Shown: positions 1 through 64,000, counted from the first letter of the stretch. The stretch is 64,000 nt of DNA from the human T2T-CHM13v2.0 reference genome, Homo sapiens (GCF_009914755.1 NC_060928.1), one strand, 5' to 3'. The notes: a model not told the origin generated them from the letters alone. Program-made: numbers and translations.

Positions 1-184
1 GCCCAAATTTAGGTACAGTAAAAAATTACCCATTTTTAAACTTTATCTCTATATATTTTTCCCAGAGAACGAAGTGAAATATTATCTATAATTTAAGGGA
101 AAAGAGATTACTAAAGGAAAGGACACTAAAGAAAAATTACTGAAAGGTTTGACAAAAATATATGGAAATAAAAGTATGTTGAAT

Positions 185-551
<367 letters not shown>

Positions 552-1299
552 TTACTTGTATATAATTCCGAGAATAAATACTCAGTGCTGTTTTCTTTAG
601 GGTATAGAATCATCCTTCAAATTTCTAGTTTATTTCTTATGATTCTTTATGTTCGCTAACTTCAATTGTTTCTTTCTCTAAACACCTTGCCAGATTTTCA
701 TAAATATCTTTTTAGTGACAGTTTAACCATGTGTAAACTTATGGATAGAAAGTTGCAGACAGTGGTTAAAAAACAGATGGCATCAACCCCAAAGCCAACT
801 TCTTTATTGGCAGTTCACAAACATCTTCAGCAAGTTACCTGAATTTCTGTGTCTGATCTTGTCTGATCGTACTTCAGATACAATTCTAAATTACACATTC
901 TGAATCTACACACAAACATAACAGTGATGATATAAATCTAAAAATTTCAAACAAAAATAACCTTCTGTGCCACAGCCTCCTATATCTTTAAATATTTCCC
1001 TCATAAGTATGGTTATGACTATAATTAGACTTAGTTATTCAATCACTTCACTTTTGTACTTTCTGTTACTCGCTCCTTTCTTTTATAACCTGTTTAGACC
1101 CCTTAATTTATCACTTCTGAAGCTCAATGTCTAACATGATTGAATCCCTTCTCTTGGTGACCTCATGTTTTACTGGTCTAGTACAGTCACAACCCTAGTA
1201 AAAATTAACTGCATCATTTGCATTAATACTCAGGAGTCCTAAAACTGCTAGAGAAAAATCTCAAATTATTTCCGCCTTGAATAATCCCTCAGTATGACC

Positions 1300-2580
1300 T
1301 GGGTATTTTTATAGATTTCCTACTCACTATTTTAAACCAAAACATGCAACTTGGCCATTACTGACTCAGTCTGAACCAATGACCTTCCCTTTTACTTCAA
1401 AGAGAAAATAGAAACTGAAAATAATCTTTCAAATTATTTTCACCTTCCCAAGAAACATAAAAAAATTATGCATTCATCTTTTTGTCCTCCACTTCTGTTT
1501 GGAGGAAAGATATAGTCTTGGTATTATGTAAAATAAATAATTTTACCAGCGCTCTGGATCCTTCTTTCTAGAAGCCCTTTGTACCTATTTGTGCTGTCTT
1601 CAGTCCCTCACTTCTGGTTACTTCATCCAATTATTTAAACATGTTTAAGCCTCTCTTCTTATAGAAGATAAAAATGAATTTATTACAAAATCTTACTCCT
1701 GACCTGTAACTCAGTCCACGTAACATGGTATACCTGGCTTGTTGGAATAGCTTAACTGTGTGAGAGGGTTGCCCACCACTTATTGTTTCTACTTTCTTAC
1801 ATTCCCTGTTACTCTTTAAACACAATTAACATCAACAGCACTCTATTAAAAGAGCTCTCATTAAGGACATTTATGGTCTCTATGTGGCAAACTACAAAGC
1901 CCAAAGCCCACCTCATCTTACGTTGTTTAACCTGCAGGAGCATCTGACTGTGAACTCACCTTGCTTTTATGAAATATTCTTATTGTTTGGTTCTGTGGTC
2001 CAGATTATTATGCTTTTTCTCCTGCCACTAAGCTTACTCTTCAGCTTCCTTATAAATGCTTTTATTTTCCTCCTGGCTATCTGCTTCTTATCTCCTCCTA
2101 CACAGTTTTCTTGGCTAAATTATTGCATCTTAACTGCCATGATCAAAATAATGACTCTCAGATATGCATTATTAACACAGTTGTCCTTCTTGAGTTTTAA
2201 ATTTATATCCAACTGTCTTCTAAATATTTCTACGATAGCTAAAATTACAAAAACACAAACCTCCACTCACCTTCTATGCCTCAAATGTTTTCTGTTTTTT
2301 TTTTCTCTAGATAGTTTTAACCTGCAACTATCTGAGCAATAAATTCAAATATTGCATTTGACTCTATGTTTATTCTCCTACCTCCAAAAGATTACTACAT
2401 TTTATCAAATTTTGCATCTTAGATAACTTTGCTGCTTTTCATATAGCCATCACTCTAGTTGGCTACCCTATCTCTGGCTTATTTATTTTAATATACTCAT
2501 AAATTTGTTTTGTTTTTGTTTTGTCTCCTTTTGTTTCCCACGTTGAGACAGAATGAGGTAGGTTATGTCATTGTAAAATA
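1300..2580 (+). mobile_element. Ancient L2 (LINE-2) ORF2/3' fragments
   Basis: Pyrimidine-rich degenerate L2-like sequence; 1912-1990 (CCTCATCTTACGTTGTTTAACCTGCAGGAGCATCTGACTGTGAACTCACC) resembles the L2 RT motif LILLDLSAAFDTVDH; boundaries approximate. Confidence 0.6.
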
Positions 2581-4039
2581 TAACCAGATATTTTACTAAT
2601 ATAAATAAATAAGAGCTTACTTCTCATGTATACGTTCTGTCCATGCTGTATTTGTGGTTCATCCTGATCTCTGTAAACCTCACTTCAGGACACCAAAGCA
2701 CAAAGGCTTCAACACTTAGCATATCACCACCCTGTAAAAGGAAGGGGGGGACCATAAAAAACCATGCACAGTCAGCTTCTGCCTGGCAATAATTTATACC
2801 ACTTTCGTTCATATTTTTTGGTCCACATAACGAACTCCTCAGTGGAAAAGTGCAATTTTCTAATGTATACTTTATTTTTCAACAATTATTTGGGTCTCAT
2901 TTCTTTATATAATAAAATTGATTCTTACCAAACACAGGAGTAATAATCCAAATCCCTACTCATTCACAGGATGAAGATGAAATTTCAAGATTTCTAGGGA
3001 ACATAAGAAACCCATAAACTAAAAGTTAGGATATTTGCATGTTTGCTTGCCTCTCCCACCATACAAATTACAGTGGTAGAACATTGTATGGTAAAACATT
3101 AATATAATATCCCAAACCTTTCTGATTCATAAAAGAAAAAAAAATGAGTAGTTTCCTAATTCTGCGTCCTATAAGTAGGTTTCTTACTTAATATCCTTAA
3201 TTTAGCCATTACCTGAAATCTAAATTTAAATTATTGTTTCTAACTCCAATCTTTAATTATTTTGTCTTTTAGGGTTAAGAATCTGCTGCCTTTTTGAATG
3301 CTAAAGATCCCCGAATTCAGGGAATCTCTCTATTCCTTTTTATTCTTGTTTGCTCATTAGCTAATTACTTTTAGCAACTACCATTTACTAGAATTACTTG
3401 CCAACTGCAGCTAACAGAAACCCTCTCCATTTTTAAACTTTTGTTTTTGAGTTCATCCTATGAGTGACCAAATTTGTTCCTGAGGGTAATCATCACAACC
3501 AGGAGCTTCTGCCAACACATCATAGAATAGTTTCTACTAACAGCAGTGTTTGCCATTTTTCTTATCTTCAACATCAAGTTTCTGGCTGGCTACCACCCAG
3601 GCCTTAAGAGAACTCCACAAATGTTTGAACCAGCATGCTAATAGAAATTAACTTCTTCCACATATTCTTTATTCAGAAATTCACTCTTAAAATCTCCAAA
3701 AATAAGAAGCATTGCAGTCAATAACAAGGGAAGGGAAAGTGTTCAGTTGTGTCTTAGCTCGTAACGTCTTCTTCTAGAAGTGGCTGGCATTATTTCACTC
3801 ATATTTCATGGATAGAAAAGTGAAGTGCTATAGTATTCCCAGAAGAAGAACCCAAAAGAATAGTGAACAATACTAATGATCACAAAACCTTCTTCAGCAC
3901 AGTTGTTCATACTATAATTGAAATCATTATTTTTTTGTAAAATATAATCCTATTGTGTTACTTAAATCATACTATCAGTAATTTCTAAAGATGGCTGCAA
4001 ATACCAGCTGTGTGTCACTCCATGCTTAAACTCTTTTAA

Positions 4040-4383
<344 letters not shown>

Positions 4384-4860
4384 TGGAGCATCTGTTATTG
4401 ACCAAGCCATATATCAAGTGTTGACCATGAATGTCTTCATTTAATCTTCACAAACACTCTGAGAGAGAGTGGTTAATATTCTTACCCACAAGACCGCAAA
4501 AGAGGTATATAAACACCACATGGATATTTCCTGATATAAAGTTATAGTAGTAGGCAGAATAGTTCATAGGCTGTTTTCTTTAAAAAAAAAATGTATGTTT
4601 ATATGTCAGGTATCTAAGAGAAACATTTGTATTTATTTTGCACGAATCCCTTAAAAAATGTTCGTGTAAATTGCTTGCCATTTAAAGTAGTATTCAAATA
4701 AGATAAAGATGGGTGCTCAAATGAACCATATTATTAAAAATTTTCCAACTGATTCTAGCTATAGATGTACAACTGCAGTTTATGGTGACAGTTAGTGAAA
4801 CAAAAATTCAATATATTGTTTACATAAAGACAAAATTACTTGAAATTTTATCTTAACTAG

Positions 4861-5279
4861 TGTCGTGGTTTGAGTGTGCCTCCAGAATTCACACGCTGGG
4901 AATTCATTCCCCTGTGTGGTGGTGTAGGGAGTTGATTAGGTTGTTAAGAGGGAATAATGTCACTCTCACAGGACTGGGTTAATTCTGCAGGAACGTGTGG
5001 GTTCTCACACTCCTGGGACTGGATTAGTGACCTAGAAAGCAGAGTATTATAAGGCTAGGCTGTTGCTCGTGTTTTGATCCTGTTGCATGACTGCTTTCCC
5101 TGCTATTTCTCTTCTATGTGATGACTGAGCACAAGGCCCTCACCTGAAGCCGACTAGATTTAGCTGCCAAATCTTGACCCTCTCTGCCTCCAGAACTGTA
5201 AGACAAAATAAACTTCTATTGCTTCTAAATTACCCCATCTGTGGTATTCTGTTAAGGCCACAGAAAATGGACTAAGACA
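4861..5279 (+). mobile_element. MaLR solo LTR (MST/MLT1A-like)
   Basis: Starts TGTCGTGGTTTGAGTGTG, ends GGACTAAGACA; AATAAA near the 3' end; 5-bp TSD ACTAG/ACTAA. Confidence 0.88.
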
Positions 5280-7233
5280 ACTAATATTCTCCTAAGCTTC
5301 ATTGTTACAAGCATTCCCTGAATTTTTTACTTAGGGGCTCGGATGTCAACACTAAGATAGATTTTTCTTTCCAACTATTCATGTTCTAAACTACCATTAT
5401 ACCCACAATAAAAACTGCATTAATGTAAATGGGCTTCATTGCACTTCACTTTATGTTGAGTACAGTCTACTTGATTTCTACAAAAATAAATTACTTTTAT
5501 CCATTCCAATTCCTAAACCACTTTGTGGAAGGAATATTTGAATTCATCAATTTTAGAGAGACATTGAATCATCCTTCAGCAATATATGATGACATTTTGA
5601 GTACAAATATCAAGATTATTATTTTTAATATTAAATATTACCTGAGTGTTTAAAGTGGCTGAAGAGCATATTAATATTAAATATTATTTCTGACATTTTA
5701 AAAAGGTCAAATATGCTGCTGTTATACAAAAACTATTAGCAGAAACATCAAATTATTATAATCATTCTAAACACTAATTTGGTTCAAAAGTTAACATTTA
5801 GGGAGTTTGGACTCAATATTTCTTCTCAGTGAAGGTCAACATAATTTCACTGCTCAAGTTTTTGCCAAAAAATTTTTCACTCCATTTGAAAATCCTAATT
5901 TAATATCAACATGGGCTTTGTCTCTAAGACTAAGTGAACATTTTAATTTTTCCTGGATGACTACAGCTGCTATAGAAAAAAGTTTTTTCACTTCCAGCTA
6001 ACTCTTTTAAAAGTCATAAGTAATAATTGAGCACAAAATGTAGCTTGAGAAACTACAAGCTTGAGAAGGATGTTTGCTTCTTTGTAATGGAAAGAACAAA
6101 TTCTTCTCCACTATTCACCAATGACTCAATAGAGGGCTAGACCTTGAGAACTAAGTATCAGCTGCCTGTCTAGTATTTCAAACTTATTCTATTGCTTACT
6201 GCTTATTCTAATATTTATAAACTTTAATAGAATATTTCTCTCATTTTAAAGCAATAAGCGGTCACAAGGAGATTTTTGGCTAGACCTTCTGCATCTCATC
6301 TCTTTTGCTTTCTTTATAAATATTGAGTCAATATCTACTTTTTTTTTTTACCCATTTCTTATTTTATTTTCTTCTCTTTGTACTTTTCCATTTTTTCTAT
6401 TTATTCAGTTTTCTTCTCCAGAAGGATTTTTTAAATTGTGATTTGGCACATCCTCAAGAGCACTTTATACCTGTAAGATCTTTAAATATCCACATGTGAC
6501 TAACTGAATTTCAGTTCAGAGAAAGCAGATTACTGGGATATTTTATGTATGGAATCTTTGGCTATATAACAATATTTACTATGCTTTCCCTTGTGTCTTC
6601 TCTATTTATTTGATTTTTTTCTGAAAATAATGACTTTGTGTAGTTCTTAAAATCAATATTTTCAATATAGTAATGACCACCATGTATATATTCTTTAAAA
6701 TGTACAAGGTTTTTTTACTTGACTTAAATTGTTGAATTCTAACAGCATCCCCATATTCTAGGAAGCATCCTCATCTTCTATATACTAGTACAGAAAATGA
6801 AACTCCAGTACATCACGTATCTTGTTCAAATTGAAACAGCTAATAAGTGTCTAAACTAGATCTGGAACAAAAATCCTAAAACACAATCTTTTCAAATGTT
6901 CTTTATAAAAGATTATATGAAAATATACATTTTTTTCCAGTCTTCATGGATTCACATGTCCTTAAACTATTAACAAGTACTTGGAAGCTCATCACACTGA
7001 ATAAAAAGCATCTTGAAATGACTGCAGATCTTGGGACCATTCTACTACGAGAATGAATTAGCCAAAAATTTGGTGATTGTCGTCCATGAACTTAGGTAGG
7101 ACAAGTGTGCTAACTTTCACATGCCAGAGCCACTGTTTTTTCACTCTGAAGAAGTGTAACTTCTATTCATACAAATGGAACAGAGTGTTTTATCCATGAC
7201 TCTGATTTACCTTTATCAGCATTAATATATACT

Positions 7234-7577
7234 CAGTCAGCCCTCTGCATTTGTGGGTATCCCATCAATGAATGCAATCAAGTGTGAATCAAAAATACGT
7301 AAAAAAAATGCACAGATGCTTTTGTATGGAACATGTGCAGAATTTTTTTCTCATTATTTTTCCCTAAAAATGCAGTAAAACAACTATTTTTGTACAACCT
7401 TTCACTCTGTATTAGGTATTATAAGTAATCTAGAGATAATGTGAAGTATATGGGAGGGTGTGTTTAGGTAATTTGCACATACTACCTCAATTTATATAAA
7501 GAATTTGGGCATTCATGGATTTGAGTATCCACAGAGGATCCTGAAACCAGTTCCCCATGGATACTGAGAGACAGCTG
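7234..7577. mobile_element. MER2-like Tigger (TcMar) non-autonomous DNA transposon
   Basis: Termini CAGTCAGCCCTCTG...GAGAGACAGCTG; internal TATTAGGTATTATAAGTAATCTAGAGAT motif typical of MER2. Confidence 0.85.
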
Positions 7578-7624
7578 TGTGTGTGTGTGTGTGTGTGTGC
7601 ATGTGTGTGCCTGTGTGTGTGTGT
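7576..7624. repeat. (TG)n microsatellite
   Basis: Interrupted TG run. Confidence 0.95.
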
Positions 7625-7773
7625 AATCCTTAATGGATAATATATGGAAAATATGTCAATTAGAAATAAAATATGTTACTGAACAACTTTTTTTCGTCTT
7701 GCTATCTTTCTCTGTCTAGATGCTGATAGTCTTCTTAGTTCCTATATTCTATTTCCAGAATTGCTGAAGTTTT

Positions 7774-7978
7774 ATCACATTTTCTTCTGCCCTTTATTAC
7801 ATAATTTCATAGTTTCAGAACCTCTTTTCTCTCTTTAATATGGCTCATGCTTGGTCTCTCTAATTATTACATACTACACGTACAATCTTCACCAAATGGT
7901 GCCTCTTTATCTATAAACTGAGGAGAGTCATGATACCTAATCTAAGGTGCTCAGTGTAATACCTCGCACCTGCTGATA
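7774..7978 (+). repeat. Old direct duplication, copy 1 (partner 8986-9190)
   Basis: ATCACATTTTCTTCTGCCCTTTATTACATAATTT...TAATATGGCTCATGCTTGGTCTCT...TTACATACTACAC aligns collinearly with copy 2. Confidence 0.85.
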
Positions 7979-8280
7979 CTTTTTAAATAGTGAATGTTAT
8001 TGTTGCTATGATGTACAGTTTCAGAGTTTTTATTTGACCTTGAATTCTGCCATACGTACTTTATTTCTGCCATTTGATTTATGAACTCCAGTTGTTCTTT
8101 ACAGCCCAGAGGGTCTACCCTAAGATTGCCAGTGCCCCACCATCCCTATGGCTCACTCCTAAGGGAGAACAGGCTGAGTAAAGGCAGTCAGATTCCTCTG
8201 TCAGGGGTAGTAGATTCAGTCACTCTTGGGTTTTGTGACCCTCTGGGAACAAAATTAGTACATTTTTCAAAATGTTGTCC

Positions 8281-8864
8281 TTAAAATGCCAACCTTTTTG
8301 AAAAGAAAGCAGATATTTTCAGATATTCTATCTGTGGTTTATCCATATGTATATTTCCCCCTCTGCTTCCATAGAACCAATATTGAGCCTGCTGAAAATA
8401 AATACCATTTGTTCTTTCTGAGTGTGCCTGCAGGAAGAGTCTTTTCAGCATGAATTGCATATTTAAGTTTCCTGCTGCTTTCAATCCATCTAGGATTAAC
8501 CAGAATTTACCTGTTTACAGTAAATGAAAGGGATATTGGATATTTGATCAAGGACAGTCCTCAGGCCTTATAGTTCCTTCTATTTGTTAAATTTTAATGT
8601 CGTTTAGCCTCTGAGAGTGGAGAACAAGTTTCCTCGAGACCAGATTGCTCTAATTTATAGGGAAGCTTTTTGAATGAAATGGAGCTGCAAGGCTAGTTTT
8701 TATTTGTTTTGGCTTAAAATGTTTGCTTTTTTTCTATCACTTGTTTGTCACAGGGGATCCATTGAATGTGTGGATTTTTACAGATCCGAAAAATCTGTCG
8801 ATATGAGATGAGTTGGTCTGTATTTGCTGCTACTATTACGATCTCTTCTCTCCTGGGACATCAT
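8281..8864 (-). pseudogene. Fossil exon E16 (putative terminal exon; 3' end uncertain)
   Basis: Acceptor ACTGTGTTTGTAG|ATGATG; MMSQERRDRNSSSKYRPTHLISTDFSDL*; a later open stretch 8510-8281 KFWLILDGLKAAG...KRLAF*; minus-strand AATAAA at 8060-8065 and 8029-8034 (weak evidence in AT-rich DNA). Confidence 0.4.
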
Positions 8865-8985
8865 CTACAAACACAGTTCATAAAAAGGAAGTGATTACAG
8901 TGTTTTAAGTCATGATTAGGCTACAGATAAGTAAATAGGCCCAACTACCTTATAACAGTCTTATTTTAATAAAACAATTTAATAA

Positions 8986-9190
8986 ATCACATTTCCTTCT
9001 ACCCTTTATTATATAATTTACTAGTTTTTGATCCTCTTTTCGCCTGTTAATATGGCTCATTCTTGGTCTCTACAATCCTTACATACTACACATAAAACTT
9101 TCAGCATTTTGTGCCTCTTTATGTGTACAATGAGGCAAGTAATTTTCCCTAAACTAAAGTGCTCTACATAATACTAGCCTCCTGTTAATA
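8986..9190 (+). repeat. Old direct duplication, copy 2 (partner 7774-7978)
   Basis: ATCACATTTCCTTCTACCCTTTATTATATAATTT...TAATATGGCTCATTCTTGGTCTCT...TTACATACTACAC. Confidence 0.85.
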
Positions 9191-10171
9191 GGTGTGTTTG
9201 GAGTGTTTGTAGACTCTTAGAACCACTAGTAAAGCCCACATAATGTTTACTAGCATGTTGCTTTTGTGATTGTTATTACTGTTGTTTTTAAGCTTATAGT
9301 GGTGTAGAGGTTTTCTCAATCTGTCGTATCTTTGCACTAATAAAAGAATATAGAAAGATACATTTAGGGGAGGAGATAGAGAAAGACAGAGAGAAAAATG
9401 GAGAAAAAGGCGTAATGTATATGATGAAAAGGGAAAGATACTCTAGAGAAGGAATAGGTGACATTATGGAAGCATACAGTATTACATACACTGTTTCCCA
9501 TAATAACGTGTCAATTAAAATTTGGCAAAAAAATTGAGGTAAAGAATAATATAAAATCCTGCTTTGCATTAATTATTAAAATTATTTAATTGAATAATCA
9601 GATGTTCTTTGTAATTAGATATTGATATAACATCTAGTGAAATTAAAAAATCCTTTGATTTATTTCTAAATAATATTTGTATACAAACTTCATTAATATT
9701 TTATATTAATATGTTAAATATTAATATAAATATTTTATGAGAGAAAGTTAAATAATAAATATTTTTATTATTAATACTTTATAAAAGAAAGTTAAATAAT
9801 AAAAGTGAGTATGTACAGTGCTGAGACTGGCACATAGTAGATATGTAATAATTATAATATGAATGTTTCTGGGATAAATATTAAAGGTAACACATGAAAA
9901 CAAACCCATGTTCAACATGGACCTAAACATTTATTATGGTTCTGTTTTAGAATTTAGGGACTCCAGTTTGTTAATCTAAAATAAATTGGCACATTAGTAT
10001 TAATCTTGAAAACCTTGCAAAGTTATTGTGACAATAAAATAAATTATTAATTTATGAATTAATTCATGCCTTCAACAAATATATATCAATCATGTAAGTA
10101 CTTTGCTCTAGCTGTAGACTAGTCACTGAGAAGATAATAAGACTGCCCTTTAAGAGGGGGATGATGTTCAC

Positions 10172-10640
10172 TGAGAGACTAAATATTGAAATGGACAATG
10201 ACCAGAACAGGCATAAAAACACAATCTGGGCCACGATCTCTGCAGAAACTAGTCTAGAAAGCCAAACTACAACCACTGCAGCAATTGGCTCCAAATGGTC
10301 AGGACTTAGTCACTGAGAGGCAGCTTCTCTAACTTCTGCCTTTAGTTCCAATCTAGGATCAACGAGAGTAAGCCAGATATGCTCCCCAGATAATCACAGA
10401 GGAGCCTGGGTTCTTGTTAACCTACCTCCAGATTTTCTATGCCAACCACCTCCAATCAGAGTTCAACCAACGCTGCTTCTTTTTTTTTTTTTTTTTTAAC
10501 CATAAAGCTTTTATATTCTCCTGCCTATTTTGAATTGTTACCAAACTCAGGTGAGGGGCACAGATTCCCTTGCTAGCTCTGTATAAATAACCTCTGCTGA
10601 TTTTCATTTGAGTGATCTTTGATAATTTCCAGATTATATA
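10172..10640. mobile_element. Old LTR (MER21/MER77-like)
   Basis: CTGCAGCAATTGGCTCCAAATGGTCAGGACTTAGTCACTGAGAGGCAGCTTCTCTAAC motif, CCAATC box; interrupts an L2 fragment; family assignment tentative. Confidence 0.55.
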
Positions 10641-10796
10641 AACAGACATATCTTATATCAACAACTGAGAAATGTAATAAATTCTGTTATGGGATAATTT
10701 GTTGGTAGGAATTGTATAGAAGACAAAAAAGATAGTGAATTTTATTAGAAAAGTGAGAAAGTTTAAAAAGCAACCTTGGATTTTCAATTTCAACTC

Positions 10797-11242
10797 TGTG
10801 TTTGTCATGGTTCTCCGGAACAGCAAAACTAATTGTATAGATATATAAAGAAAGGGGATTTTATTAAGCAGTAAGAACACATGATCACAGGGTCCCACAA
10901 TAGGCTGTCTACAAGCTAAGGAGCAAGGAAGCCAGTCCCAGTCCCAAAGCTGAAGAACCTGGAGTCCAATGTTCGAGGGCAAGAAGCATCCATCATGGGA
11001 TAAAAATGTAGGCCAAGAGGCTAGGCCAGTATCATCCTTTCACATTTTTCTGCCTGCTTTAAACCCTGGCTGCGCTGGCAGCTAATTAGTTGGTGCCCAC
11101 CCAGATTAAGGGTGAGTCTGCCTTTCCCAACCGACTGACTCAAATGTTGATCTCCTTTGGCAACATCCTAGCAGACACACCCAGGATAAAAAATCAGCAT
11201 CCTTCTATCCAATAAAGTTGATACTCTGTGTTAACTATCACA
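10797..11242 (-). mobile_element. MLT2A-type LTR (3' LTR of HERV-L)
   Basis: TG...CA bounded; GGTGCCCACCCAGATTAAGGGTG and CAAATGTTGATCTCCTTTGGCAAC MLT2 motifs; adjoins the minus-strand PPT-like GGGGGTGGACT. Confidence 0.92.
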
Positions 11243-13202
11243 AGTCCACCCCCTGTCAACTTGAACCCATACGCATCTCCTGAGATCATACATAATCTTC
11301 AAACAAAGACAATAATAAGGTCATAATTATGCCTAACATAATACAGCTATCCTTTGTACAACCAGAAACGCACAAATCCCCAACCCAAATGCTATTACAT
11401 AAAGTTAACAATAGTCAAATGCTGATATGAAGTCAATAAATCTTATGTCACATGATATAGGAAAAAGGAAATAAAATGTAGGTATTTTCTTAGTACAAGT
11501 GTATACATGCACAAACGTTTTTAACAAAAGGAGGAGGAAATACTGATGACAACTACAGTCCTCACTTCTGCAACTGTTGACGTTGTCGTAACTGGTATTG
11601 ATAACTATCTTCTTCTACTATCTACTATCCATTCTGTATTCCATTTGCCTTCAGCAAGTACCTCAGTAGGTCATGGTTTTTGCCTGGTGAAGTGACCCAA
11701 AGCGTCATTCCTAAAGGGCATAGGCTATTTGCAGTCTGACCTGGATTGGACTGTTGTATTTTCCCATTGACCTTAATCACAGGGCATGGTAATACTAAGA
11801 GATGCCCTTTTAGATCTCCTGTATTTCATGCATTGTTTTCCTTACCTCCATTGTATAATAGTAGACTGATTTCATCTTGATAGTCCAGGTCAATCACCCC
11901 AGCCAACACTGTAACTCTTTTCTTATCCTGTTGACTTAAAGGTAGGAGGAACCCAAAGTGTCCAGGTGGAAATTTAACTTCCAGTTGAATAGAATCATCG
12001 TTGTCTCACCTGGTGGCAGTGTTCCTCCCTCTGGAGCTAAGACCTCTAGGCCAGTAGAACGTAATGTTGTGGGAAAAGGAAGCAAAAATTTTGCCAGTGG
12101 ATCACTAGAGGTGATGGTGAGTGGTGCCATTTCCTCTTCCACCCCTTGATTCCTGGACCCATGAATCCTGGCTATGGGAGAAACAGTACCATATATTGGA
12201 TGCTGATTCAGAGCATACATGGCCTTCTGGAGAACTTTGACCCAGCCTTGCAAAGTATTATCACCTAGTTGGCATTGTTATTGTGACTTCAAAAGGCCAT
12301 TCCACAATTCTATCAATCCAGCTGCTTCAGGATGATGGGAGACATGGTAAGACCAGTTAATTCCATGAGCATGAGCCCACTGCCACACTTCTTTAGCCAT
12401 AAAGTGAGTGCCCTGGTCAGAGGCAATGCTGTGTGGAATACAGTGGATAAGGCATTCCATGAGTCCACAGATGGTAGTCTTGGCAGAAGTATTGTGTGCA
12501 GGATAGGCAAACCCATATCCAGAGTAAGTGTCTATTCCAGTGAGGAAAAACCTCTGCCCTTTCCACGATGGAAAGGGTCCAGTATAATCAACCTGCCACC
12601 AGATAACTGGCTGATCACCCAAAGGAATGGTGCCATATCGAGGGCTCAGTGTTGGTCTCTACTGCTGGCAAATTGGGCACTCAGCAGTGACCATAGCCAG
12701 GTCAGCCTTGGTGAGTGGAAGTCCATGTTGCTGAGCCCAAGTGTAACCTCCATCCATGCCACCATGGCCACTGTGTTCATGGGCCCTTTGGGTGATGACA
12801 GGGGCGGCTGGAGAAAGAGGCTGAGTGGTGTCCACAGAACGGGTCATCCTATCCACTTGATTATTAAAATCCTTCTCTGCTGAGATCACCCGTTGGTGAG
12901 CACTCACATGGGATACAAATATCTTCACATTTTTGACCATTCAGAGAGGTCCATCCACATACGTCTTCCCCAAATTTCTTTGTCACCAATTTTCCAATCA
13001 TGCTTCTTCTAAGTCCCTGACCAACCAGCCAAACCATTGGCTACAGCCGATGAATCAGTATATAATTGTACATCTGGCCATTACTCCTTCCATGCAAAAT
13101 GCACAACCGGGCACACTGTCCAAAATTCTGCCCAGTGGGAAAATTTCCATTCACTGCTGTCCTTCGGGGATGTCATAGAAAGGGGCCATAGTGCTGCAGC
13201 TG
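11243..13202 (-). mobile_element. HERV-L internal 3' half: disrupted RNase H, integrase and dUTPase
   Basis: ORF fragments HVSAHQR...NNQVDRMT...HGGMDGG...CPICQQ (RNase H end plus HHCC zinc finger), WQVDYTGPFP...SDQGTHF...HHPEAAGLIE (integrase core), LAPEGGTLPPGET (dUTPase). Confidence 0.95.
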
Positions 13203-15199
13203 TCCCACAACACATGGGAATTACAGGAGCTACAAAATGAGATTTAGGTAGGGACACAGCCAAATCATATCATTCCACCCCTGGCCCCTCCCAAATCTCT
13301 TATCTACACATTTCAAAGGCAGTCATGCCTTCCCAATAGTCTTCCAAAGTCTTAACTAATTTCAACATTAACTCAAAAGTCCACAGTCCAAAGTCTCATC
13401 CACACCAAGGCAAGCCCCTTCTGCCTATAAGCCTGTAAAATCAAAAGCAAGTTAGTTACTTTGTAGATACAATGGGGGTCCAGGCATTGGGTAAATACAG
13501 CTGTTCCAAATGGGAGAAATTGGCCAAAACAAAGGGACTACAGGCCCCATGCAAGTCCAAAATCCAGCAGAGCAGTCAAATATTAAAGCTCTGAAATAAT
13601 CTCCTTTGACTCCATCTCTCACATCCAGGTCACGATGATGCAAAAGGTCCGTTCCTGTAGTCTTGGGCAGCTCTGCCTCTGTGGCTTTGCAAGGTACAGG
13701 CTCCCTCCTGGCTGCCTTCACAGACTGGTATTGAGTGTCTGTGGCTTTTCCAGGCACACAGTGCAAGCTGTCAGTGGATCTACCATTCTGGGGTCTAGAG
13801 GACAGTAGCCCTTTTCTCACAGCTCCACTAGGCTGTGCCCCAGTAGGGACTCTGTGTGGGGGCTCCAACCCCACATTTCCCGTCTGCACTGCCCTAGCAG
13901 AGTTTCTCCATGAGGACCTCGCCCCTATGGCAAACTTCTTCCTGGGCATCCAGGAGTTTCCATACATCTTCCAAAATCTAGGCAGAGGTTCCCAAACCTC
14001 AATTCCTGACTTCTGTACACTGGCAGGTTCAACACCATGTGGAAGCTGCCAAGGCTTGGGTCTTGCACTCTCTGAAGCCACAGTCTGAGTTCTGTTGGCC
14101 CCTTACAGCCACAGTTGGAGTGCCTGGGATGCAGGACATCAAGTCCCTAGGCTGCACATAGCATAGGGACCCTGGGCCCGACCCACAAAACCACTTTTTC
14201 CTCCCAAACCTCCAGGCCTCTGATGTGGGAGCTTGCCATGAAGACCTCTGACATGCCTTGGAGACATCTGTCCCATTGGCTTGGAGATTGACATTTGGAT
14301 CCTTGTTACTTATGCAAATTTCTGCAGCTGGCTTGGATTTCTCCTCAGAAAATGGGATTTTCTTTTTATCACATTTTCAGGCAGCAAATTTTCCAAACTT
14401 TTATGCTCTGTTTTCCTTTTAAAACTGAATTTCTTTGATAGCACCCAAATCCCCTCTTGAATGCTTTACTGCTCAGAAATTTATTGCACCAGATACCCTA
14501 AATCGTCTCTCTCAAGGTCAACATTCCACATGTATATAAATGCCACCAGTCTCTTTGCTAAAACATAACAAGAGTCACCTTTGCTCCAGTTCCCAAAAAG
14601 ATCCTCATCTTCGTCTGAGACCAACTCAGCCTGGACCTTATTGTCCATATCACTATCAGGCTTTTGGTCAAAGCCATTCGCCCAGTCTCTAGGAAGTTCC
14701 AAACTTGCTCACATTTTCCTGTCTTCTGAGTCCTCGAAACTGTTCCCACCTCTGCCTGTTACCCAGTTCCAAAGTCACTTCCACATTTTCAAGTATCTTT
14801 TCAGTAGCACCCCACTCCTGGTACAAATTTACTGTATTAGTTTGTTTTCATGCTGCTGATAAAGATATGCCCAAGACTGAGCAATTTACAAAAGAAAGAG
14901 ATTTATTGGATTTACAGTTCCACATGGCTGGGGAGGGCTCACAATCACAGAGGAAGGCAAGGAGGAGCAAGTGACATCTTATGTGGATGGCAGCAGGCAA
15001 AAAGAGAGCTTGTGCAGAGAAACTCCCTTTTTTAAAACCACCAGATCTCTATGAGACCCATTCAGTGTCATGAGAACAACATGGGAAAGACTCAACCCCA
15101 TGATTCAATCTTCTCCCACCAGATCCCTCCCACAACATGTGGGAATTATGGGAGCTACAAGGTGAGATTTCAGTGGGGACAGAGAGCCAAACCATATCA
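13203..15199 (-). mobile_element. THE1B-like MaLR: full 5' LTR (14833-15199), internal region (13273-14832), only ~70 bp of the 3' LTR (13203-13272)
   Basis: LTR TGTATTAG...TTTCATGCTGCTGATAAAGA...CCAAACCATATCA; internal boundary TTCCACCCCTGGCCCC; the 209-aa ORF 13452-14081 is the MaLR internal ORF remnant. Confidence 0.93.
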
Positions 15200-15200
15200 A

Positions 15201-16600
15201 ACCTCAATGTAGAATAACCTTAGTAGTTGTCACTCTCACTTTTACAACAAGAACAAAAGCAATTACAAATTGAAAATGAATAACTTTTCTTGGACTCATC
15301 AGAGGGAAAATCACCATCTCAAAATTTGGAAAGAAACATGTGAATAGTAATTTTGATAAATTGTTGGAACTTTTGTATGGACTAACTTCAGGGGCAAAAA
15401 GTCTTGGGAATCCATAGTCTTAAAATTCCACCAGGTTCTCACATTTGGAAGTTGAAAAAGACCTCTTTGTAATCCTGGGAGGGAGAAGGGAGGAATAACC
15501 TTTGTAAAGCATGTCAGAGTGTTCTTCATTACAAATGCTTACTTTCCAGGAGAAAGGGCTTTGCCTAAACACAAAATTATGAGAGAACTTTATCTTAGCT
15601 ATGGTGAAGGGGGCATTTCTCACTTGGCTCCTCACTTAGCCTTCCTGTGCTACCCAAGAGAAAGATTAAAAAAAAAGGGTTAACCAACACCAGGGTTTCT
15701 AGAAAATAGGTAGGACTATTGCATCCAGGAAATGAAGTAACCAGCAGGTGGAAAAACAGCTATCCATAATACCCGAAGAGGGACAGAAATGCTTGTGAAG
15801 GCCACAATCTCAAGATAAAGCCTTGGTAAAGAAATGAAAATCCAGAATATTATAGAAACTTCCCCTACTCCACACTTTATCACACCGTCAGGGGCACAGT
15901 ATAATATCAGTAGATAATGAGAAAAAAAGAGATGCAAGACACAGTCTCTTTGGATAGTAGTGCACAGGGAAGCACCATAGCAAGAGGGCAAACAAAACTA
16001 AGAATATTCAAGGAATTTGAAGCCTCTGCTTCCTATGATTACAGCAATATTAAATATAGATAAGCACCTAGCAAGATTAAAATAAACCAAAGTCCTATTT
16101 ATCATATTTCCTGTTACCTGACACAACAGCTTTCAACAAAACCTTATAAGGTGTGACAAAAGGCAAGATAAATCAAGTCAGAAGATACAAAACAGTCATC
16201 AAATCCAGACTCAGATATAACACAAATGTTGGGATTATCACACAGAGAACTTAAAATAACTATGGTTAATATGTTAAAATCCCTAACAAAAAAAGTTGAC
16301 AATATGCAAAACAAAAAAATATGACAATATGCAAGATGGGTAATGTAAGCAGAAAATTAAAATTCTAAGAAATAATCCAGAGGAAATTCTGGGAATCAAA
16401 TCCACAGTAACAAGAATGAAGAATTTTTTTTTTTTTGACGGGCTTATCAGTAGATGTGACAAGACAAGGAATCGGTGAACTTGAAGATAGATCAACAGAT
16501 TTTTCTTCAGAACTAAATAAAATAAATCAACAAAATGAATAAAATTGAAAAACTACAGAATAGAAGATGCAAGAACTGTGGGACAATGTAAAATGAAAAC
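15201..16600 (+). mobile_element. Old L1M (L1MC/MD-like) 5'UTR-ORF1 fragment
   Basis: GTCACTCTCACTTTTACAACAAG...TTCTTGGACTCATCAGAG 5' motif; ORF1-like CCAGACTCAGATATAACACAAATGTTGGGATTATCA and GAACTGTGGGACAAT. Confidence 0.75.
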
Positions 16601-17637
16601 TTTAAGCTTTGTCCTGTAAAGTTATCAAGCAAAAGTTAGAATATTCTAGGCTAAGTGATCAGCATACATGTAAAAAGACATGGAATTAGGAAAAAATATA
16701 GCATATTTAGGGAGGAATTTAAAGCTTAATGTGACTATTACGACAGAATATGTGGGAAGAGCCAAAAATGATGCTAAGAATCAGGCTGTAATAGTTTCAT
16801 ATACCAAGCACTTGAGTTGAGACTTCAATTTGGGGCCATTATGAAGCTGGTATACTCTTCATGCAAAGAAGCAACATGAACTGATTTGAGTTTTTTGAAA
16901 TAATCTTTGAATGCAGTGAGAGAAAGAATAATCTGAGCTTGAGGTTTTTTTCAATTGTATTTTATGTGGTTATTTAGAAATAAAGTGATATCAAGAAGTA
17001 TAAAGATAAAAATCCTACTATTTTCTATCTCATTCACTCTTTCATGACCCTTTTTTAAATTATAAGGACTTCATAGCTGGGAAGGGAGTTCTCGTTGGGC
17101 ATGAACCCCTTAAATGTGAGTTTGCAACTTTGAATTCATGTATGCCTGTGTAATTTTTTGAGGAAAAACGATTAGCATTTACGGAAGATTAGGGTAACAT
17201 TGTATAAGATCAATTTTATTCCGTAATACAACATATCATAAAATATGTTTATTACTGTTATAGTTGTATCTATATGTGAAATTACTGTCCACATACTGAA
17301 TCTCAGTCTACTATCACTACCTCAGGGAAGCATGTCATGATCTTCCCAAATCGAGTTATCTATCCTCTTTAAAGATTGAACTCTGTATACGAACTTCCGT
17401 ATCTTTGGTACTTAACACATCATACTAAAAAAATAGACTTGTCTTCCCAATCAGAATATAAACAATGATAAAACACTCTCAAAACCTATCTTAAGACATT
17501 AAAAAAGTTGCCCCTTAAAATATTGGTTGAAAATAAATTACAATTATTTTAATAAAATCAAATTGGGATACACACTAGGTATTTTGGTATTATGACATTA
17601 TTGGTTTGGCTACAAGCTGTCAGACATTTATTCTTAC

Positions 17638-17737
17638 CAAATATATTGAAGCTTATTAAGAATTGGTAAAAGGACCAGATGGATTATAGGCACATAAATA
17701 CCAGAGAAGCAGCAGTGAATCCCAAATACAATGCTGT
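17638..17737 (-). pseudogene. Fossil exon E15
   Basis: Acceptor region TTCTTTTAG...ATTCATAG|ACAGC; strong donor TTG|GTAAGA; QHCIWDSLLLLWYLCAYNPSGPFTNS**ASIYL (frame uncertain). Confidence 0.5.
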
Positions 17738-17882
17738 CTATGAATATTAATTTCTAAAAGAACGTGATGGGGATATCTTTGTATTTTTATGCTTTTAAAA
17801 AATACATCAGCATATATTCAACAGAATAATTCATCTGATGTGATGTATTAATATATGCCATTTCTAGCATTCTAGTTTTTAC

Positions 17883-17996
17883 CCTATTATTTTTCTTCCA
17901 CTCAACGAAGCATGTTAGAATGCAAATGAAGAAGTTTCAGGTTGCTATAAGAATAATGCCATTTATGATGTAATTCATATTGTTAAAAGTGCATCT
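17883..17996 (-). pseudogene. Fossil exon E14
   Basis: Acceptor TTTCCAAATTTCTCTAG|A; donor AGG|GTAAAA; 114 nt, phase 2-2; DALLTI*ITS*MALFL*QPETSSFAF*HASLSGRKII. Confidence 0.5.
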
Positions 17997-18471
17997 CTAG
18001 AGAAATTTGGAAATTTAATTATTAGTACTAACAAATTCATTACAACACTGAAGAAATAATGGTGACAGATAAGTGTATAATAACACCACTCTTGAAAATA
18101 TCTATCTTTGAATACCTTCTGTTTAATATCAGAAGAATTATAAGTATTATAAACACTAATTGTAAACAGAGCAAAATTTTACTATCTGTAAAACAGCATG
18201 ATAGCTTACCCTCCCGAGCTCATAGGATTGCTGTATTAAATGAAATGATGAATATGTAATGATTTTCAAAGTATCTAGTGCAGCATGACAAATTAATAAT
18301 TATTTTCCATTTTAATTAATTACTACTATGAGCAATAAAATGTTCATTATGAAGTCCTTTTACATGTGCTGTTCCAACTGAGAGGGAAAGCTAACACATG
18401 GTATTTCATCCTCGATTTATTTACAAGGAAATAAAATGTTAGAAAAAAATTTTTGAAAGTTCTTTATCTAT

Positions 18472-18690
18472 GAGGCAGCATAGCATAGTGGTAACCTACT
18501 GACTCAAACTGATGTTACATCTTCTGAGTCTCCCAACTCTGCCATTCATTAGAGGTGTGTGCTTGGTGCTTGGCTACTTAATCTTTTAAGCCCTCACGTT
18601 CCTCATTTCATGTTTAATATTTACATAGCACTTATGAGAGTCCCCAATGATAGTAAGTCCTTTATAAGTGTTTGTTAAATAAATAAAAAA
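18472..18690 (+). mobile_element. MIR
   Basis: GAGGCAGCATAGCATAGTGGT start and core CTTAATCTTTTAAGCCCTCACGTTCCTCAT. Confidence 0.65.
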
Positions 18691-18745
18691 GAAAAATTGG
18701 GTAACTTTAAATACACTCTTATTGAGTAAAAACTTCACCTCTTGC

Positions 18746-18832
18746 CTGGACTTGTTTCTGACTCTTTTCTCTGAGTTGTCATTTAAAAGCACTGAAAATT
18801 GTTTGTATCTTTTCAACATTTAATTTTTTAAA
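18746..18832 (-). pseudogene. Fossil exon E13
   Basis: Acceptor TTTAACTTTTCAAG|T; donor CAG|GCAAGA (GC, one change from GTAAGA); 87 nt, phase 2-2; LKN*MLKRYKQFSVLLNDNSEKRVRNKS. Confidence 0.5.
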
Positions 18833-19153
18833 CTTGAAAAGTTAAATACAGGTTTTCAACATTAAAAAAATTAAAAAATTAAAAAAATAAAAGCACTGTC
18901 TCGTTTAATAGCTAAGGATCTTACTTTTCTCATGTGAAACTACGGATAACTCATTTTTGACTAAGTCCCAAATATGTGACTCCAAAGTAGTTCAAGTCAA
19001 AAAGACTTTCTGCTCCTAAAAGACCAAATATGGGTGTAATATCTATATCAAAAATTATACAGCCCAGCAACATGGATGGTTTCTGCACTTCTTTGAGGTC
19101 TAGTTGCTAATACATTATCTTGTTTCAGGAAATGCACAATTACCCTTACTCAC

Positions 19154-19330
19154 TATAGAAGCAACTAAATTTCACAGACAAATTATTTTTCATATTCTGG
19201 GATTCCTCTTTGCATAATGCCATTACAATCTTCATCTAATTTTTTATTTTCTTAATGAGAACCACTATGGATCTCAGAAGCATCATTCAAAAGGACCACC
19301 ATTTAAATTTTGCCTAAACCTCACCTCCAT
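19154..19330 (-). pseudogene. Fossil exon E12
   Basis: Branch point and acceptor TTCTAACACCTTGCAG|AT; donor TA|GTGAGT; DGGEV*AKFK then frameshift to MVVLLNDASEIHSGSH*ENKKLDEDCNGIMQRGIPEYEK*FVCEI*LLL. Confidence 0.62.
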
Positions 19331-19417
19331 CTGCAAGGTGTTAGAAGTATTAGATCTGCTTTTTAATGTAAGATTCATAACCATTCATTCCAATATTATT
19401 TATTGTCCTAAATATAC

Positions 19418-19492
19418 CATTAAAACAGAATAGTGAGAGAGCAACTCATAGCCACGTATTTTCTGACAAACTTGGACATTCAGAATGGATTT
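19418..19492 (-). pseudogene. Fossil exon E11
   Basis: Acceptor TTTTCTTCTTTCCTGATCAG|AA; donor ATG|GTATAT; 75 nt; IHSECPSLSENTWL*VALSLFCFN; 87-nt intron to E12. Confidence 0.58.
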
Positions 19493-20717
19493 CTGATCAG
19501 GAAAGAAGAAAATTACAAGCATCTTTTTAGAGGATAAAAGGAAAAAAATGATAAAATAAGATTCAGAGTTCAGAGAACATAAGAAATAAGAATCATGGAT
19601 TTTGATAATTCCACTCAATTCCATTGACGAATCATTCTGACTAAATTTAGGAGAACTCCATATTGTTATTACTTCAGTGGTTTTCTCCCACAAAATCATG
19701 GTGAAATTATCCCAAATATTGTGATATAAACCCTAAATGTTTGTATTGTTATAATAACTAAGGATTAGTTATTTTGGTACTAGTTAAGATGTAATTTTAA
19801 CAAAAAAGAAAGCACATCTTTACTTTACAAATGTGTTTTTAATATGATCTTTCTAAGTAATTAAACCTTTAGGCTTTCATATATAGACAAGGAATAATTT
19901 TTATGTTATGATGATGCTATTAGCTAACGCCAGTCTATCTCTTCACTATAGAATTTGTAAAAACATTCTCCAAACTCCCTAAGTGTTATACAATAAAGAG
20001 TTATTTTATTATAGAAGACAGAATCCATTTATTTTGCATTTTCTTAACTGCAATGAAGTTATTCAAAATCATTAAGTAAAGCTAGGAAGGCAGATTAAAT
20101 GCACTATTAAGGCGATAAAGGAAATGCACTAATGTTGATATCTGTCCATCACCAGAGGCAAATTGCATGATTTTGAAAATATAGTGACAATTTGTATTGG
20201 GATTAGTGAAGCTAAACTCAGTTTCCTGAATAGGATATAGACTAGATAATTATATTCTTTCTCCTTATGTCCCTATAGTAATTTTATTTGAATAGTATTA
20301 TGTCTCATCTTGTTCTATTTTTTTTCTATTTTCTATTTATCTGGTGCTCAAATATAAGAAGATTCTGTTACCCTTAGTTCATCCTGGTTTCCTTCTGTGT
20401 AGCCAGGGATTTATCAGGTCAAATGGGAGTTATATTCAGTAATAGCATTCTGCATTTTCTTTTTCTTATAGCCTCAGGAATTACACACTAAAAAGGTGAA
20501 CAAAGGGACAAAGAAGGAGTATTTTGATGATAAAAAAATACCAAAATCTGTTCCATGCAAAATTTTTAGCATATATTTTTTAACCATGGTAGGCACAGGA
20601 AGAATTTTATTAAGTAAGAACTGAGATTACACTCACAATAAACAATTCAAAGTTTATAATTTGTTGTCAGTCATGTCAGGCATCATACTAGAACTCCAAA
20701 TATGTCCACTGACTTAC

Positions 20718-20885
20718 TTTTTATTTGTATAATGATGGCAAGGAGCTGCTCTAGACAGTAAATTATGAAGTCATTATCGCAATTCTTGTAATAAGCAGTC
20801 ATCTTTTCTTCTGATTCATGACTTGCAACTTCACCAGATGTATGCTGTAATCTTTTTGACTTGGTTATCCTATTGTGTCTTATTG
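20718..20885 (-). pseudogene. Fossil exon E10
   Basis: Acceptor CCTATTTTATTATGCAG|CA; consensus donor A|GTAAGT; 168 nt; one fully open frame IRHNRITKSKRLQHTSGEVASHESEEKMTAYYKNCDNDFIIYCLEQLLAIIIQIK. Confidence 0.68.
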
Positions 20886-21261
20886 CTGCATAATAAAATA
20901 GGAGGTAACAACTGAACAATCTGATGAGCTAATTAGAGTTCTGAGGAGCTTGAGTAATGCTTAAATCCTTTCTTTCATTGGAATCACACTTAACTCTGGG
21001 TCCAAAGATTGAAGAGTCACATCTTACAAACTTCCATGAATTCCTATTTTGTTTACGGTCCCTGTAGCAAAGCTTAACCTGCTTTGCATCATTTAAGAAC
21101 GCTTTTGCTTTGCATGCAAATGTTTATAAATTTTCAAATTAAAAATAGAAAATCAATTCAAGTATACCAATGCCAATATTCCTTCTTGGTAAAATAAGGA
21201 TAGTATGATAAACATTACTCAATAGTAATAAACATCAATGTTAGAGCCATGAGGTCATTTT

Positions 21262-21640
21262 TTTGAGAACATGCTATATTTTACTTTCTGTGTCTGGCTT
21301 ATTTCATTTAATATAATGTCCTCCAGTTCTGCCATGTTGTTGCAAATAACAGGATTTCATTATTTATGGCTGAATAATATATCATGTATATTCCAGTTAA
21401 ACCCATTTTCTTTATTCATTCATTCATTGATTAACAAAGATTTATTTGGTATCTTGGCAATTGTGAATAGTGATGCAATAAACATAGGAGTGTAGATATA
21501 TCTTTGATATGCTGTTTTTCTTCCTTTGAATATGGGATTTCTGGATCATATGGTAGTCCTATTTTTAGTTTTTTGAGGAACCTCCACACTGTTTTCTATA
21601 GTGGCTGTAATAACTTATATCCATACCAACTGTATGCAAG
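21262..21640 (-). mobile_element. L1MA-type 3' fragment
   Basis: TGTGTCTGGCTTATTTCATTTAATATAATGTCCTCCAG...TTTTTGAGGAACCTCCACACTGTTTT antisense L1 ORF2 end/3'UTR. Confidence 0.85.
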
Positions 21641-22084
21641 AAAAGAACTTGGTATCTTGACTCAGGCATTTCTTATTGTAATCCTAGTTTCCTATGCCTG
21701 ATTTATTTGAAAGCTTCAGCTTTCACTTATGTACATAAAGTTATGATTTATAACAACTGGATGTTTATGTTGAATTCCTTTGTAAATATCATGAATACCA
21801 CTGAATGATTATATTTTTATTAAAACTTCAAGATAAAATAAAATTTTAAAAATTACTGTTTATTATTTCATTATTTCAAAGCTCTTATTTAAAAACTGCA
21901 GAATCTATAAGTGCTATCATAAATGTCAAAAGGCTAAGAAATAAATATTGACTCTCTTTTATGCAAGTTATAATTTAGTAATTAATGGATTATATACAGA
22001 AAGCCACACAAATAAAACTAGAATTAAAGGCACATACATAATAATAATTTGTTTTAATGACCTAAAGAAAATAAAGAATTGGTT

Positions 22085-22260
22085 GGCCAGGCGTGGGGGC
22101 GCATGCCTGTAATCCCAGCACTTTGGGAGGCTGAGGCAGGAGAATCACTTGAATACAGGAAGCAGAGTTCGAAGTGAGCCGAGATCATGCCACTGCACTC
22201 TAGCCCGGGCAACAGAGCAAGACTCTGTCTCAAAAAAAAAAAAAAAAAAAAAGAAAGAAA
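22085..22260 (+). mobile_element. Monomer-length Alu (left-arm start fused to right arm)
   Basis: GGCCAGGCGTGG...CCCAGCACTTTGGGAGGCTGAGGCAGGAGAATCACTTGAA...poly(A); TSD AAAGAATTGGT on both sides. Confidence 0.9.
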
Positions 22261-22894
22261 GAATTGGTCAAAGCAGGTGGCTCCTTGAAGTAGTGAATCT
22301 CAGTACCCCTTTTAACTAGAGACTTAATGCTCACTGTAGAGTTTTATTCACACAAAGAGAAAAACTTAGAAAAGCGTCTGATTCTTAGACTCTTAGTCTC
22401 TGTCCTTAAGAAATCACCTCACTTTTTAAATATGGCATAAAGTGCTTTTCAAAAAGAGAGTTGATGAACTTTGTTGGTTTAGCATCTCTTACTGGGCACA
22501 GGACTAAAGACTTTGAGGTATCTATATTAATTTGTGTGGGGAGTAGATGAACTGTTCTTTTATTAGTTTTGCTCCATTTTATTAAAAGGTTGCAGAGGGT
22601 AGTATTGAGCAGTGCTTTGCAGTTTATAATGAAACTTGAAAGTAAACTACCTGAATCCTAGGTCTTGCTCCCTCTTTTAAACTCATTCAGAATAAAAGCA
22701 AGTATGATTATTTGATGTTCATTATCCTACTAATGATTCTGACATAAAGAGCATATTACATGCCATAATGAATCTAACTTACTGTTGTCCAATCATTTAC
22801 CTTTCATTTGAGTATGAATCTTGAACTTGGAGGACTAACTTCTTGAATAGTGCCACTGAGGTCACAACACAAATGTGGATTAGGTGTCTGCTTT

Positions 22895-23298
22895 AGCCAG
22901 GCACAGGGAGACACATGTCGATGTTCTCACTCATATGTGGGAGCCAAAAACATTGATCTCATGGAAACAGAGAATAGAATGGTACGTACTAGAGGCTGGG
23001 AACAGTGCATGGGTGGAAAGGAGGATAAAAAGAGATTAATAAATAAATAAAAACTTATGGTTAGATAGAACAAATAAGCCCTAGTAGCAGAATAGGGTGA
23101 CTATAGTTAATGACATTATATCGTATGTATTAGTTAGAAGATAGAAATTGAAATGTTACTGACACATAGAAATGATAAATACACCAGGTGACGTATACTC
23201 CAAATACCATGACTTGATCATTACATACTCTATGATGTAACAAATACTTTGCTTGTACCCCATATATTTGTAAAATATTTTAATTCAATAAAAATAAT
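22895..23298 (+). mobile_element. L1MA-type 3'UTR fragment
   Basis: ATGTTCTCACTCATATGTGGGAGC...ATAGGGTGACTATAGTTAAT...CAATAAAAATAA. Confidence 0.85.
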
Positions 23299-23999
23299 AC
23301 GTTTTTATTCTTAGTTAAAAACAGACACCTACTTTTTTCCAAATTCTGTCATAGATTACTGAAAGTAAAAAAGATAAAAGAGACTTCTGGCCTTATTAGA
23401 AATTAAGAGTTTAATATACATCCTTAAATTCAATCACTTCCATGGCCAGTGAAGAATGAGTGGCCTTCATCATTATAGACAATGGACATGATAATAAAAT
23501 AAATCCTACAAAGAGGAGACTTTTTCATGATACTGTGTTTATTTTCAGTTCTAAATAACGGAGCAGCAATTACAGTTGGTGGAGTTCCCCATAAATATTT
23601 AAAATACCAAACAGGCAGTTAACAGAAATATGTGACCCATTTATACAAGATAGTTTGGGCTTCAGATTATAGCAACTTCTAGTTTGAGGGGATCTTGAAA
23701 ATTATGCATGCTCAGTTTACTCCTAGTATAAGCATAGACCAGTAGAAAAAGAGTTGAGGCTTTGGAGCCAAACTGTCAAGGTTAAAATCCCTGTTCAAAC
23801 TCTTAGTCCCTGACATTAGGAAAACACCTCACTTTTATTTTCATATTTATAAAAGGAAGGAAGTCCTTTTATCATAAATTCACTTACTGCTTAATTTAAT
23901 ACATGCAAAGAGTAAGTGATATTGGCTCACACATAATAAAACACTCAACAAAACTTAGGTATTATGAAAATTTTAAGAATTATTGCTCTTCTTGACAGA

Positions 24000-24318
24000 A
24001 ATGGTTAACATTTTCTGAGAGAGACCATATAGGTAATCAATGTTTTAAGCTTCACAGCCCATATGATGTATTTCCCAATTATTCAAATCTGCCCTTGCAG
24101 TGTGAAAGGAGACATAGAAAATATGTAAATGAAAGATGACTTTTACAATAAAACTTTATATATGGACACTACAATTTGAATGTCATGTAATTTATGTTCC
24201 ACAAAATGTTCTTTAATTGGTATGTTTCAGCCATTTCAAAATGTAGAAACCGTACATAGATTTGGGGCTGTACAAAAGCCACCTGGATTTGCACCACTGA
24301 CAGTAGTTTGAGGGCCCT
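24000..24318. mobile_element. MER58B-like hAT-Charlie MITE
   Basis: TATTCAAATCTGCCCTTGCAGTGTGAAAG, CAATAAAACTTTAT and terminal GTAGTTTGAGGGCCCTG motifs. Confidence 0.7.
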
Positions 24319-27300
24319 GTTGTGTTGTGATGCCCCTTTTGCTCCACAGGCTTGCTTGCCTGGTCCCAAAAATGGAAATTGTAGGACCACCTTACCTGAT
24401 ACAGAGGTGTTGCAATATAATAGTAAGGAAGATATGCTAAAACAAAGTCAGAAAATTGATCAACTGTAAAGAAAAAAGATGTATTTTTAAAGTTGAACAA
24501 TTGAACCAGAAAAACTTACTTAAGAATATATCTTTATTTTTTCTCCTTTTCAACAATAATCACATTTGTAATTAGCAGTAGACTATCTATGTCTTTCCTA
24601 TCGTACTGTTAACTCCACAAAGACAGAAATTCTCTGTATTCTGTTTAGTCTGATCTCCAGTATTTACTAGAGTACTTGGTACATATTAGGTTGTTAATAA
24701 TATAAATTGAATAAATGAATTAGTGAATAGATAGAAATAAAAAAATCAATATTTTACATTTTAATCCTATTTATTCCATTTTCTAAAGTCAAGATTTAAA
24801 TAAGTGGAAGAAAATTTGGGTTACAAACTAGTGGATACTTGCTGAAATAATTACAATTGTTTCCTTCTAGATCATGTGTTGATATGTCCGTTGGCCATGA
24901 ACTTGATTATGTGACTCTCTTATAACTTCCTGGAAACCCACAAACCAACTTCATCACTTTCTCACTTTCCATTCTCAGACACTTCTAATCATTATTATTT
25001 CTTCTTTTTTGATCTAAGTTTATTGTTGAATATAAGCAAATACTCTTGAATAATGATTACATCCAATCTATCTTTTAAAATGAAAATGAGTATCAGTGAA
25101 ATTTAACAGCTTATAAATTTAAAACATTCAATAGGCAAAATAGAGTTTTTTTTAAGATACGAAAAATTTATTAGGCTACATTGCTAACATTTAAAGAGCT
25201 TTCCTCCTCTTTTCCTTCCTACTTCTATTTTCCAATTATCTAACTGAAATCTTGATTTATTTGTTCTGCATCTTTTCAGCAACTGTTTCTCTAAAGATTA
25301 AGTTTATATATTTTCTTCTTCAAACATGTTCCAATTTCTGTCTTCTAATAGATCCTCTTTATTGCCTACCTGTCTTCGATACTGTTGACAGATTTTCACT
25401 CTCATTAAACCACCCATGCTCCTGCAGCCTCAGGTAGCAACCACAGCAATGGTCTGTTCCTAAAGATAGAAAATGAGATTCCAAACTTTTTCTGGAATGT
25501 AACAAAGAGAGAAAAGTTTCTTTTCATTTGCAGTCCTCAGAATCATCTGGCATTTCCCCACAGATTTGCAACAGGAAAGTGATTTAGAACTTCCACCAAT
25601 GTATTCCCTAGAGCTCTTTGTAGGAACAGTAAAGAGCTTTGAGGGGTGAGATCATTTCCCACATCTTTCTAACTTCCCTACCTTTTCCCACTGGATTCAT
25701 CATTCTTATCTAAGAAGGAGGGAAGATTCTCATTTTCCATGCTTTTACTCTACCACAGTGTCCTCAAAGGAGTAATTTATGGGAATATGGGCTCCAGAGT
25801 GCCTTTAAATTTTCTAGCAAGTGCAATCAGCACACCCAATGGAAGGCATACTGTATTCCACTATATCAGAGGTGAGGCAATTGGCATTGTGCCATTTACT
25901 TAACATGCTAGGCAGAACTAAGTAATTTATTTTATGTCACTTGGTATTCTTAGATAATATGCTTCTACAATTTGCCTTCATTTGAAGGACACTATTATAT
26001 TTAAGTATTGGATCTCATACCTTTGAACATCATGAACTTTGGATAAATTATTTATTTAATCCAGATACCTATATGTAGACCTATGGTTTAAAGACAGTAT
26101 TATGCCTATTAGCATTGTATCACTACAAAGTCACAATTGATATTGATTTTTATATTATCCAATTTTTAAATCAGTGTCATAGATCAAGGGTTGCAGTACA
26201 ATGAATTTATGACTACAAAACAGCAGCAAAACAAAAAATATAATTAGTATGATCAACAAAGTTTCTGTAATGTAGAATTACAAGGAACAAAATAGACATA
26301 ATTTACACTTTATATAGCACAGCAAAAAGAGAAGAAATAATCATTAATTTTTATTCAAAAAAGCTATTGTTCAAGAAACCCTATAAACAATATATACTTC
26401 AATTTTTACAATAAATCGCTATCAGCAGGTTCAAATAAATTATTTCATTAATCATTCAAAATTATAATATGTCAGTCATATAGTCTGGTTAAAATTCACT
26501 CAGTTTATTTATGCCAAATTTGTTTTTATTAAATTTACATTATAGGTGACACAGACTAATCTTAATGTTCTGTTATTTAAGGCCAGTTGTCTGTCTTTGT
26601 AATATTTACACATGGGGTCATAGAATGTTTCTAATCTCCAATTTGCCACTATGGCTTTGTTTCCTTTCTGTTGTCATATTTTCTTAATTCTAATTGATAC
26701 TTCTTTTTTTCTCTCTCTCTCTGACACACACACATACATATTCACACACACCCATTTGCACATCCACAAAATTTACCGCTACCATCTCTTTGCCGTTTGT
26801 TTCTAATTTCCATACTTTGTAATTTATTTGACATTACAAGGGCCATATTGTTGGAAGACCATAGAAAGAAACAAAAAAAGTTTGTTACTGCATTGTAATT
26901 TGAATTATTTCAATGGCTTTGGTGCAAAAATTGCCTTATAACTATTAGACCTAATTTTACTCTGTTATAAATGTAGCTGTACGATTATAAACAGCTGAGG
27001 AGATCAGTGGAATGAAGTTAGGCTAAACTATGAAAGATGAAAGGCATAATCCATCTTTTATGTTCCCCAAACAAGTGGCAAAAAATGAAAAAAAAAAGTG
27101 TTTGACTATATTCATTCTTCAACAGTCTCGAACAAATCTATGTTACATGTTGTGAAACGTAGTCCTCAATTCATTATACTCATGCTAGTATATAGCTGAT
27201 CTCCAATTTTATTATCAAAATATTCACTTAAAAACAACTCATTGCATTTTTTTTGTTGCTAACATACTCAGTTGCTATACATTACCTCATATTTTTCACT

Positions 27301-27940
27301 AGTCGTTTTAATTATTTTGAAAAGTTATTCTTTTTTACAGAAACCAACCCCAAACAACATATAGAAATTCCCATTGAAACATCTATTTTGTTTCTAGACC
27401 ATGGGTAGAGATGTATAGCAACAAATTTAAACACATAATTTTATGTCCTGTATACCTCTCTACTTTCAGGTTACAAAACTTAATTTGAGCAAACAAGTAT
27501 GGGAGGCAGTTTGCTACGAGAAGGTAGGTAGCCTTTCACAGAGTTCTCAAAGTATAGCCAGGATTAAGGCTGAGAGACTTCTGGAACGGGGAATTAGAAC
27601 GCTGACAGGGAACCAGGAAGTGTTCCTTTCCCTCATTATCTCTGCTTCTCTTGTCCTGTCTTTACTCTCTTCTTCTTCAAACTCTCTTCCTCTGCTTTGT
27701 TCACAAGGGCGCTGGCTCATTTGTGCTCCCTAGCTATCTTCCCTGTCTCTCTTTGACTCTTTTTTTTTCTACCACTTTTTATTCTAAATACAAGTATTGT
27801 GTGATGATTGTTTCAACTTAGGTTACTCTGCCTGGCCTAGTCAGTTTGGAAGGAGGAAGTGAGCAGAATTACATTGTTCCTAATGGTTGTGAGGGACTGT
27901 TACTATGAATGGGAGGAAGATGGTACAAATAGAAAGGTCA

Positions 27941-28274
<334 letters not shown>

Positions 28275-28749
28275 TCAAAATATACCCACTATCTAGGATG
28301 TGTTTCACTTCACATGAAGTTCTTATAATCAGAATTTACATATCAAAGCTGCCCTTGAGTTAAGCATTTGAATAATCAGCCGCAATAATCATTCTACAGG
28401 ATTTCTTCCCTTTAAATAAAGAAGACAATAATGCATACAAGGTTATTCAATGTCCACCTTTTACTTTATTCTAAGTTGCTTATAGTGAGGCTATATCCCC
28501 ACTAACATCATTATTGATGAAGAAGATTGAGAAAGAAAAAAAGTTTATTAAGAGCATTCATAAACAAAATCATTACATAAATTTAGTTATAAAAATCAGT
28601 GATTTGAGAAGGGAAAGTATATAGCAGTGTCAAATATTTAAGAGTTAAGGTTAAAACATGAAAATGACTATCACCTGTGGCAACGCATTCCACATGTCCT
28701 ATATAGAAAATTGTGGGCCTTAACAAAAATGCTTTGAGACTTTTTGTTA

Positions 28750-28838
28750 ACTACAAATGTTAGAACGGGTTTCCTATTTCTCAACCAGAACCAAAAATAC
28801 TGGTTGGGAAATAGGAAACCCGTTCTAACATTTGTAGT
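28750..28838. repeat. Near-perfect inverted repeat: 39-bp arms, 11-nt spacer
   Basis: 28750-28788 ACTACAAATGTTAGAACGGGTTTCCTATTTCTCAACCAG versus 28800-28838 CTGGTTGGGAAATAGGAAACCCGTTCTAACATTTGTAGT; 38 of 39 positions complementary. Confidence 0.97.
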
Positions 28839-28872
28839 GAGTGGGAAATGAGAAGTTTTCAGATAAACAATT

Positions 28873-29301
28873 ATGGCAGGAAAAAAAATGTCAACAAATA
28901 GCCATTACCACCTTCTTCCACTTAGTTATAGATCCCTCTGAAATTTAGTTGGCCATGTGGCTGCTCAGCTGCAAAAAAATATACTATATTCTCTAGCAAC
29001 TTGGTATAGCCATGTTTTGGCTTAAGCCATGTGAGTAGAAATGAAATTTCCAATTTGGAGATTTCCCACTGTTTCAGATTTCCTCTTTCCTGATAGCAGA
29101 GATAAGATGAGATTGGAAGGAACTGCTTTGGACACAGAAGTGTGAACCCTGTGCTAAGGAGTCATGGCACCCCTAATACTTCTTTTCCACTTAGTTCTGA
29201 GCTGTTTCTTCTTAGAGAAATATACTTCAGTCCTATTTAGGCCCTGAAATGTTGACTTCTCTTGGTGATAACAAATGATAATCTTTAACTTTACTAATAC
29301 A
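28873..29301 (+). mobile_element. Old MaLR solo LTR (MLT1J-like)
   Basis: TTGGCCATGTGGCTGCTCAGCT, GCCATGTGAGTAGAAATGA, ends ACTAATACA. Confidence 0.65.
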
Positions 29302-30578
29302 TTTAACAGGGAAAGAGCCCATTAGCCTTTAAGACTGAAGAGTAAATTGAAAAGTTGGGGGATGTATTTTAGGTACAGCAGAACCGTAGGTCCTGGCAGC
29401 ACAGTGGAAAGGAAACATGGGCATGCTACTTTAAAGGGAAAAAAATCAATAAATATATGTGAAAAGGAGAGATCAGGTGACAGAGCTTCTTGAATTTTAG
29501 GTGGTAAGTGGAAAAAATGAACAAGAAATAGAAACATAGTGAGATTTCTTAGTTCCAACATTTTTGCCTCAATATTATGTTTCATCATCATTTCTGCAGG
29601 GAGAAATCCAGGTAGTATCTGTGGTTTTAAAATAGTTAAGGTGATTAGCTGTTGATGTTAGTTATTTGACTTCTGACCACGATTTGTAAGTATAAACAGG
29701 GGTAAGAAAATGGTGTGAATAGGTCCAAGTGAGGATTTGAAAAGTGGGGCCTTAATAGAATTAGTTGTATTCTGATATGTATGTTATTTTCCCTTAAAAT
29801 AGTTTCAATTCTCACATAAAAGTATAGGAATTATTTTATTGTAGCTTAAGCAAAACCACTGAATAGACATAAAAGTATAAGAGGAAGTTTATCAATGCAT
29901 GCCCAGAAGGTCTTACAGGTGAATGAGTGTGTTTAGAGTTAAGCTCTCGAAGCAGAGAGAATGCAAAGAGGGAAGGAAATGGTGGGAACAAAGTTTAAAA
30001 CCAAGAATGAGAGAAACAGTGAAATACTCTGTAAATTAGATTGATAAAACAGAGAATATTAAAGCTGAACCATATAATATTAATGAACCTGTAGCCTAAG
30101 TCTATTATTTTAGGAAAAACTGAGAGCTAAATGATTAGAATTTACCTGGTTAAAATAACACAAGAAATTAGAATTAGATCCCATATTACACGCTGTGATC
30201 ACTTAGTTTCCTAACCCATTATCTCTGCAAACACGAGCATAGGCTTACATATATCTGTATGTTGGGAGGTTGTGCATACCTTTATATGTTTGAGTGTCAA
30301 GAACCTATTCGAGACAATAAAGATAATCTGTTTTGTCCTATGATTCTTATTATATCATTGTTTTCTACAGTATCTTTTTAAGAAATTTAATATATTTTTC
30401 AAGCAATTCAGAAAATAACTTAACTGTCACAGAATTTTTTAAATTTAAGAAACAAAATCTTTAGTAAATACATACTTCTGAAAATATGAAAATACTGCCC
30501 CAGTGTTAAGTTACAGGTTAATGTCAGTTCCTAGACCAGATTATTGGTTTAATTCTGTTGTTAAAATTACATCTTCTG

Positions 30579-30896
<318 letters not shown>

Positions 30897-31194
30897 TCAA
30901 TGATTAGCAAGAGGTCCACGGAAATACTTGCTTTGGTTTCTAAGAATGCAAGTATATGCAATGCATGCAACTAAAGAGTGAATGGGGAGACTGTATAAAC
31001 CTTACAGAACTATTGTCATGAGACTTAATTATACTTCTACTTGCTTAATTAATACGTTTTTCCATATTATTTATATGAACTACTGTTAACTCTGTAATAA
31101 TTCTAAACTTGACCTACCTTTCTAAACATATGGTGAGACTAACGCTTTCTGCTTTCAGTGGAGGCAGCAGGATTTATTTTAATGCAGCCGGTAG

Positions 31195-31649
<455 letters not shown>

Positions 31650-31818
31650 TTTTTTCGCTCTCTCTCCCTCCTCCCATCTCTCCTTTGATCCCTCCTCTCC
31701 CTTCCTTCCGTCCTTCCTTCCTTCCTTCCTTCCTTTCCTTCCTTCTTTCCTTCCTTCTTGCCTGCCTGCCTGCCTTCCTGCCTGCCTTCGTGCCTTCCTT
31801 CCTGCCTTCCTCTTTCTT
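31650..31818. repeat. (CCTT)n/(CCTG)n pyrimidine-rich low-complexity tract
   Basis: Tandem CCTT and CCTG units. Confidence 0.9.
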
Positions 31819-32418
31819 ATCTTACACCGCATACAGAGACACAGCTATACCACTCTAAAAAAGTAAAGCATTCTGCCCTGTAATAGAACATTTTTGGATT
31901 CAAGTGAAACTCTCCAGAGACATGACCAAAAGGGGGCAGCCAAGATTCAAAGGGAAGAAAGATGTGGAGTTCAAAAAACCCAATAAAGAAGCATGGTTTG
32001 AGTGAAAAACAACAGTAAAACACAGCTCTACAACATTCAAAATTAAATGCTTGTAGTATTGTTGACCCCAGGTTTGTTACTTCTTCTTTCTTCTGTTTAT
32101 CAGTTTCCTAAGTGAGAGACAAAATAACATAGTGAGGGCAAAATTTGAACAAAGAAGTAAAGTGGAGCATCAAATTATCTTAGATTGCAACTCACTAAAT
32201 GATTCCACACTTGATTATTACATATTTATACTGTGTCTTATGACCCTTATTTCCTAGAGCTATCTTTCAATAAAATAAGACCTGTATTATTTTAGTTGAC
32301 CAATATCTTCTCATAAATGTGAAGCCCTTGAGTGATTTAATTGCAGCAGTTCATTTAAAGCAACCCCTAAATAAGGAAACTGTTACAGGTTTACAATATG
32401 TGAAGTAGTAATACTCAC

Positions 32419-32691
32419 TGGAAACAATGTCATCTCATTTTGTTCGTTTTGCATGCTTAAGTGTTCCCTTTTGTGTTTCTCTGTATACTTTCAAATTTGA
32501 AATAAGAAGAGCTCCTTTGTATACTGAAGTACCACATGGCACACACATCTTCAATCAAGGGTTTGTACATTTCAGCAGCTCCGCAGGAAACAGGGTTTTC
32601 AATAAATACCATTTCTGAATAGTCTAGCTCATTAATGATTTTTATTGCATTTTGAAAATGTGCCAAATCTCTCATGAAACTCAATTACATT
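32419..32691 (-). pseudogene. Fossil exon E9
   Basis: Acceptor TTTTTTCCCTTCTCAG|AA; consensus donor CA|GTGAGT; 273 nt; contains the 75-codon open frame LSFMRDLAHFQNAIKIINELDYSEMVFIENPVSCGAAEMYKPLIEDVC..., which is in frame with the end of E8. Confidence 0.7.
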
Positions 32692-35117
32692 CTGAGAAGG
32701 GAAAAAACGGTACATAGAAACACTGAAATCTTTAAACAAGCAAGTTTTTTTTCTTTTTTTTAAAATCCCTCCCACTGAGACACTTTAGAATATAGGGCTA
32801 TAATATCTCTTGTTTTATGCATGAACATATGATGTAATGTAAAATATAGAGTGATTGAGAGCAGGTGCAACTCAATTGCTAGGTCACAAAAAAATGTTCT
32901 AAGAAAAACACATACACACACAAAATAGGATTATAGTCTCTGAACTTAACCCCTTGTTTGTGTATAAAACAGGGAAGGGATTCTTGTGTAATGGTTTTTA
33001 TTCCCCCCGGAGAGAACAAAGTTATTGAGTAATAGGTTATCCTTCAGCCAGCATCAGCGCAACTATAAATCTACAATGTACGAAATCAACACAATTCATT
33101 ACTTGCCATTGAATATGAGGCTTAGGAATCTCAGTGGAGAAAACTTTCTAACTATATGTTCCTGGTGTTGCTACATGCCTATTCTCTGTGGCATTTTTCT
33201 CCTTATTTCCTAAGCCCTTTAGGTGTGACAAATGCCTATTATTAAATTTATATTTCCAAAAATGCAATTTTTAAAAATAAATATTCAAAAACGATAATTA
33301 TAAGACCCCAAAAGCAAAATCTCCCTTTAATTTGAAAGACAGAAGTACCAAAAATAAACACTAGTTTTATTAAGATACAATGTAAATCAATAAAATATAT
33401 TTAAATTACAATAACATTTATAACATTTTGTGAGTAGAATTAGCATGTGGGTTTGTTCTTTGTTTTTAGATATTTTCCTTATGCTACATCTTTAAAAGAT
33501 TCAAAAAAAGCCCTCTATATTTGAGTTCAAATGCCATACTTTATGAAATAACAAAAATGGTTCTTAACAGGCAGAGTTTCTGGTCTATTTATAGTAATTC
33601 ATATTGCATGGTGATTATGATTCTTTTTTAGACAGGAAAATTTTTATTTAAAAAATATGGCATATAAAACTCATTTGATCTTTTTAGCTTTCTCAATAGA
33701 GACAATCAAACATGACAGTGATAACAGAAATAAAGTCTACATACTGTGACCAAATTAATGTGGTTCAAAAGAAATTTGAAGATTTTTATATCAATGGAAA
33801 TCTGCACATATTTGATAGATGATTATTTCAGGTGTGTTATGATCATAAAGGTTAAGAGTTTAGCAACATAAACCACTAGGTATGGAAGTGTCTAACAAAC
33901 TACCTTATAAATTATAATAGAAGTGAGAAACCCACAATTAACTGCAACATAATATAAAATTATGAAAGATGAAGATGATAGTAATGGTGATGTTAATGAT
34001 GATGATATCATAAAATAAGCACGTTACATTTTTTAGAATTACAAACAAACACAGAGTTCTTGTCTACTAGTTAGTAGGAAAAACTTAAGGAATATGCTGA
34101 CTTGTAACCAGTGTCTTAAATAAAGGGCTACTTTTTATAAACATACAGTCTAGGTGATCCAAATGGCTTGAACACATACTGAAATAACAGAGAAATATGA
34201 AAAAAATAGTGCATTTTGACTGCCATACACCCCTTAATAAATTTGTTTAATGAATAGGCAAATACTATTCATTGTAATTGATTGAAGAAAGTACCATTGA
34301 TGAAAACTTGACAACATATATAAAAAATGTTCTTTGATTTTTTTTTAATATATATTTTGAATGAGGGACTTCTATTTGTGTTATCATATCAGTGAGCTTG
34401 TATATGATAGAGTCCAGATCAATTTGATTCTAATTTATATAAGGTGAATTGAGATTTTATAAGTGACTATTCTACAGATGTGTTTAAAAAAAAATACAAC
34501 TTGGGAGTCCTCCGTAAGGATACATAAGGATTTATATCTGATTCCATTTGATTTATTAGGTATTCTTGTGAGGTTAAAAGAATATTTTAATATAGTAAAT
34601 TTTAGTATCTCCCACTTGTACTATTACTTTAGTATCATTAACAGTCTATTGCTAACCCAGAAGCTCTGTCAGGGAGAGACCAATTCTCACTTGCTCATCA
34701 CTGCAAAACCAATGCCTATCACGTTGCCTGCTACAAAAGGGATCTCAGTGCTGAATGAGCAAAGGATTACATGAATAATCATTCAACAGATTCCGTTAAT
34801 CTTTTTTGAAAATTAATACTTTCTATGCCAGCAGTCTAAATATTTTTGATCATGTACTCTTTAAAATAGTTTCTAAACTATGTAACATTATGAAATATTT
34901 TGGTAGTATGTGTAATTATTTGTCATAAATTTAAATAATTTTATAGGATATAACTTCTGTTATATTATAAATATTGATATTTTAAAGTAAAATCCACACA
35001 TCACTTTCAAAATATATATCCAGGCTGATTTTGAAACTATTGTATTTAGTCCTATTCATATATTTATTCAGTAATTTTATATCACTTGTTTTCTCCTTTA
35101 ACATTCATTCATGGATT

Positions 35118-35427
35118 CTTTTTTTTTTTTTTTGAGATGGAGTCTCGGTCTTTCACCTAGGCTGGAGTGCAGTGGCGCGATCTTGGCCATGGCAAGCTCA
35201 AGCTCCGCCTCCTGAGATCACACCATTCTCCTATCTCAGCCTCCCGAGTAGCTGGGACTACAGGCATCCACCACCGCCCAGCTAATTTTTTTTGTTTTTT
35301 TGTATTTCTAGTAGAGATGGAGTTTCACCGTGTTAGCCAGGATGGTCTCGATATCCTGACCTCGTGATCCTCCCGCCTCAGCCTCCCAAAGTGCTGGGAT
35401 TACAGGCGTGAGCCACGGCACCTGGCC
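35118..35427 (-). mobile_element. AluY
   Basis: Antisense Alu, CCGTGTTAGCCAGGATGGTCTCGAT; small CAAGCT duplication; degenerate TSD CATTCATT. Confidence 0.95.
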
Positions 35428-36194
35428 CATTCATTTATTCTTTGAAAAAGTATTTATTGGGCATCTGATATGTATTGGCAGTTGATGTGAACACTTGACA
35501 TACACCACTGGCCAAATGTGACTGCCTTCATGCTCCAGCTTACGTATATCTTAATTTATTGTCTTCTAGATACACTATTTAAGGGATCCAGACAAACACT
35601 CTATGTTTATCCCTAGATAAAATGTTTTCCCTAAGTGTCTGACTACTTACAGAATTTTTAAAATTAGCCTAACTTTTTAAAGCTAAACTCATGAATGAAT
35701 ATTGTCATTCAACTCATGTATAATTTGGAGAGCCCCTTCAGTTTTCAAATTTAGCTCAGCAAAATTTATATCTTTGACTACTGTTCTGACACTATTCTAT
35801 TCTTCATTTGTTTGTTTCATTTTTCTATTTATTCAGGTTGAGTTTTGCCAGTTTGACTTTTACGTCTCTAATGGGAGTGGGGGTTGCTCTGTGCACATAG
35901 GAAACCCTCACAGAGAAAAGCTTAAATTTCTCATTAGGATCTCAGAGCTAAAATTGCTTGTTGTGTGTTGCTTTAGATATCTTAACAACTGAACATGTTT
36001 AGTGCAATGAAAACTTTGCATGTACTTTGAAGTTTTCATCTGAATTTGATGTATGCTTGGGTACAGTCAGTGAAGACATTTCGGATGCACCAACCCACAT
36101 TCTCTCAATCTCACTTTAGGGCTCTTGACCACTTATTTTACCATAGCTAGTACTTTGAGGACCAACTTTTTATAGGTATGGCCTGAGTTCACTA

Positions 36195-36770
36195 TGATAC
36201 TAATAACAACAGGAGGCAGGAAAATTCCCAGACAGACAGTGATGGGTCCCTGGTGAAAGTCATGCTTCAATCCAAGGATAGTCTAAAGCTAAAAACCTAA
36301 CTTTTAAAGAAAGTTAAAAACCAAGATATCAGTTTCGGATAGAATCCATGGACTGAAGTGAGAATTCCCACCCCCATTTGGTGTGCTTTCTCCTCATTGG
36401 TCCTTATCTTTCACCTAGTTTACATATACCTACCTTCCTCCAGTTGGCTCTACACACTATTGTGCCTTTTTCTAAGTGGTACTTTTTCCAAAACTACCCA
36501 CAAACTAATGAGCATGCACCTCTCTGTTCCAAGTCCATAAAATCCCCTGAACTCAGCCTCATGTCTGCCAATCTGCTTTCAGGTCCCCTCTTGCTGCTGG
36601 GAGTTTTTCTGTGACTGAATAAATTCTACTCTGCCTTACTCACTCTCCAGTGTCTGCATACCTCATTCTTCTCAGTCATGGGACAAGAAGTAGGAATTCG
36701 CCTAATTATGGGAGTGAAAGAACTGTAACATTCCTACTTGCTGAACTAACAAAGTAAAAGAGCTGCAAAA
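36195..36770 (+). mobile_element. ERV1-class solo LTR (MER84/LTR47-like; subfamily uncertain)
   Basis: CAGGAGGCAGGAAAATTCCCAGACAGACAG...GGGTCCCTGGTGAAA start, CATAAAA TATA-like box, AATAAATTCTACTCTGCCTTACTCACTCTCCAGTGTC. Confidence 0.8.
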
Positions 36771-37129
36771 ATACTGGGACACCCCTGTTGCTGCTAGACC
36801 ACGATTTTCTGTGGGACCTACTTAAGAAGAATATGTGAACATTCAAGAAAGCTGGGAAATAAAAATTCAGTAGAAAAGAATTTGGGGCAATAGTTAATAA
36901 GAAATAGAAAATAAATTATTCCTTCTTCCTCCTAATGACTTCCCAGGGTGTGATATTTTATACAACCTTTTGAAAGAGAAGCCCACAAGAACACATAATG
37001 ATTTGATCCTGGCACCAAGTTGATTTCCCTTCTTTCTTATCTCAGTCCCTTTTACCTTAACTACTACAGTAGGATTTCTTCTTAAAGAACTTACTATAAG
37101 TTTTTGCCTCTGACCCTGTTTTTTCTCTC

Positions 37130-37890
37130 TGTAAAACATTTGAAGATATTTATTCTGAGCCAAATATTAGTGACTATGGCCCGTAACACAGTCCCCAAAA
37201 ATACTGAGAACATGTGCCAAAGATGGTCAGACTACAGCTTGGTTTTATACATTTTAGAGGGATATAAGACATCAATCAATACATGTAAGATGTACATTGA
37301 TTTGGTCCAGAAAGGGAGGACAAATCTAAATAGGGGCTTCCAGGTCATAGATGGATTCAAAGATTTTTTGACGGACAGTTGGTTGAAAGAGTTTATCTAA
37401 AGACCTGGAATCGATAGAAGGGAGAGTCTGGATTAAGATAAGAGGTTGTGGAGACCCAAGTTCTTATTATGTAGATGAAGCCTCCAGGTATTGAGCTTGA
37501 GAGATAATAGATTAAAAATACATTTTATCAGAATAAAAAAGTGACAGACTCTTAGTTTATCCTCTCCTGGATCAGGAAAAAGACCTGGAAAGGGAAGGGA
37601 TTTTCTGCAGAATGTTGGTGTTTCCCACAAAAGAGAGCTTTGCAGGGCCATTTCAAAATATGACAAAGAAATATATTTTGGGGTAAAATACTTTGATTTC
37701 TTTCAAGGCCTGCCGTCTTTCATGGTGGTATCTTATTGCTACAAAAAGTCTGTTTTGTCAATCTTAAGGTCTCTATTTTAGTGTTAATGCTGGTCAGCTG
37801 TGCCTGAAATCCAAAGGGAGGAAGGTATAATGAGGCATATCTGAACCCCTCATTCCCATCATGGCCTGAACTAGTGTTTCAGGTTTGAAC
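37130..37890 (-). mobile_element. MER4-family ERV1 solo LTR
   Basis: TTTATTCTGAGCCAAATAT, CTGAGAACATGTGCC, CAGCTTGGTTTTATACATTTTAG and CCCATCATGGCCTGAACTAG motifs. Confidence 0.85.
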
Positions 37891-38322
37891 TTTTGCATAA
37901 TGAACCCATGAACATGGAGAGGACGGAAAAGTATTTCTAATACCCTCTAGAACAGCTCCTTCAAACTTAGACTTGAAGTGCCCTGGTAAAAGTAAGTGAT
38001 TTGCAGATGCCAAGCTTTATTGGCACAGTTTTGAAAAAATGGTCAAACAGCACTAGGATGTGGGAATGTTTTATGTTTTTATTGTGTAAGATATGAGAGC
38101 TCAGCACTTCATAAATTTCCTTGGAATGGGTCAAAGGCCATCAAGACACTACACTAAAGCAATAAAGAGTGTTCTCGTGATGACACTTGCAACTGTGAGA
38201 AGCTTGGTGTTCTAGTCTTGTGTAGGTTGTTTGGGGATGATATCGTCCTTGAGAATTGTCCAATGGTCCTGTGTACATCCAAAGGAATGTGGAGTTCCAG
38301 AAACAAAGAGACAAGGTGGTAC

Positions 38323-39023
38323 TATTAGCAGCAGTGAATCTTTTTGGGTCTGCAGCAACCTCAATTCTTGCCTTCTCAGAAGAAATAATTTGACTGAGGG
38401 GTCCTAAGGGAGAGTGAGAGGCAAGTTTTAGAGTGGGATTGAAAGTTTGTTAAAAAGTTTTAGAGCAGAAATGAAAGGAAGTAATGTACACTTGAAATAG
38501 GGCCAAGTGGGCAATTGGAGAGATTCACACGTGCGGTTTGACCTTTGACTTGGGGTTTTATTTGTTGGCATGCTTCCAGAGGGTTTTGTTTTTTTCTCCT
38601 GATTCTTTTCTTGGGGTAGGCTGTCTGCATGTGCAGTGGCCTCGCAGCACTGAGGAGGGGCCACATGCACAGTGTGTTTATGGAAGTTGTGTGCATGCTC
38701 ACTTGAGGTGTTCTTCCCCTATCAGTTAGGTGTTCCTAGAAGAAGATCATACACCAGCTAAACTCCACTTTTTGCCTCTTAGTGTGCATACTTGAGTCCA
38801 CTTCGCCAAGCTCCTGAGATCTTATTGGGAAGCTGCCAATCACCAGTATCTGGTGTTTTCTGTCTATTGGAACACTGCATTTCCCTGGCGCCAGCTGTGA
38901 TAATTATTATTTTAGAGAGACAGTTTAACAAACGCCTGACCATGACCTGTTGGTCACCGACATTCCTGCTGGAGGCTGTAGGGGAGGGGGGCTCTCTTTT
39001 CCGCTGCTCATGTCTGCCTAACA
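38323..39023 (-). mobile_element. ERV1-class solo LTR (LTR19/MER66-like; subfamily uncertain)
   Basis: GGGTCTGCAGCAACCTCAATTCTTGCC...CTCCTGAGATCTTATTGGGAAGCTG...GCTCATGTCTGCCTAACA. Confidence 0.8.
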
Positions 39024-40246
39024 GCACCATCAGCAGGGAATAAAAAAACCTGAAAATATAATCAAAGTACATTGATCTTCAGAAATCTATGGCTAATAAA
39101 TCGTAGTATTACTAAGGGTGAAATAGCACATCAGAACGTAGGTCGATTTAAATAATTAAAAGAAATTTTACAATAGAAAACTGTGATTTCTAGTCCAGTT
39201 TCTAGTTTTAAAATGTTTCATAGACACAGAGCTAATTGTTTCTAGAGTAGTCCAGTTTATCTTGGAGAAGGTATCTACAGCACCATTATTTATATATCAT
39301 AATCATTACCCATCCTTCCCTTAGCATCTGTAGACATTCTCTAGGGAGCCTATGTATTGGTGAAATAGGGATACTCAGATATTATACAATTGCATTATAA
39401 ATACTCTACAGAAAAGTAGGTGAAGTTCATTTGAAGGATGGGATTGCAAGATTGAGTAGTCACATATGCTTGGGATAGCTACTCAATAACATGCATTTGT
39501 GTTTGCTTGTTGGCATTTCTACCTCACTGCCCTTTTGCTTTACTCCTGTTTCTGGAATTGTATTCCTCATAAAGTTATGACAATAAATTTTTTATTCAGG
39601 CTTTGCTTAGTGGAGAACACAGGCTATGGCAATCTATCTCTACACTAAAAAAACAGACAGTGGGGATGTATTTTTTTGTGGTTTTTATTTTGCAATTCAA
39701 GACTTACACACTTATACTGTCTAATGATTATTTCTAAATTAACACTGATTTTCATAATTATTGTATCTCTGGAGAGCCGGTCGTGATGCCATTCTTTGTT
39801 TCTTTCAAGATGCAGGGAGCAATTTCAGCAAGCGTTGTTCCCTAAATAAAAGAAATACCACATCAGATCAAAGGTTATGTAAATCTTAGTTGCTACATGA
39901 GTTAGCTACCCTATTTTTATGACATTTTACATCAGTCACCCAAATAATAGTAACACAGTCCCTGGCCCCCATCCCATCAGCTGCCACAAGACGCAAAAGA
40001 CTAAGAGAAAATTATATAAATGTACCTCCTCTTTCTTTTCATTTACTTCACCCAGAACTATACATTTTTCTAAGTATTTGACTATGAATTTATTTTTGCA
40101 TATACATCTCAAACACTGGAATATTAATTTATTTTTTAGTACAATTTTAAATTGTCCTGCCAGGAAATACATATTCTCTCTTTTCAAAAGCTTACTGTAT
40201 TTTTCTTATGCAAGTCATGCTTCAATCTCATACAACTGGAATATTT

Positions 40247-40247
<1 letters not shown>

Positions 40248-40291
<44 letters not shown>
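40248..40291. repeat. (TG)n microsatellite
   Basis: Perfect TG run of about 21 units. Confidence 0.97.
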
Positions 40292-40293
<2 letters not shown>

Positions 40294-40644
40294 TTAATTC
40301 CTCCCCACTATCCAATCCCCCAACTTCACACATTGCCTTCACATTTTTCGTACTTTGATAGTCTGTTTAAATTTTTTTCCTTGGTTCTTACTCTCAGGTG
40401 AATAGGTCAAATATACTTTTCATTCACCTATTCATAGTCCCTTTTATATCACTGAGCATGGTTATATGGCTGAGCTAAAGAAAATTCGTATTTGAAAATT
40501 TTCACATCTGGATCATTCTAAAATTGATTTCCTTAAATGTCTTTTCTTTTAGAAAGCATAATTTTTTTTTCTTTTCATTATTTGATTTTATCATTTACTA
40601 AACATTGTGATTACCACATTAAACACTCTAAATTCTCTTATTAT

Positions 40645-40950
40645 ATATTTTGAGAAAGGTCTCACTTTGTCACCAAGACTGGAGTTCTGTAGCGTGAACA
40701 TGGCTCACTGCAGCCTCAACTTCCTGGGCTCAATCGACCCTCCTGCCTCAGCCCCCCAAGTAGCTGGACTTACAGACGTGTGCCACCACACCTGGCCAAT
40801 TTTCTTTTCTTGTATTTTTTTTTTTTTTTTTTTTTGTAGAGACAGGGTGTCGCCATGTTGCCTAGGCCGGTCTCAAATTCCTGGGCTCAAGCAGCACTCC
40901 TGCCTCAGCCTCCCAAAGTGCTGGAATTCCAGCTGTGGACCACTACACCC
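40645..40950 (-). mobile_element. AluJ
   Basis: GGCTCACTGCAGCCTCAAC and CCTGGGCTCAAGCA AluJ diagnostics. Confidence 0.9.
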
Positions 40951-41422
40951 ATCTATATTCTTTTCTTGTAAAGAGTATTACTTTTATTTGTTTGTTCATT
41001 GAGCTTAGCAGACAATTAAGTTGATTGTACTTGCTATCAGATGGCAGGTAAAATCTGGTCTGTTCCTTCATTTAACTAGGATGCATGTAGTCTTCCTTGA
41101 TTCCTACCTTATGTGGGAGTCAGCCGGAGATTTGGGCAGCACTTACTCACAAATTTTTAGAAGCCTGGTCTCTGGTTCTTCTCTTTTTAAACTTTTTTCT
41201 GATACTTTGCTTACTTTGTTGTACTCTTAACCTCTTCCTCTAGTTCCTTAAGCCAGAAATACTTCTGTCAGAACTTTGTTTAATGTGGTACCTATTAGTG
41301 CCAACATCTTCCTTTTAATCCTTAATCTTTGCCCACATTCCTGAGAATACTTTATCCATGAAAATAACAGTAAAATCATTTCCACATATCAATCTGCAAA
41401 AGAGCTACTTTAAAACACAGTT

Positions 41423-41703
41423 AGGCAAGACGCAGTGGCTTACCCTGTAAACCCCGCACTTTGGGAGACAGAAAAGGGAGGATCACTTGAGCCCTGTTTG
41501 AGACAAGCAACATAGAGAGACCTAATCTCTATAAAAAATTTTAAAACTTAGCCAGGCAGGGTGGCTTATGCCTGTGGTCACAGCTACTCGGGAGGCTGAG
41601 TTTGAAAGATCACTTGAGCCTAGAAGGTTGAGGTTGCAGTGATCTCTGATCACACCACTGTGCTCCAGCCTGGGTGACAGGATAAGACCCTGTCCAAAAA
41701 AAA
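41423..41703 (+). mobile_element. AluJ
   Basis: GGGAGGATCACTTGAGCCC...AGACCCTGTC followed by an A tail. Confidence 0.9.
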
Positions 41704-42625
41704 GTCAAGTTTGTCAATAACATGGGAGTATCTGAGATGCTAAATTAAGTAAGAAAAGAAAATAGCTTTGTCGCTGGAAAATAGAACTGCACTACCTTCA
41801 TCCTAAATTGTCTCATGAAAGAAAATGTAGGAACTCACAGAAAAAGCAATACAGACCCTAAGCAAGAATATCCTCTAAGACTCTCCTGGTAGTGAGATAG
41901 GGCAGGAGGAGGGAGCACTGATGGAAGCCAACCAAAAAGAATTCCAATTATTAACTGAATCAGAATGGTGACCACTTTTTGATGATGAAAAAGCCTATTG
42001 CCCATAGTCATCATGATCTTTAAGTTATTTTAATAATAAGACAATTCATGCAAATCATCAATGGTGTGTTGTTTCCCAGCCACATCTTCTTCATCTTACT
42101 CTTCTCTTGAAGAAACAGGCCACCTAGTGTTACCGTGTGTCACTAGGTAAAAAGCAATATGTGTACGTGGACATATCATATTCCAGCTGGCCAATTACAT
42201 GCTGAAATTGTTCTGGATAGGATCTAAGGATTAAAATCCATGCAGAAGAAACCGTGTTCAAGCCTAAAATTTTTAATATTTCTCCAAATTTCAGTTACTA
42301 TAATTCAAACATTTAATTCATCCATTAATGGGCAGGAAAGGCATTCTGCTTTTTGCTATCAGGTTACCAAAATGAAATTGCAAAGAAGTGTTAAATTATT
42401 TGATGAATTTATTTTAATAGAAAATATTATACTGAAACATTCAGATATATTTATATCTTATTATAAAAGATAGATGCTCAATGCCAGGTAGCCTGAGAGT
42501 CTCTTCTGTTCAACTCTTCATTACCTGCCATAAGACTTGCTTTGCATCATATCTGCTGACACTTTATAGTCTACAGTCCGCTTAAAATATAAGACAGAAT
42601 CCTTTTCCCTAAAACTTATTCTTAC

Positions 42626-42884
42626 TTTTGAAATGCTGGCTCAATTACAAGGGGATTTTCTCCCAGGGCTGAAGTTCTTTTCTTGAGCTCTGATGATGTG
42701 TTTCCTTTCTGAAGCTTCACTGGGCTTGGGACCCATTCTTCTGTGGTCTCAGAATGCCAGAACAAGGAATCCTATACTGACTTCCTCCCCAGAGCGGCCT
42801 GAGGTCCACGGTTTAATTTAAAACATGTAAACTGTAATAATTGGAAACTGCAGGGAGCCAAGACAATTTGTTAAATCTGCATAC
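42626..42884 (-). pseudogene. Fossil exon E8
   Basis: Acceptor TATTTCTGCTTCACAG|G; donor AA|GTAAGA; YADLTNCLGSLQFPIITV then frameshift to TCFKLNRGPQAALGRKSV*DSLFWHSETTEEWVPSPVKLQKGNTSSELKKRTSALGENPLVIEPAFQ. Confidence 0.7.
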
Positions 42885-43049
42885 CTGTGAAGCAGAAATA
42901 GCGGAATTGTGAAAGTCAAGTCCCAAACAAGAATGGTTCATTTTATATTGTTCAAAATGAAATATCAGGAATAAATAACACCAGGGTAGAAAAAAACGTA
43001 GTTATTATAGCGAAAGCTCAGGCCCTCAATGACTAGGAAAGTAGAAAAA

Positions 43050-43141
43050 GAGAGAAAGGAGGAGGAGGAAGAGGATAAGGGGGAAGAAGAGGAGGAGAAG
43101 GAGGAGGAGGAGGAGGAGAAGGAGGAAGAGAAGGAGGAGGC
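43050..43141. repeat. (GAG/GAA)n purine-rich tract
   Basis: GGAGGAGGAAGAGG low-complexity run. Confidence 0.9.
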
Positions 43142-44200
43142 AGCAATGAGGACATTGTTGTTACACACATACAAACAACACACACATCATATGACACTCA
43201 GGTGACCTTATAAATTCCAATCACAATTTGGTCTCAGAAATGGTATCATTGATAGTTCATTTGACTTTAATATTGTCTTTGTCATTCTCAGGATTACTAA
43301 TAATACGCAATTTATACATACATGGTTTCCTTAAAATTCTAGCGAGATAAATGGAAAAACCGAAGGTAACTGTAGAAGTTGAATTTTAAGGAAAATTACC
43401 AGCAGTATAGTACCACAAGGAAGAACAAAATTCAGAAAGGAAGGTGGGAGATGAAGACAATCTATAAGAAGAATAAACAGTATCTGGAAAAAGGTACCAA
43501 AGGCACTTAGCTTCACTGGGTTCAGCTTACAGCATGGAGTGAGGACTGAGTTAATTAAAGGAAAAGAAACAACAATCAGCAAATCCATTCAGAGTGAAAC
43601 AGAGAGTTCAAGCTGAGTGGACATGCTGCAGCATCTTTTGATAGGCCTGGGTAATCTGAAGAGTAAATGGTCATCTGAAGAAAGTAAAGTCCTAAGCCAT
43701 TGTCTATAAAGTAGGTTGGTTTCCTTGACAGTGAGTGCATTTCATAGGTATTAAATATTCCATTTTGCAGACACTGCCAACTTTCTTTATATTTATACTC
43801 CACTGAAGAGAAACTTGGATCTATTACCCCCAAAAACATAAAGTAAAACCATGAACAAAGTACTATGCAGATTGCTATGTAAGTGTTGAATTAGAAGGTA
43901 TAGTGGATGTGACTAAGAAATAATTTCTGGAATTTCTTTTGAAAATAGGGAAGTTCCAGTAGTCAATAGTTGATCTAATGTTTATAATGAATTGCTTACA
44001 CTTTTGTAACTTCAGTAGGGTTATGACAATATTACTGAAAGACACCTTGAAATAAAAGAGTTATTACATGGGCCTTATATGAAATGAGTGTCTCCTTATG
44101 TAATGTAGTATATTGTCTCATTCCAATATCACCTCTTATTTCCTCATATCATTTATCTGTTCCAAACAAACAAAACCCTGCTGTATGTAATAGGTATTAC

Positions 44201-44899
44201 TTGGTTGTAGAAAGTAAATATTTTGGAAAAGTGAACTTTCAAAGCTATACTACAGCTAAAACCACATAGATTGATTATTCTTAAATGTTGTGTATTTTTG
44301 CTGATCTGACTGACATTCGGGTGAAAGTAGAGCTGTCACTATTTGGTGACAAAGTAACATGTATTTTGAAAATTCTTTTCTTTTTTTCTGTTGCTTCTTG
44401 GGGCTCCCAATAGGAAACTAATTCTGCTTGTTCTTTTTCAAATACTGTATTGCTTGAAGACTTTGACAAACTGTGTAATGATGGGTTTAGTCCCTAGTAA
44501 TGAATGTCACGATCCTAACAATAAGATCCAACAAACAATTTGAAGTGATGTAATGCATGGTGATTCTGTGTAGAGTATACACAGAGTCTGATTGGTCTAA
44601 ATAATTACTGGAGTTTGGCGGAGATGTAGCGTGCACAACCCACCACGATGGCACCTGCTGGGACTGTACATTATTTTGAAAAATAATAGGTTCTTTCAAA
44701 GAAATGAAAGCTTTATAGTACAGTAATTGAATGCAGGCATCAATAAACTTGCTTTCTTTGTGTTCTTGAGAATCTCTTTATTTTGGGGTTTTGTTTTGTC
44801 ACCCATGTTATATTTTAAGGAGTTCCCATTAATCTCAGCATTATTATTTCTTGAGTTCCTTCAAAGAAGAATCAGTAGTTGACATTTTGGAAAATATAC
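44201..44899 (-). pseudogene. Fossil exon E7 (large internal exon)
   Basis: Acceptor TTTTTTTTTCTTTTCAG|G; donor AA|GTAATA; three successive long frames: VYFPKCQLLILL*RNSRNNNAEING...KLSF / KEPIIFQNNVQSQQVP... / SKSSSNTVFEKEQAELVSYWEP...KFTFPKYLLSTT. Confidence 0.68.
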
Positions 44900-46417
44900 C
44901 TGAAAAGAAAAAAAAATGTGCCTCTAGGGACTATAATTATGTATTTAGTACTCATTTTACGTAGGATATGAACATATAGGCAATGTAATTACTTATATAT
45001 ATATCATATGCATCTGATATATATATGTGTGTGTGTATATAAATATGTTATATATTATATGTCTACAGAGAGAGCAGAAACATGTTTATGCACTACACTG
45101 ATTGTGGAAGTTTATAGTGGTTTTATTCTGCAGTTTTGATTTTCAAACTATTTTGCTTTTTTATGCTGGCCTTTCTGCCTTTTGAGCATGGTCTCATTCT
45201 AGACAAAGAGGTAGGATTGTTACAATGGATTGAGGAGCAATGGGGCCACACAGAATGGTGGAAGAGATTATTTCATTTTTGCTTCTATTGAAGGACAAAG
45301 AAGGCCACGGGAAAATAATTTCCATAGCTTTTTTATTTCAAGAAAGTAGTTTGAGAGACAGAAACTTTATGATAGGACCCCAGGCACTGTCCCTGCTGGG
45401 TTATTGTTGGACATTTGAATAAATTAGACCACTGGAATCTACCAGAAATAACACTGTACCTAAATTTCAAGAAAAGGTGTCTTTCTGTGTTTCCCAAAGT
45501 GTGACTCATTTTTAATTACATTGCCTGATCTGAAAAAAGGGGACACAAAGTTGGCATGTTTTACTATTCAGATGGCGAGGACTAGGTCAGGTCTAGGTCT
45601 TTCAGAAAGTTTTAGGATAATGTCTATAAATGCAGAAGCTTCCTGTCAGATGAGACAGTGCAGAAATAGAGCATTTGAATCTATCATTAAAGAGCCAAGG
45701 GATACAGGGCAATTCTTACTTTTTAAAATTACTTTTCAAGTCAAGCCCTTTGCTATAATTTTTGCTTTACCAGTTGTCCTTTCTATCTTGTGAATTTTGA
45801 AACTTTGGGGCATTCTCCTTTACTCTCTCTGTTTTCTCATGGGAGAATGAAACTGATTGTCAGAGTGGGGAGTACCATGTAGCCCAAAGGCAAGTATTTC
45901 ATCTTTATTGAGTATGAAACTGTAGCAAGTTGCTTCTGAAGCATTTTTATTATTTTCATTAAAGCAATACAGTAAGAGTTATCTTATGAATCTTACATAT
46001 ATGCACACATATCTCATATATATATTCTACATATATCAATACGTATATACATGATTACCTTTTGAGATATATACATAAACATATTTAGTGCCCCATATTG
46101 ATGATATTTCAGAAGATATATGGAAAAGCAATGAAAATATTCCAAGCAACTCTCTCTCTGTTGGTATGCAGTTTCCTGTACTGTTTTCTTTATTCAGTGA
46201 AAATGCAAGAAGTCTATAATAAATGATATAAATAAAATATATTTGAAGAAAATGAAAAAATAAAGACTTTATCAATAAATACATACTTTGTAATCAAATC
46301 TAGCTACCCAAGTATTGTACCGTATTTATACAGAGGAATTTTTCCCACAAATATATAAGAAGTATCAGTTCCTGGAAAAAAATGGGAAATCAATACATTT
46401 TACTTCTCTGCACATAC

Positions 46418-46619
46418 CTTATAATTCTGGAAGATGAGGTTTGAAAAGAGAGGGCTAGCTACCTCACTGAGTGATGTAATTATATGTTTGGTAAGATTCA
46501 ACTATGTGTTGTTAGTTTAACGTCAAAGGGAAACCTAATAATGAACTGGATAACAGGTAGTTCTTTACGTACATAAAAACGTGCCTTGGAATATGCATCA
46601 CTATCTTGCATAGCTCGGT
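46418..46619 (-). pseudogene. Fossil exon E6
   Basis: Decayed acceptor TCTTTTTTGCAA|AC (or in-frame CGAG|CT); strong donor AAG|GTATGT; RAMQDSDAYSKARFYVRKELPVIQFIIRFPFDVKLTT / LTKHIITSLSEVASPLFSNLIFQNYK, which reads into E7. Confidence 0.65.
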
Positions 46620-46683
46620 TTGCAAAAAAGATACACACGAACACACACACACACACACGGCTCCCAATTATTATGGGTGTGTT

Positions 46684-46728
<45 letters not shown>

Positions 46729-46786
46729 AACATTTAAAATAACTGAAAATGTAACCCTATACATACTCAGTGAATGTATCCTTTAC

Positions 46787-47006
46787 CATCGAAATGAGAA
46801 TCTACAAATGATAAGACATTTTGCTTTTAGAGCATTGTTTTGTTGTTGATTTAATTCATGAATTTCTTTCATTATCACTAGCAGTGTTTACTTTTCTAAT
46901 GTGTGATAATGAACATTGTATGTGAAGATAGTTAAGCCACATTTGGAGCTTAGGAAACTTTTGATAAATGGATACAATCCTAGTACAAATTATGATAATA
47001 TGTTTG
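46787..47006 (-). pseudogene. Fossil exon E5
   Basis: Acceptor CCTTTTTTCTTCAG|C; donor ATG|GTAAAG; ...IVSIYQKFPKLQMWLNYLHIQC... / KQNVLSFVDSHFD. Confidence 0.55.
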
Positions 47007-47218
47007 CTGAAGAAAAAAGGCTTTTTAAGCAAGCATTTAAATGTCATTGTAGAAAGCATAGTACCTTGTAGGAAAAAAGAAAACCAAACAAAACAGAGGT
47101 GTACCAATTAGAAAATTACAAGTTGTATGAGACAATACATATTTATTTACTTAGTTTTAATTTTGTAAATTATATCTATAAATATAAAAGAAAATGTGTC
47201 AATGTGTAAGTTTCTCTG

Positions 47219-50060
47219 TTTTTTTATTTTTTGTTTTTATTATACTCTAAGATCTGGGGTACATGTGCAGAACGTGCAGTTTTGTTACATAGGTATACAT
47301 GTGCCATGGTGGTTTGCTGCACCCATCAACCCATCACCTACATTAGGTATTTCTCCTAATGTTATCCTTCCCCTACTCCCCCAACCTCCAACAGGCATCA
47401 GTGTGTGATGTTCCTCTCCCTATGTCCATGAGTTCTCATTGTTCAACTCCCACTTATAAGTGAGAACACGTGGGGTTTGGTTTTCTGTTCTTGTGATAGT
47501 TTGCTGAGAATGATGGTTTCCAGCTTCATCCATGTCCCTGCAAAGGACATGAACTCATTCTTTTTTATGGCTGCATAGTATTCCATGGTGTAGATGTGCC
47601 ACATTTCCTTTATCCAGTCTATTATTAATGGACATTTGGGTTGTTCCAAGTCTTTGCTATTGTGAACAGTGCTGCAATAAACATACATGTGCCTGTGTCT
47701 TTACAGCAGAATGATTTATAATTCTTTGGGTATAAACCCAGTAATGGGATTGCTGAGTGAAGTGGTATTTCTACTTCTAGATCCTTGAGGAGTCACTACA
47801 CTGTCTTCCACAATGGTTGAACTAATTTACACTCCCACCAACAGTGTAAAAGCGTTCCTATTTCTCCACATCCTCTCCAGCATCTGTTGTTTCCTGACTT
47901 TTTAATGATCACCATTCTAACTGGCATGAGATGGTATCTCATTGTGGTTTTGATTTGCATTTCTCTAATGACCAGTGATAACGAGAATTTTTTCATATGT
48001 CTGTTGGCTGTATAAATGTCTTCTTTTGAGAAGAGTCTGTTCATATCCTTTGCCCACTTTTTGAGAGGGTTGTTTGATTTTTTCTTGTAAATTTGCTTAA
48101 GTTCTTTGTAGAATCTGGATATTCAGACTTTATCAGATGAATAGATTGCAAACATTTTCTCCCATTCTGTAGGTTGCCTTTTCACTCTGATGAAAGTTTT
48201 TTTTTCTTTTTTTTCATTTTCTTTTTTTTTTTTTTTTTTTGCTGTGCAGAAGCTCTTTGGTTTAATTAGATCCCATTTGTCAATTTTGGCTTTTGTTTTG
48301 CATTGCTTTTGGTGTTTTAGACATGAAGTCTTTGCCCATGCCTATGTTCTGAATGGTATTGCCCAGGTTTTCTTCTAGGATTTTTATGGTCCTAGGTCTT
48401 ACATTTAAGCCTTTGGTCCATCTTGAGTTGACTTTTGTATAAGGTGTAAGGAAGGGGTCTGGTTTCAGTTTTCTTCATATGGTTATTAAATAGGGAATCT
48501 TTTCCCCATTGCTTTTTTGTGTCAGGTTTGTCAAAGATCAGATGGTTGTAGATGTGTGGTATTATTTCTGAGGCCTCTGTTGTGTTCCATTGGCATATAT
48601 ATATCTGTTTTGGTACCAGTATCATGCTGTTTTAGTTACTGTAGCCTTGCAGTGTAGTTTGAAGTCTAGTAGCGTGATGCCTCCAGCTTTGTTCTTTTTG
48701 CTTAGGATTGACTTGGCTATGTGGGCTCTTTTTTGGTTCCATATGAAGTTTAAAGTAGCTTTTTCCAATCTATGAAGAAAGTCAGTGGTAGCTTGATGGG
48801 GATAGCATTGAATGTATAAATTACTTTGGGCAGTATGGCCATTTTCACCATATAGATTCTTCCTATCCATGAGCATGGAATGGTTTTCCATTTGTTTGTG
48901 TCCTCTCTTATTTTCTTGAGCAGTGGTTTGTTGTTCTCCTTGAAAATATCCTTCACAACCCTTGTAAATTGTATTCCTAGGTATTTTACTTTCTTTGTAG
49001 CAACTGTGAATGGGAGTTCTCTCATGATTTGTGTCTCTGTCTATTATTGGTGTATAGTAATGCTTGTGATTTTTGCACATTGATTTTGTATCCTGAGAAT
49101 TTGCTGAAGTTGCTTATCAGCTTAAAGAGATTTTGGGCTGAGACAATGGGGTTTTCCAAATATACAATCATGTTATCTGCAAACACAGACAATTTGACTT
49201 CCTCTCTTCTTATTTGAATACGCTTTATTTCTTTCTCTTGTCTGATTGCCTAGGCTTGAACTTCCAATACTATGTTGACTAGGAGTGGAGAGAGAAGTCA
49301 CCTTTGTCTTGTGCCAGTTTTCAAAAGGAATACTTCCAGTTTTTGCCCATTCAGTATGATATTGGCTGTGGGTTTTTCATAGATAGCTCTTATTATTTTG
49401 AGATACATCCCATCAATACCTAATTTTTTGAGAGTTTTTAGCATGAAGTGTTGTTAAATTTTGTCAAATGACTTTTCTGCATCTATTGAGATAATAATGT
49501 GGTTTTTGTGATTGGTTCTGTTTATGTGATGGATTACATTTATTGATTTATGTATGTTGAACCAGTCTTGCATCCCAGGTATGACCGTGGTGAATAAGCT
49601 TTTTGATGTTCTGCTACATTTGGTTTGCTAGTATTTTATTGAGGATTTTCTCATCGATGTTCATCAAGGATATTGATTTGAAATTTTCTTTTTTTGTTGT
49701 GTCTCTGCCAGGTTTTGCTATCAGGATGATACTGGCCTCATAAAATTAGTTAGGGAGGATTCCCTCTTTTTTCTATTGTTTGGTATAGTTTCAGAAGGAA
49801 TGGTATCAGCTCCTCTTTGTACCTCTGGTAGAATTTGGCTGTGAATCCATCTGGGTAGGCTATTAATTACTGCCTCAATTTCAGAGGCTGTTATTGGTTT
49901 ATTCAGGGATTCAACTTCTTCCTGGTTTAGACTTGGGAGGGTGTATGTGTCCAGGAATTTATCCATTTCTTCTAGATTTTCTAGTTTATTTGTGTAGAAT
50001 TGTTTATAGTATTCTCTGATGGTACTTTGTATTTCTATGGGATCAGTGGTGATATCCCCT
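47219..50060 (-). mobile_element. 5'-truncated L1PA (L1PA7-like)
   Basis: ORF2 fragments ([40 protein letters not shown]), 3'UTR and T-rich tail; TSD AGTTTCTCTG at 47209-47218 and 50061-50070. Confidence 0.95.
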
Positions 50061-50091
50061 AGTTTCTCTGCTTTTAGATACTGAACTTAGC

Positions 50092-50853
50092 CTTTTTTTT
50101 AAGTCCCCAGTCAGATGGAGCAAATCTTAATAAATTTCAGTAGCTGTGAATTTACTCATTAGGAAAGACTCAGTAAGGAGTAAAATCTTGTCCTCAGAGT
50201 CAGCATAAATATCTGAGTTCCACACAGACCCTCTGCATCCTCCTCATCTCCAGGGCTACAGATCTATTGGCTCTCTCTCAGCTGAGTTTTCTACCTTTCT
50301 TCCGGCTAGAGGGACAGATTAGAAAAACATTTAGGTGCTCTTCCCACTGTTCTGGATCTTTTGAAATTGTGAAGGATTGTGACAGTCTCTCTCAAATGGT
50401 CTCTCCACACCCCAGTACCACTCCTGGAGAGCTTCTGCCATTCTGTGGTGGCTCAGTTAACTCCATGAGACTTGTTACCACCAAGGGCTCCAAAGGGGAA
50501 AAGATGCATGCATCTCAAATTTCCAGAAGTCTCTGTCACTTTTATCACTTTCATGAGCCACGTCCAGAACTCAGTCTCAGAGAACAAATATAAGGATTTC
50601 CTGAAACGTCCATTGAACATTTCTTTTTCGTGTTTCTTGTCCTTGTTTTCTTCTTCTGTTTCCTGCATAATGCTAAAGTCATTTTCTCAGTTTTAATATT
50701 GCAAATAATTGCTGATAATGTGTTTCAAATTTCTTCGACAAATATTTTCATTTTAATACAAGATTTACATAATTGAATGTGGTATTTGTTGTTAATTTGC
50801 TTAACAACTTTGGGAAGTTAGATTCATATATTTGAGGGAAGGACTTCCATGGC
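50092..50853 (-). pseudogene. Fossil exon E4 (large; 3' boundary uncertain)
   Basis: Acceptor TTATTTTGGTATTACAG|G; PWKSFPQIYESNFPKLLSKLTT...; QETEEENKDKKHEKEMFNGRFRKSLYLFSETEFWTWL; DKILLLTESFLMSKFTATEIY*DLLHLTGDLKK; possible decayed donor AAG|GCTAAGT. Confidence 0.62.
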
Positions 50854-51065
50854 CTGTAATACCAAAATAACATAGAAACCATACAACATAAAATGTTTTG
50901 ATAAAAGTCAGATATAAAATGATGTGAATACAGTGTCTTTTAATTAATTGAAGTATTCATCTCTGAGTGAATATTCTGTTAAAGTTTTCTAACGCTCTTC
51001 AGGAAAATCCTGGCATCGTGGATTGCCTGAGAAATGTATGTGGTCATTAGGTTTTCAGCATTATT

Positions 51066-51578
51066 CAGTCATCCCCTCTTTTTCATGATTTCAGTTACCC
51101 ATAGTCAACTGCAGTCTAAATATATTAAGTGGAAAATTCCAAATAAACAATTCATAAGTTTTAAAATGCACTCCATTCTGAGTAGCATGATGAAATCTTG
51201 TGCTGTTTCACTCCATTCTGCTTGGGACATGAATTGTCCCTTTTGCCGTTAGTCACTTAGTAGTCTTACCAGTTATCAAATCCACTGTTGCAATATCTTA
51301 TTGCCTGTGTTCAAGTAACACTTTTTTTTTTACTTAATCTGACTTCAAAGTGCAAGAATAGTGATGCTGGTATATTTTCATAATTATTAATATTCTATTT
51401 TACTATAAGATATTGCTGTTAGTCTTTTAGTTTGCCTAACTTATAAATTAAATTTTAACATGGATATGCATGTACAGGAGAAAACATAGTATATATAGGG
51501 TTTGGTACTATCTGTGCTTTCAGCATTCATTGAGGGTCTTAAAATGTAGACCCCCCCACAAATAAAGGGAAAGTATTG
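51066..51578. mobile_element. MER44-like Tigger derivative
   Basis: TTCAGTTACCCATAGTCAACTGCAGTCT...CATGTACAGGAGAAAACATAGTATATATAGGGTTTGGTACTATC. Confidence 0.85.
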
Positions 51579-51704
51579 TATTATAATTAAGTTGCAAATA
51601 CTAGTCTTTAATATTATTTGTCTTTTAGACATTTCATTTTCTCTTTCATAACTGTATTATAATTTTGTTTTCTGATTTTTAATTTTCTTGGTCAGATTTT
51701 AAAG

Positions 51705-52000
<296 letters not shown>

Positions 52001-52519
52001 ATAGTTTTTGTCTGTTTTAATGCTATTTTAAAGAGAGAAAAGCTTTGAAAATCTGATGAAGAAAACTAGAATCATCTAAGCTTTTGACAATTTTTTTCAC
52101 TCTATTCCATTAGTGACAACTTACAGGTTTTTTGCTTCTCGCTTTTCGCTATTGTCAGCTTATAGCTCTACCTGTTTTTTGCTACTCACTTTAACATATT
52201 GTCTCATAACTTTTATAATTATATGATTGATATGTATTTTATCAAAGTATATATTTCTATTATCTTTTTTAAACTAACTTTTCTGCAAAGTGCATTTCAG
52301 ATAAGTCATATTAATTTTGATAAGTTTGTCTTCAAAAAATGTTTATTTTGTTCATAAAAGTTCAACTTTTATATTCTCTTTGAGCAAGAGTGTAACAGGA
52401 ATAATATTCATTAGTTTAATGTACCAAAGAGTTTTCAGAGTTTTTTTCAGATTTTGTTTTTTCTGAGGAAATCAAAAATTATAGCAATCATTATAGCATA
52501 TAAGATAATTTGGATTGGC

Positions 52520-52685
52520 AGTTTTGCAGATAAAAATATATGGTACACAATTAAATTTAAATTTCAGTAAAGGTACTTTATTAGCAGATGTTCTATATGT
52601 TATGTGACACAATTGTGCTAAAAAGTCTTATTTATCTGAAATTCTAATTGAACTAGATTTTCTATGTTACACTGGGCAACATTAA
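52520..52685. mobile_element. MER53-like hAT MITE
   Basis: Palindromic TTGCAGATAAAA...TTAAATTTAAATTTCAG / TTTATCTGAAATTCTAATTGAACT...GGCAAC. Confidence 0.7.
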
Positions 52686-52803
52686 TAACAATGTTTTTAT
52701 AGTTAATTATGGGTAATTTTTCTATCTGAATTTGTTATAAAAAGCAGAATGTACATCATTAAAATTTTCAGAAAGCACAATAAATAGCATTCCTTTTACA
52801 TAC

Positions 52804-52879
52804 CTGCTGTGAACAAATTGAAAATTTAGACAAAAGAGTCAGACAACAGGTGAAAAATTGATTTTATCACAGATAAAAG
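52804..52879 (-). pseudogene. Fossil exon E3
   Basis: Acceptor GTTATTTTGTCTAG|CT; donor CAG|GTATGT; AFICDKINFSPVV*LFCLNFQFVHSR, in frame with E2 and E4. Confidence 0.68.
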
Positions 52880-52950
52880 CTAGACAAAATAACATCACTT
52901 AACATGAAAGCCAAAATAATCATGCTGATTCCTTAGTCCTCCTGTCTGAC

Positions 52951-53028
52951 CTGAAGAATTGATTATTTAAACAAACATTGCATCGTCAGATTCACTTCCT
53001 CAGATAGCTACCTCATAATAATATGGTG
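52951..53028 (-). pseudogene. Fossil exon E2
   Basis: Acceptor TTTTCTCTTTCTCTCTAG|CA; donor CAG|GTCAGA; 78 nt; PYYYEVAI*GSESDDAMFV*IINSS; 71-nt intron to E3. Confidence 0.65.
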
Positions 53029-53182
53029 CTAGAGAGAAAGAGAAAATATGCAAATTTTTACAATCATGGTATTTGACATGCAAGCAATGATTATTGGCTC
53101 ATCAAGAAGGTCTTTCACCTCTGTGGGGAAAAGCACAAGGTATTTTAACAAGTCTAGAGTGTTAATGAAAAAATATCTCAAG

Positions 53183-56100
53183 AGGAGGGAAAGCAGGATG
53201 GCCAAATAAAAGCCTCCACTGATCATTCTCCCTATAGGAACACCAAATTGAACAACTATCCACACAAAAAAAGCTCTTTCATAAACACCAAATTATCAGC
53301 TTAGGTACTAGCTTAGCCACAGTGAGATCTTGGGGTCCTTGATTTCAAGGCTTTAGCTCTTAGATGGCATTTCTGGACATGCCCTGGCCCAGAGGGTAGC
53401 ACACTGCACTGAAGGGAGAGTTCCAAGCCTTCCAGAATTCACCACAAGCTGAAGAGTTCTTAGACCTTGAGTGAGTATCAGCAGTACCCAAGAAATACTT
53501 GCCAAGGATCTGGAGTGGGGGTGTGGTGGACATGGAGAGAGACTCTTCTGCTTGTAGAAAGGGTGAGGAAGAGTGGGAAAGACTTTGTGGCTTGGGCACA
53601 AGCTCAGCCACAGGAGAATAGAGTACCATGTAGATTCCTAAGATTTCTGACTCCAGCCCATACCTCCTGGATGGCATCTTGAAACCTGGCAAGGACAAGG
53701 GAATCTCATCACGCTGAAGACAAGGACATAAGCCTGGCTGGTTTCACCATCGGCTGGTTGTAAAGCCCTAAGGACTTGACAAAACATTTGAGGTAGCTGG
53801 GCAGTAGTTACCACAGGACTTGGATGAGATCCAGTGCTGTGCTGGCTTCAAGTCTGACCCAGCATACTCCCAGTTGTGGTGGTCACAAAGTTGCTTCTGT
53901 CTCCTCTCCCCCAGCTTCAGGCAGCTCAGCACAGAGAGACTCCATTTGTTTGGAAGAAAGTAAAGGAAAAAGCAAGAGTCTCTGTTTGGTAATACAGATA
54001 ATTCTTCGGGATCTTATCCAAGGTAGTACCTCTATAACTCTGCAGGAGTCACGACATTACTGGGTTTGAAGTGTCCCTTAAAGCAGATATGGCTGTAGTG
54101 ACCAAAAACTTAAATCACAACACCTAAGTCCCTTTGAATACCTGAAAAACAGTCCCAAGAAAGATAGATACAAAAAAAGCCAGACTGTGAAGGCTTACAA
54201 TGAATACCTAACTCTTCAATGCCCAGACAGTGATGAACATCCACAGCATCAAGACCTTCTGGGAAAACATGACCTCACCAAATGAACTAAATAAGGTACC
54301 AGTGACTAATTCTGGAGAGATGGAAATATCATTCCAAATATTTGGAGAGACATTTCAGAGACACAATCCAAAATGATTGTTTTGAAGAAATTTACAATAA
54401 CACAGAAAAGGAATTCCGAATCCTATCAGATAAATAAAAGATATTGAAATAATTAAAAAGGATCAGGCAGAAATTCTGGAGTTGAAAAATGCAATTGTCT
54501 TACTGAAGAATGCATCAGAGATTCAACAGCAGAATTGAACAAGCAGAGGAACAAATTAGTGTGCTTGAAGACAGGCTATTAGAAAACACACAGTCAGAGG
54601 AGACAAAAGAAAAAAATAAAAATGAATAAAGCATGCCTACAAAATCTATAAAATAGCCTCAGAAGGGCAAATCTAATAATTATTAGTTATTGGCCTTAAA
54701 GAGGAGAGAGAGAGTGTAGAAAGTTTGTTTAAAGCAATGATGATAGAGTACCTCCCAAACCTACATCCGAAGTACAAGAATAATGGACTATCAGGTGAAT
54801 TTAACCCAAACAAGACTACCTCAAGACATTTAATAATCAGACTCACAAAGATCAAGGATAAAGAAAGGATCCTAAAAACAGCAAAAGAAAAAAAAATAAC
54901 ATCCAATGAGGCTCCAATGCATTTGGCCTCAGACTTCTCAGTGAAGTCCTTACAGGCCAGGAAATAATGAAATGACACATTGAAGTACTGAAGAAAAAGT
55001 AACTTGTATAATAGAATAGTATTAATATATCCAGCAAAAATAAACTTCAAACATGAAGGAGAAATAAAGATTTTTCCAGATAAACAAAAACTGAGGGATT
55101 TCATCAAGACCAGATCTGTCCTACAAGAAATACTATAGGAAGTTCTTTGATCTGAAAGAAAATAATGTTATTAAGCAATATGAAACCATCAGAAGGTACA
55201 AAACTCACCGGTAATAGTAAGTACACAGAAAAACTCAGAATATTATAACACAGTAATAGTGATATATAAACTACTTACAACTTTATTAGAAAGACTAAAA
55301 GATGAACCGATAAAAAATAACTACTTTATGTTGCCAAGATATAGACAGGACAATAAGATATAAATAGAATAGTGAAAAGTTAAAAGGTGGGGGGATTAGA
55401 CAGGCATCGTGGCTCAAGCCTATAATCCCTAGATCACCTGAGGCCAGGAGTTTGAGACAAGCCTGATCAAAATAATGAAACCTCATCTCTACTAAGAATA
55501 CAAAAAAAAAAAAAAATTAGCTGGGTGTGGTGGCACATGGCTATAATCCCAGCTACTTGAGAGGGTGAGGTAGCAGAATCACTCGGACCTGGGAGCCCAC
55601 ATTGTGCCACTTCACAGCAACCTGGGCAACAGAGCAAGACTTCATCTCAAAAATAAATAAACAAACTAAATAAATAAATAAATACATATAAAAATAAAAA
55701 GTCAGGGGATGAAGTTAAAGTATTGTTAGTTTACACTTGTTAGTTTGCTTGCTTACGCAATCAGTGTTAGGATGTCATCAGTTTAAAATAATGAGTTAAT
55801 AACATATTATTTGCAAGCCTCAAAAAGCATACAACAGATAAACAAATAATAAAAGACAAGAAATTAAAGCATACCATCAGAGAAAATCATCTTCACTGAT
55901 AGGAAGGACAAAAGATAGAAAAGACAACAAATTTTAAAATGGCAAAAATAAGTCCTTACTTATCAATAATGTTGAATATAAATGGACTGAACTCTCCAAT
56001 CAAAAGATATAGAGTGACAGAATGGATTAAAAAGAAACACCCAACAATACATTGCCTACAAGAAACAGACCTGAAGTATAAAAACATATATACATGGAAA

Positions 56101-59100
56101 ATAAAGAGATGGAAAAATATATTTCATGGAAATGGAAACCAAGAAAAAAAAAAGGAAGCAGAGTAGCTATACTTACATGAGACTACATAGATTTCAAGAC
56201 AAACATTACAAGAAGAGGCAAAGGTCATTAAACAACGATAAAGGTGTCAATTCAGCAAGAGGATGTAACAATTATAAATATATATATGCACCTAACACTG
56301 GAGCACCCAGATATATAAAGCAAATACTATTAGAGCTCAAGAGAGAGGTAGACCCCAATACAATAATAACTGGAAAATTCGATGCCTCATTTTCAGTATT
56401 GTAAAAAATTCACACTGAAAGAAAATCAACAGAAGAGACAGACTTAATCTGCACTATAGACCAAATGGACCTAATAGACATTTATGGAACATTTCATCTA
56501 AAACATACAGAATACACATCTGTCTCCTCACCAAATGAATCATATGTTAGGCCACAAAACAAGTCTTAAAACCTGCAAAAGATTCAAATAATATCAGCTA
56601 TCTTCTCTGACTACAACGGAATAAAATTAGAAATCAGTAACAAGAGGAATTTTGGAAAATATGCAAACACATGGAAATTAAACAATAGGCTCATGAATAA
56701 CCAGTGGGTCAATAAAAAAACTGAGAAGGAAATTATATTTTGAACAAATGATAATGGAAACAAAACACACCTACACCTATGGGATACAGTGAAGGCAGAA
56801 CTAAGAGTAAAGTTTATAGCTATAAGCGCCTATATCAAAAAAAGTAGAAAAACTTCAATTGAACAACTTTATGATGCATTTTAAAGAATTAGAAAAGCAA
56901 GAACAAACTAAACCCAAAATTAGTAGAAGAAAACAAATAATAAAGATCAGAGCAGAAATAAATGAAATTAAAACAAAGAAAACAATACAAAATATCAATG
57001 AAGCAAAGATAAACAAAATAGAAAAACTTTTAGCCAGACTAACTAAAAATAAAAATTAATAGAGACATTTGAATTACATAAAGTCAGACATGAAAAATGA
57101 TACATTACAATTGATACCATGGAAATTCAAAAGACCATTAAAGGTTACCATGAGAAACTATATGCCAATAAATTGGAAAACCTAGAATAAATAAATTCCT
57201 TGACACATAGAAACTGACTAAGATTGAACTATGAGGAAACACAAAACCTTAACAGACCAATAACAAGTAATGAGATTGAAAGCATAGTAAGAAGTCCTGC
57301 AGCAAAAAAATAAAGCCGTGGACCCCATGGCTTCACGGCTGAATTTTACCAAACATTGAAAGAAGAACTAATACCAATCCTACTCAAAGTATTACCAAAA
57401 AATAAATGAGGAAATACTTCCAAATTCATTCTACAAGGCCAGTATTACTCTGATACTAAAACCAGACAAAGATATATCAAAAAAAAAAAAAAAAAAAGAA
57501 AATAAAGAAAGAAAAGAAAAGAAAACTACAGGCCAATATCCCTGATGAACATTGTTGGTAAAATTGTTAACAAAATATTAGCAAATGGAATTCAACAACA
57601 CATTAGAAAGTTCACTCATCATGACCAAGTGGAATTTATCTCAGGGATACAAGGATGATTCAACATATGCAAGCAAATCAATGTGATAGCAACAGAATGA
57701 AGAACAAAAACCTTGTGATCATTTCAATTGATTTTAAAGAATTAGAAAATCAAGAACAAACCACGGTACAGTTTCAAAATCACTGTATAGTTTCCAAAAC
57801 TTCTCTTGCTTTTCAGATGCTAAAAATACATTTGATAAAATTCAACATCCCTTCATGATTTAAAAACTCATTTAAAAATAGGGTATAGAAGGAAGATACC
57901 TCAGCACAATAAAAGCCAAATGCAACAGACCAACAGCTAATATCAGAATGAAAGGAGAAAACCTGAAAGCCTTTCCTCTAATATCTGAAACACAATAAGG
58001 ATTCCAACTTTCACCACTGTTATTTGACATAGAACTAGAAGTGCTAGCTAAAGCAATCAGATAGAAAAAAAAGAAATAAAGGGAATCCATTGAAAATGAA
58101 ACAGTAAAATTATTCTTGTTTGCAGATGATATGATCTTATATTTTGAAAAACCTAAAGACTTGATCGAAAAACTATTAGAACTAATTAATACATTCAGCA
58201 AAGTTGCAGGATTCTAAATTAACCTACACAATTAGTAGCATTTCTATATGCCAACAGTGGACAATCTGCAAAAAAGTTTAAAAGTAATCCTATTCACAAT
58301 AGGTACAAGTAAAATAAAATGCCTAGTAATTAACCAAAGAAATGAAAGATCTCTACAATGGAAACTATAAAACCTCAATGAAATAAATTGAAGAGGACAC
58401 CAAAAAATGGAAAGATCGGTCATGGTTACAGATTGGAAAAATCAAGATTGTTAAAATGTCAATACTACCCAAAACAATCTACATTGTCAATGTAATCCTT
58501 ATAAAAATACCAATAATATCATTCACAGAAATAGAAAAAACATTCTAAAATTTATATGGAGTCGCAAGAAACCCAGAATGGCCAAAGCTATCCTGAGCAA
58601 AAAGGGCAAAACTAGAGGAATTTCATTACCTGACTTCAAATTTACTACAGGGCTCTAGTAACAAAAACAGCATGTTATTGGCATAAAAACAGACACAGAC
58701 CAGTTGAATAAAAAGAAGAAACCACAAAAAAACCATATGTCTAATGTGAACTTATTTTTAATAAAGGTTCCAAGAACACACATTGGAGAAAGAACAGTGT
58801 CTTCAATAAATGGTGCTGGAAAAACTGGGTGCCCCTATGCAAAAGAATGAAACTAGATCTCTGTCTCTTTTCATATACAAAAATCTAGTCAAAATAGATA
58901 AAAGACTTACATCTAAGACATCAAACTATGAAACTACTAAAAAAAATACTTTGAGAAAAATCTCCAGGACATTGGACGGGACAAAGATTACTTGCGTAAT
59001 ACCCCAAAAGCACAGGCAACAAAGCAAAAATGGAAAAATGGGATCACTTCACGTTAAAAAGCTTCTGCACAGCGTCAGAAACAATCAACAGAGGAGACAG

Positions 59101-60207
59101 TCAACTCACAGAATGGGAGAAAATATTTGCAAACTACCCACATGACAAGGGATTCGTAACCAAAATATATAAGGAGCTCAAAGGATTCTATAGGAAAAGT
59201 CTAATCATTCTGTCGAAAAATGGGCAATTGATTTGAATAAATGTTTCTCAAAAGAAGATATATGAATGCCAAACAGGCATATGAAAAGGTAGTCACATTA
59301 TTGGTCATCAGAGAAATGCAAATCAAAACTAAAATTAAGTATTATCTCACCCAAATTAAAATGGCTTTTATCCAAAAGTTAGACAATAACAAATGCTGGT
59401 GAATGCATGAAGAAAAGGCAACAATTGCACACTTTTAGTGGGAATGTAAACTGTTAAAGCCACTACGGACAACAGTTTGGAGGTTCTTCAAAAAAGCAAA
59501 AATAGAATTACCATATGATCCAGCAATCCCATTGCTAGGTATATGCCCAAAGAATACAATTCAGATTATTGAAGAGATATCTGCACTCTCATATTTACTT
59601 CAGCACTGTTCACCATAGCCAAGATTTGAAAGACACTTAAGTGTCCATCATCAGACAAATGGATAAAGAAAATGTGGTACATATGCACAATGGAGTACTC
59701 CTGAGCCATAAAGAGAATGAGATTCTGTTATTTGCAACAACAAGGGTGAAACTGGAGGTAATTATGTTAAGTGAAATAAGCCAGTACAGAAAGGCAAACT
59801 TTACATGTTCTCACTTATGTGTGGGAGCTCAAAATTATACAATTGAATTCATAGAGATAAAAGGAGAATGAGGATTATCAGAGGCTGAGAAGGGAATTGG
59901 GGGTGGGGAGTTGGATTAGCTAAGGGATACTAACATACAATTAGATGTAATAAATAAGATATATTATTTGATAGCACAGAGGATGGGTACAGTCAGCAAT
60001 AATTTATTGTTCTTTTAAAAATAGCTAAAATAGTATAATTAGATTGTTTGTAACACAAAGGATAAATGGTTGAGTTGATGGAAACTCATTTACCCTGATG
60101 TGATTATTACACACTGTATGCTTGTATCAAAATATCTCATGGACTCTATAAATATATACACTTACTGTGTACCTAAAACAATTAAAAATAAATAATAACT
60201 AATAAAA
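53183..60207 (+). mobile_element. Near full-length decayed L1 (L1MA2/L1MA3-like)
   Basis: 5'UTR (GATGGCCAAATAAAAGCCTCCACTGATC), ORF1 (KDKERILKTAKEKK...SDFSVKSLQARK), ORF2 endonuclease (LNINGLNSPIKR, IYAPNTGAPRYIK), RT region, 3'UTR and A tail. Confidence 0.95.
55399..55700 (+). mobile_element. Old Alu nested in the L1 inter-ORF region
   Basis: GTGGCTCAAGCCTATAATCCC...GATCACCTGAGGCCAGGAGTTTGAGAC...CCTGGGCAACAGAGCAAGAC with internal deletions. Confidence 0.9.
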
Positions 60208-60769
60208 AGTATTTCTGCAAGGAAGGCTTAGATATGGTTGTCTTGAGAGCTATATATTAACTAAAAGATATTCTGGCAAAAACATTCACTTTTCCAACAA
60301 ATGTTTACCTTCATCTTCTTCATTTAAAGATGATATCACCCTATTTACCCAAAATGATTATTTTAATTTTATTAATATGTGTGTTGACAAAATATAGAGA
60401 TTCTAGCAACTTAAAAGAGTGGAAAACTCATTAATAGTTTTTTGGTATATTCTATCAATTCAATCATCTTTGATGTTTTTCTTTATACTTCTGTCTATTT
60501 TACTTCTGAAATATTGTTAGTTTGAATAGCAGGGTTCTTTTAAAAATTTGTATCAATTTAGAGACTACAAGTACAGTTTTATTACATGAATATATTCCCT
60601 AGTGGTGGAGTCTGGGCTTTTAGTGTAATAAGTTTTTTATATAATAGAGTTTATTAGAAGATTTATAAGATTGGTCAAAAAACTATAAATTAGTATTAAA
60701 ATACATTTACAGTGCTCCAGTAAGTTACTTGCATTACATATAATAGGAAAATCATCAAAAGTCTTTTTG

Positions 60770-62747
60770 GAACCATTCTACTCTCCACTTGTATGACTTA
60801 AACTTTTTGATATTTGACATATAAGTGAGATTATGTGATATTTATTTACTATGCCTGGTTTCTATCACTTAACATAATGCCCTCAAAGTTTATCCATATT
60901 GTTCATGTTAGCATAATTAACAGAATTTTCCTCTTTTTAAAGACTGAATGGTATTTCATTGTGTATATGCCATATTTTATTTATGAATTCATCAGTTGAT
61001 GGACAATTTGATTGAGCCCATATTTTAGCTACTGTAAATAATGCTGCAATGAGCATGGGTGTGCAGATATCTCTTAGACATACTGATTTCATTTCCTCTG
61101 GATATATACCCAGCAATGGGATTGCTAAATCATATGGTAGTTTTACATTTATTTTTTGAGTGCTTTCCATAGTGGCTGTACTAATTTATATTCCTATCAA
61201 CAGTATGTAATGGTCCCCTTTTCTCCATATCCTTTCCAACACTTATGTTTTGTCTTTTTAGTAATAGCCATTCCAACACGTGTTAGGTGATATTTCATTG
61301 TGGTTTTAATTTGAACTTCCCTGATAATTAGTGAAAGTGAGCATTTTTACATACACTTTCTGGCCATTTATATGTCTTCTTTTTTTATTTTATTATTATT
61401 TCATTTTATTTTATTTTATTATTATTATACTTTAAGTTTTAGGGTACATGTGCACAATGTGCAGGTTAGTTACATATGTATACATGTGCCATGCTGGTGT
61501 GCTGCACCCATTAACTGGTCATTTAGCATTAGGTATATCTCCTAATGATATCCCTCCCCCCTCCCCCCACCCCACAACAGTCCCCAGAGTGTGATATTCC
61601 CCTTCCTGTGTCCATGTGTTCTCACTGTTCAATTCCCACCTATGAGTGAGAATATGCGGTGTTTGGTTTTTTGTTCTTACGATAGTTTAGTGAGAATGAT
61701 GATTTCCAATTTCATCCATGTCCCTACAACGGACATGAATTCATCATTTTTTATGGCTGCATAATATTCCATGGTTTATATGTGCCACATTTTCTTAATC
61801 CAGTCTATCATTGTTGGACATTTGGGTTGGTTCCAAGTCTTTGCTATTGTGAATAGAGCCACAATAAACATACGTGTGCATGTGTCTTTATAGCAGCATG
61901 ATTTATAGTCCTTTGGGTATATACCCAGTAATGGGATGGCTGGGTCAAATGGTGTTTCTATTTCTAGAACCCTGAGGAATCGCCACACTGACTTCCACAA
62001 TGGTTGAACTAGTTTACAGTCCCACCAACAGTGTAAAAGTGTTCCTAATTCTCCACATCCTCTCCAGCACTTGTTGTTTCCTGACTTTTTAATGATTGCC
62101 ATTCTAACTGGTGTGAGATGGTATCTCATTGTGGTATTGATTTGCATTTCTCTGATGGCCCGTGATGGTGAGCATTTTTTCATGTGTTTTTTGACTGCAT
62201 AAATGTCTTGAGAAGTGTCTGTTCATGTCCTTCGCCCAGTTTTTGATGGGGTTGTTTGTTTTTTTCTTGTAAATTTGTTTGAATTCACTGTAGATTCTGG
62301 ATATTAGCCCTTTGTCAGATGCCTAAAACCATAAAAACCCTAGAAGAAAACCTAGGCATTACCATTCAGGACATAGGCATGGGCAAGGACTTCATGTCTA
62401 AAACACCAAAAGCAATGGCAACAAAAGCCAAAATTGACAAATGGGATCTAATTAAACTAAAGAGCTTCTGCACAGCAAAAGAAACTACCATCAGAGTGAA
62501 CAGGCAACCTACAAAATGGGAGAAAATTGTATGTCTTCTTTTGAAAAATGTTTATTCAAATTCTCTGCCCAGGTTTTAACTAGATTTTTTAAATAATGAG
62601 TTGTTTGCGTTCCTTACATATTTTTCAGATTAACTCTTTATCAGATGTATAGTATGCAAATATATTTTCCCATTCCTTATGTTTTCACTTCACTCTGTTG
62701 TTATTTTTCTTGGCTGTGCAGAAGCTTCGTAGTTTGATGTATTCCTG
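60770..62747 (-). mobile_element. Old L1MA/MB 3' fragment, split by a younger L1PA (host parts 60770-61380 and 62530-62747)
   Basis: ORF2 C-terminus [14 protein letters not shown]...[15 protein letters not shown]; host sequence is continuous across the TSD. Confidence 0.88.
61381..62529 (-). mobile_element. Young 5'-inverted (twin-primed) L1PA2/3-like insertion
   Basis: Antisense 3' part 61381-62320 and sense (inverted) part 62321-62529; TSD TATGTCTTCTTTT at 61371-61383 and 62530-62542. Confidence 0.93.
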
Positions 62748-62929
62748 TGCCAACATGAACGACATAGATGAACCTGGAGGGCATTATGTTAAGTGACAGA
62801 AACCAGGCACAGAAAAACAAATACCACATAATCTCACTTAAATGTCAAATCTAAAAAAGTTAAACTCATACAAGTAGAGAGTGGAATGGTTCCAAAAAGA
62901 CTTTTGATGATCTTTCTATTACATGTAAT
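62748..62929 (+). repeat. Inverted duplicate of 60733-60913
   Basis: Reverse complement matches 60733-60913, including the non-L1 flank ATCATCAAAAGTCTTTTTGGAACCATTC. Confidence 0.88.
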
Positions 62930-63015
62930 ATATATACTTGTATATATAAATATACATAAAATATATATACATATATAAATATACATTTAAATATATATAT
63001 ATATATTTTCTTTGC

Positions 63016-63212
63016 TTTTCCATTGAAATCCCTAAATTCGGTGTGCAGACCAAAAACATGGAGCTTGTGAAAATGTCTTCTGAGTACCTGACTGTGAACT
63101 GAGAACTCAGCGAATGGAGAAAACATTTTAGTGCCAAGATAACTACTGTTGCCTGGAATATCCTCCCTCCTTTTGGGATTTTTGACCAGAATATAGGAAA
63201 CTTAAACACTAC
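63016..63212 (-). pseudogene. Fossil exon E1 (most 5' exon visible)
   Basis: Acceptor TTTATTCTCTGATTAAAG|GT; decayed donor AAA|GCAAAG; SV*VSYILVKNPKRREDIPGNSSYLGTKMFSPFAEFSVHSQVLRRHFHKLHVFGLHTEFRDFNGK. Confidence 0.55.
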
Positions 63213-63313
63213 CTTTAATCAGAGAATAAATAAATTAATAAACAACCATATGGCTTACATGCCATCAGTAATTCTCCCCCTATCCTTTTTCTTCTCATAC
63301 CAAAAACAGTAGA

Positions 63314-63661
63314 CAGCCATGCATTGCATGCACTGGCAATCATACATTATATAAACATGTTTCAGTCAATGATGGACTGCATATATGATTACGGTTCCAT
63401 AATATTATGATATCGTATTTTTACTGTACCACTTAAATGTTTAGATACACAAATACCATGTGTTATAATCTCCTACAGTATTCACTACAGTAACATGCTG
63501 TACAGGTTTATAGCCTAGGAGCAAATGAGCTATGCCATATACCCCAGGAGTATGCTAGACTATAGTATCTATGTTTAACACTCTCTGATGTTTGCACAAC
63601 AATGAATTTGCCAATGATACACTTATCAGATTTTTTTCCAGTCGCTAAGCTATGCATTACT
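63314..63661. mobile_element. Tigger3/MER7-like DNA transposon
   Basis: GTTTCAGTCAATGATGGACTGCATATATGA and CAGTAACATGCTGTACAGGTTTATAGCCTAGGAGCAA motifs. Confidence 0.85.
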
Positions 63662-64000
63662 TTATACTACCAAGTGATAATAACAAAAATAGCATGGAAC
63701 TGGCATAAAAACAAACACACAGACCTATGGAACAGAACAGAAAACCCATACATAAATCTATTGTTTTATTTTTGCTGTACCTCTTTGCATTTTATTTAGT
63801 GATTATTATAGATATTACAGTAACAGTATTCCATAGTCTGTATAAAGATGTTGTACCACTTTAGATAGCATCATGAAAGCTTACAATTTAGTATGCCCAT
63901 TAATCCATTCTCAATCTTTTATGCTAAAATCGTCTATGTATAAAATTACACGAGACAGCACTATAGCTTTCCTTTAAACAATCATAGGAATTTTTAGAGA

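What the first reader, a model, noticed from the sequence alone, without database searches (positions are those of the whole stretch)
10797..15205. Chimeric THE1B / HERV-L provirus with two different LTRs, apparently at one insertion site
Seen, read on the minus strand: full THE1B LTR, THE1 internal region, first ~70 bp of the second THE1B LTR, then an abrupt switch at ~13203 (GCAGCTG-TCC-CACAAC, short microhomology) into HERV-L RNase H/integrase/dUTPase, PPT and a full MLT2A LTR. No THE1B remainder lies left of 10797 and no HERV-L gag/RT/5' LTR lies right of 15199, so simple nesting does not explain it. The flanks are AACTC (10792-10796) and ACCTC (15201-15205, one base off the LTR end). The left flank GGATTTTCAATTTCAACTC looks like the start of the old L1M 5' end that continues at 15201. 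Established: normal proviruses have identical LTRs, and MaLRs are non-autonomous and thought to use ERV-L enzymes. Inference: a recombinant cDNA from co-packaged THE1B and HERV-L integrated as one unit, which would be physical evidence of that helper relationship. The TSD is imperfect, so a deletion between two neighbouring elements remains possible.
Basis: partly seen in the sequence, partly recalled or inferred. Interest (0 to 1): 0.7.

Follow-up and report, generated by a model that had tools for sequence, protein, structure and literature searches.

The report
Human provirus fossils with mismatched ends
A 4.4-kb fossil in the human genome begins as one retrovirus-like element (THE1B) and ends as another (HERV-L) at what is likely a single insertion site, and seven reverse-order hybrids found elsewhere suggest the two were likely copied in the same particles, which would identify HERV-L as the long-assumed helper of THE1.

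Summary
Observation confirmed. On the minus strand: THE1B LTR (15199-14833), THE1 internal region, 70 bp of a second THE1B LTR, a 3-bp overlap, then HERV-L RNase H-integrase-dUTPase and an MLT2A1 LTR (11242-10797). The two flanks are one old repeat, contiguous with about 5 bp of overlap and nothing missing, so one integration is likely although the duplication reads only 3/5. Ordinary reverse transcription gives identical LTRs, so a plain RNA template switch is not enough. THE1B and HERV-L share their U5 end and a tRNA-Leu(TAA) primer site, which predicted hybrids joined at that site. Two motif searches found seven: MLT2A LTR - THE1-type internal region - THE1-type LTR, all with 4/5 or 5/5 target-site duplications, one as a full three-LTR HERV-L+THE1 tandem. 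The window's order (THE1 first) has no second example. Best reading: intermolecular DNA strand transfer between HERV-L and THE1 copies made in one particle, then one integration. I found no report of this in ten literature searches. Primate orthologues could not be checked.

The parts
10779..10796 (+). First 18 bases of an old interspersed repeat (L1M-like 5' end, name recalled) that continues at 15200
   Evidence: Profile from 23 of 25 paralog loci; 12.9 bits at one register of 26 tried; 4 of 127,966 sites as high
10792..10796 (+). Left copy of the target-site duplication (AACTC)
   Evidence: Sequence; 5-bp duplication is the norm in 10 ordinary THE1 copies
10797..11242 (-). Complete MLT2A1 LTR, 446 bp, forming the 3' end of the hybrid
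   Evidence: 80-83% to LTRs of ordinary HERV-L copies; length fits MLT2A1
11243..11254 (-). HERV-L polypurine tract
   Evidence: Sequence and same motif in 6 paralogs
11243..13205 (-). 3' part of HERV-L: RNase H lacking its first residues, integrase, dUTPase, 3' untranslated region; broken by stops and frameshifts
12155..13055 (-). Stretch of HERV-L pol with unusually few private changes (3.1% against 9-13% on either side); unexplained
   Evidence: no close donor, best 91%
13203..13205 (-). THE1B/HERV-L junction, 3-bp overlap
   Evidence: 4 THE1 and 25 HERV-L paralogs aligned at the junction
13203..13272 (-). First 70 bp (U3 start) of the second THE1B LTR
   Evidence: 58 of 69 columns identical to the first LTR; ordinary pairs 76-94%
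13273..14832 (-). THE1 internal region, 1560 bp, ending in its polypurine tract
14809..14826 (-). Primer-binding site, 17 of 18 bases complementary to the 3' end of tRNA-Leu(TAA) with its CCA tail; an ordinary HERV-L matches 15 of 18
14833..15199 (-). Complete THE1B-type LTR, 367 bp, forming the 5' end of the hybrid (subfamily letter from recalled LTR lengths)
15200..15205 (+). Right copy of the target-site duplication (AACCT, 3/5; or AACCTC with one extra base)
   Evidence: 5 bases in excess of the repeat's usual spacing
15200..15700 (+). Continuation of the host repeat
   Evidence: 25 other loci match; profile hit 15210-15304, E 9e-20

Best explanation
The locus is a hybrid with a THE1B left end and a HERV-L right end that likely integrated in one step, after DNA copies of a THE1B RNA and a HERV-L RNA were likely joined during reverse transcription in one HERV-L particle. 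Shown: the layout, the contiguous flanks, the shared U5 end and tRNA-Leu(TAA) primer site, and seven sister hybrids with target-site duplications. Inferred: THE1, which has no pol, rides in HERV-L particles and is primed by the same tRNA. In the seven sisters a HERV-L plus-strand LTR copy with its primer-site tail paired with a THE1 minus strand instead of its own, giving MLT2A LTR - THE1 body, directly or through a three-LTR tandem that later lost its HERV-L part by LTR-LTR recombination. In the window the long HERV-L minus strand most likely stopped in RNase H and jumped at a 3-bp match onto THE1B plus-strand DNA 70 bases into its 3' LTR, copying through to the THE1B U3 end; a tandem joined at the primer site and then deleted by about 4 kb gives the same sequence. 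Integrase then used one THE1B end and one MLT2A end. The element is a dead, one-off fossil.
For: Flanks contiguous with about 5 bp overlap. Both outer ends are exact LTR termini. No missing halves in the window. Shared U5 end and primer site. The mechanism predicted hybrids at the primer site before they were sought: one search gave 3 hits, 3 of 3 real; one search gave 6 hits, 5 real (one repeat), 1 chance. All 7 have matching flanks: 5/5 in L111, L115, L116; 4/5 in L109, L117, L114+L120, L118+L110; unrelated flanks reach 4/5 in 2.3% of draws. They differ in LTR type and scatter on trees, so they are separate events. L118+L113+L110 is a full HERV-L + THE1 three-LTR tandem. Private change is similar in the two halves overall: 157 of 1766 sites (8.9%) and 140 of 1798 (7.8%). 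Both families are simian-era and DUX4-linked (PMC11359688, PMC8559712; passages).
Against: The window's own duplication is 3/5, which unrelated flanks reach in 13% of draws; 1 of 10 ordinary THE1 copies is as poor. The contiguity test rests on 18 left-flank bases and indels allow about 2 bases of slack. All seven sisters have the opposite order and a different junction; the window's order has no second example: THE1 U5 followed by HERV-L leader gave 0 true hits in three patterns, and two PPT-swap patterns gave 0. Tree end-branches differ, 0.097 for THE1 internal against 0.064 for HERV-L pol, about 3 standard errors, though the MLT2A LTR goes the other way (0.17) and change along the HERV-L half is uneven (p 0.0009). 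The 3-bp overlap does not separate reverse transcriptase jumps from repair. Nothing here shows a particle; no other primate was available.
Confidence: 0.7

Rival explanations
1. One integration, but the two DNA copies met outside a shared particle: finished THE1B and HERV-L cDNAs were joined in the nucleus by host end-joining or recombination, or integrase inserted one end of each of two cDNAs at one site and repair joined the free ends.
For: Gives the same ends, duplication and 3-bp overlap. Both families were expressed in the same early cells. Two-donor concerted integration is known in vitro (recalled).
Against: In 6 of 7 sisters the switch lies between the HERV-L spacer and the primer site, in the seventh within the U5 end, the place where plus-strand transfer pairs; random end-joining would not pile up there. 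It still needs one integrase to accept both ends.
Confidence: 0.15
2. Two separate insertions landed on the same strand within a few bases of each other (or THE1B landed in the first bases of the HERV-L LTR), and a later deletion of about 4.5 kb at the 3-bp overlap fused them.
For: Weak duplication (3/5); unequal end-branches; microhomology deletions are common in these elements (L035, L057, L110); no second hybrid of this order.
Against: No host DNA is missing between the flanks, so the two sites must coincide within about 2 bases; both elements must also have stayed full length until a deletion joined them. My rough estimate makes that far rarer than the hybrid class already seen 7 times (inference). 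Recombination between neighbours is expected to leave no duplication (PMC1950507).
Confidence: 0.1
3. A normal provirus was partly overwritten after insertion by gene conversion or break repair from a copy of the other family.
For: The HERV-L half is uneven in divergence, which could mark later patching.
Against: The replaced part would have to end exactly at an LTR terminus beside the duplication, where the families share only a few bases with no flank homology; no close donor exists for the low-divergence stretch (best 91%).
Confidence: 0.05

Closest known systems
Template-switch complex insertions of Triticeae, rice and maize (Sabot and Schulman 2007, PMC1950507; first half of the text read)
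   Same: Two parent elements fused before integration, one target-site duplication; three-LTR tandem like L118+L113+L110.
   Different: There both parents are of one family and the outer LTRs are near identical; here the outer LTRs belong to two families, an autonomous and a non-autonomous one, and the sisters join at the primer site.
Recombinant proviruses from co-packaged RNAs (PMC5086612, PMC6894440; passages)
   Same: Cross-family co-packaging and strand jumps during reverse transcription.
   Different: The standard scheme ends in two identical LTRs; these hybrids do not, so the join must involve plus-strand DNA of a second molecule.
Mosaic HERV chains with MaLR fragments (Vargiu et al. 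2016, PMC4724089; passages)
   Same: MaLR pieces inside HERV chains in the human genome.
   Different: Those were on class I and II backbones, often antisense, and read as secondary insertions or artefacts; no mixed-LTR THE1/HERV-L unit with a duplication appears in the passages seen. Its supplement S2 was not read.
Intermolecular plus-strand strong-stop transfer in yeast Ty elements (Lauermann and Boeke 1997; recalled, paper not held)
   Same: Likely the same step.
   Different: Shown within one family in yeast; here inferred across two families from fossils.
Ordinary THE1B (MaLR) and HERV-L/MLT2A1 proviruses
   Same: Each half is a colinear, typical piece of its family.
   Different: Neither is complete; the ends do not match.

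Membership tests
Single integrase-made LTR-element insertion | Exact LTR termini (TG...CA) at both outer ends | tested here: met
   15199 and 10797
Single integrase-made LTR-element insertion | 5-bp target-site duplication | tested here: inconclusive
   Length overlap of 5 bases in the host repeat but only 3/5 identical; controls 7 of 10 at 5/5, 2 at 4/5, 1 at 3/5
Single integrase-made LTR-element insertion | No host DNA lost between the flanks | tested here: met
   orthologous empty site not available
Canonical provirus | Two LTRs of one family, identical at insertion | tested here: not met
   THE1B and MLT2A1 ends
THE1B (MaLR) | LTR of about 365 bp and 1.58-kb internal region without pol | tested here: met
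   367 and 1560 bp; 81-84% to paralogs; no Pfam match in two internal frames tried; letter B from recalled lengths
THE1B (MaLR) | Complete second LTR | tested here: not met
   70 bp only
HERV-L / MLT2A1 | pol ending in integrase and dUTPase, no env, MLT2A LTR of about 444 bp | tested here: met
HERV-L / MLT2A1 | 5' LTR, primer site, gag, protease, RT | tested here: not met
   Absent from the window
Template-switch complex insertion (Sabot and Schulman) | Outer LTRs highly similar, with a complete third LTR inside | tested here: not met
   Outer LTRs unrelated; inner LTR 70 bp
Nested insertion | Remainder of the host element beyond the inserted one | tested here: not met
   No remainder on either side in 64 kb
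L1-made chimeric retrocopy | Starts at the transcript 5' end, ends in poly(A), long duplication | tested here: not met
   Starts at U3, ends at U5, no poly(A)
Product of co-packaged RNAs | Both RNAs in one particle | not testable with these tools
   Inferred from shared primer site and sister hybrids
Single ancestral event | Same hybrid in all simians, empty site in prosimians | not testable with these tools
   No other primate genome is held

The most novel reading that the evidence does not exclude
The human genome holds a small unrecognised class (7 found plus this locus, about 11 by capture-recapture) of THE1/HERV-L elements with two different LTRs and one target-site duplication. They are fossils of intermolecular plus-strand transfer at a shared tRNA-Leu primer site inside HERV-L particles, and so direct physical evidence that HERV-L was the helper that packaged, copied and integrated THE1; the same signature can assign helpers to every non-autonomous LTR family in mammals.
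Probability: 0.6. Interest if true: 0.8.

Novelty: new variant of a known kind. Interest (0 to 1): 0.72.

Why it matters
MaLRs are about 240,000 copies and 3.65% of the human genome, lack pol, and are assumed to borrow enzymes; one review even says they lack a primer site (PMC3769647, passages). The helper has been argued from kinship and timing, not from traces of the act. Hybrids joined at a shared primer site and bounded by one duplication would be such traces, would show one integrase taking both kinds of end, and can be counted in any annotated genome. They also warn that unlike LTRs do not always mean post-insertion rearrangement. The locus itself has no evident function.

Tried and rejected
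1) A 2-bp difference between the window's two THE1B U3 starts looked like proof of two THE1B templates, since 10 of 10 ordinary pairs agreed. Rejected: the short form is about 37 sites against 461, and 3 of 3 short-form LTRs whose partner was found have a partner of another form (4 of 7 partners sought were not found), so it arises by slippage. 2) Pairwise alignment of 300 bp of left flank to 25 repeat loci gave nothing above shuffles in nearly all, because the repeat starts only 18 bases left of the insertion. 3) A family of copies of this junction: none. 4) Dating the halves: not decisive; 4 of 25 HERV-L loci with large indels were dropped, and paralogs were top hits, so biased young. No G-to-A excess suggesting editing. 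5) A recent donor for the low-divergence stretch: none above 91%. 6) Reciprocal and PPT-swap hybrids: one search gave 1 hit, an ordinary HERV-L (L112); searches gave 0. 7) A survey for hybrids with internal junctions was not possible, as long-gap patterns are not accepted; 1 of 39 held paralog loci carries both families and could not be resolved. 8) Literature: ten searches showed no report of mixed-LTR THE1/HERV-L elements; Dfam/Repbase notes, Smit 1993 and most subscription papers are not covered.

Full report
1. The observation. On the minus strand the locus reads: THE1-type LTR 15199-14833 (367 bp), internal region 14832-13273 (1560 bp), 70 bp of a second THE1 LTR (13272-13203), HERV-L 13205-11243, MLT2A LTR 11242-10797 (446 bp). 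Each half is colinear with ordinary copies elsewhere in the genome: 81-84% over 1997 bases and 84-86% over 2409 bases. The HERV-L part carries integrase, dUTPase and a weak RNase H match, with stops and frameshifts. Against 4 THE1 and 25 HERV-L paralogs the switch has a 3-bp overlap, a few codons into RNase H; 5.9% of random joins do as well. No other locus spans the junction among 40 scored of 5755 candidates, and no missing half lies in the window. MLT2A1 follows from length (444 bp, PMC8559712, passages); the letter B in THE1B rests on recalled LTR lengths.

2. One site or two. The right flank matches 25 other loci of an old repeat. In 23 of them (2 matched further in and were dropped) similarity starts about 40 bases before a conserved anchor. 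These loci were chosen by the right flank alone. The last 18 bases of the left flank fit their profile at one of 26 registers, 12.9 bits, matched by 4 of 127,966 window sites; without the 5-mer, 36 of 127,976. That register leaves 21 bases to the anchor, as in 12 of 23 copies (18 of 23 have 20-23); the right flank has 26. The flanks therefore overlap by about 5 bases and nothing is missing. The duplicated bases read 3/5, or 5/5 with one extra base. Among 10 ordinary THE1 proviruses 7 are 5/5, 2 are 4/5 and 1 is 3/5; unrelated flanks reach 3/5 in 13% of draws. The register, not the 5-mer, carries the argument.

3. The mechanistic problem. Reverse transcription with template switching still ends in two identical LTRs (PMC6894440, passages). 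A THE1B U3 at one end and an MLT2A U5 at the other need a join involving plus-strand DNA of a second molecule. The two families share the last bases of U5 and their primer site: the window's THE1B site matches the 3' end of a tRNA-Leu(TAA) gene at 17 of 18 bases and an ordinary HERV-L at 15 of 18. Most THE1 copies carry a 2-base longer form; by my count about 19 of the first 100 rows have the tRNA-like form. A review states that MaLRs lack a primer site (PMC3769647, passages); these data disagree. If both RNAs were copied together, plus-strand transfer across families at this site should leave elements with unlike LTRs.

4. Testing the prediction. A pattern of MLT2A U5 followed by the THE1 leader gave 3 hits; a second with different motifs gave 6: four new, one repeat, one chance match. 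Controls gave 82 ordinary HERV-L junctions and 732 ordinary THE1 junctions, each sharing one motif. All 7 were fetched. L109, L111, L115, L116 and L117 are MLT2A LTR - THE1-type internal region - THE1-type LTR with flanks 4/5, 5/5, 5/5, 5/5 and 4/5; L111 sits in what reads as contiguous L1 sequence (recognised by eye). L114+L120 has the same layout, flanks 4/5, with a later HERV-L nested antisense (its middle was not fetched). L118+L113+L110 is a HERV-L provirus whose partly deleted 3' LTR runs into a THE1 internal region and LTR, flanks 4/5. Unrelated flanks reach 4/5 in 2.3% of draws. In six the switch lies between the HERV-L spacer and the primer site, in L116 within the U5 end. Their LTRs are of several types and 76-89% alike, with only L109 and L110 grouping on the THE1 LTR tree, so they are not copies of one master. 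Capture-recapture gives about 11, a rough figure from small counts.

5. What goes against. The reverse junction, THE1 U5 followed by the HERV-L leader, gave no true hit in three patterns; PPT swaps gave none. The window is thus the only hybrid of its order and its junction is internal, so the sisters support it by analogy. A likely reason for the asymmetry is that short THE1 minus strands finish and offer their primer site, while long HERV-L minus strands stall and are rescued on THE1 DNA, as here (inference). Dating is mixed: tree end-branches are 0.097 for THE1 internal and 0.064 for HERV-L pol, but 0.17 for the MLT2A LTR; summed, private change is 8.9% and 7.8% (11525-11243 not measured). 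A 900-bp stretch of pol is only 3.1% diverged against 9-13% around it, with no close donor; I cannot explain it. A 2-bp difference between the two THE1B U3 starts proved uninformative.

6. Mechanism. Best reading (0.7): THE1B and HERV-L RNAs were copied in one HERV-L particle; a stalled HERV-L minus strand jumped at a 3-bp match onto THE1B plus-strand DNA, or a tandem joined at the primer site lost about 4 kb; integrase inserted the product with one end of each family. Rivals: joining of finished cDNAs in the nucleus or two-donor integration (0.15); two coincident insertions plus deletion (0.10); later overwriting (0.05). One integration, by either of the first two routes, is about 0.85.

7. 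Relation to what is known. Fused elements with one duplication are described in grasses, with near-identical outer LTRs of one family (PMC1950507, first half read). Cross-family co-packaging is established for retroviruses (PMC5086612, passages). MaLR fragments in HERV chains were noted and treated as secondary insertions or artefacts (PMC4724089, passages; supplement S2 not read and may bear on novelty). THE1 and MLT2A are both simian-era and DUX4-linked (PMC11359688 and PMC8559712, passages); mouse MTA is described as non-autonomous and related to MERV-L (PMC6466679, passages). Intermolecular plus-strand transfer in yeast Ty is recalled; the paper was not held. Ten searches showed no report of mixed-LTR THE1/HERV-L elements; repeat-database notes and most subscription papers are outside the library.

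8. Verdict. Real feature; a new variant of a known kind. The locus is an inert fossil, but with its seven sisters it makes the helper question for MaLRs testable by a census and by orthologues. Interest 0.72.

Noticed in passing
L111 (G000:C21:23758870-23762260), L115 (C7:149016650-149019520), L116 (C11:74947670-74950550): MLT2A LTR - THE1 internal region - THE1 LTR, each with a perfect 5-bp duplication; the cleanest members of the class.
   Followed up: yes
L109 (C3:19866000-19869400), L117 (C12:82259720-82262600): Same layout with 4/5 duplications; L109 has a later L1-like insertion in the internal region; L117 has a 557-bp LTR (MLT2A2 length) and a longer, older-looking MaLR LTR.
   Followed up: yes
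L118, L113, L110 (C10:134444500-134454700): Three-LTR tandem: HERV-L provirus, partly deleted MLT2A LTR, primer site, THE1 internal region, THE1 LTR; flanks 4/5.
   Followed up: yes
L114, L119, L120 (C2:4506220-4516300): MLT2A/THE1 hybrid with a HERV-L inserted antisense near the end of the internal region, so HERV-L was still active after the hybrid formed.
   Followed up: partly
window 12155-13055: HERV-L pol stretch with about a third of the private change seen on either side; no close donor in the genome.
   Followed up: partly
window 14809-14826; L108 1439-1521: THE1 has a tRNA-Leu(TAA) primer site like HERV-L; most copies carry a 2-base longer form and about a fifth the tRNA-like form, as expected if the primer is copied back into the DNA.
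   Followed up: partly
L109, L111, L114: Three of seven hybrids have the same variant spacer before the primer site, seen in about 4 of 82 ordinary HERV-L junctions.
   Followed up: no
L053 and L121 (C6:9417649-9423300): Deleted HERV-L joined head to head with an antisense MaLR internal region, no LTR at the junction; the MLT2 LTR lacks its 5' end, so no duplication test.
   Followed up: partly
L123 (C4:104787600-104788200): THE1 LTR with internal region on both sides (tandem); outer ends not found in L122 or L124.
   Followed up: partly
L031/L082, L083/L102, L086/L103: Ordinary THE1 proviruses whose two LTRs differ by the same short indels near the U3 start; likely slippage hot spots.
   Followed up: yes
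L057 (C21:26582750-26583500), L035: HERV-L copies with large internal deletions, one removing leader to RT just upstream of RNase H.
   Followed up: no
window 9690-9803: Short AT-rich degenerate tandem repeat (33-44 bp period) about 1 kb left of the insertion.
   Followed up: no
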